NCBI GenBank assembly: GCA_964016885.1
Contig: OZ024744.1
Span: 90,830,001-90,894,000 of the forward strand
From: Eledone cirrhosa
Lineage: Eukaryota
Direction of reading: 5' to 3'
DNA length: 64,000 nucleotides
In this document: positions 1-64,000 of the stretch, one piece after another
How positions within the stretch are numbered: the first letter of the stretch is position 1
How the letters are laid out: each line of letters opens with the position of its first letter
The notes under the pieces: generated by a model
The model's database searches: none
Seen by the model: the letters and a program-made list of their open reading frames with translations, nothing else
Told to the model about the DNA's origin: nothing
Made by a program: the position numbers and the translations under genes

Positions 1-990
1 CATAAGGATGTAAGGCAAAGTTAACCTCAGCGGGATTTGAACTTGATTAGAATGATGATGATGAATACACAGCATTAATATTTTAATTATCATCAAAATA
101 ATCAAGAATATGAAAAGGTTAGTGAAATAACTACCTTCCAACTTGTTAATATTATCTAATAATTGTTTCTACTTTTGGCACAAGGCCAGCAAATACCCAG
201 TACATTACTGGTACTTTATTTTATCGACCCCGTAAGGATGAAAGGCAAAGTTAACCTCGGCGGGATTTGAACTCAGACTGTAAAGGGACGTAACTGAGCT
301 GGAAAGCATGGCGTCCGACACTCTACCAATACTGCCAATCCACCGCCAAGTAATTGTTTCTACTTTAGGCACAAGGCCAGCAATTACCCAGTGCGTTACT
401 GGTACTTTATTTTATCGACCCCGTAAGGATGAAAGACAAAGTTAACCTCAGCGGGATTTGAACTCAGAATGGCAAGGGCCGTAACTCTCTGCATCAAAGC
501 ATGGCGTCCAACCCTCGACTGATACTGCCAATACACTGAATAGTATCTAATATTATCTAATAATTGTTTCTACTTTGGGCACAAGGCCAGCAATTACCTA
601 GTACATTACTGGTACTTTATTTTATCGACCTCGTAAGGATGAATAGCAAAGTTAACCTCGGCGGGATTTGAACTCAGTCCATAAAGAGACATAACTCTAT
701 GCTGCAAAGCATGGCGTCCAACCCTCTATCGATTCTGCCAATCCACCGCCAATATTATCTAATAACTGATACTGCCAATCCACTGAATAGTATCTAATAT
801 TATCTAATGATTGTTTCTACTTTGGGCACAAGGCCAGCAATTACCCAGTACATTACTGGTACTTTATTTTATCGACCCCGTAAGGATGAAAGGCAAAGTT
901 AACCTCGGCGGGATTTGAACTCAGAATGGCAAGGGCCGTAACTCTATACGTCAAAGCATGGCATCCGATAGTATCTAATATTATCTAGTC
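1..990 (-). mobile_element. Tandem cluster of about 5 tRNA-derived SINE copies (family A, about 190 bp, MetaSINE-like central domain)
   Basis: Repeated unit whose reverse complement reads GGCGGTGGATTGGCAGTATTGGTAGAG (A box)...GAGTTCAAATCC (B box)...GCCTTTCATCCTTACGGGGTCGATAAAATAAAGTACC (Meta-domain-like)...AAACAATTATTA. Copies at about 160-348, 351-540, 559-750 and 805-970, with the flank TAGTATCTAATATTATCTAA duplicated between them. Confidence 0.9.
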
Positions 991-1042
991 GTATGTAATA
1001 ATAAGATTTCTAGCCAAAATCTGAATTCAAATTTGAACAACT

Positions 1043-1190
1043 TTAACCCTTTTATGACTAAATTTCTAATGAAATACACTCTATTTTGATTAATTAATGA
1101 AGAATTTTGAGGGATTTACTAAAATTATTTCATTAGTAAAGTAATAACTTGATTTAAGATTCTTATATAAAATTATGCTGGAAAATTTTC
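1043..1190 (+). mobile_element. Left end of a TTAA-flanked (piggyBac-type) MITE family also present at 26649-27690 and 47700-48215
   Basis: Starts TTAACCCTTTTATGAC; TTTCTAATGAAATACAC...TTAATTAATGAAGAATTTTGAGG is shared with the other copies. Confidence 0.6.
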
Positions 1191-1350
1191 TCTACAGGGG
1201 CTATATATCTCTGTCTCTCTGCATGGTTGTCTGGCTGTCTGGCTGTCTGGTAGTCTGGTAGTCTGGTTGTCTGATTGTTTGGCTACCTGTCTATCTTTTT
1301 GTCGATCCGTCTGGCTAATAAAATGTTAATTCATAAAATTTGATCTGTTA

Positions 1351-1792
1351 ATAATTGTTTCTACTTTTGGCACAAGGCCAGCAATTACTCCAGTTTATTA
1401 CTGGTACTTTATCTAATCGACCCTGTAAGGATGAAAAGCAAAGTTAACCTCGGCGGGATTTGAACTGAGAACGTAAAGGGCCATAACTCTATGCTGAAAA
1501 GCATTTTGTCTGACGCGCCACCGATACTGGCAATCCACCTCTATCAGGATAATGTCATAGATTTTATATTCACTGCCTCCGTCTCTCTCACTCTCCCCAT
1601 CTCTCGTGGATTGGCAGTAACGGTAGAGGGTCGGACACCATGCTTTGCAGCAAAGAGTTACGGCCCTTTATGATCTGAGTTCAAATCCCGTCGAGGTTAA
1701 CTTTGCTTTTCATCCTTACGGGGTCAATAAAATAAAGTACTAGTAATAAACTGGGATAATTGCTGGCCTTGTGCCAAAAGTATAAACAATTA
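1351..1792. mobile_element. Head-to-head pair of family A SINEs (1351-1540 minus, 1607-1792 plus)
   Basis: Same consensus as 1-990 in opposite orientations. Confidence 0.9.
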
Positions 1793-2269
1793 CACCGTGT
1801 AACAAAAAAAAAATGTTTCTGTTCCTGGCTTGTAATCACTTTTTTTGTGTTGCTTAGGTCCCAAATAAATAAAAAAAAGTGCTATTAAACAGTTAAAAGT
1901 TTGGGTTTGTAAAAATTCTAAGCTATTCACTAGAATTATTTGTGTGCTGGATTTTACGTTGTATGTAAGTTTAATTTGCTTATGTTAAATGATTTTTTTA
2001 AAAATATGTTTCAGGTTAAATTAAAATTATGAAATAAAGAAATCTATAAAATAAAGAAAATTATAAAAGTGCAATAAAGTATAAAATTGTTAAAAAGTGG
2101 ATTAAAGAGATTTATTGATACTGGATTTTCGCACCCTGAATAAAGGGTAAGTTGTGTTTTAAGCATTCGTCTCCAGGATGAAGTAGTGGAACTTGGTCAA
2201 AGAGGAAGTGCAGGTGACAAGTCAGAGAAGTCGACACAAACCTTTCTCAGGCTTTTACACTCTTAGGGA

Positions 2270-3243
2270 TGGCCTCTGACGTGCCTGGACTGTTTGACGT
2301 TATTGGGGTGCCGTTTGTGGCCAAGGAGTGGTGGCTATTTATGGACAGCTCCACCACAAGTTTGAAGGCTGTCCTCCACAATGGAAACTAGTTCCCGACA
2401 CTGCCCCTAGCTCATTCAGTCTGCCTGAAGGAAGATTACTACAGTATGAAAGTCCTCTTGGAAACTCTGCAATACAACCAGTACAATTGGGAAATCATTG
2501 AAGACTTCAAGATGGTGGCTTTCCTGCTTGGACTCCAAGGAGGCTTTATCAAATTCCAATGCTTCCTCTGCCTTTGGGACAGCAGAGCCACCTCTGACCA
2601 CTACAAAAGAAAGAACTGGGAGCAGCGAACAGAATTTGTAGTTGGGACCCGGAACGTCATGTGGGAGCCATTGGTTGATCCCAGGATTGTGCTCATGCTG
2701 CCACTGCACATTAAGTTGGGGTTGATGAAGCATTTTGTGAAGGCTCTCAACCAAGAATCAGCCGCTTTTAGGTACCTTCTTGAGTTCTTCCCCAAATTAT
2801 CTGAGGCCAAAATCAAAGGTGGAATTTTTGTTGGCCCTCAGATAAAGAAGGTGTTTGAGTCTACCGAGTTCTCCAATAAGCTCAATATGATTAAGAGAAC
2901 AGCATGGAACTGTTTCAAGGCAGTTTTTAAGGGCTTTCTGCGCAACTACAGAGCTGAAAACTACCAGCAACTGGTGCAGGATCTGATAAAGACTTTTGGC
3001 GCCATGGGATGCAGGATGTCGCTTAAACTCCATATGCTGGACGCTCACCTGGAAAAATTCACGGACAATATGGGCGCCTATGCAGAAGAACAAGGCGAAC
3101 GATTCCACCAAGATGTGAAAGAGATAGAGCGGAGGTACCAGGGCCACTACAATGAAAAAATGACGGGGGACTATATCTGGGGGCTAGTGCGGGAATGCGG
3201 CCTAGACTACAACCGCAAATCCAGGAAATCCAGTCATTTCTGA
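2270..3243 (+). pseudogene. Chapaev3-type DDE transposase remnant (C-terminal 265 aa open at 2446-3243; upstream part has a stop and deletions)
   Basis: Motifs WLFMDSS, CFLCLWDSR, PLHIKLGLMKHFVKAL, FPKLSEAKIKGGIFVGPQI, MSLKLH, EEQGERFHQD, DYIW; in-frame TAG near 2390. Confidence 0.8.
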
Positions 3244-3456
3244 CGTGTGTAAGTTGCTTTATAAGTGTTATTTGTTTTTACTTGTTTGCTTTTGATAAGC
3301 TTGTGTAATAAAATAAATACATACTCTGTTGATTTAATTATATGAACTGATATATTTTTTTTAATGTTTTTTTTCTTGAAAAATATGAAAATTTCGAAAT
3401 ATCAAACTCCTGACCACAAACCCAAACTTCTGATTAAATAATAGTGTTTTTTTTAT

Positions 3457-3869
3457 AATAATTGTTTCTACTTTAGGCACACGAACAGCAATTACCCAGT
3501 ACATTACTGGTACTTTATTTTATCGACCCCCGTAAGGATGAAAGGCAAAGTTAACCTTGGCAGGATTTGAACTCAGACTGTAAAGGGACGTAACTATGCT
3601 AGAAAACATGGCATCCAACCCTCTACCGATACTGCTAATCCACCGCCCTGTTTTTTTTATAATAATGTTTTTTTTATAATAATTGTTTCTACTTTAGGCA
3701 CACGACCAGCAATTACCCAGTACATTACTGGTACTTTATTTTATCGACCCCCGTAAGGATGAAAGGCAAAGTTAACCTCGGCGGGATTTGAACTCAGACT
3801 GTAAAGGGACGTAACTATGCTAGAAAACATGGCGTCCAACCCTCTACCGATACTGCCAATTCACCGCCC
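3457..3869 (-). mobile_element. Two near-identical family A SINE copies (3457-3648, 3677-3869) inside the Chapaev3 element
   Basis: Tandem duplicated SINE with the TGTTTTTTTTATAATAA flank repeated. Confidence 0.9.
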
Positions 3870-4089
3870 TTATTTTATAATAATGGGATATAAAAAAACC
3901 AGGAAATGACACTTAGAACCGGGGAACAAAAAATATGTTACACCGTGTTTATTATAAGCAAATGGGGACTCACGCGCTGGCTTGTCCCACAACCCTGGTA
4001 GACAGAATAGAGAAGTTGTTTTCCCTTGGATGAGCCATTTCAGCTTGTGATGATCACACCTGCTGGTAGCCACTCAGTCCCAATGGTAG

Positions 4090-4234
4090 GGAGTTAGGGT
4101 GGTGGTCATATCTGTTTGCTCATCTGGCAGTCTCTCTCTGTTTGTCTTGCCTGGTCTGGCAGTCTATCTGTATGTTGGTCTATCTCAGTATTTATGTTTA
4201 TCCACCAGTCTTTCTGTCTGTTTGTCTATCTGAC

Positions 4235-4273
<39 letters not shown>

Positions 4274-4336
4274 TTATCTGTCTGGCTATCTGTGTATTTA
4301 TCTATCTTTCTGTCTGTCTGTCTGTCTGTCTGTCTG
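4090..4336 (+). repeat. Degenerate (TCTG)n microsatellite, 5' target flank of the Tx1 LINE
   Basis: TCTG/TCTA tetramers ending in pure TCTG at the element junction. Confidence 0.9.
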
Positions 4337-4510
4337 AGGATAGTAGACGTGTTTCGTATCGCTCTGTGATTTGGATTTTTACCTGCTATTTTTGTGAGTG
4401 GATTTTTTTGAATTCTTTTGTATAATTAACTGTAACCCCTAGTCTGGGACTCTAGACGTCGGGTAAATATATTTTCACCCCTTTTGGGGTGAAAAATAAA
4501 TATTTCAGAA

Positions 4511-6277
4511 ATGTTTATCGATATCGTTGATAACGATATCGTCGAAAACGATATCGCCATATTGGAAGCGAACGCCACGCCGACCAAAAAAACAAGTGGG
4601 AAAGAGGGAACAACAGTTCAAACTGTTGAACAACCCCTCCTCTCCAATGAAAAAAAGAATTTCAATTCAAATGAAAAAATTAATTTTCAAGAAAAAAATA
4701 ACACCACAAATAAGGAAACCAACAACATTACAACAACAAACAAAGACAAAATTTCTTTTGCCCAAACACTCAGGAGAGCCACGGAATACAAAGCCATTGA
4801 CATCACGAACGCCAAGGAAAATTTGCTAGAGGCTAGAAAATACGTATCTTTTGGGGAGGATGGTTCTTTTACGATCAACTCCCCAGAAGAAGTGCGTGAA
4901 CAGATTTACAAGAATACCGTAAGCTACAGAACCATAACCAACGAAACGAGAAAGCCAGCGCAATTGACCGAAAGTCAAATCGAGCTGGTTCTGAAAGAAA
5001 TTAAAAATGACATACTCTTTATTCAAAGAGGAAAGCTGTATGCCAGCATTATGGTCCGAATGAAGGACGAAATGCTGGCTCAGAAATATTCGGTGGCACC
5101 TATAGTGTCACCACAATACACCTTCTTCCCCACATATAAAGGAAGAAGAACACAAAGGATAAGAATGTGGAGCCCTACGCCAGAAATTAACATCTGGTCC
5201 GTCCTAACAGGATTTACCGACCTAGATAAGGACATACTAATTTCAGCAGGGGAGTCCACCAGTGGACTGTTCGGGGGGAAAAGTCTGGAGGTTCTCTTAC
5301 AGATGACACCTGAGAGAATCTCCGGAATACCCGACCGAGTGCTACTGGATGGGCGAACCTACATAAATATCACAGTGGAAGGCAGGAGACCCTCATGTTA
5401 CCACTGCGCTGGCAGAGGTCACCTGAGGACGGCCTGCCCTCTACTAACAACAAAAAAACCACTGCTGCAAACACCACAACAACAACAAAAACAACCAGCA
5501 CCACCATCACAAAAACAACAAAATACACTACCATCACCACCAGAACAACAAAAACCAACAACACCACCACCACCACCACCACCACAACAACAACAACAAC
5601 AACATCAACAACAGCTCAAGAAAACAACCCAAAACACGGTCCCACCCAGCCCCACCCCACAGAACACAAATACAAAAACAGTTCATACACAACCCGGAGA
5701 TATACCCCTCCCCTCCAATACGGAAGAGGAGCTCATATCGTCGGAAGACGAGGGGGCTCCCTTCCAAAAAGTAAAAAGAAAAAAACGTACACACACCACA
5801 CAAACAAAAATAACCCCACCTGACAACACAACACAGACAATAAAACGCAAACTCACTCAACAACAACAAGCAAAAACAAACACGACAACACAAAAACTCT
5901 ACACATACATAAACAAAAACAATGAAAACCTAACTTTAAAAGTAGAAACCAACCCTTCGATACAAACCGAAGGGCCGAATTTCGTAACGGCAATGGGGCT
6001 CCCTAACCTGAAAATGGTGAAGATCCCACTTGACATTTTCAAAACTTTAAAAGACATTTACCCTGAGGACGTGGGCCCACCCTGCACCAGGCCACTCAAC
6101 CGCGTCCTCCTGAAAGGTTTTCCCCTCCCCTCCTCAAACACCCACACAACTCCAAAGATCCCAACCCCTCCACACACTAATACCCCCACACCACCACAAA
6201 CCACCACCCCACCCATCAACCCCTCCACCAGCCCCATGGAAACTGAGCGGCCCGAACCCCGGGACGCAGAGAGGTAA
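4511..6277 (+). CDS. LINE ORF1 (gag-like nucleic-acid-binding protein, 588 aa)
   Basis: Uninterrupted ORF with a CCHC zinc knuckle CYHCAGRGHLRTAC preceded by ITVEGRRPS; P/Q/T low-complexity C-terminal half with a basic KVKRKKR patch. Confidence 0.88.
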   Translation: MFIDIVDNDIVENDIAILEANATPTKKTSGKEGTTVQTVEQPLLSNEKKNFNSNEKINFQEKNNTTNKETNNITTTNKDKISFAQTLRRATEYKAIDITNAKENLLEARKYVSFGEDGSFTINSPEEVREQIYKNTVSYRTITNETRKPAQLTESQIELVLKEIKNDILFIQRGKLYASIMVRMKDEMLAQKYSVAPIVSPQYTFFPTYKGRRTQRIRMWSPTPEINIWSVLTGFTDLDKDILISAGESTSGLFGGKSLEVLLQMTPERISGIPDRVLLDGRTYINITVEGRRPSCYHCAGRGHLRTACPLLTTKKPLLQTPQQQQKQPAPPSQKQQNTLPSPPEQQKPTTPPPPPPPQQQQQQHQQQLKKTTQNTVPPSPTPQNTNTKTVHTQPGDIPLPSNTEEELISSEDEGAPFQKVKRKKRTHTTQTKITPPDNTTQTIKRKLTQQQQAKTNTTTQKLYTYINKNNENLTLKVETNPSIQTEGPNFVTAMGLPNLKMVKIPLDIFKTLKDIYPEDVGPPCTRPLNRVLLKGFPLPSSNTHTTPKIPTPPHTNTPTPPQTTTPPINPSTSPMETERPEPRDAER

Positions 6278-6300
6278 GTGCCTCTTTCTTTGCCACCAAC

Positions 6301-9300
6301 ATGGCTGTCTTAAGAGTAGGTTGTCTAAATGCGCGTGGCCTGGGCTCACCTTGGAAGCAAGCTAAACTTCTAAGTGACCTCAGGTCACAATGTGTAAATG
6401 TGATGGTTATTTGCGAGGCTCGGATCAGCAGCATGCGACAGCTAACCCCCACCTTTGATGACTTTGAGATGCACGCATCTCTCTGTCAGCCTGGAGGTGG
6501 GGGTGGGGTTGTCGTTCTGCTGCAAAAACACCTGGGTCTCGCTACACAGACGGTACACTTGGACCCGGAGGGTCGACTCGTGGTTCTGGACCTTGGCAAT
6601 GGCGAAGGCGAAGCTTTTAGGCTTGTCGCCGTATACGCCCCTTTTGGGGCAATGCGGTCGGACTTCTTCCATCGTCTGGAGACTTTTCTAGGGACGTCCC
6701 GCTCCTTGCTTTTAGTGGGGGACTGGAATGGTATCCTAGATGCACGTTGGGACTATGTAGGGGCATGTCCCGATAGAGGGGGGTGTAACAGCCTTAAGGG
6801 GTTAATCGGCCGATTCGACCTGGCCGATAGATACCGACTAGATTTTCCGACTGTACCAACCTGGACCTGGTCAAATAACAGTGGTCAATCTAGATCGTAC
6901 CTAGATAGGTTCTTAGTTAGAATTAAGGATAGGGACTTTTTAAGTTGTCCAGAAATGCTCATGGTGGGCTATTCAGATCACAAGTTAGTGACCTGCGTAG
7001 TCGACCTTGATAGAACGCATAGGCAGGGGCCCGGTTACTGGAAGCTCAACTTGTCCTTACCGGCAAGTAGAGCTTACAGGGACCGGATTAGAACCTTAGT
7101 TAAGGAGCAGTTGACGGGCGCCATCGTCAACAACAGGTGGTGGGGCTCTCTAAAAAGAGAGATTAGAGTAGTTTCAATAGGAGTTAGTAAGGAGTTAGCC
7201 TCAGATAGAAATAGGAAGGAAAGGGAGTTGGTAGTTAATGTTGAAGAGGCAATGAGAAGCGGCAACGTGGCCAGAGTGCAAGCGTCGAGAACGGTCTTGA
7301 ACCAGTTCTTCGACGCGAAACACGAAGGCTGCGTTGTCCGAAGCAAAATACGTGCTCTGGGAAACGAGGGGACCAAAGCTGTTAGCTGGGCCCGCGTGAC
7401 AGAAGCGAAAAGTGGGATTAAATCCACTATCCGGTCTTTGCGAGACCAGGATGGACGGCTGATCCTTGAACCTAAGCAAATGTGCGAAGCCTTTCAAAGG
7501 CACTTTGCCCAATTGTTCGGGAGGGGCGGGGAGCCGGTTGGAGATGTGGATTTCGGTCCATACCTCGACGGCCTGCCGCGTCTTTCGGACAGGGAGGCGA
7601 GGTCCTGCGACGGGCCGATCTCAGCGGCTGAAATAGGGGACGTGCTGAGCCTATGCGGCAAACGCAAATCTCCAGGACTCGATGGTCTGCCCTACGAACT
7701 ATATATTAATATGCCGGACTTGTTCCCCGATCTCCTCGAGGCGGTCTACTGCAACTGGCAACAGAACGGGAGAATTCCCTGTTCTGTGACCAAGGGCGTA
7801 GTCTCGCTAGTGAGGAAGGACGAGAACAAGGGGGATGACATTAGTAATTTTAGGCCCATAACTCTGCTAAATGCAGAGTTAAAGATTTTGGCGAAGGTGT
7901 TAGCGAAGAGGTTGGCGCTTGTCGTGGGGGGCCTGGTGGGAGATGCGCAGACATGCGCTATCCCGTCCAGGTCCATCCACGACAACCTCCACCTCATGCG
8001 ATACATCATAGAGAGGGTTGGGAACGAACCCGGCTTTGGTGGGGCCCTGATAAATTTAGATCAGTCTAAAGCGTTCGATAGGGTGGACCATGGTTACCTG
8101 GATGCGGTGCTAGCGGCGGCTGGGTTCGGACCCGTTTTCAGGGGCTGGATCACTGCCATGCACAGCAGCCGCATCTGCTCTAGAGTCAAGGTGAACGGCT
8201 ACCTTTCGGAGCCGTTCGAAATCACCCGCTCCATCCGACAGGGGTGCCCTCTCTCCTCCCTTCTGTATGTATTGACTCTCGAACCATTACTGCGGAAGTT
8301 GGAGTTGTTGCAGGGCATCCCTTTGGAACCGGGATTGCGCAAAGCGGTGTCGGCCTACGCCGATGACGTAACAGTAATGGTGTCGACCGCCTCGGAAATC
8401 GAGGCAATCGGCACCTTACTAGAGGAGTACGAAAGGTTGACAGGGGCTAAGCTGAACCGGGACAAGTCAGTCGCTTTGCAACTCGGCGAGTGGAGGGGCA
8501 AAGCGATGTCGTGCGACGGTATCGTCGGACGGTGGACGGAGGGCCCGGTGAAGTTGCTTGGGGTCTGGTTCGGACCGGACCTCCAGGTGGAGAAAAACTG
8601 GGGTGAGGTGACGAATAGGGTGTTTGCACTGACCCAGAAGTGGGCCGAGTGCAAACTATCCCTAAAAGGTCGGGCGGAGGTGGCGAACGCTTACATAGCG
8701 TCCGTCATCTATTACCGCTTGACTGTCGTGCCTTGCCCGGGTGAGATCCTCGCCAAAATGGAGCGCGCCCTCTTTTATTTCCTTTGGAAGAAGAGGTCTC
8801 CTCTAGTGAGGAGATCCATCTGCTGTCAACACCCTTTGAAAGGAGGGCTGGGGATGCCGTGGCTAAAAATGCATAAACACGCATTGAGGCTAAGGCACCT
8901 CCACGTATTCCTCACCGGTCAACCGGTGTGGGCCCCGTTTGTGAGGCGAGCCTTCCCGAGGCTCGTCTCGCTCACCGAGCTGCAGTCCTGGGTGAAGCAA
9001 AGACCGAGAAAACTGGGCGACTGGCACACCGAGTGTGCCCAGGCGCTCACGGCTCTCTGGCAGGCGGACCCGGCTATCGACGGAGACTCCACCTCGTCAT
9101 TCTATAGAGGGCTGGTGGTTAGCGGGTGCGACGACGCCCTCGGAGAAGCCCTAGGCATGGAGGAGGACGAACTGGCCAGTCTATTCGGTAGGACTTTCGG
9201 CCCGGGACCTATGGACAACTTCCAGAAGTCCTTGGCCTGGCAGTGCTACCGAGGGGCTCTGCCCGTTCGGGATAAGCTCTACAGACACGGGCTCCCGGGT

Positions 9301-9738
9301 AGGGACCCCTCGAAAAAGATCTGTCCCAGATGCGTGCGCGACGAGGAAACCGTCGCGCACGCATTGGTGCACTGCCCGGGCGTTGCCGATCTGTGGGGCT
9401 ATGTTGAACAACTGCTGTCACGGGTGGGACCAATTAGGTTGACCACCGAGTCCATTGTAACGATCAAGCCGCCTCCCCCCTTCAAAAATGAAGGAGAGGC
9501 GGTCTTCCTCTGTGTAATAGCCATGGTAAAAGAGGCTATATGGTGGACGCGTCTGAAAGGGCTGAGGTCGGACACCTTTCTCTCCGGCCAACAACTGGTC
9601 CTTTTTTTCCGATACCATTTCGGAAGAAGGATCAGGATGGAGAGAGAGGTGCTCCACTCCAGCAAGTTTTATGAAAGGTGGGTGAAAGTTGCGAGAATGG
9701 CCCGTGTGAATGGGCCTTCTCTCTACCTCAGCCTGTAG
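6301..9738 (+). CDS. LINE ORF2: APE endonuclease, reverse transcriptase and C-terminal zinc finger (1145 aa)
   Basis: APE motifs LNARGL, VYAP, GDWN, SYLDRF, SDH; RT motifs SPGLDG, FRPITLLN, LDQSKAFDRV, RQGCPLS, YADD, LLGV; C-terminal CPRC-x8-H-x4-C (CPRCVRDEETVAHALVHC); no stops or frameshifts. Confidence 0.96.
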   Translation: MAVLRVGCLNARGLGSPWKQAKLLSDLRSQCVNVMVICEARISSMRQLTPTFDDFEMHASLCQPGGGGGVVVLLQKHLGLATQTVHLDPEGRLVVLDLGNGEGEAFRLVAVYAPFGAMRSDFFHRLETFLGTSRSLLLVGDWNGILDARWDYVGACPDRGGCNSLKGLIGRFDLADRYRLDFPTVPTWTWSNNSGQSRSYLDRFLVRIKDRDFLSCPEMLMVGYSDHKLVTCVVDLDRTHRQGPGYWKLNLSLPASRAYRDRIRTLVKEQLTGAIVNNRWWGSLKREIRVVSIGVSKELASDRNRKERELVVNVEEAMRSGNVARVQASRTVLNQFFDAKHEGCVVRSKIRALGNEGTKAVSWARVTEAKSGIKSTIRSLRDQDGRLILEPKQMCEAFQRHFAQLFGRGGEPVGDVDFGPYLDGLPRLSDREARSCDGPISAAEIGDVLSLCGKRKSPGLDGLPYELYINMPDLFPDLLEAVYCNWQQNGRIPCSVTKGVVSLVRKDENKGDDISNFRPITLLNAELKILAKVLAKRLALVVGGLVGDAQTCAIPSRSIHDNLHLMRYIIERVGNEPGFGGALINLDQSKAFDRVDHGYLDAVLAAAGFGPVFRGWITAMHSSRICSRVKVNGYLSEPFEITRSIRQGCPLSSLLYVLTLEPLLRKLELLQGIPLEPGLRKAVSAYADDVTVMVSTASEIEAIGTLLEEYERLTGAKLNRDKSVALQLGEWRGKAMSCDGIVGRWTEGPVKLLGVWFGPDLQVEKNWGEVTNRVFALTQKWAECKLSLKGRAEVANAYIASVIYYRLTVVPCPGEILAKMERALFYFLWKKRSPLVRRSICCQHPLKGGLGMPWLKMHKHALRLRHLHVFLTGQPVWAPFVRRAFPRLVSLTELQSWVKQRPRKLGDWHTECAQALTALWQADPAIDGDSTSSFYRGLVVSGCDDALGEALGMEEDELASLFGRTFGPGPMDNFQKSLAWQCYRGALPVRDKLYRHGLPGRDPSKKICPRCVRDEETVAHALVHCPGVADLWGYVEQLLSRVGPIRLTTESIVTIKPPPPFKNEGEAVFLCVIAMVKEAIWWTRLKGLRSDTFLSGQQLVLFFRYHFGRRIRMEREVLHSSKFYERWVKVARMARVNGPSLYLSL

Positions 9739-9963
9739 GTGGAACAGAGAGAAGGGAGCACCCTCTCGTTGTGCTCCCGTGGAGAAGGGTCGCACATTTT
9801 TTTTCGGGGGTGTGTGTGACCCCAAAACGATCCCTCCCTATTGAGGACCTTCTTGTTATTATTTTGTTTGTTATATTTTTCTTACTCGATTTTTATGTAA
9901 ACTCCCCCCACTCATGTACATGTCCCTTTCTTTTGTGCCCTAGTGGCAAATAAACAGAAATTT

Positions 9964-10082
9964 GTCTGTCTTGCTCTCTCTCTCTCTCTCTGTCTGTCTG
10001 TTTGTCTCTCTGTCCATCTGTCGGTCCTGCTCTCTCTCTCTCTCTGTCTGTCTGTCTGTCTCTCTGTCCATCTGTCTGTCTT

Positions 10083-10119
<37 letters not shown>

Positions 10120-10522
10120 GTCTGTCTGTCTCTCTGTCCATCTGTCTGTCTTGCTCTCTCTCTCTCTCTGCCTGTCTGTCTGTCTCTCTGTCCATCTGTC
10201 TGTCTTGCTCTCTCTCTCTCTCTCTCTGCCTGTCTGTCTGTCTCTCTGTCCATCTGTCTGTCTTGCTCTCTCTCTCTCTCTCTCTGTCTGCCTGTCTGTC
10301 TGTCTCTCTGTCCATCTGTCTGTCTTGCTCTCTCTCTCTCTCTCTGCCTGTCTGTCTGTCTCTCTGTCTGTCTGTCTGCCTTGCTCTCTCTCTCTCTGCC
10401 TGTCTGTCTGTCTCTCTGTCCATCTGTCTGTCTCTCTCTGTCTCTCTCTGTCTGCCTGTCTGTCTCTCTGTCCATCTGTCTGTCTTGCTCTCTCTGTCTC
10501 TCTCTCTCTGCCTGCCTGTCTG

Positions 10523-10569
<47 letters not shown>

Positions 10570-10661
10570 GCCTGTCTGTCTCTCTGTCCATCTGTCTGTC
10601 TTGCTCTCTCTCTCTCTCTCTCTGCCTGTCTGTCTGTCCATCTGTCTGTCTGTCTGTCTTG

Positions 10662-10693
<32 letters not shown>

Positions 10694-11406
10694 GCCTGTC
10701 CATCTGTCTGTCTTGCTCTCTCTCTCTCTCTCTGCCTGCCTGTCTGTCTCTCTGTCCATCTGTCTGTCTTGCTCTCTCTCTCTCTCTCTCTGTTTGTCTG
10801 TCTGTCTGTCTCTCTGTCCATCTGTCTGTCTTGCTCTCTCTCTCTCTCTCTCTCTGTCTGTCTGTCTCTCTGTCCATATGTCTGTCTTGCTCTCTCTCTC
10901 TCTCTCTCTCTCTCTGTCTGTCTGTCTGTCTCTCTGTCCATCTGTCTGTCTTGCTCTCTCTCTCTCTCTGTTTGACTGTCTGTCTCTCTGTCCATCTGTC
11001 TGTCTGTCTTGCTCTCTCTCTCTCTCTCTGTCTGTCTGTCTGTCTCTCTGTCCATCTGTCTGTCTTGCTCTCTCTGTCTCTCTCTGCCTGTCTGTCTGTC
11101 TCTCTGTCCATCTGTCTGTCTTGCTCTCTCTCTCTCTCTCTGCCTGTCTGTCTGTCTCTCTGTCCATCTGTCTGTCTTGCTCTCTCTGTCTCTCTCTGTC
11201 TGTCTGTCTGTCTCTCGGTCCATCTGTCTGTCTTGCTCTCTCTGTCTCTCTCTGCCTGTCTGTCTGTCTCTCTGTCCATCTGTCTGTCTTGCTCTCTCTC
11301 TCTCTCTCTGTCTGTCTGTCTGTCTCTCTGTCCAACTGTCTGTCTTGCTCTCTCTCTCTTTCTCTCTCTGCCTGTCTGTCTGTCTCTCTGTCCATCTGTC
11401 TGTCTT

Positions 11407-11449
<43 letters not shown>

Positions 11450-12468
11450 GTCTGTCTGTCTCTCTGTCCATCTGTCTGTCTTGCTCTCTCTGTCTCTCTC
11501 TGCCTGTCTGTCTGTCTCTCTGTCCATCTGTCTGTCTTGCTCTCTCTCTCTCTCTCTGCCTGTCTGTCTGTCTCTCTGTCCATCTGTCTGTCTTGCTCTC
11601 TCTGTCTCTCTCTGTCTGTCTGTCTCTCGGTCCATCTGTCTGTCTTGCTCTCTCTGTCTCTCTCTGCCTGTCTGTCTGTCTCTCTGTCCATCTGTCTGTC
11701 TTGCTCTCTCTCTCTCTCTCTGTCTGTCTGTCTGTCTCTCTGTCCAACTGTCTGTCTTGCTCTCTCTCTCTGTCTCTCTCTGCCTGTCTGTCTGTCTCTC
11801 TGTCCATCTGTCTGTCTTGCTCTCTCTCTCTCTCTCTGCCTGTCTGTCTGTCTCTCTCTCTCTGTCTCTCTCTGCCTGTCTGTCTGTCTCTCTGTCCATC
11901 TGTCTGTCTTGCTCTCTCTGTCTCTCTCTGCCTGTCTGTCTGTCTCTCTGTCCATCTGTCTGTCTCTCTCTCTCTGTCTCTCTCTGCCTGTCTGTCTGTC
12001 TCTCTGTCCATCTGTCTGTCTTGCTCTCTCTCTCTCTCTCTGTCTGTCTGTCTCTCTGTCCATCTGTCTGTCTTGCTCTCTCTGTCTCTCTCTGCCTGTC
12101 TGTCTGTCTCTCTGTCCATCTGTCTGTCTTGCTCTCTCTCTCCCTCTCTGCCTGTCTGTCTGTCTCTCTGTCCATCTGTCTGTCTTGCTCTCTCTCTCCC
12201 TCTCTGCCTGTCTGTCTGTCTCTCTGTCCATCTGTCTGTCTTGCTCTCTCTGTCTCTCTCTGCCTGTCTGTCTGTCTCTCTGTCCATCTGTCTGTCTCTC
12301 TCTCTCTGTCTCTCTCTGCCTGTCTGTCTGTCTCTCTGTCCATCTGTCTGTCTTGCTCTCTCTCTCTCTCTGTCTGTCTGTCTGTCTGTCTCTCTGTCCA
12401 TCTGTCTGTCTTGCTCTCTCTCTCTCTCTCTCTCTGTCCATCTGTCTGTCTTGCTCTCTCTCTCTCTC

Positions 12469-12499
<31 letters not shown>

Positions 12500-12516
12500 G
12501 TCCATCTGTCTGTCTT

Positions 12517-12564
<48 letters not shown>

Positions 12565-12756
12565 TGTCTCTCTCTGCCTGTCTGTCTGTCTCTCTGTCTG
12601 TCTGTCTGTCTTGCTCTCTCTCTCTCTCTCTGCCTGTCTGTCTGTCTCTCTGTCCATCTGTCTGTCTCACTCTGTCTCTCTCTGTCTGCCTGTCTATCTC
12701 TCTGTCCATCTGTCTGTCTTGCTCTCTCTGTCTCTCTCTCTCTGCCTGCCTGTCTG

Positions 12757-12809
<53 letters not shown>

Positions 12810-12912
12810 GCCTGTCTGTCTCTCTGTCCATCTGTCTTGCTCTCTCTCTCTCTCTCTCTGCCTGTCTGTCTGTCCATCTGTCTGTCTGTCTGTCTTGCTC
12901 TCTCTCTCTCTC

Positions 12913-12947
<35 letters not shown>

Positions 12948-13018
12948 GTCCATCTGTCTGTCTTGCTCTCTCTCTCTCTCTGCCTGCCTGTCTGTCTCTC
13001 TGTCCATCTGTCTGTCTT

Positions 13019-13058
<40 letters not shown>

Positions 13059-13994
13059 CATCTGTCTGTCCTGCTCTCTCTCTCTCTCTCTCTCTGCCTG
13101 TCTGTCTGTCTCTCTGTCCATCTGTCTGTCTTGCTCTCTCTGTCTCTCTCTCTCTGTCTGTCTGTCTCTCTGTCCATCTGTCTGTCTCTCTCTCTCTCTG
13201 TCTCTCTCTGCCTGCCTGTCTGTCTCTCTGTCCATCTGTCTGTCTTGCTCTCTCACTCTCTCTCTCTCTCTGCCTGTCTGTCTGTCTCTCTGTCTGTCTG
13301 TCTGTCTCTCTCTCTCTGTCTCTCTCTGCCTGTCTGTCTATCTCTCTGTCCATCTGTCTGTCTTGCTCTCTCTCTCTCTCTCTGCCTGTCTGTCTGTCTC
13401 TCTGTCCATCTGTCTGTCTTGCTCTCTCTCTCTCTGCCTGTCTGTCTGTCTCTCTGTCCATCTGTCTGTCTTGCTCTCTCTCTCTCTCTCTGCCTGTCTG
13501 TCTGTCTGTCTTGCTCTCTCTCTCTCTCTCTCTGCCTGTCTGTCTGTCTCTCTGTCTGTCTGTCTGTCTTGCTCTCTCTCTCTCTCTGCCTGTCTGTCTG
13601 TCTCTCTGTCCATCTGTCTGTCTTGCTCTCTCTCTCTCTCTCTGCCTGTCTGTCTGTCTCTCTGTCTGTCTGTCTGTCTCCCTCTCTCTGTCTCTCTCTG
13701 CCTGTCTGTCTGTCTCTCTGTCCATCTGTCTGTCTTGCTCTCTCTGTCTCTCTCTGCCTGCCTGTCTGTCTCTCTGTCCATCTGTCTGTCTTGCTCTCTC
13801 TCTCTCTCTCTGCCTGTCTGTCTGTCTCTCTGTCCATCTGTCTGTCTTGCTCTCTCTCTCTCTCTGCCTGTCTGTCTGTCTCTCTGTCCATCTGTCTGTC
13901 TTGCTCTCTCTGTCTCTCTCTGTCTGCCTGTCTGTCTCTCTGTCCATCTGTCTGTCTTGCTCCCTCTGTCTCTCTCTCTCTGCCTGCCTGTCTG

Positions 13995-14043
<49 letters not shown>

Positions 14044-14106
14044 GTCTGTCTCTCTGTCCATCTGTCTGTCTTGCTCTCTCTCTCTCTCTGCCTGTCTGTC
14101 TGTCCA

Positions 14107-14198
<92 letters not shown>

Positions 14199-14221
14199 GC
14201 CTGTCCATCTGTCTGTCTTGC

Positions 14222-14279
<58 letters not shown>

Positions 14280-14325
14280 CTCTCTGCCTATCTGTCTGTC
14301 CATCTGTCTCTCTATCTATCCACCT
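9964..14325 (+). repeat. 4.3-kb compound (TC)n/(TCTG)n array with a higher-order unit of about 50-60 bp
   Basis: Recurring TGTCCATCTGTCTGTCTTGC(TC)nTGCC(TGTC)n; the source of the spurious 900-1480 aa ORFs. Confidence 0.98.
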
Positions 14326-14512
14326 GGCTTTATTATAAAAAACAAAATAGCTGGAAAAAAAAAATACTTCAAGAGAACATGCTGTATGGTATGATATGGC
14401 ATTGCAGAGACCTGTAACTTTTGATGGAGTTGTGAGAGCCCTGTTGTAGCATACAATGTGTTTGGGGGGCATTTAAGCAGGGTGATGCCCCAGCTCCTCT
14501 CCAGGCTTGAAC

Positions 14513-14998
14513 CCAGCCAATTTCTTTCTGAAAAAGTGAGAGGAATGACTGAAAGAGAGGAATTGAGAAAGAGATATATATATATACACAGAGGAAGAAT
14601 TGACCCCAGTACTAGACACCACTGGTACTTTTTTTTTATCAACCTTGAAAAGATGAAAAGCAAGAAGTCCTTAATGTGATTTGAACTCAGAATGCCAAGA
14701 GCTGGAAAAAAATACTGCCAAGTATTCTAGCCACTGTTCTAATGATTCTACTAATGTAACACAGCCAGTTTCTTCCAGAAAAAGTGAGAAGGAGGCTGAA
14801 AGAGAGGAATTGAGAAAGAGATATATATATACAGAGGAAGATTTGAGTGGATTGGACTGGATAGGACTGGTACTTTTTTTTATCAACCTTAAAAGGAAGA
14901 AGGCAAAGCTGACCTTGGCTAGATTTGAACTCAGAGTGTAAGGAGCTGGAAGAAATACCACAAAGCATTCTATTCACTGTTCCAACAAAGCTATTAAT
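14513..14998 (-). mobile_element. Two tandem, older SINE copies related to family A with a different 3' tail
   Basis: Both contain CTGGTACTTTTTTTTATCAACCTT...GATTTGAACTCAGA and share GAAAGAGAGGAATTGAGAAAGAGATATATAT. Confidence 0.7.
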
Positions 14999-15034
14999 AT
15001 AATATGTGTCTCTACATTATCTAATTTCTCTCCC

Positions 15035-15360
15035 ATGGCTTAGTGGCTAGAGTGTTGGGCTTGCAATCAGGAGGTTGTGAGTTTGAATCTCAGACCAGGT
15101 GATGCGTTGTGTCCTTGAGCAAGACACTTTATTTCACGTTGCTCCAGTTCACTCAGCTGTAGCAATGAGTTGTGACATCACTTGTGCGAAGCTGTATCAG
15201 CCATCACCTTTCCCTTGGACAACATCGTTGGCATAGAGAGGTGAGGCTGGTATGCACAGGCGAATGTTGCTATTCCACAAACAAACCTTGCCTAGGCTTG
15301 TGCTTCAGAGGAAAATTTTATAGGTGCAAAACCATGGTCATTAGTGATCGATGGGGTCCG
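15035..15360 (+). mobile_element. tRNA-derived SINE family B (CORE/V-like centre)
   Basis: TGGCTTAGTGG A box, GAGTTTGAATCTC B box, GTGTCCTTGAGCAAGACACTTTATTTCAC central motif. Confidence 0.8.
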
Positions 15361-15377
15361 CTAAAATATATATAGTG

Positions 15378-15850
15378 GAGGTATGTCGACTAGTGGTAGG
15401 GTGTTGGACTTACAATCATAATGTTGTGGGTTCGATTCCTAGGTTGCATGTTGTGTTCTTGAGCAGGAATGGGGCGATCAAAAGCTGCTATGGCCAGATG
15501 GGGCTACAAGACAGGCCCAACCATCTGTGAATGCGGAGAGGAGGACCATAGGATGCAGCACTGCCTTGTTTGCCCTCTACTACCCAACCCATGCAGCTTA
15601 AAAGATCTCGCAGAATTTAATAATAATGCAAAGGACTGTGTAAAGATATGGGAAACTGTCATATAACCACATGCTTCGAAGATACGAAAAGAGGAAGAAG
15701 CTGAAAAATGAGTACCAGCAATAGCTGGGGGTTTAACTTTGCGATGGACTGGCGCCCAGAGAGTCTTGTACTCGCAGTCACTTCACGCCATGAAACCATG
15801 ATAAGCTCTGGCCAAATTAGCGTTCTGGCTTAAGACAGACTTTAGACTTT
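15378..15850 (+). mobile_element. Family B-type SINE interrupted by a LINE 3' end
   Basis: Head GGTTCGATTCC...GTGTTCTTGAGCA stops at about 15466 and resumes as AGCTGAAAAATGAGTACCAGC at about 15699; tail (AGACTTT)n. Confidence 0.65.
15466..15700 (+). mobile_element. 3' end of a Vingi/Ingi-like (I group) LINE
   Basis: Translates GRSKAAMARWGY...CECGEEDHRMQHCLVCP...DLAEFN then stop, a short UTR and a GAA-type tail. Confidence 0.65.
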
Positions 15851-16137
15851 AGATATATATATATATATTTGCATTGCTTTATTGTGCACCAATAAAACTC
15901 ACCTCCTACATATATATATATATATAAAACCAAAGTTTATATGGTTTGTTGGTTAGTCAACGAATACAATTTTACAATAGACTAGAAGCACTCGACAGAA
16001 ATATTTTTCTGGAGTATTTAATATTATTCAAAATATCAATAAATGAAAAATATTCTCATAATCAAAATATATATTTTATGATACATATTGGAATTGAATA
16101 ATCAAAACCGTAGCGGTATGTAACATATCCAATCTCT

Positions 16138-16210
16138 TATATATTTTATCTGATGAAAACGTACTTAAACACCATTGTACCTTTGAAATATGTATAATAA
16201 AATATATATT
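16138..16210 (+). ncRNA. Type I hammerhead ribozyme
   Basis: ATATTTTAT-CTGATGA-AAACGTAC...GTACCTTT-GAAA-TATGTAT-A-ATAAAATAT: stem I of about 12 bp, stem II, near-palindromic stem III. Confidence 0.75.
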
Positions 16211-16247
16211 TTGATTATGAGAATATTTTTCATTTATTAATATTTTG

Positions 16248-16284
<37 letters not shown>

Positions 16285-16324
16285 GATATTAAATAAATGG
16301 AAACTATATTTATAAAACCATATT

Positions 16325-16388
16325 TATTCTATTATATATATTTCAAGGGTACCAAAAACTTTGGTACGCTTTCATCAGATAAAATACA
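16325..16388 (-). ncRNA. Type I hammerhead ribozyme
   Basis: Minus strand TATTTTAT-CTGATGA-AAGCGTACCAA AGTTT TTGGTACCCTT-GAAA-TATATAT-A-ATAGAATA. Confidence 0.8.
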
Positions 16389-16680
16389 AAGAGTGTTTTA
16401 TAAATTTTTACATAGCCAAGGAAACCATACCTTATCAGTTGAATTTTCCTTGGGTAGTCAATATTAAATATTTAATATCATTGAATATTTACTCCAGAAA
16501 TCTGTTGAGTGCTCTGAATCAGTTATAAACATTTATATTTGTTGAATTTCCAACAAATTAAATATCCCTTCTACTTATATATATATATATGTATGTAAAA
16601 GGTAAACAGAAATAACAACACAATCGGTACAGTATATGGAAGGGATATATTAGGTTATCGCTTGATATAGCAGGAAGAGG

Positions 16681-16718
16681 GTCTTAACGTTTCAGACGCT
16701 AGTCCTTCATCAGAAGAA
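16681..16718 (-). ncRNA. Minimal hammerhead ribozyme in a Penelope-like terminal fragment (about 16597-16790)
   Basis: Minus strand TCTT-CTGATGA-AGGAC TAGC GTCT-GAAA-CGT-T-AAGA; ACGT palindromic stem III. Confidence 0.75.
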
Positions 16719-17025
16719 AGAATGAGAAATAAGATAGGTTGAGGGGACGGGCAGGTTGGAATTGGAAAAAATGTCTTTATATCATTCTCTCTCATGTTCT
16801 AAAGGACTTCCTCACTGTGGAGGTCTTATCAGATAGAAACATGTCAGTTACTTTCAGCAGTTGACTTTAGAGACCACATATAATTTAAACTGTGCAACAA
16901 TTTTTAATCAATTGCCATTGTTTCAGTTATCCTTTTTGCTAGTGGTTTTTCTTTTAGATTTTAAACAAATTGATAGGCAGTTTTTTTCTACCATGCAATG
17001 GTATGGTTGATGAAAAATATTTCAG

Positions 17026-17067
17026 TATATATATATATATATGCATATATATATATATATATATATA

Positions 17068-17115
<48 letters not shown>

Positions 17116-17139
17116 TATATGCATATATATATATATATA

Positions 17140-17183
<44 letters not shown>

Positions 17184-17267
17184 TATATATATATATATAT
17201 GCATATATATATATATATATATATATATGCATATATATATATATGCATATATATATATATATATATA

Positions 17268-17331
<64 letters not shown>

Positions 17332-17450
17332 TATATATATGTATATATATCTATGTATATATATGCATACATATATATATATACACACACACACAAATGC
17401 ATATATATATATATATGTAATGTATATGATATATATGTATGTATATAGTT
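17026..17450. repeat. (AT)n microsatellite with GC interruptions
   Basis: Direct reading. Further long (AT)n/(GT)n tracts lie at 18060-18185, 18520-18582, 18933-19054, 19775-19995, 22750-23300 and 54778-54903. Confidence 0.98.
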
Positions 17451-17792
17451 GGAGGTACATGGCTTAGTGGTTAGAGCATTGGCCTTGCAATCGAAAGGTT
17501 GTGAGTTCAATTCTCAGACCGGGTGATGTGTTGTGTCCTTCAGCAAGACACTTTATTTCACATTGCTCCAGTTTACTCACCTGTAGAAATGAGATGATAG
17601 GGACAGGGGTCCCTATCATTCCACTGGAAAGTGGTCGTGGAGGTGCCACGGCAAAAAAAGCACCCAGCACTCACTGTAAGTGAGGTTGGTGTTAGGAAGG
17701 GCATCCAGCTGTAGAAATCAAGCCAGAATCAGTTCCCATCACACCCTTGCAAGCAGGGAAAAGCGGACGTAAAATGAAATGAAATGAAATGA
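17451..17792 (+). mobile_element. SINE with tRNA head, CORE-like centre and an RTE-derived 3' half (second copy at 18590-18935)
   Basis: The 3' half GGTCGTGGAGGTGCCACGGCAAAAAAAGCACCCAGC...GGAAGGGCATCCAGCTGTAGAAATCAAGCCAGA matches the 3' UTR of the RTE copies at 46005-46140 and 50578-50718. Confidence 0.85.
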
Positions 17793-18073
17793 TATTTACG
17801 TATATACATATATGTATATACTATATATATGTATGTATACATAAATATATATGAAAAATGTATATTTTAATAAGAAAATGTCAGACTGGGTGGGTGGGAA
17901 AAATTTAATCAAACAAACAATAAAAAAATGATTTCTGAAATACCACAACAACAATAACAACAACAATAAAAATATTATTGACATGACTGATACAAGCACA
18001 ATAACAACAATATCAGCAACAAGCAAAAACAGAAGTAGCATTCTTTTTATGTGTGAGTATGTGTGTGTTTGTT

Positions 18074-18114
<41 letters not shown>

Positions 18115-18186
18115 ACATATGTATGTGTGTGTGTATATATATATATATGCATGCATATATATCTGTGTATATACATAAATATATAT

Positions 18187-18520
18187 CATCATCATCATCA
18201 TCATCACCGTTTAACGTCTATCTTCCATGCTAGCATGGGTTTAGATGGGAATCGTCCCACGTGAGGCAAGATCGGTTGTCTTGCTCATATAGGATTGTCT
18301 GGCCTGTTTTCTACAGCTGGATGCCCTTCCTAACACCAACCACGTTTACAGTGTGGACTGGGAGGTTTTTACCGTGTTACCTACACGCCCACATTACAGT
18401 GTGGACTGTGAGTTTTTTGTCGTGACACCTACACGACCTCATTTATTTAGGACTAGATGGGGGTGGGGGTAAGGGTAGTGGGATGGGGTGTATTTTCGGT
18501 TGGAAGGTGCCTACTGACTG
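18187..18520 (-). mobile_element. 5'-truncated RTE 3' UTR with (GAT)n tail (similar pieces at 20738-20865, 35221-35440, 45340-45530, 53995-54365, 58448-58720)
   Basis: Reverse complement of the 3' UTR seen at 58060-58428. Confidence 0.85.
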
Positions 18521-18584
<64 letters not shown>

Positions 18585-18932
18585 CATATTCAATTCTCAG
18601 ACCGGGTGATGTGTTTTTTCCTTCAGCAAGACACTTTATTTCACATTGCTCCAGTTTACTCAGCCGTAGAAATGAGATGATAGGGACTGGGGTCCCTATC
18701 ATTCCACTGCAAAGTGGTCGTGGAGGTGTCACAGCAAAAAAGCACCCAGCCCACACTGTAAAGTAGACGTGTAGGTGCTACGGAAAAAAAAAAGCACCCA
18801 CCACTCACTGTAAATGATGTTGGTGTTAGGAAGGGCATCCAGCTGTAGAAATCAAGCCAGAATCAGTTCCCATCCCACCCTTGCAAGCAGGGAAAAGCGG
18901 ACGTAAAATGAAATGATGATGATGAAATGATG

Positions 18933-19030
<98 letters not shown>

Positions 19031-19783
19031 GTAAATATATATATATATATATATGAAAAAATGGTGTGCTGCGTGGTTGCAAATGGGTTACATATGAATA
19101 AAATTAGTCCTTCATCAGTGATCTTCCAGCCTTCATTGGTATTTCATCACTTTAAAGATCATATACCTCTGGTTGGTGCAAGCAATGGCTAAAGAAAGTC
19201 GTTGGGACACGTAAATAGGGGGAACGAGCGAGACATGTAAACAAACAAAGATGGTAATGCAATGAAAAGTGAGGAAGAAGGAGTCAAGTCCCTGAAATCG
19301 ATGAACATAAGTTCTGTGAAATCGTGGACGAGAGATAAAGACCATCCAACCTGGTTGAAATGTGAGGGAGAAAAGGATTTCACACAGGTCAAACGGGAGG
19401 AAGTGATGGAGAGGGAGTAGCAGAGAGTGAGTGAGTGAAAGTGTGAGGAAGAGGCTAACAGAGAGAGTGACTGGCAGAGGGGGTAAAAAGAAAGTGAGAG
19501 ATACAGAGAAAGGGGAAGCAGTAAGAAAGAAACAGACGGATCACAGCGGAGGAAAATATATAAATATGTGAAAAAATGGCGTTCTGCGTGGTTGTAAATG
19601 GGCTACATATGTATATATATATATATGCATAAAGAAAAAAAGATGAAATCGAAAATGCAACTGGAGTCTTATTTTTTTAAAAAATATATATATTTATTTG
19701 GTTCCTTTACTGGTTTCACAGTTCTTCTGCTTTTCAAAAGTAGAGTTGAGATGGAGTGTCTGTGGTTTTTTCTCATATATATA

Positions 19784-19870
<87 letters not shown>

Positions 19871-19919
19871 GTATATACACAAATACATATGCATGCATAT
19901 ATATATATACACACATATA

Positions 19920-19992
<73 letters not shown>

Positions 19993-20127
19993 ATACTTTG
20001 ATTACCTGTACAGACAATATTTATTAGAATTCACAGCCTTTTTTCAAGAATAAAATGATCTACAGACATAATTCAATTGTATGTAAACACCCAAAAATGA
20101 TTACATACTTTAAATAATTGATTCTAT

Positions 20128-20297
20128 TTTTTTTTTGGCAGAAGGCCAGCAATTATTCCAGTACATTACTGGTACTCTATTTTATCGACCCCCGTAAGGA
20201 TGATAGGTAAAGTTAACCTCGGCGGGATTTGAACTCATATCGTAAAGGGCCGTAACTCTATGCTACAAAGTATGGCATCCGATCTTCCACCGATACT
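20128..20297 (-). mobile_element. Family A SINE whose head runs into a long palindrome
   Basis: Family A consensus. Confidence 0.85.
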
Positions 20298-20659
20298 TCA
20301 CACGGGGAAGCTGTTTGTGTGTATGAAATGTATATGTATATGCTCCGAACATTTGCTCCAGGGTGGTCTCGGTATGTTATCATTAATGAATGATGCACAC
20401 CTGCAGAATTACCTTGACAACAGCACTATGACAATGGCAATGACAACCCTGACCGTTCATCATGGTTGTCATTGCCATCGTCATAGTGCTGTTGTCAAGG
20501 TAATTCTGCAGGTGTGCATCATTCATTAATGATAACATACCGAGACCACCCTGGAGCAAATGTTCGGAGCACATACATATACATTTCATACACACAAACA
20601 GCTTCCCCGTGTGAAGTATCGGTGGATGCCATACTTTGTAGCATAGAGTTACGGCCCTT
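20245..20659. repeat. Near-perfect palindrome with arms of about 200 bp
   Basis: The arms are reverse complements around 20449-20463, with a few substitutions and one 8-bp indel. Confidence 0.95.
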
Positions 20660-20905
20660 AAACAGAATTTATTTTAATGCATTTTTTTTTAAAGATTGAA
20701 GTGTATATACATTTTTGGGGGACGCCCTATATATAAATGAGTTGTCTTGCTCGTATAGGGCTGTGTGGCGGGTTTTCTACGGCTGGATGCCCTTCCTAAC
20801 ACCAACCATGTTTACAGTGTGGACTGGGAGGTTTTTTACCGTGTTACCTACACGGCCACATTATACAAAGAGTGGACTGAGTGGACACATTATACAAAGA
20901 GTGGA

Positions 20906-20940
<35 letters not shown>

Positions 20941-20942
<2 letters not shown>

Positions 20943-21131
20943 GAAGGAAATGTGGTAAGGAACCAGATGGACCATAATGCACCAAAGTACTCAATACTTA
21001 GGGTAGTAGAGTGGGTAATAGGAATGAGTAGGACCCCGACAGCTGAGCTCAAACCGTTTTGACGGCTAATTCTGGACTCCAGAATTAGCCGTCGAAATGG
21101 CTTGAGCTCAGCCGTCGGGGTCCTACTCGTT

Positions 21132-21137
<6 letters not shown>
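20941..21137. mobile_element. Penelope-like terminal fragment ending in a 119-bp hairpin (21018-21136); related piece at 35880-35990
   Basis: Flanked by (AT)n; contains the 3' half of a hammerhead (stem II-GAAA-stem III-GTC) on both arms. Confidence 0.7.
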
Positions 21138-21176
<39 letters not shown>

Positions 21177-21391
21177 GTTAAAAATGTACATCCACATATG
21201 TATACTGAAATACTAGTATGCATATGAATACACACACGTATACATATGTAGATGTACCGAGTTTTTCACTGGTCACTTTACTGTGAGTGTCCAGCTATTC
21301 TGTATGTAAACACACAGACAAACCGGTTTTTAGAGTCATACTGGTTTTTGAGGAAACACCTTTCCTCTATTCTCCAGAAAGCCAGGCAAGG

Positions 21392-21436
21392 AATATTGAA
21401 CTAGTTTCGATGTTGTTACATCTCATCAGCAATATT
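21392..21436 (-). ncRNA. Type I hammerhead ribozyme (R1 left arm)
   Basis: Minus strand AATATTG-CTGATGA-GATGT AACA ACATC-GAAA-CTAGT-T-CAATATT. Confidence 0.92.
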
Positions 21437-22012
21437 TACCTATCTTCCGGCCTCTCTAGAGAATCGTAAAAGCACATATCGTTATATGCTTTTTCTATGA
21501 AAATTAGTAGTGGGCAGACTAATTTGCATAGAGCGTGAGTACGTACCGGTTCAACGGAGACGATAAAAACAAATAACGAAACGAAATTAAATTTCGTTTC
21601 ATTTGTAACTCACTTTTGTATGACTGACGCTTAAACAATTAAGTTAAAAATCTACATCCACATATGTATACTGAAATACTAGTATGCATATGAATACACA
21701 CACGTATACATATGTAGATGTACCGAGTTTTTCACTGGTCACTTTGTGTGTGTATTCATATGCATACTAGTATTTCAGTATACATATGTGGATGTACATT
21801 TTTAACTTAATTGTTTAAGCGTCAGTCATACAAAAGTGAGTTACAAATGAAACGAAATTTAATTTCGTTTCGTTATTTGTTTTTATCGTCTCCGTTGAAC
21901 CGGTATGTACTCACGCTCTATGCAAATTAGTCTGCCCACTACTAATTTTCATAGAAAAAGCATATAACGATATGTGCTTTTACGATTCTCTAGAGAGGCC
22001 GGAAGATAGGTA

Positions 22013-22057
22013 AATATTGCTGATGAGATGTAACAACATCGAAACTAGTTCAATATT
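22013..22057 (+). ncRNA. Type I hammerhead ribozyme (R1 right arm)
   Basis: AATATTG-CTGATGA-GATGT AACA ACATC-GAAA-CTAGT-T-CAATATT; perfect core, ACTAGT palindromic stem III, GUU site. Confidence 0.92.
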
Positions 22058-22393
22058 CCTTGCCTGGCTTTCTGGAGAATAGAGGAAAGGTGTTTCCTCA
22101 AAAACCAGTATGACTCTAAAAACCGGTTTGTCTGTGTGTTTACATACAGAATAGCTGGACACTCACAGTAAAGTGACCAGTGAAAAACTCGGTACATCTA
22201 CATATGTATACGTGTGTGTATTCATATGCATACTAGTATTTCAGTATACATATGTGGATGTACATTTTTAACTTAATTGTTTAAGCGTCAGTCATACAAA
22301 AGTGAGTTACAAATGAAACGAAATTTAATTTCGTTTCGTTATTTGTTTTTATATATATATATATATTTGCAAGCAGGGAAAAGCGGACGTAAA

Positions 22394-22425
<32 letters not shown>

Positions 22426-22744
22426 ATATATATATATACAGAGATAGAAAAAAAAACAGTATGGCTGCTTTTGCGATATAAGATGCCACAATATCATTCA
22501 GTATTACAAAAAACTTTTTATTTTCTTTAAGTAAAAAGTGGGTGAGTGCGGAGGTGGGGCGGGGGGGGGGGGGGCAAGCAGGCAGGCAGGCTGTGAGGGT
22601 AGGGGTCATGCTGACCTGGCCAATGAGTGCGCTATGCCAACAAAGAAGAAGATAATGTCAAGCAATTTAGATTTAGTCTTAAGACATGCAAATAGCATCG
22701 CAGCTGTGAGAAAATCTCATGCAAACATGCACACATACACACAG

Positions 22745-22804
<60 letters not shown>

Positions 22805-22912
22805 AAAATATGTATATATATTATATGTGTGTGTGTATATGTATATATATATATGTGTGTGTGTATGTATATGATGATGATTTATATATATATATATATG
22901 TGTGTGCATGTG

Positions 22913-22955
<43 letters not shown>

Positions 22956-23928
22956 AAAATATGTATATATATGTATATGTGTGTGTGTGTATATGTATAT
23001 ATATATATATGTATATATATGTATATATATATATGTGTGTGTGTATGTATATGATGATGATGATATATATATATATATGCATATATATATATATGTGTGT
23101 GTATGTGTATGTATATATATATATATATATATATATACAGTATATATATATGCATATATATATGTGTGTGTATGTATATATATATGTGTGTGTGTGTGTA
23201 TATATATATGCATATATATATATATGTGTGTATCTATGTATATGGATATACATATACATACATACACACACATATATATATGCATATATATATATATATA
23301 TTTCGTTTCTGAATTTGTTTAGCAAGATTCTTTATCTGAAAACATGTGTTGAAACCGATATTGTTATACTTTGGGAGGGCCATGTTGCCAATAAGAAACA
23401 CACGCACCAGTTGCTTTCACTCCAATTTATTATAAATTAAATTTATAAATTTAAGAAATTTGTAAATTTCCGGTTGGTGGTTGGTTGGTTCCAAAACCGG
23501 ACAGGAGAAGATTTAACTATCTGTGTTTACACATCAAATGCAACTCTGCAAATAACCCGTCGCACGTGTTGCATTTTTAGAACTACACACATCGTACCAG
23601 TGAAGATCCGGGAGTTGACTACTGTGAGTTTACGGATTAATTATGAAATATATTTCTTTAATGAAATATATACAAGGAAGATTAATCATTTTAAAAGGTA
23701 ATATTTGAAGTTCTAGTTAAACTTTAATTAGTTACCTACCTAGCTGTGTGTGCTTACACACTTTACAAATTATCCCCTGTGATTGTTTCATGTGTTTATT
23801 TTAAATATATATATGTCAATCAATCTCTAGTTGATATAAAATGCTCGGATCTATTCATTGGAATCTTTGAGCTTATTCTACGGTGGATATGGCGCATGTC
23901 TCGGACATGACTCCCTTAATTTAAATTT

Positions 23929-23962
<34 letters not shown>

Positions 23963-23965
<3 letters not shown>

Positions 23966-24140
23966 AGTATGAAGTTGTAGCTGCCATATAGCAAGTACTA
24001 ATGGAGTTGTCTGAGGCAATCATAAAGCACTCAATAGAGCAGTATGTTAATACATTACTGCCTAGAGTAAATACAACAGTTTAAAAGTGTGACACCAAGA
24101 AAAAAGACCAAAGACTGTGGCCATACATATACCACAACAA
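23963..24140 (+). repeat. Unclassified dispersed repeat between (AT)n tracts; inverted copy at about 49420-49600
   Basis: GAAGTTGTAGCTGCCATATAGCAAGTACTAATGGAGTTGTCTGAGG...AGTGTGACACCAAGAAAA is found reverse-complemented at 49460-49592. Confidence 0.8.
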
Positions 24141-24533
24141 TATATATATATATATATTTATCAGTTCCTATATATTACTGGAATTCTACAAGAATCCAGC
24201 TTCTGTAATTTTCGACAAAGGCAGGGAAGTGTGTGGTCTTGATAAATGCCAACAAGTGAGAAACAGACTGCCGATCACACTCCCTTTGTTTTTGCTGAAA
24301 ATAAGTAAGTGACATAGTCACTACTTTAAAACTCATAGCGAATGGTCTTCAAGATGTTTTCAATTAAACATACAGTTTATGAGCAAGACAAGATCAGTCA
24401 ACCTAACATTGCCCACAACAAGACAACCCGTCAAACCCATGCTAGCATGGAAGAATCGATGATGATGATGATGATGATGATGATATATATATATATTGGA
24501 AAATGTATCAGGTCCTTGGTACAGTTAGGTATA

Positions 24534-24688
24534 TTTGAAAAAAGGAAAAGAATGACTTCACTTGTAGTTCTAAACAATTTGATTTAATTTTATAATATTG
24601 TATTACCCACTCATAATACTATTATATTATAAAATTAAATCAAATTGTTTAGAACTACAAGTGAAGTCTTCTTTTCCTTTTTTTCAAA
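24534..24688. repeat. Palindrome with arms of about 70 bp between (AT)n tracts
   Basis: GACTTCACTTGTAGTTCTAAACAATTTGATTTAATTTTATAATA and its exact reverse complement. Confidence 0.9.
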
Positions 24689-24702
24689 AATATATATATA
24701 TG

Positions 24703-25104
24703 TTTTTAATTAAACATACGGTATATTGCCAAATATACTATACATACATTCATGTATACATTGCTTTTTCAGAGCACCAATCCTAATACTAAATTTTTGC
24801 TAGACTGGCAATCGCTCTGTATAATCAGCTCCTGATTATTACTGGAATTCTATAAGAATCCAGCTTCTATAATTTTCGGTGGAAGAGGGCAGTGCGTGGC
24901 TCTGAGGATCGCCAAACAGCGTGAAACAGACTGTTAGCTTTTCTGCCTTCTTTCACCGAAAAGAAGTAAGTGACATAGTCACTACTTTAAAATGATAGCG
25001 TAAGGTCTTCAAAATATTTTTAATTAAACATACGGTATATTGCCAAATATTACTATGCATACATTTATGTATACATCGCTATTTCAGAGCACCAATCCTA
25101 ATAA
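24703..25104 (+). mobile_element. Retrozyme-like element R3: 314-bp monomer with about 85 bp terminal redundancy; decayed copy at 24172-24375
   Basis: TAATTAAACATACGGTATATTGCC at 24707 and 25021; internal hammerhead; AT-repeat flanks. Confidence 0.82.
24898..24939 (+). ncRNA. Type I hammerhead ribozyme (R3)
   Basis: GGCT-CTGAGGA-TCGC CAAACA GCGT-GAAA-CAGACTGT-T-AGCT, enclosed by the long stem TTTTCGGTGGAAGAGGGCAG / CTGCCTTCTTTCACCGAAAA. Confidence 0.8.
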
Positions 25105-25833
25105 TATATATATATATACATTCAGCTTTAAAAACCCGGCCATATTTACAGTCCCGGCGGAGCAAGCTACAGCGTGGTCAATTCAGGCCAGACTTGTCTC
25201 TTGACATGGATGACCCATCTGACCCATGCAAGCTTGGAAAATGGATGTTAAACAGTGATGGTGATGATGATGGTGATGATGATGATGATGATGATGATAA
25301 TGATGATGATGATGATGATATATAGGGGAATGTATATAACCATGGAGTAAATATTTATATATTTGAGCAGAAGTTTAAGCACAGAATCTCATCTTTCATC
25401 CATTCAAAGGATCTTCAGAAACTGAAATATTCTAATATCTCTAACTGTGTACACAGATATTAAGATTTCAAAATATTACAAGTAAATATCATCCTATTCA
25501 AATTTCAGAAAGATGTAATGGATAAAAAAAATGTAAAATAAAGAGTAGAAGTGCAGCTGACACTCATGTAAAATATAAATAAATATATAGAATAATACAA
25601 TAAAATACAATATGCTGATAGACATTGCTGATTAATATATGATTACTGTATATACTCACATTTGAATATACATACATGTACACACATACATGCAGGCATC
25701 TATACATACATCCAATTACACTTTTACATAAGTATATAATAGCGTCAACTACATATACACATTCATACATACATCTACATATATATATGTAAGAATGTAA
25801 TTGGATGTACGTATAGATGCGCGCATGTATATT

Positions 25834-26055
25834 TTAACCCTTTAGCATATAAAGTGGCTGAATCTGGCCAGAATTCTCTCACCTCTTTCTGTTCAAACCA
25901 GCTGCAACTGGCCACTTATACTGATTTTATTGTCCTCAAAATAAGTGATATCAAAATCATAGATTTGATATTATGTGACATAATTATGTGACATAAAGCT
26001 TTTACTGTGAAAATACAATAGTAAATATAGAGTAATATGAATGCTAAAGGGTTAA
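25834..26055. mobile_element. piggyBac-type MITE
   Basis: TTAA-CCCTTTAGCAT ... ATGCTAAAGGG-TTAA: 11-bp TIR plus TTAA target duplication. Confidence 0.85.
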
Positions 26056-26648
26056 ATGTGTGAGTACATGTATACTCAAATATAAGCAGAAAAATATGTG
26101 AAACCCCATCTCCAAAAAATCAATGGTAAAATGGTGGGGTCGTGGCTTATACATACCATTTAAACAATGTATTGATTTGCTGCCTCGCTTATAAATGGGG
26201 TTTAGATTTTTGCACATTACTCAGACATAAAATAAAGGGATTGCTTATATATGCTATCTAAACAATGTGTTGATTAGCTACCTCAGTTTATAAATTTTCA
26301 CCTATTTCTCAGACATAAAATAGCTGGGGAGGGATCATCTTATGTTCAAGTATATATATGTTATATTTTCTTGTCTATTGTATATTGTTTTAAGATGATA
26401 ATAAATCAATTCTAGAAATTACATAACCATGAAACATAACTAATTCCTGTTTCCACATATTTCTTTCTTTCTTTCTTTCATATGCTCCAATATTTTTCTA
26501 TACTTGATATATAATTGACTATATCGTTCATATATCATTAATGTTTTATTCTTGTGACATATAGAAATATATATTTTAGCTTGGTCTTAACTTTATAGAT
26601 TTGTATATAGTAAAAATCTGAGTTGAGGCAATGTTAAGCTGAGTAGTA

Positions 26649-27692
26649 TTAACTCTTTCATGGCCACATTTCTAATGAAATACACTCAGTGTGTATCACT
26701 GGTATTACTGTTAATGGTCCATTAGGAATTAATGATTTTATTAGCCCTTTCATGGCCACATTTCTAATGAAATACATTCTATTTTAATTTAATTAATGAA
26801 GAATTTTGAGGTATTTACTGAAATTATTAATTATTTCATTAGTAAGATAGTAATTTAATGTAAGGTTCTTTTATAAAATAATAATAATAATAAAAATAAT
26901 GAAATTATTGTGTACCGTGCTCAGGTGCACTACAACTCATCAAAGGTGCATGTATAGTACATAGAATAATGTTCAAATGTCAAGAAAATAAACAGTGTAC
27001 GATTCATGAAATACATGTGTGCATGTGTATGGACAGGGGAGGGGGGGGGCACATCAGGTGCAGTGTTGGCAAATCTCAGGAAGTATGGAAGATTTTAATT
27101 TAAATTGTAAACCTCTAAAATGGGTGGTTTTATTTCATAGAACCATAGCTGGTTTTAGTTGGGTTGGTAACAAAGATAGTAACTTAGGTTGGAAGATTTT
27201 TATTTAAATTGGAAAACGTTAAAATGGGTGACTGTTGTGCGAGAGTAGAACGCCCTCCTTGCGAGAATGGGCTTGACCACTACATATAAATAGTAGTGGC
27301 CTGAGTAAGTGGGAAAGTTGGTACTAGTTCCACAGATCGAGTGTTGATTGTCAAAGTTGGTGTTCAAGTTTACAGTTCGAGTTAGTGTATTGGATTGTTG
27401 GTTCTTAAAAGATTGTTGTTCCGTTACGTATGGTTATTGTCGTTTGTTCGATTATATTGTTATTACACTGTTGCAGTGTATTCATAAGTGTATTCATAAG
27501 GACATAACGGTGACTATATTCCATAGAACCAGAGCTGGTTTTAGCCAGATTGTTAACAAAGACAGTAATTTAATATAAGGTTCTTATATAAAATTATGTT
27601 GGAAGATTTTAATGTAAATTGGAAAGCTTTAAAATGGGTGACTTAATTTCATAGAACCAGAGCTGGTTTTGACCGGGTTGGTAACTAAAGGA
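26649..27692 (+). mobile_element. TTAA-ended MITE with internal subrepeats of about 120 bp and nested insertions (LINE-like 3' end with (TTA)n tail at about 26878-27090; solo LTR)
   Basis: Repeated AAAATGGGTG...CATAGAACCAGAGCTGGTTTT...AACAAAGATAG unit; homologous to 47700-48215 (minus). Confidence 0.65.
27233..27509 (+). mobile_element. Solo LTR (277 bp)
   Basis: Ends TGTTGTG...CATAACG; 5-bp TSD GTGAC (27228-27232 and 27510-27514); TATAAATA inside; the empty site AAAATGGGTGAC is visible in the sister subrepeat at about 27631. Confidence 0.8.
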
Positions 27693-27772
27693 TCTTATGT
27701 TATTTTTTGTGCTATATCCCCATAATTATTGGAATGGTAGCAGAGAACTGACAGCTATGCTTTTACTCTGTA

Positions 27773-27831
27773 CATCATCATCATCATCATCATTGTTATC
27801 ATTGTCATCATTATCATCATTGTCAGCATTC

Positions 27832-27876
<45 letters not shown>

Positions 27877-27974
27877 CCACCATTATCACCATTGCCATCA
27901 TCATCATCATCATCACCATCATTACCATCATCATCCTCATCATCATCACCATCATTGCCATCATAATCATCATC

Positions 27975-28005
<31 letters not shown>

Positions 28006-28125
28006 CCACCACCACCACCATCATCACCACCATCACCACCATCATCATCATCATCATTACCATCATCATCACCATCATCACCGCCATCATCATTAACACC
28101 ATCATCACCATTGTCGTCATCATTT
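27773..28125 (+). repeat. (CAT)n/(CAC)n microsatellite
   Basis: Direct reading. Confidence 0.97.
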
Positions 28126-28552
28126 AATATCCATTTTTTTTCCTGCAAGCAAGAAAGAGAGATCATATAGAATAGATTTTACATCAGTTGTTGATGATAT
28201 GAAAAGCAGTAATGCTCTAGATTACATTTCATTAGTACAGGTGCACTAGTTCTCTTCATTTCATCAAATAATGTAAAATTCATTCTATTTAAAGCATCTC
28301 TTTGTTTGCAGACAAACTTCTACTTCACATTCCTTCACATCCGTCTTTTATGTCTTTCTAAATTCAATTCTCAATATGAATCTTGAATTCTGAGAGACAA
28401 CAACGGCAGAACTTGAATGAACAGAGGGTGAATGGGAAACTTGGTTTGAAGATTAAAGAGAAATCTGAGGTGATGTTATAGGAGAGAAGGACAAGCACCT
28501 TTGGAAGGCATGTTCAAAGACTATGAACCATGTGAACCTCTCAGGAGTAGAT

Positions 28553-28746
28553 AGAAGAAGAAGAAGAAGAAGAAGAGGAAGGGGAAGAAGAAGAAGAGGA
28601 AGAGGAAGAAGAAGAAGAAGGAGGAAGAAGAAGAAGAAGAAGAAGAAGAAGGAGGTGGAGGAGGGGGGGGGGGGGGGGGGAGAACAAGAAGAAGAAGAAG
28701 AAGGAGGAGGAGGAGGAGAAGGAGAAGAAGAAGAAGAAGAAGAAGA
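28553..28746 (+). repeat. (GAA)n/(GGA)n purine tract with poly-G
   Basis: Direct reading. Confidence 0.97.
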
Positions 28747-28747
28747 C

Positions 28748-31700
28748 GCTACACTACACTACATTGCACTACACTACAATACACTACACTACATTATACT
28801 ACACTACACTAAATTACTCTACATTACACTACATTACACCACATTGCACTACACTACACTGCACTACATTACACAACACTACACTACACACACGACACTA
28901 CACTACGCTACACTACACTACATTGCACTCCACTTCACTACATTACATTACACAACATTACACTACACTACACTACACTACATTACACTACACTACATTA
29001 CACTACACTACACTACACTAGATTACACTACACTGCGTTTCATTACATTACACTACATTACATTACACTACATTACACTACACTACACTACATTACGCGA
29101 TATTACTCTACACTACACTAAACTACATTACACTACACTACACTACACTACACTACACTACACTACATTACACTACACCACATTACACTACAATACATTA
29201 CACTACATTACATTACATTACACTACATTGCGTTACATTACATTACACTACACTACACTACATTACATTACACTACATTACACTACACTACACTACACTA
29301 CACTACACTACACTACATTACACTACACTACATTATATTACACAACATTACATTACACTTCACTACATTAGACTACATCACATTATATTACACTACATTA
29401 CATTACACTACATTACACTACATTACACTATATTACGCTACATTACACTACATTACACTACACTACATTACACTACATTACACTACATTACACCACATTA
29501 TACTACATTACACTACATTACATTACACCACACTACATTACACTACACTACACTACATTATACTACATTATACTACACTACACTATATTACACTACATTA
29601 CGTTACATTACATTACACTACACTACACTACATTACATTACACTACATTACACTACACTACACTACATTACACTACACTTCACTACATTACACTACATTA
29701 CACTACATTACATTATATTTCATTACATTACACTACATTACATTACACTACACTACACTACATTACACTACACTACATTATACTACATTATACTACACTA
29801 CACTATATTACACTACATTACGTTACATTATATTACACTACACTACACTACATTACATTACATTACATTACATTACACTACACTACATTACACTACACTT
29901 CACTACATTACACTACATTACATTACACTACATTACATTATATTTCATTACATTACACTACATTACATTACACTACACTACACTACATTACACTACACAA
30001 AATTACACTACACAAAATTACACTACACTACACTACAATACATTATATTACACTACACTACACTACACTACATTACACTACATTACTCTACATTAAATTA
30101 CGTTGCACTACATTACATTACACTACATTACACTACATTACATTACACTACACCACATTACACTACATTACATTACACTACACTACATTACATTACATTA
30201 CACTACATTATATTACACCACATTACACTACACTACATTACACGACATTACATTACACTACACTACACTACATTACACTACACTACACTACATTATACTA
30301 CATTATACTACACTACACTATATTACACTACATTACGTTACATTATATTATACTACATCTGAGTTCAAATCCCGCCGAGGTTGACTTTGCCTTTCATCCT
30401 TACGGGGTCGATAAAATAATCCTTACGGGGTCGATAAAATAAAGTACCAGTAATTGCTGGCCTTGTGCTTAAAGTAGAAACAATTATATTATACTACACT
30501 ACACTACATTACATTACACTACATTACGTTACATTATATTACACTACACTACACTTCACTACATTACACTACATTACATTACACTACATTACATTATATT
30601 TCATTACATTACACTACATTACATTACACTACACTACACTACATTACACTACACAAAATTACACTACACTACACTACAATACATTATATTACACTACACT
30701 ACACTACACTACACTACATTACACTACATTACTCTACATTAAATTACGTTGCACTACATTACATTACACTACATTACATTACACTACACCACATTACACT
30801 ACATTACATTACACTACACTACACTACACTACATTACACTACATTATATTACACCACATTACACTACACTACATTACACGACATTACATTACACCACATT
30901 ACACTACATTACACTACACTACACTACACGACATTAGACTACATTACACTACACTATATTACACTACATTACATTACAGTACACTACATTACACTACACT
31001 ATATTACACTACATTATATTACACCACATTACACTACACTACATTACACGACATTACATTACACCACATTACACTACATTTCACTACACTACACTACACG
31101 ACATTAGACTACATTACACTACACTATATTACACTACATTACATTACAGTACACTACATTACACTATACTACACTACATTACATTACATGACACTACATT
31201 ACACTACACTACATTACGTTACATTACACTTCACTACACTACATTACACTACACTACATTACACTACACTACACTACATTACACTACATTACATTACACT
31301 ACATTATATTACACTACACTACATTACACTACATTATATTACACTACACTACATTACACTACATTACATTACACTACACTACATTACACTTCACTACACT
31401 ACATTACACTACACTACATTACATTACACTACACTACATTACACTACATTACATTACACTACATTATATTACACTACACTGCATTACACTACATTACACT
31501 ACACTACACTACATTACACTACACTACAATACATTAAACTACATTACACTACACTACATTACACTACTCTACATTACACTACATTACACTACATTACATT
31601 ACATTACACTACACTACATTACACTACATTACACTATACTACACTACACTACATTATATTACATTGTAGTATACTACACTACACTACATTACACTACATT

Positions 31701-32972
31701 ACATTACACTACACTGCATTACACTACACTACATTATATTACACCACATTACACTACACTATATTACACTACATTACACTACACTACATTACACTACACT
31801 ATACTACACTACATTACATTACACTACATTACATTACACTACACTACATTACACTACACTACATTACACTACACTATACTACACTACACTACATTACACC
31901 ACATTACACCACATTACACTACACTACATTACACTACACCACACTACATTACACTGCATTAAATTTTATTACACTACATTACACTACACTACGTTACATT
32001 ACACTACACTACACTACATTACACTACACTACATTACACTACATTACATTACACTACACCACATTACACTACATTACACTACACTACACCACACTACATT
32101 ACACTACACTATACTACACTACACTATATTACACTACATTACACTACACTACATTACATTACACTACACTACACTACACTACACTACACTACACTACACT
32201 ATACTACACTACCCTATACTACACTACACTATACTACACTATACTACACTATACTACAATATATTACACTATACTACACTATACTACACTATACTACACT
32301 ACTCTATACTACACTCCACTATACTATACTACACTATACTACACTATATTACACTATACTACACTACACTATACTACACTATACTATACTACACTATACT
32401 TCACTATATTACATTATACTACACCACACTACACTATACTACACTATACTACACTATACTACACTATACTACACTACACTACACTACACTATATTACACT
32501 ATATTACACTACACTACACTATACTACACTCTACTATACTATACTACACTATACTACACTATACTATACTACACTATACTACACTACACTATACTACACC
32601 ATACTATACTACACTATACTTCACTACACTATACTACACTACACTACACTACACTATACTACACTACACTATATTACACTATACTACACTACACTACACT
32701 ACACTACACTACACTACACTATATTTCACTATACTACATTATACTACACTATACTACACTATACTACACTATACTATACTACACCATACTATACTACACT
32801 ATACTACACTACACTACACTATATTACACTATATTACACTATACTACACTACACTACACTACACTATACTACACTACACTATACTACACTATACTACACT
32901 ACACTATACTACACTACACTATATTACACTATACTACACTACACTATACTACACTACACTATACTATACTAA
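28748..32972 (+). repeat. 4.2-kb pentanucleotide array (ACACT/ACATT grading to ATACT) with a 5'-truncated family A SINE at 30358-30487
   Basis: Direct reading; the source of the HYTTL ORFs. Confidence 0.98.
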
Positions 32973-33369
32973 CATTAATTCTAGGCGTTGTTGGTTTTCT
33001 TAATTATTTGTTTTTCATATTGCTTTTTCTTATAGGTGTGTGTGTGTGTGGTTTTTTTTGTGTGTGTGTTTATGTGCATGTGTGCGTGTGTGATATTTAC
33101 ATGCACTAGGTCAACTCTGATCGATCAGACTTATGATTAAGAAGGGCTGTCTAGTTGTGACCGTCCCTACTTCATTTACAGATAGTGTTCTCCCATTTTT
33201 AAGAGGGAGATTTGGCAGCTATTTCTAGCAGGTTGAGAGACCATGTGTAAACTTCCATAATGTATGTAGCAATTAAGTTTAATTTTTATTATATCTTATG
33301 GGAATATCTTTTTTATCATCGCCATCACAACCTTTCCTACCCCACCACTGCCATTAAGTCCACTTACCA

Positions 33370-34890
33370 TCACCACCAGTACTACACCACCACCACCACA
33401 ACCAGCACTATTAACCATCACCACCATCAGCAACACCAATGCCAACCAATACCACCACCAGAATCACCAACCACCACCACCACCATCATCAACCACCCCA
33501 TCATCACTACCACCCCCATCATCACTACCACCACCATCACCACAACTACAACCACCATACCCACCACCACCACTAACTCCAGTGTCACCTCCACATCACC
33601 ACCACTACCAGCAGCACTATCAACCATCACCACCACCATCAGCAACACCAATACCAACCACCACCACCATCATTACCATCTCCAACCCCCTCCACAACCA
33701 CCACCACCACCACCACAACCACCACAACCACCACAACCACCATCCCCACCACAAACACCAACAACAACAACAACAACAACACAACCATCACCACCATTAC
33801 CAACAACCCCCCAATACCTCACCATCACCAATTACCTCCATCACCACCGTCACCGCCACCCACCACAACTACCTCCACCACCACAAACAACAACAACAAC
33901 ACAACCACCACAAACAACAACAACAACACAACCACCACCACAACCATTACCAACCACCACCACCACAACTACCACCATCACTTCCACCCTCCACAGTGAC
34001 CTCCACCACCACAATCACCAACCACCCCCAATACCACGCCACCACCACCACCACCACTACCACCATCACCACCATTACCAACACCACCACCACCACCACT
34101 ACCACCATCATCACCATTACCAACACCACCACCACCACCACCACCACCACCACCAACACCACCACCACCACCACCACTACCACCACCACCACCACCATCA
34201 TCACCACCACCACCACTACCACCACCACCTTCATCACCACCACCACCACTACCACCACCACCACCACTACCACCATCACCGCCACTACCACCACCACCAC
34301 CACCACCACCATCACCACCACTCCACCACCACCACCACCATCATCACCACCACCATCACCACCACCACCATCACCACCACCACTACCGCCACTACCACCA
34401 CCACCACCACCACCACCATCACCACCACTCCACCACTACCACCACCACCACCACTACCGCCACTACCACCACCACCACCACCACCACCACCACCATCACC
34501 ACCACTCCACCACCACCACCACCACCACCACCACCACCACCACCACCACCACCACCACCATCATCACCACCACCACCACTACCACGACCACCACCACGAC
34601 CACCACCACCACCACCACCATCACCACCACCACCACTACCACCACCACCACCACTACCACCATCACCGCCACTACCACCACCACCACCACCACCACCACC
34701 ACCACTCCACCACCACCACCACCACCACCACCACCATCACCACCACCACTACCACCACCACCACCACCAATCCACCACTACCATCACCACCACTACCGCC
34801 ACTACCACCACCACCACCACCACCACCACCACTACCGCCACTACCACCACCACCACCACCACCATCACCACCACTCCACCACTACCACCA
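33370..34890 (+). repeat. (CAC)n-based trinucleotide array
   Basis: Direct reading. Confidence 0.97.
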
Positions 34891-35219
34891 ATTTGTGGTC
34901 TGTTGCATCTGTGGATCTTGTACTGGAACTTTTCACTCCGTCATTTACAATGACCATCATTAACTGCTATGAAGTAAAGGAATGTTATGTTATCGGTGAC
35001 TTTTATCTGACTACAAGGATAGAGAAGCATGGAAATATGTAGCCCAGAAACATGAATATATTCATCGCCTGTATATTCACATATATTTTACAATAAGTCT
35101 CCAATTTACGAACGAGTTCGTTAGTTGATTTGTTTGTAAGTTGATCGTCTGACACAGCACGTACCAGTAAGCCTATATATATATATATTACATCGATATT
35201 GCATGTTTCCATATGAGTG

Positions 35220-35254
<35 letters not shown>

Positions 35255-35566
35255 TATCATCGTTTAACGTCCATCTTCCACGCTTAGCATGGGTTAGACG
35301 GTTTTGTTCCATTTGATGCAGGAATGATTGGGAGACCATGTCTCACTCACACGGAAGCGTCTCTGGCAGGGTTTTTTTTACAGCTGGATGCCCTTCCTAA
35401 CACCAACCACATTTACAGTGTGGACTGGGAGCCTTTTTACCATTATATATATATATATATATTTAGAACTGCTGGACTAACAACCTACCAGCTCCCTCAA
35501 GCACTAATGGTGATTATCGCTAAATATTGATGTTGATTTGGTAATCAATATTAATATTATTGGGCA

Positions 35567-35689
35567 CCCACTGAAGAATTATAAGAGCCCACTTGAATAA
35601 GTATCTGTTGATCTTATACAAGCTTCTACATAAATTGGTATAATTTCACCCAACTTGTAGAAATCTTATAATGAAACGAGTCGTCTGGG
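35567..35689 (+). ncRNA. Type I hammerhead with a branched stem II of about 95 nt, in an (AT)n-flanked element of about 400 bp (35463-35862)
   Basis: CCCA-CTGAAGA-ATTATAAGA...TCTTATAAT-GAAA-CGAGTCGT-C-TGGG: all core nucleotides present, GUC site, 9-bp stem II base. Confidence 0.8.
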
Positions 35690-35986
35690 AAATGATATAT
35701 TTGATATATCTCATATGAAATGATAAAGCCAATTTTCCACACAATACAATTAGTTAGCAACCCGAACGTTTAATTAGGAATATACTCAGGTATTTCCTAA
35801 TGTTTGTTGAGTAAGTTGGAATTTGGCCGGAGTATTCCTATTAGCTTTCTCCGATTATGTATTTATATATATATATATTTATAACAAAGAGGGTGTGGTA
35901 AGATACCAGGTGGACCATAATGCACCAGAGTACTCAATACCTAGGGTAGTAGAGTGGGTAATAGGAAAAGAGTCAGGACCCCGACG

Positions 35987-36021
<35 letters not shown>

Positions 36022-36026
<5 letters not shown>

Positions 36027-39000
36027 GCTGCAAGACGAGAATACAAGGACCCCCTCTTTATTTCAGACACGGATGACCAACAAAATTCCGTCACCCACAC
36101 CCCTCCCTGCCCCTCCAAACTATCCATCCCACTCTCCCAACTTCAGAGTTGGTACCATGACCGTGGGCACATTGTAAGGTCGCTCAAATGAGGTTGTAGA
36201 GATGCTTGAACGTAAAGAAGTTGATGTTTGTTGTATTCAAGAGACTAGGTGGAGAGGTGGGTCGGCCAGATTCATCGTGGGTAAAAAACGATGATATAAA
36301 TTTTCTGGGTGGGGAATGACAACGGACTGGGTGGTGTAGGAATTATGTTAGCTGAAAAATGGGTAGATAAGGTAATCGACGTAAATAGAGTGAATGACAG
36401 AATAATTAAAACAAGACTAGTTCTAAATAGAACTACTGTGACAATAATATCTGCTTATGCACCTCAATCTGGTCTACCTGGTGTTATAAAGGACAGGTTC
36501 TATGAGTCCCTAATGTTCACTACCACCCAAATAACTGACTACTGAATTATTGCTGACGACCTAAATGGTCATGTTGGACAACATAGTGATGGCTATGATG
36601 GAATCCATGGAGGCTATGGGGTTGGAAATAGAAATGAGGAATCCTGGAATTCTGTGACGCAAATAACCTAACTATCTGTAACACAAACTTCAAAAAACGT
36701 GAAAACCACTTGATCACCTATAGATCAGGGGAACACGCCAGCCAGATAGATTATATCCTTACTAGAAGACGGGACAAAATGTCTGTGGTAACACTAAATC
36801 CCTCCCCCGTGAAGAATGCACCTCGCAACATAGCCTAGTAGCTAGTGACCTCATAGTCAGGAATAGACATACTCGACGACAGAGGAGGCCTACCTTGAGG
36901 AGAAGAATATGGAAGTTGAAGGACCCCATAGCCAGTGACAAATTTAAAAACTTATTACTTGATGCCTTTGACAATAAAGAACAGCAATTAGAGACGTGCA
37001 ATATAGAGGAACTGTGGCAATTCTTGAAAGTGAACCTGCTGAAAGCAACGGATGAAATCTGTGGCTGGAGCAGACCTATTGGCAGGAGGAGAGTAACTTG
37101 GTGGTGGAACAGTAAGGTGGAAGAGACAATCAAGGCCAAAAAGCAAGCTTGGAAAGTATGGCAGGAAGGGGGAAGTAGAGAGCACTATCAAGTGGCCAGG
37201 AGAGAAGCTAGGAGACAAGTGTACCTTGCAAAAAGGGTAGCAGAGGATAGAAAGTTCAAGCATGTTCTACAACGTGAGGACCAAAAACGTGAGGTGTTCA
37301 GGATTGCTAGACAATGTGTCAAAGAAAACCGTGATATTGTTGGGGAGAAGTGTGTCCATAATTATAATGGTGTACTTGCGCTCACTGATACTGATAAGAA
37401 GATAGCCTGGAAGTGTCACTACGAGAGACTATTAAATGAGGAGAATAAATGGGAAAAAGATAGTCTGCCTCAAATCGATGCAATAGAAGGACCGGTGGTG
37501 CAAGTTAAAGATAGTATAATAAGTAAGGCAATCAAAGATATGAGGACAGGCAAGGCAGCTGGGCCTTTGGAGATAGTTGCTGAGATGTTGAAGGCATATG
37601 GTATGGTGGGACACACTATGGTCACCTGTATAGTTAACCAAGTAATACAGAATGGGGTCACACCGAAAGACTGGCGTAGCAGCATCATCATTAACTGCTA
37701 CAAGGGTAAAGGGGATGCTCTAGATAGGGGAAACTATAGAGGCATTAAGTTAGTTGACCAGGTCATGAAGGTCACAGAAAGAGTTATAGCGCAACTAATC
37801 AGAGAGCGAATTGATCTAGATGAAATGCAGTTTGGGTTTGTGTCAGGTAAAAGTACAACAGATGCTTTTTCCTTGTACGACAACTACAAGAGAAGTACCT
37901 AGCTAAAAGTAAACCCCTCTACTTAGCTTTTGTAGACCTGGAGAAAGCTTTTGACAGAGTCCCCTGCTCCATTTTCTGGTAGGCTCTTAGAAAACTAGGT
38001 GTAGATGAATGGCTTGTGAGAGCTATACAAGCTATGTATAATGAAACAGTCAGTAAGGTTAGAATTAACAATGAATATTGTGAAGAATTTAGTGTAAAAG
38101 TTGGCGTTCATCAAGGCTCTGTCCTTAGCCCCCTCTTATTTATTATTGCCCTTCAGGCTATAACAGAGGAGTTCAAGATCGGCTGCCCATGAGAACTCCT
38201 ATACGCAGATGATCTAACGCTCATAGAAATTCGAAACATGGAAGCATGGCCTAGAATCAAAAGGCTTTAAAGTTAACTTGTCTAGGACTAAAGTTCTAGT
38301 TTGTAGAAAGAAAAATATGGCACAGGTACCCTCAGGGAAATGGCCATGCTCAGTGTATAGGAAAGGAGTAGGCAGAAATTCCATTTTATATCCCAAATGC
38401 AAAGTATGGGTACATAAAAGATGTAGTGGGATAACAGGTAAACTATCTAAGAACGTAGACTTTATAAGTGGCCAATGCTCAGGTGCAATAAATAGCAAGT
38501 GTCCAAAGGATACTAGCTACTTCTATGCCCAGATGATTCTATAGAAATAGTAGACACTTTCCATTACATGGGTGACGAAATCAGCAGGGTGGAGGGTGTT
38601 CTGAAAGTACAGTAGCCAGAGTCAGAACAGGATGGAAAAAGTTCAGAGAGCTTATACCGCTGTTGGTCACAAAAGGTTTCTCTCTAAAAATGAAAGCAGA
38701 TTATATGATGCCTGTATACAAACAGCAATGTTACATGGCAGTGAAACATGGGCATTGTGTGCTGAGGACCTGCGTAGGCTGGAAAGGAACGAAGCATGCA
38801 TGCTCCGTTGGATGTGTAATAGTAATATACGTGAACGGCAAAGCATAAATGACTAAGTGAGAAATTAGGAATAAGAGGGATCAGATGCTGTTTACTTGAG
38901 AGAAGACTACGTTGGTATGATCACGTGATGCGCATGAAAGATGACAGCTGCATAAAAAAGTGCAGGGCGATCAAAATTGATGGTAGTTACAGAGTAGGTA

Positions 39001-39526
39001 GACGCAGAAAACCTGGGATGATCTGATAAATTCCGACCTCACACACTTACATCTTTCTAAGACAATGTCTCTGGACCGAGATCTTTGGCACTACGCAGTA
39101 ATACAGAAGACCCGCCTTGCCTATGTACAAAGCGAAACCTACAGTCAGTAGGTACCTCTTAACCAAATATACACCCCAATCCACTACCCCTACCCTATCC
39201 TCCCACTCCCACCAACACTAACCTCTCTCTGTAAAGTTGGTACCACAACATCCAGTCCAAATAAATGAGATAATGAGATCACGACAAAAAAACACACAGT
39301 CCACGCTGTAATGTGGCCGTGTAGGTAACACGGTAAAAAGTTCCCAGTTCCACACTGTCAATGTGGTTGGCACTAGGAAGGGCATCAAGCCATAGAAGAC
39401 TATGCAGAAACAGTCCTATATGAATGAGACACGGTCACCCGACCCAACTTGCTTCTAAATGGGACAAACCCGTCTAACCCATGCTAACGTGGAAGATAGA
39501 TGTTAATTGATGATGATGATGATGAT
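36022..39526 (+). mobile_element. RTE-clade LINE copy A, near full-length, many stops and frameshifts
   Basis: APE motifs ([19 protein letters not shown]), RT motifs (NYRGIKL, FVDLEKAFDRV, QGSVLSPLLF, YADD), (GAT)n tail. Confidence 0.95.
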
Positions 39527-39583
39527 AATATCCAGTATATAGAGGTATGTATATAGCATGTATATAGCATGTATATAGCATGT

Positions 39584-39830
39584 AATAATTGTTTCTACTT
39601 TTGGAACAAGGCCAGCAATTACCCCAGTGCATTACTGGTACTTTATTTTATCGACCCCGTAAGAATGAAAGGCAAAGTTAACCCCGGCGGGATTTGAGGT
39701 TAACTTTGCTTTTTATCCTTATATAACATGTAATAATTGTTTCTACTTTTTGGCACAAGGCCAGCAATTACCCCAGTACATTACTGGTACTTTATTTTAT
39801 CGACCCCATAAGGATGAAAGGCAAAGTTAA
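39584..39830 (-). mobile_element. Two 5'-truncated family A SINE pieces with a small internal inversion
   Basis: Family A 3' half twice; GAGGTTAACTTTGCTTTTATCCTT inverted at about 39696-39720. Confidence 0.8.
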
Positions 39831-40371
39831 ATACTGTAATTGTTAAAGAAAAAAAAGTACTTTTTTCAATTCTGTGAAAGCAGAATGGAATCCCATACCA
39901 TAGGTAGGTTTTCAGCTTGTTTTTATGCTGCAAAAGAAGGATCCCATGACCAGAAAGAGCCCACCAAAAACTCAAATTTTAAACTCAGTCAAAATTACTT
40001 TTCATCATGAGACTGTTCATATCTCCGGAAGTTATTAAGGTGGGGACTTACTGTATTTGTTTTTGTGTGTGTTTGTCATTGAGTAAGAGAAATCATTAAA
40101 ACATAATGATTCAATGAATGATTTTAACAAATCAATCATGTGGTTAGAATGTCTTCAGGAAAGAATCACTGGACAGATTGTATGGGCAAAACTAACTGGC
40201 AAGAGATCCAGGCACAGACGCCTGCCCTGAACAAGATGTTTGGATAACATACATGTGAATTTGGCTGGTCTGTTTTGCTTGTGTTCCAGCAGGATCAGTT
40301 GGAGAGGGTTGCTTCTGACAAGACCTCCTTGAAGCAGTGTTTGAAGACTCCCCCCCCCCCCACCCTCTCAG

Positions 40372-40440
40372 GAAGAAGAAGAAGAAGAAGGCGAAGAAGA
40401 AGAAGAAGAAGAAGAAGAAGAAGAAGAAGAAAAAGAAGAA

Positions 40441-40505
<65 letters not shown>

Positions 40506-40545
40506 AGAAGAAGAAGAAGAAGAAGAAGAAGAAGAAGAAGAAGAA

Positions 40546-40589
<44 letters not shown>

Positions 40590-40700
40590 AGAAGAAGAAG
40601 AAGAAGAAGACGAAGACGACGACGACGACGACGACGACAAAAAAGAAGAAGAAGAAGAAGAAGAAGAAGAAGAAGAAGGCAAAGAAGTGGGTGAAGAAGA
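40372..40700 (+). repeat. Alternating (GAA)n/(GAC)n microsatellite
   Basis: Direct reading. Confidence 0.98.
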
Positions 40701-40987
40701 AGAGTGCTGTCAGATATCACTCAAAATTGTATGTTAGTGTTGTAAGTTTTGATGACCATTGGTTGTTAACAGGTGAAACTCTCCAACTTTGGCTTCTGTT
40801 CAACATCTGTACCTTTCCACTGCCGGTCTACCTTTCCATTCATTGTCTCCAGCTGCACCCTCATACATGAGATTCTCTGCAAGATATCATATCAGAACCA
40901 AATGTGGTGAATGAGGAACTGAAGTGAGTTCTGGCCATCTTGGTCAGTAATGGCCTCATTGTTCTCCAGTATAGTGATATTAGTGAA

Positions 40988-41105
40988 GGCGCGTGGCTGA
41001 GTGGTTAGAGAATTGGATTCGCAATCGTGTGGTTGTGAGTTTGATTCCCAAGCTGGGCAATGCATTATGTCCTTAGGCAAGACACTTCATTTCACATTGC
41101 TCCTT
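40988..41105 (+). mobile_element. Family B SINE head (other family B-type copies at 41698-41850 minus, 42245-42530 plus, 52755-52950 minus)
   Basis: GGCGCGTGGCTGAGTGGTTAGAG A box; GTCCTTAGGCAAGACACTTCATTTCAC centre. Confidence 0.75.
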
Positions 41106-41299
41106 CTACCTGGAGTTGCATCCGATAGAGAGTATTAGCAATTGGAAAGACCAAAGGAAACTTTGTTTCCTCGGTCCGATTTGACGAAAGTCAATCGACC
41201 GTCTATTGTAGGATACCAACGCAACTGGGACAATGTCAAATGCAGTTCTACCAGCAGAGGAATTAATCTTCCCTAGACCAATATCATCTAATTTACCTC

Positions 41300-42050
41300 C
41301 AGTCTACCTCATAGCCACACTGAAGCTCATGGTGGCTCAATTCAATGCCCTCTTCACCCACCAGCACCTTTCTTGATGATGAGTGCATGCACATCTGAGT
41401 GGCCCTGCAGCTTGGCCTCTGTAAGTGTGAGCCACTCAAGTGTCCCTGTGGATACAAGGTTGATGAGTTCGGACTGCAATGCTCTCATGCCACCACAGTT
41501 CAGGTCAGTTTCCTTGGTATGCTGCCTAGGATAATGTCATAAAAAGGAGCCTTAATGTGGCCAGGTTTCTGTTGTGACTGGAATCTGTCAGCGTAGGTGT
41601 TCATACAAAATAACCCTATTACTTTTCGAGGGGTTAGGTCACTAATCTGGGATGACATATGTTGTGAGGCATTCTCCAGGTCCAATCTGATAAAAAAAAT
41701 CTAAAGTTTGTCTCAAGCCCAGAGTTTCATTAGCTCAGGGCTTATCCTGGTTTCCTTGGCATTAAATGACTGAGAGTACAAATTTTCCTCCCTGGACCAT
41801 CGCAAGGTTAACCCCCTAGCTACAACTGGTACTCATTTTCACCTCAGCCACAAATTCAGGCATTGCCACATATAATGCAGCAGTGCAAAGAGCTGATAAC
41901 AAAAAATCAGGATTTGACTGACCGCTTTCTATTTGTACGAGTTGCCATTGAGACCTCTGGTACCCTCGGACCTTGGACTGCTGTTTTCTAACTTCTTCTG
42001 TAAAATTGGTGTAGAGTGGAATGTGGGTGTTGCTGGCTGTTTTCCATGGC
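41300..42050 (+). pseudogene. Fossil CRE-clade non-LTR retrotransposon 3' region (zinc finger plus restriction-like endonuclease), split by a SINE
   Basis: Manual translation across stops and frameshifts: FLDDECMHI*VALQLGL..CEP..CPCGYKVDEFGL...GQFP...NVIKRSL, RSLIWD..CCEAFSRSNL, DLTDRFLFVRVAIETSGTLGP. These match the CRE C-terminal motif order. Confidence 0.7.
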
Positions 42051-43614
42051 AATCTTTTGACCTAATTTGACAGTAAGGCACAGCTGTGATCTACATCTAA
42101 ATCAAGGGTGTATAGTTTGTCTCCTTTCATCTTTTTAAAAAAATTTCTTCTTCCCTTTTTTCTCTTTTTCTTTCTTCTTGTTTATCATTTTCTCAAAGAG
42201 ATGATGAAATTACTTTTCATATAAGTGTAGTCCTATGAATAGAATGGCATGGCTTAGTTTTAAATGTGTTAGATTTATGATCATAATGTTGTGGGTTCAA
42301 TTCCTGAGCTAGGTTGTGTGTGTTGTGTTCTTGAGCAAAACACTTTATTTCACGTTGCTCCAGTATTCTCAGCTGAAAATGAGTACCAGCAATAACTGGA
42401 TGTTTAACCCTGCAATGGACTGGCATCATATCCAGAGGAAGTCATGGGTTCTCAGTCATTTCATGCCACAGAAATCAGGATAAGAACTGGCCTGATGAGT
42501 CTCTGGGCTTGAGACAGACTTTAGACTTTTAGTAGTCCTATATATAGAGTCGCCAAGAGAATAATGGGATTAATATGAATACATTTTTTGGGGTCATAGA
42601 TTTCTTCAGTCATGTATGACCTGGGGCTAAATAGTAAAATTAGAGCAGCACAAATAGAAACATACATTTAAATAAACCAGTGAGAGATGAAAGGGGTTGA
42701 CACAGGCTCATAGAGGTTTATGAGACTATCCAGGTATGGGCTGCATTTAAATGAAAACAGGTACAAAGACAACCCTTTAAATATTCCTCCAAAGTAATTG
42801 ATAATGACCCCTGGGGGTTTATAAAACCACCCTTGAAGTTGATAAATCCTTTAGGATTAAAAAATGGTTGATTGAATTTCTGTGACAAAAGCAGACATCC
42901 ATGTAAAAAAATAAAAATATGAGGGTGGACTGATAAATTCATAGGCTAACTATGAAGGAGTGATGCATTAATTTTAACTCTTCTTATTAATAACTGCATT
43001 GTTTCTTTCCAGGGACTGGTAATTCTTTGGTAATCCCATGAAAGTATCTTGGTCAGTCTATGAGCGCTTTTTCAGTCAATCGTTGTTTGTATGTGTGTGT
43101 AGTGGCCAATGGTAACACCACAGACCAGTTGATAAAAGGTTGGCCTCTGCCACCACACAACCCTGTTTGCTGTTTTGCTTCCCCATTGTGCCTTCACAAT
43201 GGACACAGTACTCTCATCAGAAGCCATTTCCTTGAGTATGTTAATAAATCTTCTGTATCAGTCAATCATTGTTTCTTCAAATAATCTTCAAAATATGAAA
43301 ACATTGTTTCACCTTTTGTGTTACATTTATGGTATTAGGTAAATAAAATGTTTTCATTTACACTTAACATCTGTACTAAATTAACAAGACATTTTTGATA
43401 AGTAGAAAACATTTGAATTAACAAACCACATGAAACCATATTAACCAAACATTCTTGTAAAGTACAAGACAGCATTATAACTATATCACATTAACTATTA
43501 AAGTTTTTACTCTAATACTGCAAATTTTCACAGCATTCTGTCCCCTAGTAAAGAGACTATAGATGTTTGAATTAACAAACCACATGAAGCCACATTGCAA
43601 GATATTATTATGAA

Positions 43615-44130
43615 GGGCGGTGAATTGGCAGTATCGGTAGAAGGTTGGACGCCATGTTTTCTAACATAGTTACGTCCCTTTACAGTCTGAGTTCAAATCC
43701 GGCCGAGGTTAACTTTGCCTTTCATCCTTACGGGGTCGATAAAATAAAGTACCAGTAATGTACTGGGTAATTGCTGGCCGTGTGCCTAAAGTAGAAACAA
43801 TTATTATGAATCTGTCCTAATTTACCTAATATGGTACAAAAAGTGAAACAATGTTTAAATATTTTGAAGACTATTTGAAGAAACAATGGTTGACTTATGC
43901 AGAGGATTTATCAACATACTTAGGGTGGTGGATTTGGCAGTATCAGTAGAATGTCGGACACCATGCTTTGCAGCATAGAATTACGGCTCTTTACATTCTG
44001 AGTTCAAATCCCACCGAGGTTAACTTTGCCTTTCATCCTTACGAGGTCAATAAAATAAAGTACCGGTAATACACTGAGATAACTGCTGGCCTTGTGCTAA
44101 AAGTAGAAACAATTATTATGAATCTGTCCT
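43615..44130 (+). mobile_element. Two family A SINEs (43615-43808, 43923-44118), both followed by TGAATCTGTCCT
   Basis: Family A consensus on the plus strand; the shared 3' flank suggests local duplication. Confidence 0.9.
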
Positions 44131-44134
44131 GGAA

Positions 44135-44440
44135 AAGATTGGTGCCAATCGATAGTTGGCTGAAACATTAAGGAAGAGGAAACTTCAGTATTTTGGTCAT
44201 GTCATCAGGGCCCAAAATTTGACTACCCACATCCTTAAAGGACGAATACAGGGGAAATGTGTCAGGGGTTGGCAGAAATGGAGATGGACAGATGTTATTT
44301 AAGGAATGGACAAGAAGGAGTTTGGCTGAATGTACAGCAATGTACAGCAATGACAAGAGACAGGAAAAGATGGAGAGTGTTAGTCCATAAGTCCATAACC
44401 TCTGACCCTCAAATATAAGGATGGGATGAGGCTAGGCTAG
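44135..44440 (+). mobile_element. Decayed 3' end of a different RTE-like LINE
   Basis: Translates RRKLQYFGHVIR...ILKGRIQGK..RG.QKWRWTD; AGGCT tail. Confidence 0.55.
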
Positions 44441-44519
44441 TTATTATAAAGTATAAAGCCACACTATGATTGCATCACATTAAAAATCAAAGCCTTTACT
44501 CTCCTTTTCACAAATAATT

Positions 44520-44912
44520 TGTCAATACTACAAATTTTCACAACAGTAGAGATACTATAAATATTTGAATGAACTAAACCTATTTTTTTTTTTTTTTTGC
44601 TAAATCATTACAGGATGTTAAGAGATAATACTGCAAATTTTCACAACAATCTGTCCACTAATAAATATACTATAAATATTTGAATTAACAAACCCATTTT
44701 TAGATATTTTCTACTAAATCATTACAGGATGTTAAAAGAGATAATACTGCACATTTTCACAACAATCTGTCCACTAGTAAAGATACTATAAATATTTCAA
44801 TTAATAAATACATTTATAGATATTTTCTGATAAATCATTACAGGATATTAAGAGAGATAATACTACAAAAAAACATTTTTAGATATTTATGGCTGAATCA
44901 TTACAGGATGTT
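44520..44912 (+). repeat. 116-bp AT-rich tandem repeat, about 3.5 copies
   Basis: ATAATACT starts at 44625, 44741 and 44857; TAAATCATTACAGGATG recurs. Confidence 0.85.
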
Positions 44913-45089
44913 GATACATAGTGCACTATAGGCTTGGACTGTAATAACTCTCATAGGTTTTAAGAACATATGAACTGCAGAAAGTTGACTCATCAAATTG
45001 GATGGTAGATTTGCATCAACACTTTTGAAACAAAACCGACTGAAACTGTTCTTGGTTTTACAGTACAAAACTGTTTATTTTAAAGTGAA

Positions 45090-45337
<248 letters not shown>

Positions 45338-45556
45338 ATGTATATTTTCCATGCTTGCGATTAGTCAGGCGAGGTGACCATATTTTTCTCATATGGATCT
45401 GTTTTCTGAATTGGTTTCTACAGCTGGATAGATGCCCTTCTTAACATCGACCCCCATCACAGTGTGGACTAAATGCTTTATATCATGGCACAAGAATGAC
45501 CACCTAACAGGGTGGACTGGGTGCTTATGTTTCAGACATCAGATTGATAATATGAA

Positions 45557-46253
45557 AGCGATGGTAGTGAGACCTGGGCGCTGAAGGTGGAAGACTTACG
45601 TAGATTAGAGAGAAACGAAGCCTGCATGCTCCGATGGATGTGTAACAGTAATATACGTGAACGACAAAGCATAAAGGAATTGAGAGAGAGACTGAGCATA
45701 AGAGGAATCAAATGCTGTGCGCAGGAGAGGCGGTTGCGTTGGTATGGACATGTGATGCGTATGAAGGATGACAGCTGCATAAAAAGGTGCAGAGCACTAG
45801 AAGTCGATGGAAACCGCGGAGTGGGGAGACCCAAGATGACCTGGGATGAGGTGATAAAAGCCGACCTTACCCAATTACACCTCTCAAAGGCAATGACAAA
45901 CGACCGTGACTTCTGGCGTCACGCAGTAATACAGAGTACCCGACCTCCCATGGGTACAAGCTGAAGCATATAGACAATATGCCCCCACACCCTCCCACTG
46001 CAAGGTGGAGGTGCCACGGCAAAAAAGCACCCAGCCCACACTGTAAAGTGGACGTGTAGGCGCCACGAAAAAGCACCCAGCACTCACTGTAAATGATGTT
46101 GGTGTTAGGAAGGGCATCCAGCTGTAGAAATCAAGCCAGATCAGTTCCTGTATGAGCAAGGCATGGTCAGCCGACCAGACACTGCCCACAACAGGACAAC
46201 CCGTCTAACCCATGCTAGCGTGGAAGAACGGACGTAAAACGGTGATGATGATG
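45557..46253 (+). mobile_element. 5'-truncated RTE copy D (second subfamily)
   Basis: GSETWAL...RLRWYGHVMR...GRPK.TW, 3' UTR and (GAT)n tail; nearly identical to 50210-50839. Confidence 0.93.
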
Positions 46254-46734
46254 AAAGTTAGTTATATAACTAAATCTCCCAAATTCATGAATATTTTCAA
46301 AATCATAGATAGTATTTTTCATCAGAAATACTAGCAGAAAAACCACCCTTTGGGTGGTTTTCTGCTAGCATGTGTAGTGTGTATAATGATATTATACGCA
46401 AGTATATATGCATGTAGATATGATACATCAAATAAAATCGTAATTGACAATATACACAGAAATTGAACGAAGACTCTGTTCCACTCTATTATGTAATCAG
46501 TAACGTAATCCATGAGACATTAAAAAAAGACGATATTATATATAAACTGCATTAGGAGAAAATTAGTGACGGAAATATATGAATATTTATTTAAGCGATC
46601 GCTAACCGGAAGTGTTGACATTTGAAAATTTTAAAGAAGTGAATCTTTAAATAAACAATAAAATATATTTAATAAACAGCCACAAAATTTAGTAGATAAA
46701 TTATGTAATATTCATTCCTTATTTATTCAAAGTA

Positions 46735-46897
46735 GAGAGCCAGCGCCATGCTTTCCAGCATAGTTACATCCCTTTACGATCTGAGTTCAAATCCCGCCGA
46801 GGTTGACTTTGCCTTTCATCCTTACGGGGTCGATAAAATAAAGTACCAGTAATGCACTGGGTAATTGCTGGCCCTGTTCCTAAAGTAGAAACAATTA
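46735..46897 (+). mobile_element. Family A SINE (further plus-strand copies at 47440-47546, 47553-47697, 53565-53830)
   Basis: Family A consensus; TTATTCAAAGTA duplicated on both sides. Confidence 0.9.
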
Positions 46898-47029
46898 TTT
46901 ATTCAAAGTAATCCAACTTATTTTACTAAGGGCATAAAAAAATTATAAACCGTACGCAGTCCCACACTCCTTACTTTATTATAGTTTAGATAGTAACAAA
47001 AAGCTTAATGCTCAGATATGAAGGCTTAC

Positions 47030-47180
47030 TCCATACCATTGGCTACCTCATCACTGTAACATTCCATGGTATGTGCATTTAGTAGCATGCATTTCAGAAC
47101 AAATTGAAAACCTTTCTTCATAACTGTTTCAATTTTTCCTCTAATTGATGGTATTATCAGCTCCTCACTTTCAATTCCAG
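47030..47180 (-). CDS. Candidate internal exon of an unidentified host gene or pseudogene (151 bp)
   Basis: Open frame GIESEELIIPSIRGKIETVMKKGFQFVLKCMLLNAHTMECYSDEVANGM; donor GA|GTAAGC; acceptor TTTAAAG|CT, with a polypyrimidine tract at the duplicated upstream acceptor (47371-47390). No protein family recognised. Confidence 0.4.
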
Positions 47181-47187
47181 CTTTAAA

Positions 47188-47348
47188 CCCGAACTGCATT
47201 TTATCTAGATCAATTCTCTCTCTTATTAGTTGCGCTATAACTCTTTCTGTGACCTTCATGACCTGGTCAATTAATTTAATGCCTCTATAGTTTCCCCTAT
47301 CTAGGGCATCACCTTTACCCTTGTAGCAGTTAATGATGATGCTGCTGG
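47188..47348 (-). mobile_element. Internal RTE RT fragment of about 160 bp between 29-bp direct repeats
   Basis: Encodes SSIIINCYKGKGDALDRGNYRGIKL...MQFGF; flanked by AGCTCCTCACTTTC(A/C)ATTCCAGCTTTAAA at 47159-47187 and 47349-47377. Confidence 0.9.
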
Positions 47349-47699
47349 AGCTCCTCACTTTCCATTCCAGCTTTAAAGAAAAAAAAATCTATATTTTTCT
47401 TATCACAACGAATCCTTTCAATGTGCTTTTTTTTTTTATTTTGGTAGGTTTCTTGCCTTTCATACTTACGGGGTCGATGAAATAAAGCACCAGTAATGCA
47501 CTGGGATAATTGCTGGCCTTGTGCCAAAAGTAGAAACAATTATTAATGAAAGAGCGGTGGATTGGCTGTATTGGTAGAGTATCAGACAATATGCTTTGTA
47601 GCATAGAGTTGCATCCTTTTATGTTCCGAGTTCAAACCCCTTCAAGGTTAGCTTTGTCTTTCATCCTTATGAGGTCAATAAAATAAAGCACCAGTAAGG

Positions 47700-48215
47700 C
47701 TAAACTGGCTCTGGTTCTTTGAAATAAAACCACCCATTCTAAAGGTTTCCTAATTTAAATTAAAATCTCCCAACTTTTTTATCTAAGAACCTTAGATTAA
47801 GTTACTATCTTTGTTACCAACCCAGCCAAAACTAGCTCTGGAAATAAAACCCACTCATTTTAAAGGTTTCCATTTTAAATTAACCAGTTCTTGTCCTATG
47901 AAATAAAGCCATCCATTTTAAAGGTTTCCAATTTAAATTAAAATCTTCCATCATAATTTTATATAAGAACCTTACATTAAGTTACTTTGTTACCAACCCT
48001 GCCAAAACCAGCACTGGTTCTTTGAAATAAAACACCTATATTAAAGGTTTCCAATTTAAATAAAAATCTTCAAACATAATTTTATAAAAGAACCTTACAT
48101 TAAATTACTATCTTACTAATGAGATAATTAATAATTTCAGTAAATACCTCAAAATTCTTCATTAATTAATTAAAATAGAATGTATTTCATTAGAAATGTG
48201 ACCATGAAAGAGTTA
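47700..48215 (-). mobile_element. Inverted copy of the TTAA-ended MITE with subrepeats of about 120 bp
   Basis: Reverse complement of 26649-27692 without the nested inserts. Confidence 0.7.
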
Positions 48216-48288
48216 ATACTACTCAGCTTAACATTGCCTCAACTCAGGTTTTTACTATATACAAAACTATATCTGACAGGAAGGTATA

Positions 48289-48329
48289 CGATGCTGACGA
48301 TAGCTAATAAGCTTGAAACTAGTTCATTG
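48289..48329 (+). ncRNA. Type I hammerhead ribozyme (R2 copy 1)
   Basis: CGATG-CTGACGA-TAGCT AATA AGCTT-GAAA-CTAGT-T-CATTG; the first pair of stem II is a T-T mismatch. Confidence 0.78.
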
Positions 48330-48710
48330 TTCCTTTGTCAGTGTTGAACAAAAGGGTGGTTGCCGAACACTGTATGGCTTAATTCGAGCTGTTTGTTTAC
48401 AAACAAACCGAACATTATAATAAATGTTCGGTGAATCCAAACGTACATATATATATATGTGTGTATGTATATATATATACATACTACTGTACATCTGTAT
48501 TCATATATGTATGTACGTATACATACTTATATTTAAGTAACAGCCGTACTAAGAGTGAGAAATTAAATTTCGTTTCATTTTTTCCATATATCGTTTTCGG
48601 TGCGCCCGGCTGATTAACTCACTCGATATGCAAATTAGGCTGCTCAGTCATTAATATGCATAAGGAAAGTATATACTTTGAGACGTTCAATCATCTGGCA
48701 GGAAGGTATA

Positions 48711-48751
48711 CGATGCTGACGATAGCTAATAAGCTTGAAACTAGTACAGCG
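48711..48751 (+). ncRNA. Type I hammerhead ribozyme (R2 copy 2)
   Basis: CGATG-CTGACGA-TAGCT AATA AGCTT-GAAA-CTAGT-A-CAGCG. Confidence 0.75.
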
Positions 48752-49787
48752 TTCCTTTATCAGTGTTGAACAAATGAGCAACGATGGTTGCTAGACACTG
48801 TACGGCTTAATTCGGGATGTTTGTTTACAAACAAACCGAACATTATAATAAATGTTCGGTGAATCCATACGTACATATATATATATGTACATGTATGTAT
48901 ATATATATACATACTACTGTACGTCTGTATACATATATGTATGTACGTGTACATACTTATATTTAAGTATCAGCCGTACTAAGAGTGAGAAATGAAATTT
49001 CATTTCTTTCTTTTCGTTTTCTCCTAGTTTCATATATGTGATCAATAATGGTTCAGTTATTTTTTATTAACTATATTAGTTGAGAGCTTTTTGTATTGAG
49101 GTGGTGAAAATCACTTTATTTTCACACACTGTAAACAACTGCCAAAACTTTGGCCAGTATGACCTTCCTCTTTTGAGATAGGTCATCTGACAACACAGGC
49201 AGGGTTACTACAATGGCGAGAATGCTTCTATTGTCAGATTGAACTTTGGAACAAAGCCTGCCGGTTCCATCGTGTACACATGTATTGCATGGACATTATG
49301 CAACTTGTTATATAACTTCCAGGAGTTCCAGAAACCTATCTTATATTTTTATTGATTATATCGATTTTAATCAATATGAGATGGTCCAGGTACATTTTGC
49401 ACTTTTTTGTATTTATCATTGTTGGTTGTGATATATGTATGGCCAGTACCAAAGGTAATTTTTCTTGGTGTCACACTTTTTAACTGTTGTGTTTACTCTT
49501 GACAGTAATGTATTAACATACTGCTCTATTGAGTGCTTTGTGATTACCTCAGACAACTCCATTAGTACTTGCTATATGGCAGCTACAACTTCAATTCATA
49601 CCTAATATAATATTATGAGGACGTTTTTCGTATTCGTCTTATTCGGGAAACCTCTGGTAATGAGGTAATTATATTGTATTGTTTATTATACATTAAATTT
49701 TGCTCTGGTACTTACATAGAGCACTCTTCACTCCTATGACTTCTTCATTTTTCAACAGAAACTTCAATACTTATATATATATATATA

Positions 49788-50839
49788 AAACAGAACCCAG
49801 ATCCCCTCAGGGAAATGGCCTTGCTCAGTATGTAGGAAAGGTGTAGGTAGGAACTCCATTCTTTGCCCCAAATGCAAACAATGGGTACACAAGAGATGTA
49901 GCGGGATCTCAGGAAGCTTAATTAAGAATGTAGGATTCACATGCAGCAGCTGTGCTGAAACAGCAAGCAAACAGCCACAGGAAACAAGTACCACCAATCT
50001 CTGGGAGGGCCCTGTAGAAACAGTAGACAGCTTCTGCTACCTAGGTGACCGAATTAGCAACGGAGGTGGGTGCTCAGAAAGTACAATAACTAGGGTAAGA
50101 ACGGGATGGAAGAAGTTTAGGGAACTACTACCACTGTTAGCTGCAAAAGGCTTCTCCCTCAGAATGAAAGGCAGACTGTATGATGCGTGTATCCGAACAG
50201 CGATGTTGCATGGTAGTGAGACCTGGGCGCTGAAGGTGGAAGACTTACGTAGATTAGAGAGAAACGAAGCCTGCATGCTCCGATGGATGTGTAACAGTAA
50301 TATACGTGAACGACAAAGCATAAATGAATTGAGAGAGAGACTGAGCATAAGAGGAATCAAATGCTGCGTGCAGGAGAGGCGGTTACGCTGGTATGGACAT
50401 GTGATGCGTATGACTTGGGATGAGGTGATAAAAACCGACCTTACCCAACTACACCTCTCAAAGTCAATGACACACGACCGTGACTTCTGGCGTCACGCAG
50501 TAATACAGGGTACCCGACCTCCCATGGGTACATGCTGAAGCATATAAACAATATGCCCCCCCCCCCCCACCGCAAGGTGGTCGTGGAGGTGCCACGGCAA
50601 AAAAGCACCCAGCCCACACTGTAAAGTGGACGTGTAGGCGCCACGAAAAAGCACCCAGCACTCACTGTAAATGAGGTTGGTGTTAGGAAGGGCATCCAGC
50701 TGTAGAAATCAAGCCAGATCAGTTCCTGTATGAGCAAGGCATGGTCAGCCGACCAGACACTGCCCACAACAGGACAACCCGTCTAACCCATGCTAGCGTG
50801 GAAGAACGGACGTAAAACGGTGATGATGATGATGATGAT
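49788..50839 (+). mobile_element. 5'-truncated RTE copy E (second subfamily) with an intact PHD-like finger
   Basis: WPCSVCRKGVGRNSILCPKCKQWVHKRC...FTCSSC, F.YLGD, LHGSETW, (GAT)n tail. Confidence 0.93.
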
Positions 50840-51433
50840 ACACTTTTATATTTCATTCTTACTATAGTTTCAATAGGCAGCTTTTTCTCAAACATTAACT
50901 AGGCAAATGTATATATTTATATAGTATCAGCAGAAAATGTACATAGTTATATGACAGCTGCATCCTTACCTTGTCAGCCACCTTGCTGGCAGTGCAGTTT
51001 CATGCCTTAAGGTGATACTGCACTTGTGATTCCAGTTCACGCATCAGATCAAATTATCAATTTGTTGGTGGTGATGAAAATAAGACAATAAATAAAAGAC
51101 AACACAGAACTGGATAGGAAAATTTATGATAATCTTTTGACAAAAATAGAGATTAATACGTATAAAAATAATGACTAGAAATAGATAGACAACAGACAGT
51201 GTGTGTATGTGTGCAACATGTGATGCCGGAAGAAGGGAAAAATTGACTTTCATCAGCGAGATTTGGAGCAAAAAAGAAGTATGGCTGGCACCTACCAGAG
51301 TTCATGCACCTACAACTGACTGAACAAGAATTTGTTTCTCTCCAAACACAATTCTGAGAAGAGCATTTCCTAGAAGACTAACAGTCAGCCATGCATGCAA
51401 GTCTCTCCTCTACAGACCACAGTTGTCTAAATG

Positions 51434-52560
51434 AAAGACAAAGGCTGATGCAGCTTGGCACCAGTGACATTGCAACTCATTGCTACATTATATTCACACT
51501 ATATACACTATAAACACTATATATTATATATACACCATATATGATCTTGTCCAAGAGAAAGACAAAGGCCGACACAGCTTGGCACCAGTGACATTGTAAC
51601 TAATATAAACATTATATACACTATATATTATATATACACCATATATAATCTTGTCCAAGAGAAAGACAAAGGCTGATACAGCTTGGCACCACTGACATTG
51701 TAACTAATATAAACATTATATACACTATATATTATATATACACCATATATAATCTTGTCCAAGAGAAAGACAAAGGCTGACACAGCTTGGCACCAGTGAC
51801 ATTGTAACTAATATAAACATTATATACACTATATATTATATATACACCATATATGATCTTGTCCAAGAGAAAGACAAAGGCTGACACAGCTTGGCACCAG
51901 TGACATTGTAACTAATATAAACATTATATACACTATATATTATATATACACCATATATGATCTTGTCCAAGAGAAAGACAAAGGCTGACACAGCTTGGCA
52001 CCAGTGACATTGTAACTAATATAAACATTATATACACTATATATTATATATACACCATATATGATCTTGTCCAAGAGAAAGACAAAGGCTGACACAGCTT
52101 GGCACCAGTGACATTGTAACTAATATAAACATTATATACACTATATATTATATATACACCATATATGATCTTGTCCAAGAGAAAGACAAAGGCTGACACA
52201 GCTTGGCACCAGTGACATTGTAACTAATATAAACATTATATACACTATATATTATATATACACCATATATAATCTTGTCCAAGAGAAAGACAAAGGCTGA
52301 CACAGCTTGGCACCAGTGACATTGTAACTAATATAAACATTATATACACTATATATTATATATACACCATATATGATCTTGTCCAAGAGAAAGACAAAGG
52401 CTGACACAGCTTGGCACCAGTGACATTGTAACTAATATAAACATTATATACACTATATATTATATATACACCATATATGATCTTGTCCAAGAGAAAGACA
52501 AAGGCTGACACAGCTTGGCACCAGTGACATTGTAACTAATATAAACATTATATATATACA
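51434..52560. repeat. 104-bp tandem repeat, 10 near-identical copies plus a degenerate lead copy, half derived from SINE family B
   Basis: Unit starts at 51541, 51645, 51749...52477; CTTGTCCAAGAGAAAGACAAAGGCTGACACAGCTTGGCACCAGTGAC is homologous to the reverse complement of the SINE body near 15175-15222. Confidence 0.95.
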
Positions 52561-52594
52561 TTATATACATATTATATACACTAAATATTATATA

Positions 52595-52755
52595 TACCGG
52601 TGCCAAAGACTTTTCATCCTCGAGGACGCACCCTCATTTTGACAACCAAATATTTGAAAAATAATAAATAACCTTCGGCCTCCAGGACGCATGGTAGACT
52701 TTTGAGACTTATTTTAGGAAAAAAGTAGTGTTTTCGACACTGGCAAATACGGTAC
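52595..52755. mobile_element. Tc1/mariner (Tc2-like) MITE end fragment
   Basis: Ends CAAATACGG-TA; GGACGCA subterminal motif occurs twice. Confidence 0.4.
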
Positions 52756-53149
52756 ACCATATATGATCTTGTCCAAGAGAAAGACAAGGGCCAATACAGC
52801 TTGACACTGCAATTCATTTCTACAGCTGAATTGACAGGAACAATATGAGATAAAGTGTCTTGCTCAAGAACACAACGTATTATATGGTCTGAGAATTGAA
52901 CTCACACCCATACAATCACGGACTCAGCTCCCTAACAACTAAGTCACATCACTTCACTAAGTCATTCACCTACAGAATGTTAAACTCAGCATTACCCATA
53001 TCAATTTCACCCAGACTGTGGAGAGGGGTTTTCAAAGTCATCACCATTTCCCTTTATCCAACTAAAATTTTTTTTTGTTTTAAATGCAATCCATCAACTT
53101 TGTCTACCCCCCCCCCCTTGTTTTTCTGTTATGTATCACTGCCAGACCA

Positions 53150-53163
53150 GACAACTACTACTA

Positions 53164-53199
<36 letters not shown>

Positions 53200-53400
53200 T
53201 TACTACCACTACCACCACCACATCCACTGTTACTACTACTACTACTAATGCTATTACTACTAACTACTACTACTAATACTACTACTAACTACTACTACTA
53301 CTACTGCTGCTACTACTACTGCTACTAACACCACCATTACTACTACTACTACTACTACCACCACCACCATAACCACAACTACTACTACAACTACTACAGA
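53150..53400 (+). repeat. (CTA)n microsatellite
   Basis: Direct reading. Confidence 0.95.
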
Positions 53401-54389
53401 AAACACCTTGGCCATTCCTCACAGCTTATAACTTTAAATGCTCTTGCCCCTACACTCCTTTCTGTTGCAATGACAGCCCTTATCTAGATGGGCGTTTGAT
53501 TTACAGAAAATTTATTATAAAGAAGCTGCAAATAATAATAGTTTTATTATCATCTGTCTTCCTGAGGCAATGGATTGGTAGAATCGGTAGAGCATCAGGA
53601 CACCATGCTTTGAATTATGGCCTTTTATGTTCTGGCAGATTCGGTCAAACATCGGACACCATGCTTTGCAGCATATAATTATGGTTCTTTCCATTCTGAG
53701 TTCAAATCCCGCTTTGCCGTTTATCCTTACGGGGTCGATAAAGTACCAGTAACGCACTGGGGTGGATTTAATTGACTTTCCCCTTTCTTCAAATTGCTGG
53801 ATTTGTGCCTATAGTAGAAATCATTATCATCTGTCTTTCTCATACCTGAGGCTAGCGTGGTGTGTGGTTGGTATATAGTTTCTAGAGATGCTGGTTGGGG
53901 GTTGGTTTAGCAGGAGTTATGAGTAGCGCAGCTCAGTAGTTGGTTTATGGTGTTTTCTGAGTGTTTTGTTTACAGTTTATGGCAATCAACAGTCTTTTTT
54001 TACATATCATCAACATCATCATCATTTTAACAGCTGCTTTTTCCCTGCTAGCAAGGATTATTGGACAAATCCACACAGACCAAGTCAGTACTTAAGCAAG
54101 GCCGCTGATCTCCCAAACAGACCAGAGTCATCACCATCATTATCACCACCGTTTAAAATCCATTTTTCTATGCTTGCATAGGTTAGAAGAGTTGCCCTAT
54201 TTTGAGACAAACCGGGTCAGATGACCATGTCTTGTTCAATCAGAACTGGTTTTGGCTTGGTTTCTACAACTGATGCCTTTCCTAATGCCAACCACATTTA
54301 CATGTGGTGAGCATTTTTTGTTGTGACACCTACATAACCACTTTATAGTGTATACTAGGTGCTTTTTGAATGATGATATATATATATAT

Positions 54390-54778
54390 AAGAATGAAGG
54401 AACAACATATGCACCATAACATATTTAATAACATATTTCATATGTTTCACTATTTATCAGCTCAAAGAACAACCTATTATTGACCGAACCTGACTCTGTA
54501 ATCAAAAGATCATCAGATATGTTGCCTATGTAATCTCGTCTCCGATTCACAAAGGCAACATATCTGATGATCTTTCAATTACAGAGTGAGGTTCGGTCAA
54601 TAATAGGTTGTTCTTTGAGCTGATCAATAGAGAAACATATGTAATGTGTTATTAATTATGTTATGATGTAACACTGAATCCTTCTTCCTTTATTCTTATA
54701 TTACCTGCTCTGCACGAGCATCGTGTACTCACCTGGCATACCACATATAGACGCAATTTTTCTTGCAACCATACACCT
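54390..54778. mobile_element. (AT)n-flanked palindromic element (arms of about 140 bp, 54390-54697) with a hammerhead on each arm
   Basis: Plus 54557-54650 AACATAT-CTGATGA-long stem II-GAAA-CATATGT-A-ATGTGTT; the minus copy at 54430-54523 has its cleavage triplet mutated to GAA. Confidence 0.82.
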
Positions 54779-54794
54779 ATATATATATATATGC

Positions 54795-54901
<107 letters not shown>

Positions 54902-54904
54902 CAT

Positions 54905-57900
54905 GCAAGGACTCCTCCTCTTTATTTCGGCCGCGGATGGCCAACATAACCCCATCTCCCTCACCCCTCCCTGCGCCCCACCGTTCCCACCCACCAAACA
55001 CAATCCAAAACTTCAGAGTTGTTACCATGAATGTAGGCACCTTAAAAGGTCGCTTTAACGAGGTTGTAGAAATGCTTAAACGTAAGGAGGTTGGTGTTTG
55101 CTGTATCCAAGAGACCAGGTGGAGGGGTGGGTCTGCTAGATTCATTGTGGGTAAAAAACGATGCTATAAGCTTTTCTGGGTGGGAAATGACAATGGGCTG
55201 GGTGGAGTAGGAATCATGCTAGCAGAAAAATAGGCAGATAAGATAATAGACGTAAATAGAGTGAACGACAGAATAATTAAAATAAGACTTGTCCTAAATA
55301 GAACTACTGTGACAATAATATCTGTGTACACACCCCAATCCGGACTGCCTGGCGTTATAAAAGACAGATTCTATGAGTCGTTAATGCTCACTACCTCCCA
55401 AATAACCAACAGTGACTACATAATTATTGCTGCCGACCTAAATGGTCACGTTGGACAACATTGTGACAGCTATGACGGAATCCATGAAGGCTATGGGTTT
55501 GGTACTAGAAATGAGGAAGGCTCCAGAATGCTGGAATTCTGTGACGCAAATAACCTAACTAACTGTAACAGTAACTTCAAAAAACGAGACAATCACTTGA
55601 TCACCTATAGATCAGGGGAACACGCCAGTCAGATAGATTATATCCTTACCAGAAGACGTGATAGAGTGTCTGTTGTAAACACTAAATCCCTCCCCCATGA
55701 AGAATGCACCTCCCAACATACTCATAGTTAGCGACCTCATAGTCAGGACAAGACATACTCGACAATAGAGGAGGACTATTCTCAGGAGAAAAATTTGGAA
55801 GCTAAAGGACCTCACAGCCAGTAATAAATTTAAAAGCATATTACTTGATGCTTTTGACAGTAAGGAAGAGCAATTAGAGTTGTACAATATAGAGGAACAG
55901 TGGGAATTCCTGAAAGCTAACCTGCTGAAGGCGACAGATGAAGTCTGTGGCTGCAGCAGACCTATAGGCAGGAGGAGAGTAACGTAGTGGTGGAACAGTA
56001 AGGTGGAGGAGTCAATCAAGGCCAAAAAGCAGGCTTGGAAAGTATGGCGGGATGGGGGAAGTAGAGAAGACTATCAAGTGGCCAGGAGGGAAACTAGGAG
56101 ACAAGTGTACTTCGCAAGAAGGGAAGCAGAGGAAAGAAAGCTCAAGCATGTACTACAACACGAGGACCAAAAACGTGAGATGTTCAGGATTGCTAGGCAA
56201 TGTGTCAAGGAAAACCGTGATATTGTCGGGGAGAAGTGTGTCCTTAATGATGATGGTGTACTTGCCATCACTGACGCTGATAAGAAGGTAGCTTGGAAGT
56301 GTCACTACGAAAGGCTACTAAATAAATGAGGAGAATAAATGGGAGAAAGACAGTCTCCCCCACATAGATCCAATAGAGGGACCAGCAGTGCAAGTTGAAG
56401 GTAGTATAATAAGTAAGGAAATCAAAGATATGAAGACTGGCAAGGCGGCTGGGGCTTTGGAAATAGTTGCTGAGATGCTGAAAGAATCTGGAACGGTGGG
56501 ACACACTCTGGTCACCCGGATAGTAAACCAAGTCATACAGAATGGGGTCGTACCAAAGGACTGGCGTAGCAGCATCATCATTAACTGCTACAAGGGTAAA
56601 GGAGATGCCCTAGATAGGGGAAACTATAGAGGCATTAAATTAATTGACCAGGTCATGAAGGTCACAGAAAAAGTAATAGCGCAACTAATCAGCGAGTGAA
56701 TTGATCTGGATGAAATGCAGTTCGGGTTTGTGTCAGGTAAAAGTACCACAGACGCTCTTTTCATTGTACAACTACAGGAGAAGTACCAAGCTAAAAGTAA
56801 ACCCCTATACTTAGCTTTTGTTGACTTGGAGAAAGCCTTTGACAGAGTCCCACGCCCCATTATCTGGTGGTCTCTCAGAAAACTAGGTGTAGATGAATGG
56901 CTTGTGAGCGCTGTACAAGCCATGTATAAAGAAACAGTCAGCAAGGTTAGAATTAAGAACGAATTTAGTGAAGAGTTTAGCGTAAAAGTTGGTGTTCATC
57001 AGGGCTCCGTCCTTAGCCCCCTGCTATTTATTATTGCCCTTCAAGCTATAACAGAGGAGTTCAAGACCGGCTGCCCATGGGAACTCCTATACGCTGATGA
57101 TCTAACGCTCATAGCTGAATCAATGGCTGAACTAGAGAAGAAATTCCAAACATGGAAGCATGGCCTAGAATCAAAAGGCCTTAAAATTAACCTGTCTAAG
57201 ACTAAAGTTCTAGTATGTAGGAAGGAAAATAGGGCACTTGTCCCATCTGGGAAATGGCCATACTCAGTGTGTAGGAAAGGAGTAGGCAGAAACTCCATTT
57301 TGTGCCCCAAATGCAAAGTATGGGTGCATAAAAGATGTAGTGGGATCACAGGTAAGCTAACTCAGAATATAGATTTTATATGTGGCCGGTGCTCAGGTGC
57401 AATAAGTAGCAGCAAGTGCCCACAGAATACTAGCTCTTACAACTGCGCAGAGGGCTCTATAGAAATAGTGGACAGCTTCCGTTACCTGGGTGACAAAATC
57501 AGCAGTGGGGGAGGGTGCTCTGAAAGTACAGTAGCTAGAGTCAGAACGGGATGGAAAAAGTTCGGAGAGCTAAACCACTATTGGCCGCTAAAGGGTTCTC
57601 ACTAAAAATGAAAGGCAGGCTGTATGATGTCTGCATACGAACAGCAATGTTACATGGCAGTGAGACATGGGCATTGTGTGCAGAGGATATACACAGACTG
57701 GAGAGGAACGAAGCTTGCATGCTCCGTTGGATGTGTAATAGTAATATACGTGAACGGCAAAGCATAAATGAACTAAGCAAGAAATTAGGAATAAGAGGGA
57801 TCAGATGCTGTTTACTCGAGAGAAGACTACGTTGGTATGGTCACGTGATGCGCATGAAATACGACAGCTCTATAAAAAAGTGCAGGGCGGTCAAAATAGA

Positions 57901-58428
57901 TGGTAGCCACGGAGTAGGCAGACCCAGAAAAACCTGGGCCGACTTGATAAATTCCGACCTCACACACTGACACCTCTCCAAGACAATGTCACTGGACTGA
58001 GATCTTTGGCGCTACGCAGTAATACAGAAGACCCGCCTTGCCTAAGTGCAAAGCGAAACCTACAGTCAGTAGGCACCTCTTACCAAAATACACCCCCGTC
58101 CCACTACCCCCACACCATCCCTTACGATGTAAAGTTATGTTGGTACCACAACATCCAGTTCTAAATAAATGAGGTCGTGTAGGTGTCATGACAAAAAAAC
58201 ATACAGTCCACGCTGTAATGTGGCCATGTAGGTAACACGGTAAAAACGTCCCAGTCCACACTGTAAATGTGGTTGGTGTTAGGAAGGGCATCCAGCCGTA
58301 GAAAACCCGCCAGACAGTCCTATGCGAGCAAGACAACCAATCTTGCTTCAAGTGGGAAAACTCCCGTCCAAACCCATGCTAGCGTGAAAGATGGACGTTA
58401 AAGATGATGATGATGATGATGATGATGA
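54905..58428 (+). mobile_element. RTE-clade LINE copy B, near full-length, disrupted
   Basis: [55 protein letters not shown], (GAT)n tail; several frameshifts. Confidence 0.96.
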
Positions 58429-58734
58429 CATACATATATATACTTACATCATCATCATCATCATCGTTTAACGTCCATCTTCCACGCTTGCATGGGTTTG
58501 GATGGGAGTTTTCCCACTTGAAGCAAATGTGGTTGTCTTGCTCGCATAGGACTGTCTAGCGGGTTTTCTACGGCTGGATGCCCTTCCTAACACTAACCAC
58601 GTTTACAGTGTGGACTGGGAGGTTTTTACCGTGTTACCTTCACGGCCACATTACAGCGTGGACTGTGTGTTTTTTGTCGTGACACCTATACGACCTCATT
58701 TGTTTCGGACTGGATGTTGGATATATATATATAT

Positions 58735-61700
58735 ATCATCATCATCATCTTCGTTTAATGTCCATCTTCCACGTTAGCATGGGTTAGACGGGAGTTGTCC
58801 CACTTGAGGCAAGATTGGTCAGGTGACCGTGTCTCGCTCATATAGGACTGTCTGGCAGGTTTTCTACGGCTGGATGCCCTTCCTAACACTAACCAGATTT
58901 ACAGTGTGGAACTGGGAACTTTTTACCGTGTTACCTACACGGCCACATTACAGTGTGGACTGTGTTTTTTTCTCGTGATCTCATTATCTCATTTATTTGG
59001 ACTGGATGTTGTGGTACCAAATTTACAGAGAGAGGGTAGTGCTGGTGGGAGTGGGAGGATAGGGTAGGGGTAGTGGATTGGCGTGTATATTTGGTTAAGA
59101 AGTGCCTACTGACTGTAGGTTTCGCTTTGTACATAGGCAAGGCGGGTCTTCTGTATTACTGCATAGCGGCAAAGATCTCGGGCCAGTGACATTGTCTTAG
59201 AGAGGTGCAAGTGTGTAAGGTCGGAATTTATCAGATCGTCCCAGGTATTTCTGGGTCTGCCTACTCCGTGGCTACCATCAATTTTGATCGCCCTGCACTT
59301 TTTTATACAGCTGTCGTCTTTCATGCGCATCACGTGGCCATACCAATGTAGTCTTCTCTCAAGTAAACAGCATCTGATCCCTCTTATTCCTAATTTCTCA
59401 CTTTTATGCTTTGCCGTTCATGTATATTACTATTACACATCCAGCGGAGCATGCAAGCCTCGTTCTTCTCCAGTCTGCGTAGATGCTCTGCACGTGATGC
59501 CCAGGTCTCACTGCCATGTAACATTGCTGTTCGTATACAGGCATCATACAATCTGCCTTTAATTTTTAGAGAGAAACCTTTTGTGGCCAATAGCGGTATA
59601 AGCTCTCTGAACATTTTTCCATCCCGTTCTGACTCTGGCTACTGTACTTTCAGAACACCCTCCACCACTGCTGATTTTGTCACCCAGGTAACGGAAAGTG
59701 TCTACTATTTCTATAGAACCCTCTGGGCAATAGAAGTAGCTAGTATCCTGTGGACACTTGCTACTTGCACCTGAGCATCGGCCATATATAAAGTCTACCT
59801 TCTTAGATAGTTTACCTGTGATCCCACTACATCTTTTATGTACCCATACTTTGCATTTGGGACATAAAATTGAATTTCTGCCTACTCCTTTCCTACACAC
59901 TGAGCATGGCCATTTCCCTGAGGGTACCTGTGCCCTATTTTCCTTTCTACAAACTAGAACTTTAGTCTTAGACTAGTTAATTTTAAGGCCTTTTGATTCT
60001 AGACCATGCTTCCATGGTCTAAAATCTAGTTCAGCCATTGATTCAGCTATGACCATTAAATCGTCTACGTATAGAAGTTCCCATGGGCAGCCGGTCTTGA
60101 ACTCCTCTGTTATAGCCTGAAGGGCAATAATAAATAGCAGGGGGCTAAGGACAGAGCCTTGATTAACACCAACTTTTACACTAAACTCTTTACAATATTC
60201 ATTGTTAATTCTAACCTTACTGACTGTTTCTTTATACACGTCTTGTACAGCGCTCACAAGCAATTCATCTACACCTAGTTTTCTAAGAGCCCACCAGATA
60301 ATGGAGCGGGGGCCTCTGTCAAAGCTTTCTCCAGGTCTACAAAACCTAGGTAAAGGGGTTTACGTTTAGCTAGGTACTTCTCCTGTAGTTGTCATACAAG
60401 GAAAAGAGCGTCTGTGGTACTTTTACCTGACACAAACTCAAACTGCATTTCATCTAGATCAATTCGCTCTCTGTTGCCCTATAACTCTTTGTGTGACCTT
60501 CATGACCTGGTCAACTAACTTAATGCCTCTATAGTTTCCCCTATCCAGAGCATCCCCTTTACCCTTGTAACAGTTAATGATGATGCTGCTACGCCAGTCT
60601 TTTGGTGTGACCCCATTCTGTATTACTTGGTTAACTATACAGGTGACCATAGTGTGTCCCACTATACCATATGCCTTCAACATCTCAGCAACTATCTCCG
60701 AAGGCCCAGCTGCCTTGCCTGTCTTCATATCTTTGATTGCCTTACTTATTATACTATCTTTAACTTGCACCGCTGGTCCTTCTATTGCATCGATTTGGGG
60801 CAGACTATCTTTTTCCCACTTATTCTCCTCATTTAATAGCCTCTCGTAGTGACACTTCCAGGCTATCTTCTTATCAGTATCAGTAGGGCAAGTACACCGT
60901 TATCATTACGGACACACTTCTCCCCAACAATATCACGGTTTTCCTTGACACATTGTCTAGCAATCCTGAACACCTCACGTTGTAGAACATGCTTGAACTT
61001 TCTATCCTCTGCTATCCTTTTTGCAAGGTACACTTGTCTCCTGGCCACTAGATAGTGCTCTCTACTTCCCCTAGCCTGCCATACTTTCCAAGCCTGCTTT
61101 TTGGCGCTGATTGTCTCCTCCACCTTACTGTTCTACCACCAAGTTACTCTCCTCCTGCCAATAGGTCTGCTCCAGCCACAGATTTCATCTGTTGCTTTCA
61201 GCAGGTTCACTTTCAAGAATTGCCACTGTTCCTTATTGTCAAAGGCATCAAGTAATAAGTTTTTAAATTTGTCACTGACTACGGAGTCCTTCAACTTCCA
61301 TATTCTTCTCCTCAAGGTAGGCCTCCTCTGTCGTTGAGTACGTCTATTCCTGACTATGAGGTCACTAACTACTAGGCTATGTTGGGAGGTGCATTCTTCA
61401 TGGGGGAGGAATTTAGTGTTTACAACAGACACTTTGTCCCGTCTTCTAGTAAGGATATAATCTATCTGGCTGGCGTGTTCCCCTGATCTATAGGTTTTTT
61501 CGTTTTTTGAAGTTTGTGTTACAGATAGTTAGGTTATTAGCGGCACAGAATCCCAGGATTCTGAAGCCCTCCTCATTTCTATTTCCAACCCATAACCTCC
61601 ATGGATTCCATCATAGCCATCACTATGTTGTCCAACATGACCATTTAGGTCGTCAGCAATAATTTAGTAGTCACTGTCAGTTAGTTGGGAGGTAGTGTGC

Positions 61701-62192
61701 ACTAGCGTCTCATAGAACCTGTCCTTTATAACGTCAGGTAGACCAGATTGGGGTGCATAAGCGGATATTAGTGTCACAGTAGTTCTATTTAGAACTAGTC
61801 TTATTTTAATTATTCTCTCATTCACTCTATTTACATCAATTACCTTATCTACCCATTTTTCAGCTAACATAATTCCTACACCACCCAGTCCATTGTCATT
61901 CCCACCCAGAAAAGTTTAAAGCATTGTTTTTTACCCACAATGAATCTGGCAGACCCCCTTCTCCACCTAGTCTCTTGAATACAACAAACGTCAACTTCTT
62001 TACGTTCAAGCATCTCTATAACCTCATTTGAGCGATGTTTCAATGTGGCTACATTCATGGTACCAACTCTGAAGTTGGGAGGGTTGGATGGTTGGGTTGG
62101 AGGGGCAGGGAGGGGTGTGTGAGACGGAATTATGTTGGTCATCCATGTCTGAAATAAAGAGGGGTCCTTGTACTCTCGTCTTGCAGCGGGAG
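58735..62192 (-). mobile_element. RTE-clade LINE copy C, near full-length, disrupted, tail-to-tail with copy B
   Basis: Same motifs on the minus strand; YVDD at the catalytic site; (CAT)n at 58735. Confidence 0.96.
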
Positions 62193-62799
62193 GTGAATTT
62201 ATCTTTATCTGTGACGTTGTCATTGAGTGCTTAGACTTTCCAAATTTCCGCAGTCAACCCATCAAACAGGTCTAAACTTAAGGAGTAGTAACCGAGGTGG
62301 TAGCTTTGCTATACTGATTTGTTAGAGAACTTACTATAAGCCGCTGAGTTATGATTGGACAATATAGCAATGGTGGTGTGTGGGGGGTGGGAGGGCGGGA
62401 AATGGGTAACTTTAGGAGAAGGTTAGTTTTTAGGAAGAGTTCAACAGAATGAGACATATTATTAAAAACATGTAAAATATTAATTGAAAATCCGAGAGAA
62501 AAACGGAGAATTTGAATCTAGACCAGCATAAATAGAAGTTTAAAACACTGCTTATTGAGTTGACTACGGGTAAAAGGAAAGACAAGTATTTTGCTTACAT
62601 TCTCAAAATCGACAGATCATCCGTAAGATAGATTAGATAGATAAATAAATTCTGTTCTTGGGAACCCAGCAAGGTTTATTTTATACATGCGATCAGACCA
62701 GGGAGGGGGGGGGGGATATGAGAGAAGGAGCAAAGTTTTTACAAAGTTAGCGAGCGAGATGCAGGGAGGTTCTAGAATAATTAATTAATAAGACTAGAT

Positions 62800-63703
<904 letters not shown>

Positions 63704-63727
63704 ATATATATATATATATATATATAC

Positions 63728-63898
63728 ATTTATTTTATTAAGGCTAAATAGTGAATCTTGTTACTCTGGAGTTTCATCTGCTTCTCATGGGGTCATCAGA
63801 CAAAAACTAAACATTTTAGTTTTTCTCTGATGACCCTGTGATAAGCAGGTGAATCTCCAGAATAACAAGACTGACTATTTAGCCTTAATAAAATGAAT
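63728..63898. mobile_element. Palindromic element (arms of about 80 bp) with a degenerate hammerhead on each arm
   Basis: Arm consensus TTTTGT-CTGATGA-CCCTG TGATAAG CAGGT-GAAA-CTCCAGAGT-A-ACAAGA; CTGATGA at 63827-63833 (plus) and 63793-63799 (minus). Confidence 0.75.
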
Positions 63899-64000
63899 AT
63901 TTAAAATCTACGTCGGTATTAAGTACACTTTCTCTCTTGACCATCAACTACAAATGGATATACACTCTAAAGTGGTCATGTAGGTGTCATGACAAAAAGC

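Follow-up and report, generated by a model that had tools for sequence, protein, structure and literature searches.

A block made up of an octamer, a YCA core and a TATA element was found inside the units of two hammerhead retrozyme families, R1 and R2, in the window (the whole stretch of 64,000 nucleotides of Eledone cirrhosa DNA that was analyzed). We consider that this block probably works as a host snRNA-type promoter, with Pol II as its probable reader. The original prediction, made from the letters of the window, had proposed a portable promoter within the unit, and the comparison with host genes speaks for that proposal: the motif corresponds to the proximal element of the host U6 class, and the geometry to that of host U3, consistent with a candidate promoter carried by each unit.

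R1 and R2 are mutually homologous families with Penelope-type insertions. Their units (466 and 422 bp) are AT-rich, too short to encode a reverse transcriptase (RT), and contain both T5 and T6 tracts. All positions given by the original prediction were correct: the octamer ATGCAAATTAG lies at 21920 and 48628, and is followed after 43 nt by TATAA (21963) in R1 and after 42 nt by TATATA (48670) in R2. Type I hammerheads with an ACTAGT stem III stand at 22020 and 48716, and another at 48294. The CCGG/ACTCAC stretches upstream and the AATTTCGTTTC blocks at 21861 and 48566 were likewise present. A second copy of the R1 module, on the minus strand, had escaped that prediction. The hammerheads contain the core, stems I and II, and a 2-bp palindromic stem III; an Rfam search of the window gave no hits at the gathering score, hammerheads included. 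The features are listed in Table 1, and m-numbers below count from the A of the octamer.

Table 1 Features of the R1 and R2 insertions in the window.
Feature	Position	Strand	Description
R1 plus arm	21746..22352	+	1.3 units of the 466-bp monomer; outer end fixed in TA repeat
R1 inverted arm	21171..21745	-	1.2 units; includes an octamer of its own at 21529-21522, a TATA, and a hammerhead from 21429
R1 octamer 12-mer TATGCAAATTAG	21919..21930	+	POU-type site; equals proximal element of host U6/MRP/tRNA-Sec genes
R1 YCA(S) core CCAC, offset 16	21936..21939	+	Position-equivalent to TCAG (host U1/U2/U4/U5) and TCAT (U3)
R1 octamer pairing partner in RNA, also a degenerate reverse octamer	21942..21952	+	Pairing/fold analysis
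R1 TATA element CATATAA (TATAA at 21963)	21961..21967	+	Unchanged in 36/36 distinct R1 modules
R1 predicted transcription start	21991..21994	+	Predicted from host snRNA geometry; best pyrimidine-purine step at A 21992
R1 type I hammerhead	22010..22060	+	CTGATGA core at 22020; cleavage predicted after 22050
R1 tail	22278..22352	+	Between the two preferred outer ends; holds GTGAGT and the GAAATTTAATTTC hairpin; second copy at 21812-21886
R2 insertion	48271..49013	+	1.7 units of the 422-bp monomer
R2 first hammerhead	48284..48335	+	Core at 48294; no promoter upstream of the first hammerhead in this copy
R2 octamer 12-mer TATGCAAATTAG	48627..48638	+	Sequence match
R2 TCAG core, offset 16	48644..48647	+	Sequence match
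R2 octamer pairing partner in RNA	48651..48661	+	Pairing/fold analysis
R2 TATA element	48670..48676	+	TATATA at 48670
R2 predicted transcription start	48700..48702	+	Predicted, A at 48700; weak junction excess at the equivalent place
R2 second hammerhead	48706..48757	+	Core at 48716; predicted cut after 48746

Elsewhere in the window, hammerhead-like motifs lacking the octamer module were seen at 16150 (+), 16378 (-), 16713 (-), 24902 (+), and 63799 (-). Long simple-sequence arrays with strong strand skew occupy 9845-14000 and 28800-35000. Between 36000 and 62200, there are several long inverted repeat pairs (86-97% identity), which are probably LINE copies, and an RT-like motif near 57090.

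The arrangement shared by R1 and R2 is real and exceeds chance: 31,649 sites in the genome have the exact octamer 83-108 nt ahead of a hammerhead core, against 23 for a reversed-pattern control. This count is dominated by R1 and R2 copies and measures abundance, not independent origins. The accompanying statement that the rest of the sequence has diverged needs correction: 199 of 368 alignment columns are identical along the whole aligned stretch, with 68% identity over 228 nt. Since the families are homologous over the entire alignment, the common spacing was inherited and is not convergent. Matches to the ACTAGT-type hammerhead pattern number 40,632 in the 3.0-Gb genome (reversed control, 21). 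The search with R1 listed 202 matches in tandem and head-to-head arrays, the 150 shown being at 97-100%; that with R2 gave 3,496 candidates, 40 of which were scored.

An octamer-TATA-hammerhead pattern built without R1 and R2 yielded 1,675 matches and none in its control. Fifty loci of non-R1/R2 pattern, combined with earlier loci, gave 23 module clusters, found by a pattern demanding the octamer, TATA, and CTGANGA; GAAA follows stem II in 17. Cluster F23 is a probable chance match and was left out, leaving 22 clusters for the hairpin and core/TATA-spacing comparisons; judged by eye, these represent about seven related, diverged lineages and not independent origins. Two features lay at positions that the pattern did not demand. 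T directly precedes the octamer in 21 of the 23 clusters, and CA occupies positions 18-19 in 17 of the 22, where the maximum among 5,000 shuffles was 9 with relatedness ignored. In clusters F07 and F17, YCAG lies at 21-22 and TATA at 47-48, core and TATA being displaced together by 5-6 nt with the core-TATA distance still at 26 nt. Most module loci outside R1 and R2 are single, old copies.

CCGG and ACTCAC lie upstream of the octamer in R1 and R2 as described; they are family-specific and were not retained in other lineages. Conservation across hammerhead families, proposed as a check, extends to the roughly seven lineages, but the module is missing from 11 of 15 clusters of other hammerhead types in flanking DNA (one is a 5'-truncated R2-like pair). 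One module lineage recurs every 50-60 kb within a very large tandem repeat (G000:C1:143343558-143791155). On the minus strand at G000:C1:11881957, an octamer-TAATCAG-TATATA block precedes a long hairpin, and no hammerhead is visible in 700 nt; it may be a decayed copy or a different RNA using the same promoter. Octamer-hammerhead combinations in metagenomes (at least 108 stretches) were set aside as chance or incidental, the matches listed having scattered spacing and neither a shared TAG/GAG nor a shared TATA.

Host loci were taken for U6, U2, U1, RNase P, MRP, U6atac, U5, U4, tRNA-Sec, U3, and U12, and 27 promoters were scored; the polymerase class of each gene is assumed from general animal knowledge. 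The 12-mer TATGCAAAT(T/G)AG proved to be the proximal element of the host U6, U6atac, RNase MRP, and tRNA-Sec genes. Written as TATG(C/G)WAATKAG and allowing 0-1 mismatch, it stands at -76 to -79 in all seven Pol III type-3 promoter types scored (three U6 types, the best U6atac, MRP, and two tRNA-Sec), with 46-48 nt between the 12-mer and TATA and CCT between them in six of the seven. With up to two mismatches, the background was 31 of 258,942 positions. Across loci, the proximal 12-mer is present in 12 of 20 for U6 and absent from eight, and absent from four of five for U6atac; the loci without it are probably interrupted copies or pseudogenes. In a U6 array (G000:C19), the stretch from the upstream block to TATA is occupied in six of 16 copies by a different, repeat-like sequence that seems to have been inserted into the promoter.

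Host U3 promoters (four of four scored, from six) contain the 12-mer with 2-3 mismatches at -73/-74, with TCA 17 nt and TATA 42 nt beyond it. Those of U1, U2, U4, U5, and U12 have YCAG or YCAGT at -55 to -58, TATA mostly near -30, and no proximal octamer. A TATA-like box near -30, AATTAA near -90, and a distal TTACCTCCCT in several classes were observed in the host Pol II snRNA genes, the first of these differing from the TATA-less vertebrate snRNA pattern. The single RNase P RNA gene (G000:C24:12936134) has an upstream region of the U1/U2 type (TTACCTCCCT twice, AATCAGTG, and TATA) and, unlike MRP, no octamer, and may be transcribed by Pol II.

When the module was measured against these rules, R1 and R2 showed zero mismatches to the host Pol III type-3 12-mer, YCA at offset 16, and TATA 41-43 nt after the octamer, in the geometry of host U3, with a core-TATA distance of about 26 nt that equals that of host U1, U2, U4, and U5. 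In its octamer the module thus belongs to the U6 class, and in its core, 26-nt distance, and geometry as a whole to the U1/U2/U3 class; none of the 27 host promoters scored combines an exact U6-type octamer with a Pol II-type core and spacing. The R1 core is likely part of a PSE. The base after the retrozyme core usually differs from that of the host (mostly YCAGC, and CCACT in R1, versus TCAGT), and neither the AATTAA near -90 nor the distal TTACCTCCCT found upstream of U1, U2, U3, and U12 was present at those places in the R1 and R2 units. That the module is an snRNA-class promoter of one polymerase or the other we hold with good confidence. The predicted +1 positions fall at the base of the hammerhead's extended stem I.

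The U3 geometry and the core-TATA distance of U1, U2, U4, and U5 make Pol II the likelier enzyme. The original prediction had favored Pol II from the internal T-runs; the spacer, 5 nt shorter than in the Pol III genes, and the core sequence now point the same way as the T5 and T6 tracts within the unit. The human U6 promoter is inactivated as a Pol III promoter when its spacer is altered by 5 bp (PMC7949045), and in insects small PSE differences track the polymerase, a few PSE bases of the PSEA system separating Pol II from Pol III classes, as appears to be the case here (PMC1761439).

Alternatively, Pol III, or both enzymes as at human H1, could read the block as a type-3 promoter resembling that of U6, with leaky T5/T6 terminators giving some multimers; we regard this as unlikely but not negligible. 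The exact 12-mer does mark host Pol III type-3 genes, F07 and F17 have a U6-like spacing of 47-48 nt, and one class of outer insertion ends falls just after a T5/T6 tract. Precedents are the human H1 gene (RPPH1), which has a compact octamer-PSE-TATA arrangement like that of the module and dual activity (PMC7949045), and a schistosome hammerhead satellite with a Pol III promoter (PMC2220036). However, the spacing in most clusters falls about 5 nt short of that in any of the host Pol III genes scored, and YCA stands where six of seven host Pol III promoters have CCT; R1 and R2 depart from the type-3 rule in both spacing and core, and F07 and F17 agree with it in spacing only. In addition, a unit-length RNA would have to cross T5/T6, and half of the outer ends are away from any T-run.

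The octamer might also have been retained because of RNA structure or circle packaging, or be an inert relic, with transcription arising from flanking read-through. The hairpins described in the original prediction are genuine for the octamer in both families; the R2 TATA hairpin is weak, and the pairing does not generalize, since 9-10 of 11 possible pairs form in clusters F01-F04 and F17, whereas the other 17 of 22 clusters form 6-8, like shuffles. Folding of the R1 circle pairs ACTCAC with GTGAGT, a pair that is missing from the R2 fold. Within-family variation was scored after anchoring distinct modules (36 of R1 and 79 of R2) by their hammerhead and flanks. It was 0.020 for the octamer, 0.005 for its partner, and 0.056-0.067 for the flanks in R1, and 0.045, 0.052, and 0.090-0.100, respectively, in R2. 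The octamer is therefore not better conserved than its partner within R1 and R2, the outcome named beforehand as pointing to RNA structure, and the changes commonly seen in the octamer preserve or restore its pairing, from which it follows that RNA structure also constrains the R1 and R2 octamer. The common stem variants are A-to-G changes at paired positions and may be ordinary transitions or RNA editing before reverse transcription. The lack of a junction peak in R1 fits this alternative too. Across lineages, however, the same test came out the other way, 17 of the 22 clusters retaining the octamer without the partner, and a purely structural role leaves the identity to host promoter elements and the fixed core-TATA distance unexplained. 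We thus find the structural or relic explanation improbable; the simplest reading is that the octamer is a DNA element which in R1 and R2 is additionally folded into RNA.

Histone H2B genes have promoters with an octamer, a CCAAT-like box, and TATA. An ordinary mRNA-type Pol II promoter of that kind, not involving SNAPc, is very improbable here: a few clusters read CAGCCAATG or GGCCAATCAG and the pLTR of a coding Penelope-like element (PLE) has CCAAT and TATA, but CCAAT is absent from R1, R2, and F03, and what is conserved is YCA, placed where snRNA promoters have their core, in the host U3 geometry.

The insertions themselves point to mobilization by PLEs. The R1 outer ends fell at m359-364 or m431-436 in 47 of 54 cases, with TA-rich flanks in 43; the corresponding figures for R2 were 86 of 97 at m324-334 or m375-389, with TA-rich flanks in 71. 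R1 and R2 share with PLEs their partial tandems, inverted copies, TA targets, and a tail, which is delimited here by two alternative ends; for PLEs the inverted copies are described as 5' ones, the targets as TA repeats, and the tail as lying at one end. R1 and R2 differ in apparently lacking an ORF and in having a tail of 56-74 nt instead of 30-40 (PMC8557442).

Inner 5' junctions were scored at 79 distinct loci, drawn from 158 R1 matches and from 1,643 and 624 R2 matches, and they were scattered. Only one of 30 in R1 lies at m72-74; in R2, nine of the 31 within m59-84 do, against about 3.6 expected, many of these being inversion junctions. The R2 boundary at 48271 (m66) does correspond to 48693, 23 nt after the start of TATA, as predicted, but it is nothing special among truncated copies, and because the junctions are scattered, it does not count as evidence for a start site.

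Elements with GIY-YIG and RT domains are abundant in the genome, and a PLE carries its hammerhead and start site in its pLTR (PMC8557442). Among the 3' regions of 14 long-ORF copies, none had R1 or R2 ends, save for one separate R1 insertion. The one coding PLE family (RT and GIY-YIG) with a clear 3' pLTR has a minimal hammerhead there, preceded at about 100 nt by GTGACG, CCAAT boxes, and TATA; it differs from R1 and R2 in combining CCAAT and TATA without the octamer. An octamer-type module was sought in coding PLEs and rejected, none being present in any clear pLTR at the 50 GIY-YIG loci covered; the octamers seen belonged to nearby retrozyme-type copies. ORFs beside the non-R1/R2 modules (83 of 283 frames scanned by Pfam) contained no GIY-YIG, and the RT and PHD matches there look like unrelated LINE insertions.

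An intron reading of the block (GTGAG donor, CTCAC branch, and TAG acceptor) was also discarded: no spliced-junction copy was found in either family, which is weak evidence against it because PLEs keep introns, and GAG occurs in 16 of the 23 clusters. Contigs from four sequencing runs, the type of which is unrecorded, cover R1, and one closes on itself at 466 nt, as tandem DNA also would.

From the motif, its spacing, the host matches, the tandem and inverted arrays, and the fixed outer ends, we infer the following cycle. A POU protein would bind the octamer, and SNAPc and TBP the core and TATA, and transcription would begin about 73 nt after the octamer, just before the hammerhead. Where two hammerheads lie downstream of a promoter, transcription would carry on past the T5/T6 tracts and the following promoter, and the RNA would then be cleaved into unit lengths and circularized. 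Priming by a Penelope-type RT/endonuclease would take place at two fixed AT-rich sites that lie upstream of the promoter in the circle; the enzyme would then go round, copying the circle into TA repeats and stopping at random points. Including the promoter would require reverse transcription through nearly a full turn; an insertion of that length would recover a promoter of the upstream type, one that would be lost in ordinary SINE-style copying, and each new tandem copy would thereby likely bring its own. A source copy would have one promoter followed by two hammerheads. This order is seen in many genomic arrays and in none of the three window copies, which would be dead ends under the model since a single hammerhead lies downstream of each promoter. 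The model would account for source copies being only arrays of about two units or more.

Tandem hammerhead units of the R1/R2 kind are known as non-LTR retrozymes (PMC7229834) and have been argued to derive from PLE pLTRs (bioRxiv 10.64898/2026.07.22.740005). Metazoan examples share with R1 and R2 the type I hammerhead, short AT-rich tandem units, and dispersed arrays; they have no ORF, and circular RNA and rolling-circle copying by PLEs have been proposed for them (PMC7229834; bioRxiv 10.64898/2026.07.22.740005). Animal retrozymes were strongly expressed in every tissue tested (PMC7229834). In the main texts of these two papers no endogenous retrozyme promoter is described, the word "promoter" occurring twice in the first, for T7 both times, and not in the second; the text available for PMC6155905 and PMC6309819 contains nothing further on promoters. 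A literature search, which took in few subscription journals, found no published promoter for invertebrate retrozymes and no mollusc snRNA promoter.

That hammerhead repeats can carry their own promoter was already known from two satellites. The promoter of newt satellite 2 reportedly contains an octamer and a PSE. Like R1 and R2, this satellite is a tandem hammerhead repeat (about 330 bp); it is reported to have an internal snRNA-type promoter read by Pol II (PMC2220036, citing Coats, Zhang and Epstein 1994). The schistosome Sm-alpha hammerhead satellite also has its own promoter, but an internal Pol III one in place of an upstream snRNA-type block (PMC2220036). Newt satellite 2 is a vertebrate system, whereas R1 and R2 follow a lineage-specific grammar, in which TATA is present and the octamer stands about 73 nt from the predicted start, shared by about seven lineages. 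What is new is the occurrence in an invertebrate genome at such a scale, the match to a lineage-specific host grammar, and the union of a U6-type octamer with Pol II-type spacing.

As a more speculative possibility, a U6-type Pol III promoter may have been captured and then converted to Pol II, the spacer losing half a helical turn and the core turning from CCT into CAG, which would have allowed reading through the T-tracts and round the unit. Rolling-circle copying would then have made a portable upstream snRNA promoter of it and seeded POU/SNAPc-type promoters, some 30,000 in number. The lineages spaced at 42 nt and those at 47-48 nt would then form a natural series for polymerase choice. 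For elements given no promoter in the two retrozyme papers, the block provides a base-level promoter candidate with a predicted start and polymerase, and it suggests that the solution found in newt satellite 2 also exists in an invertebrate.

Follow-up and report, generated by a model that had tools for sequence, protein, structure and literature searches.

A tandem array at positions 48271-49018 of the analysed stretch of Eledone cirrhosa DNA (the window, 64,000 nt in all) is, with high probability, an old, single-armed mosaic of two subfamilies of a ~420-435-nt non-coding hammerhead repeat, likely copied in trans by the reverse transcriptase/GIY-YIG protein of a Penelope-like element (PLE) and poorly suited, by prediction, to self-cleavage. 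Judged from its sequence, the family behind the array is a real type of non-LTR retrozyme with a clear Penelope footprint, and it is new among the known non-LTR retrozymes. Its short, low-GC tandem units carry one type I hammerhead each and are dispersed as monomers to multimers, as in retrozymes. Searched exactly against the 3.0-Gb genome, a 35-nt core pattern matches 10,353 times and its reversed control 0 times; 411 family copies share the U17 of unit 1, and 55 carry the 43-nt haplotype of unit 2 with its A·G mismatch. The first 100 core matches listed correspond to 81 loci (67 single, 9 tandem with 420-453 nt between matches, and 5 inverted only), a classification by exact core matches that misses partners with a mutation. 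None of the titles and abstract openings listed for hammerheads and retrozymes in connection with octopus or Penelope describes the family, which supplements may list.

The array consists of 1.75 units on the + strand, unit 1 at 48271-48692 and unit 2 at 48693 to ~49018, which differ by 24 substitutions and by indels of 6 and 2 nt (48271-48584 aligned to 48693-49014). A preliminary description had placed a two-hammerhead array at 48271-49020, with two cores, an ACTAGT palindrome in each and predicted cuts 422 nt apart on the same strand. The cores, the palindromes and the spacing were borne out: CTGACGA starts at 48294 and 48716, and the + strand has T at position 17 of the first core (48324) and A at that of the second (48746), the predicted cuts after them lying 422 nt apart. 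The tandem hammerheads thus stand, and the extent is corrected to 1.75 units, unit 2 (48693-49018) stopping at the fixed long 3′ end of the family. The body of unit 1 (48271-48591) is 5′-truncated at the foot of the hammerhead. Hammerhead 1 (type I, 48273-48341; core 48294-48324) has a helix I of 6 bp with one G·U, a helix II of U·U plus 4 bp, a palindromic helix III/loop that includes palindrome 1 (48318-48323), and a predicted cut after 48324 (GUU). It is followed by two adjacent hairpins found by folding (48390-48432), an AT-rich self-complementary tract (48441-48535) which ends at the short 3′ end of the family (48535 in unit 1, ~48965 in unit 2), and a "tail" of ~56 nt (48536-48591) that 3′-end mapping places between the short and the long end. 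The spacer (48592-48692) holds ATGCAAAT at 48628-48635, presumably an octamer-like motif, and a TATA-like palindrome at 48666-48679; the block is a putative internal promoter, a role suggested by its motifs, and the octamer-like motif is common to a sister hammerhead family in the window (21166-22360). Hammerhead 2 (type I, 48695-48763) contains palindrome 2 (48740-48745), and its cut is predicted to follow 48746 (GUA). Two mismatches affect its helix I, A·G in the third pair (48713/48749) and C·A in the distal part. The predicted 422-nt monomer (48325-48746, + strand) extends from one cut site to the other.

No ORF of at least 120 aa was found in 47400-49780, and the lack of an RT + GIY-YIG ORF in this region excludes an autonomous PLE as the identity of the array. 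A plant LTR retrozyme was likewise rejected, given the type I topology and the absence of a target duplication beyond a 5-nt TATAT. A search for a tRNA head in the unit gave none. Next to the 5′ end of the array (47700-48270) lies a high-copy, AT-rich repeat of no relation to it, whose internal units measure ~120 nt and which recurs on the minus strand at 26594-26900.

A strict type I descriptor scanned over the window returned four matches, the two array motifs and those at 21429 and 22020 within the sister element, and none in the control of 100 block-shuffled windows. Both array motifs contain CUGANGA, GAAA, UH and three helices with helix I open, H17 being U at site 1 and A at site 2. In an alignment of 10 hand-picked hammerheads, double-sided changes occur in 7 of 23 pairs, a covariation score reached by 0 of 500 shuffles, most of the double changes coming from the one sister-family row of the alignment. 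Pair 1.3 of helix I varies between A-U, U·G and G·U among subfamilies, and compensatory changes keep helices I and II both between subfamilies and with respect to the sister family. Rfam at gathering score gave no match in the whole window, and its 75 matches in 48200-49100 at E up to 10 included no hammerhead family; folded in isolation, the two 75-nt hammerheads are no more stable than shuffles (z -1.25 and -0.49). The identification of the hammerheads therefore rests on core and covariation. The T-T opposition noticed earlier at the base of helix II, and feared to prevent cleavage, is real and family-wide: the usual G10.1-C11.1 pair is replaced by U·U across the family. As a killer of cleavage it was rejected, for the axolotl HHR_Amex2 carries U·U and cleaves, with 22% cleavage as a monomer and better cleavage as a dimer in the data available from that report (PMC7229834). 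The U·U is a lesser worry than the U17 of site 1 or the A·G mismatch of site 2.

Pairing of the two ACTAGT palindromes between the cores, proposed earlier as a dimeric hammerhead, is sound in geometry, as a nested double hammerhead with a crosswise helix I, and of low computed probability: the duplex of the palindromes is worth -4.8 kcal/mol, and the inter-unit helix III reaches P ~0.08 when 48271-48800 is folded, a construct in which the crosswise helix I serving site 1 has P ~0.7; two longer constructs give 0 for this helix III. Because of the A·G mismatch, helix I of site 2 is close to absent (P 0.04 or less in either topology). In energies computed without tertiary contacts, the double hammerhead costs 8.3 kcal/mol above the ensemble and two single hammerheads cost 9.7, and 6 of 7 mismatch-free pairs elsewhere need 4.5-6.6 kcal/mol as singles. 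Hammerheads with GUU sites cleave more slowly. GUU is nonetheless listed among the cleavable NUH sites in the available part of one source (PMC3138052), and the passages at hand of another (PMC4209133) propose dimers as the working form of metazoan type I motifs whose helix III is short and palindromic. In what is accessible of the Xenopus study, one of nine retrozyme dimers was cleaved in vitro (10.64898/2026.07.22.740005). Modelled as a circle, the 422-nt monomer would be highly paired (z -5.3), with a full helix I restored at the junction.

Activity of the locus itself, as a retrozyme that double-cleaves as a dimeric hammerhead into a 422-nt circle, would be in keeping with the intact state of both catalytic cores, with the 1.4 kcal/mol by which the double hammerhead is cheaper than two singles, with the probable crosswise helix I of site 1, and with the listing of GUU as cleavable together with the copy numbers of U17 and of the A·G haplotype. 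The reading is unlikely: the mismatch weakens helix I of site 2 in both topologies, nearly all mismatch-free pairs elsewhere fold at far lower cost as singles, and the octamer/TATA-like block sits downstream of ribozyme 1, between the ribozymes, with no promoter-like motif upstream of ribozyme 1. If this block is a promoter, as in newt satellite 2 (cited in PMC2220036), both sites would occur only in read-through RNA. The preliminary description had assigned the array to the right class at the level of the family, and had missed the copy number and the insertion marks of Penelope type; release of the 422-nt monomer by this locus in vivo would be an improbable event, given that site 1 has U17, that helix I of site 2 contains an A·G mismatch and that no promoter-like motif precedes ribozyme 1. 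A visible 422-nt product from the locus in vitro is predicted to be doubtful, with a better prospect than release in vivo.

The differences between the units had earlier been taken to mean that the array either is older than the element called R1 or was built from two templates, and both hold. Painted against two genomic subfamilies, unit 1 shows A states to 48412 and mostly B from 48433, the spacer and unit 2 show B states to 48817 except at 48713, and unit 2 is mostly A from 48834. Half of the substitutions (12/24) fall on sites that separate the subfamilies, so two templates contributed; the remaining ones amount to ~4%, as against 1% between the arms of the element at 21166-22283, which was taken as R1. 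Units of one array generally differ less, by a mean of 0.9% of shared sites against 3.7% between loci, the pairs being non-independent. Among 82 tandem pairs, 48 have 0-1 shared-site differences and 12 have at least 4, some of the latter being separate neighbouring insertions; the pair at 48271-49018 differs at 10 of 249 shared sites. The mosaic may equally have arisen by template switching, by unequal exchange or by gene conversion. The subfamily switches map in or beside the hairpins at 48390-48432, as does the junction of a fusion between a PLE and a retrozyme discussed below. An assembly artefact would agree with the fact that no contig in four public DNA runs (one study) spans the array; it is highly improbable, as a 325-nt contig is identical to the 3′ junction (48986-49310) in three runs of one sample and mosaic arrays exist elsewhere, as do other mosaic lineages.

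Longer arrays were also seen. At locus L156 (G000:C1:19314051-19318769), five units alternate as ABAB, units 2 and 4 being identical over 346 compared sites. An origin from a dimer circle was rejected here, for the alternating differences are private mutations, and duplication at the DNA level of a diverged dimer seems to fit the sequence better. At G000:C3:72264282-72270383, four same-strand family matches over ~6 kb possibly form one long array. Scars of A-to-I editing were not seen in non-microsatellite parts, the rare variants there having no A>G strand bias (99 vs 81, p 0.41).

The evidence for copying by a PLE comes from the insertion marks of the family. Alignment assigned 197 3′ ends at 142 loci (L021, L029, L031, L171, L177, L183, L185 and L199 were left out as repeats of other loci). 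Two positions account for 152 of the 197 ends, 75 being short (48535-equivalent) and 77 long (48591-equivalent), and TA runs adjoin 137 of 184 short or long ends. The spacing of ~56 nt between the two fixed ends is uncertain by a few bases because both run into AT. Two-strand loci combine one long and one short end in 45 of 50 cases, and the same pattern recurs in 9 of the 11 two-strand loci among 40 consecutive loci of one contig. Copies of the family have variable 5′ ends produced by truncation, partial tandems and frequent head-to-head inverted arms. By analogy with described elements, the (TA)n targets, the 5′ truncation, the head-to-head arms and the two 3′ ends are the insertion pattern of PLEs. 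For PLEs, the text available describes partial tandems, an inverted 5′-truncated copy and a tail at one end (PMC8557442); for the anole PLE, the accessible sections describe a one-sided tail that arises from cDNA starts at two internal sites, AT-rich targets, and a cleavage that is dispensable for insertion in vitro (PMC11167929). Against mobilisation of this array by a PLE stands the locus itself, the 3′ flank of unit 2 lacking a (TA)n run and any target duplication other than the TATAT, and the second, inverted arm being absent at 48271-49018. A pile-up of 5′ ends was observed near the base of helix I, where a start site may lie, an observation confounded by the choice of loci.

The sister hammerhead family is represented in the window by a two-armed element in (TA)n (21166-22360) with one short and one long end. 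Its arms are 99% identical, and its hammerheads have the canonical G-C at the base of helix II together with U17. It is homologous to the family of the array over the whole unit, with 286 identical columns as compared with the 454 nt of the latter. Close by, at 20940-21135, lies an element of ~200 nt with an internal palindrome and (TA)n flanks; similar sequence adjoins the PLE copies L251, L202 and L206.

Which RNA served as template is constrained by the sequence around the cleavage site. All of 29 copies chosen only on post-cut sequence, which represent 24 distinct arrays and come from the 40 scored among 431 candidates, extend upstream past the site. A cleaved linear monomer copied in one pass was therefore rejected, which leaves as templates a circle, an uncut multimer or linear pieces between which the enzyme jumped. 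Within an array the units tend to belong to one subfamily, as expected from a circle and equally from a homogeneous multimer. The family may be a non-autonomous PLE that carries the hammerhead as a passenger, reverse transcription proceeding on uncut multimers or by template jumps with no circle involved, a real possibility that falls somewhat short of being probable. The insertion marks all fit such copying equally well, and the U17 subfamily reached its 411 copies. The compensatory changes in helices I and II speak against a passenger role by implying selection on the fold, as do the circles that coral, mussel and axolotl retrozymes yield in the portion of the report available (PMC7229834). 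Moreover, 5′-truncated linear copying should lose the promoter in each round, and tandems would need to be regenerated. From the conserved fold, cleavage would have been of importance to the master lineages; the in vitro result on the anole element, as an analogy, points the opposite way on the need for cleavage.

Under the favoured reading of a hammerhead family copied in trans by a PLE, transcription would start at the internal promoter of one unit and proceed into the units that follow. Monomers, which a host ligase may close into circles, would then be excised by hammerheads, probably in the double form. A PLE protein would nick (TA)n DNA, and cDNA would start at one of the two internal sites and copy more than one unit. 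Copying from an uncut multimer or by template jumps appears somewhat probable, and copying from a circle is a strong possibility just short of that. Switches between RNAs, or later gene conversion, would give rise to mosaics such as the array at 48271-49018. Tentatively, and with the balance of probability clearly against it, the family could be regarded as a record of PLE reverse transcriptase circling on RNA circles made by hammerheads, with two starts and with switches onto other circles or PLE mRNA. If this were true, switches next to a hairpin hot spot would have placed a B-type tract of nearly unit length in an A-type copy to give the array, and the helper with which to reconstitute the step from circle to genome would be the PLE family of loci L121 and L250.

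Candidate helpers are present in the genome. At 30 loci of an abundant young RT + GIY-YIG family, 14 ends are short and 8 long, and 8 loci lack an anchor; the ends mostly lie before (TA)n, the tail measures ~41 nt, and locus L224 has one end of each kind. At one of these 30 loci, L250, the 3′ end is formed by the last 142 nt of the retrozyme family, with its short end, joined at a 3-nt microhomology in a junction that occurs once in the genome. This copy (L250/L251, G000:C2:375834050-375837400, minus strand) spans the whole PLE coding region, its 3′ end being replaced by the retrozyme family. A single cDNA that started on retrozyme RNA and went on along PLE RNA could account for it, as could a neighbouring insertion plus a deletion. 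A terminal repeat homologous to the family was sought in 100 GIY-YIG/PLE loci (four sets, one locus counted twice, drawn from more than 10,000 first-look candidates) and none was found in this small part of the candidates, a result that may count against PLE mobilisation. The repeat might alternatively be a solo or partial pseudo-LTR of an undiscovered autonomous PLE, its tandem made at the DNA level. Xenopus retrozymes are homologous to pLTRs in the available text (10.64898/2026.07.22.740005), and DNA-level duplication does occur, as the five units of L156 with their alternating private mutations indicate. Such an origin is improbable: at the mapped loci each unit either continues into a spacer and the preceding unit or is cut short by truncation or inversion, the only same-strand PLE fusion among the mapped loci is L250, and new 3′ ends in (TA)n on both arms mark retrotransposition of the short unit. 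Several autonomous RT + GIY-YIG families (L111, L085, L114 and L121) have (TA)n ends and hammerhead-like motifs, some of them with a U3-A8 core, some with U·U at helix II and one with U17; the L121 family comprises many near-identical copies with frames of ~900 aa.

Among known systems, the closest are the metazoan non-LTR retrozymes of coral, mussel, axolotl and newt satellite 2. In the parts of the description available (Cervera and de la Pena 2020, PMC7229834) they share with the present family a non-coding, low-GC tandem with one type I hammerhead per unit, thousands of copies and a predicted circle that is highly paired. The palindromic helix III is found in axolotl HHR_Amex1 and the U·U in HHR_Amex2. 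The unit of the present family is slightly longer than the 170-400 nt given for metazoan retrozymes. The two internal 3′ ends, the head-to-head arms and the (TA)n targets do not appear in the accessible descriptions of metazoan retrozymes (PMC7229834). Li, Clavereau and Pollet 2026 (10.64898/2026.07.22.740005) treat non-LTR retrozymes, in the text available, as non-autonomous derivatives of PLEs, which are the same class and the same kind of helper as considered here. The array corresponds in spirit to their requirement of two consecutive complete units, and the fold cut-off of 5 kcal/mol is passed. In that study, as far as its accessible text goes, the link to PLEs consists of co-occurrence and pLTR homology and tandems are seen as local amplification, whereas here the link is the insertion footprint.

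EN+ PLEs resemble the family in their partial tandems, inverted 5′-truncated copy and one-sided tail (PMC8557442, PMC11167929) as well as in AT-rich or microsatellite targets and a hammerhead upstream of the 3′ end (PMC8557442, PMC11167929, PMC4209133), to the extent that these sources are available. In contrast to them, the family is without an ORF and has a tail of ~56 nt rather than the 30-40 bp reported in those portions; its hammerhead possesses a distally extended helix I of the full 6 bp, while that of EN+ PLEs is described there as a minimal form. The non-autonomous elements of Chlamys, for example MRC1, are comparable as passengers of PLEs with multicopy head-to-tail insertions. They differ in resembling their helper at the 3′ end, and canonical hammerheads are reported to be absent from that clade (PMC8557442).

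The return of retrozymes to DNA through a PLE protein that copies a circle has been proposed, and in the accessible text of the papers concerned it is not demonstrated. The occurrence in one genome of a PLE two-start footprint at high counts and of young PLEs with long frames renders this step testable in vitro. The array at 48271-49018 is a poor substrate for such a test, its value lying in the example it gives of subfamily mosaicism; the mismatch-free GUA-type arrays L145, L154 and L157 are better test objects. The window also contains other RT elements, at 4493-9738, 49789-50538 and 56700-57605 and in related repeats at 36-62 kb. They are of two kinds, a two-ORF LINE (APE endonuclease, RT and zf-RVT) and fragments of a PHD-finger RT element.
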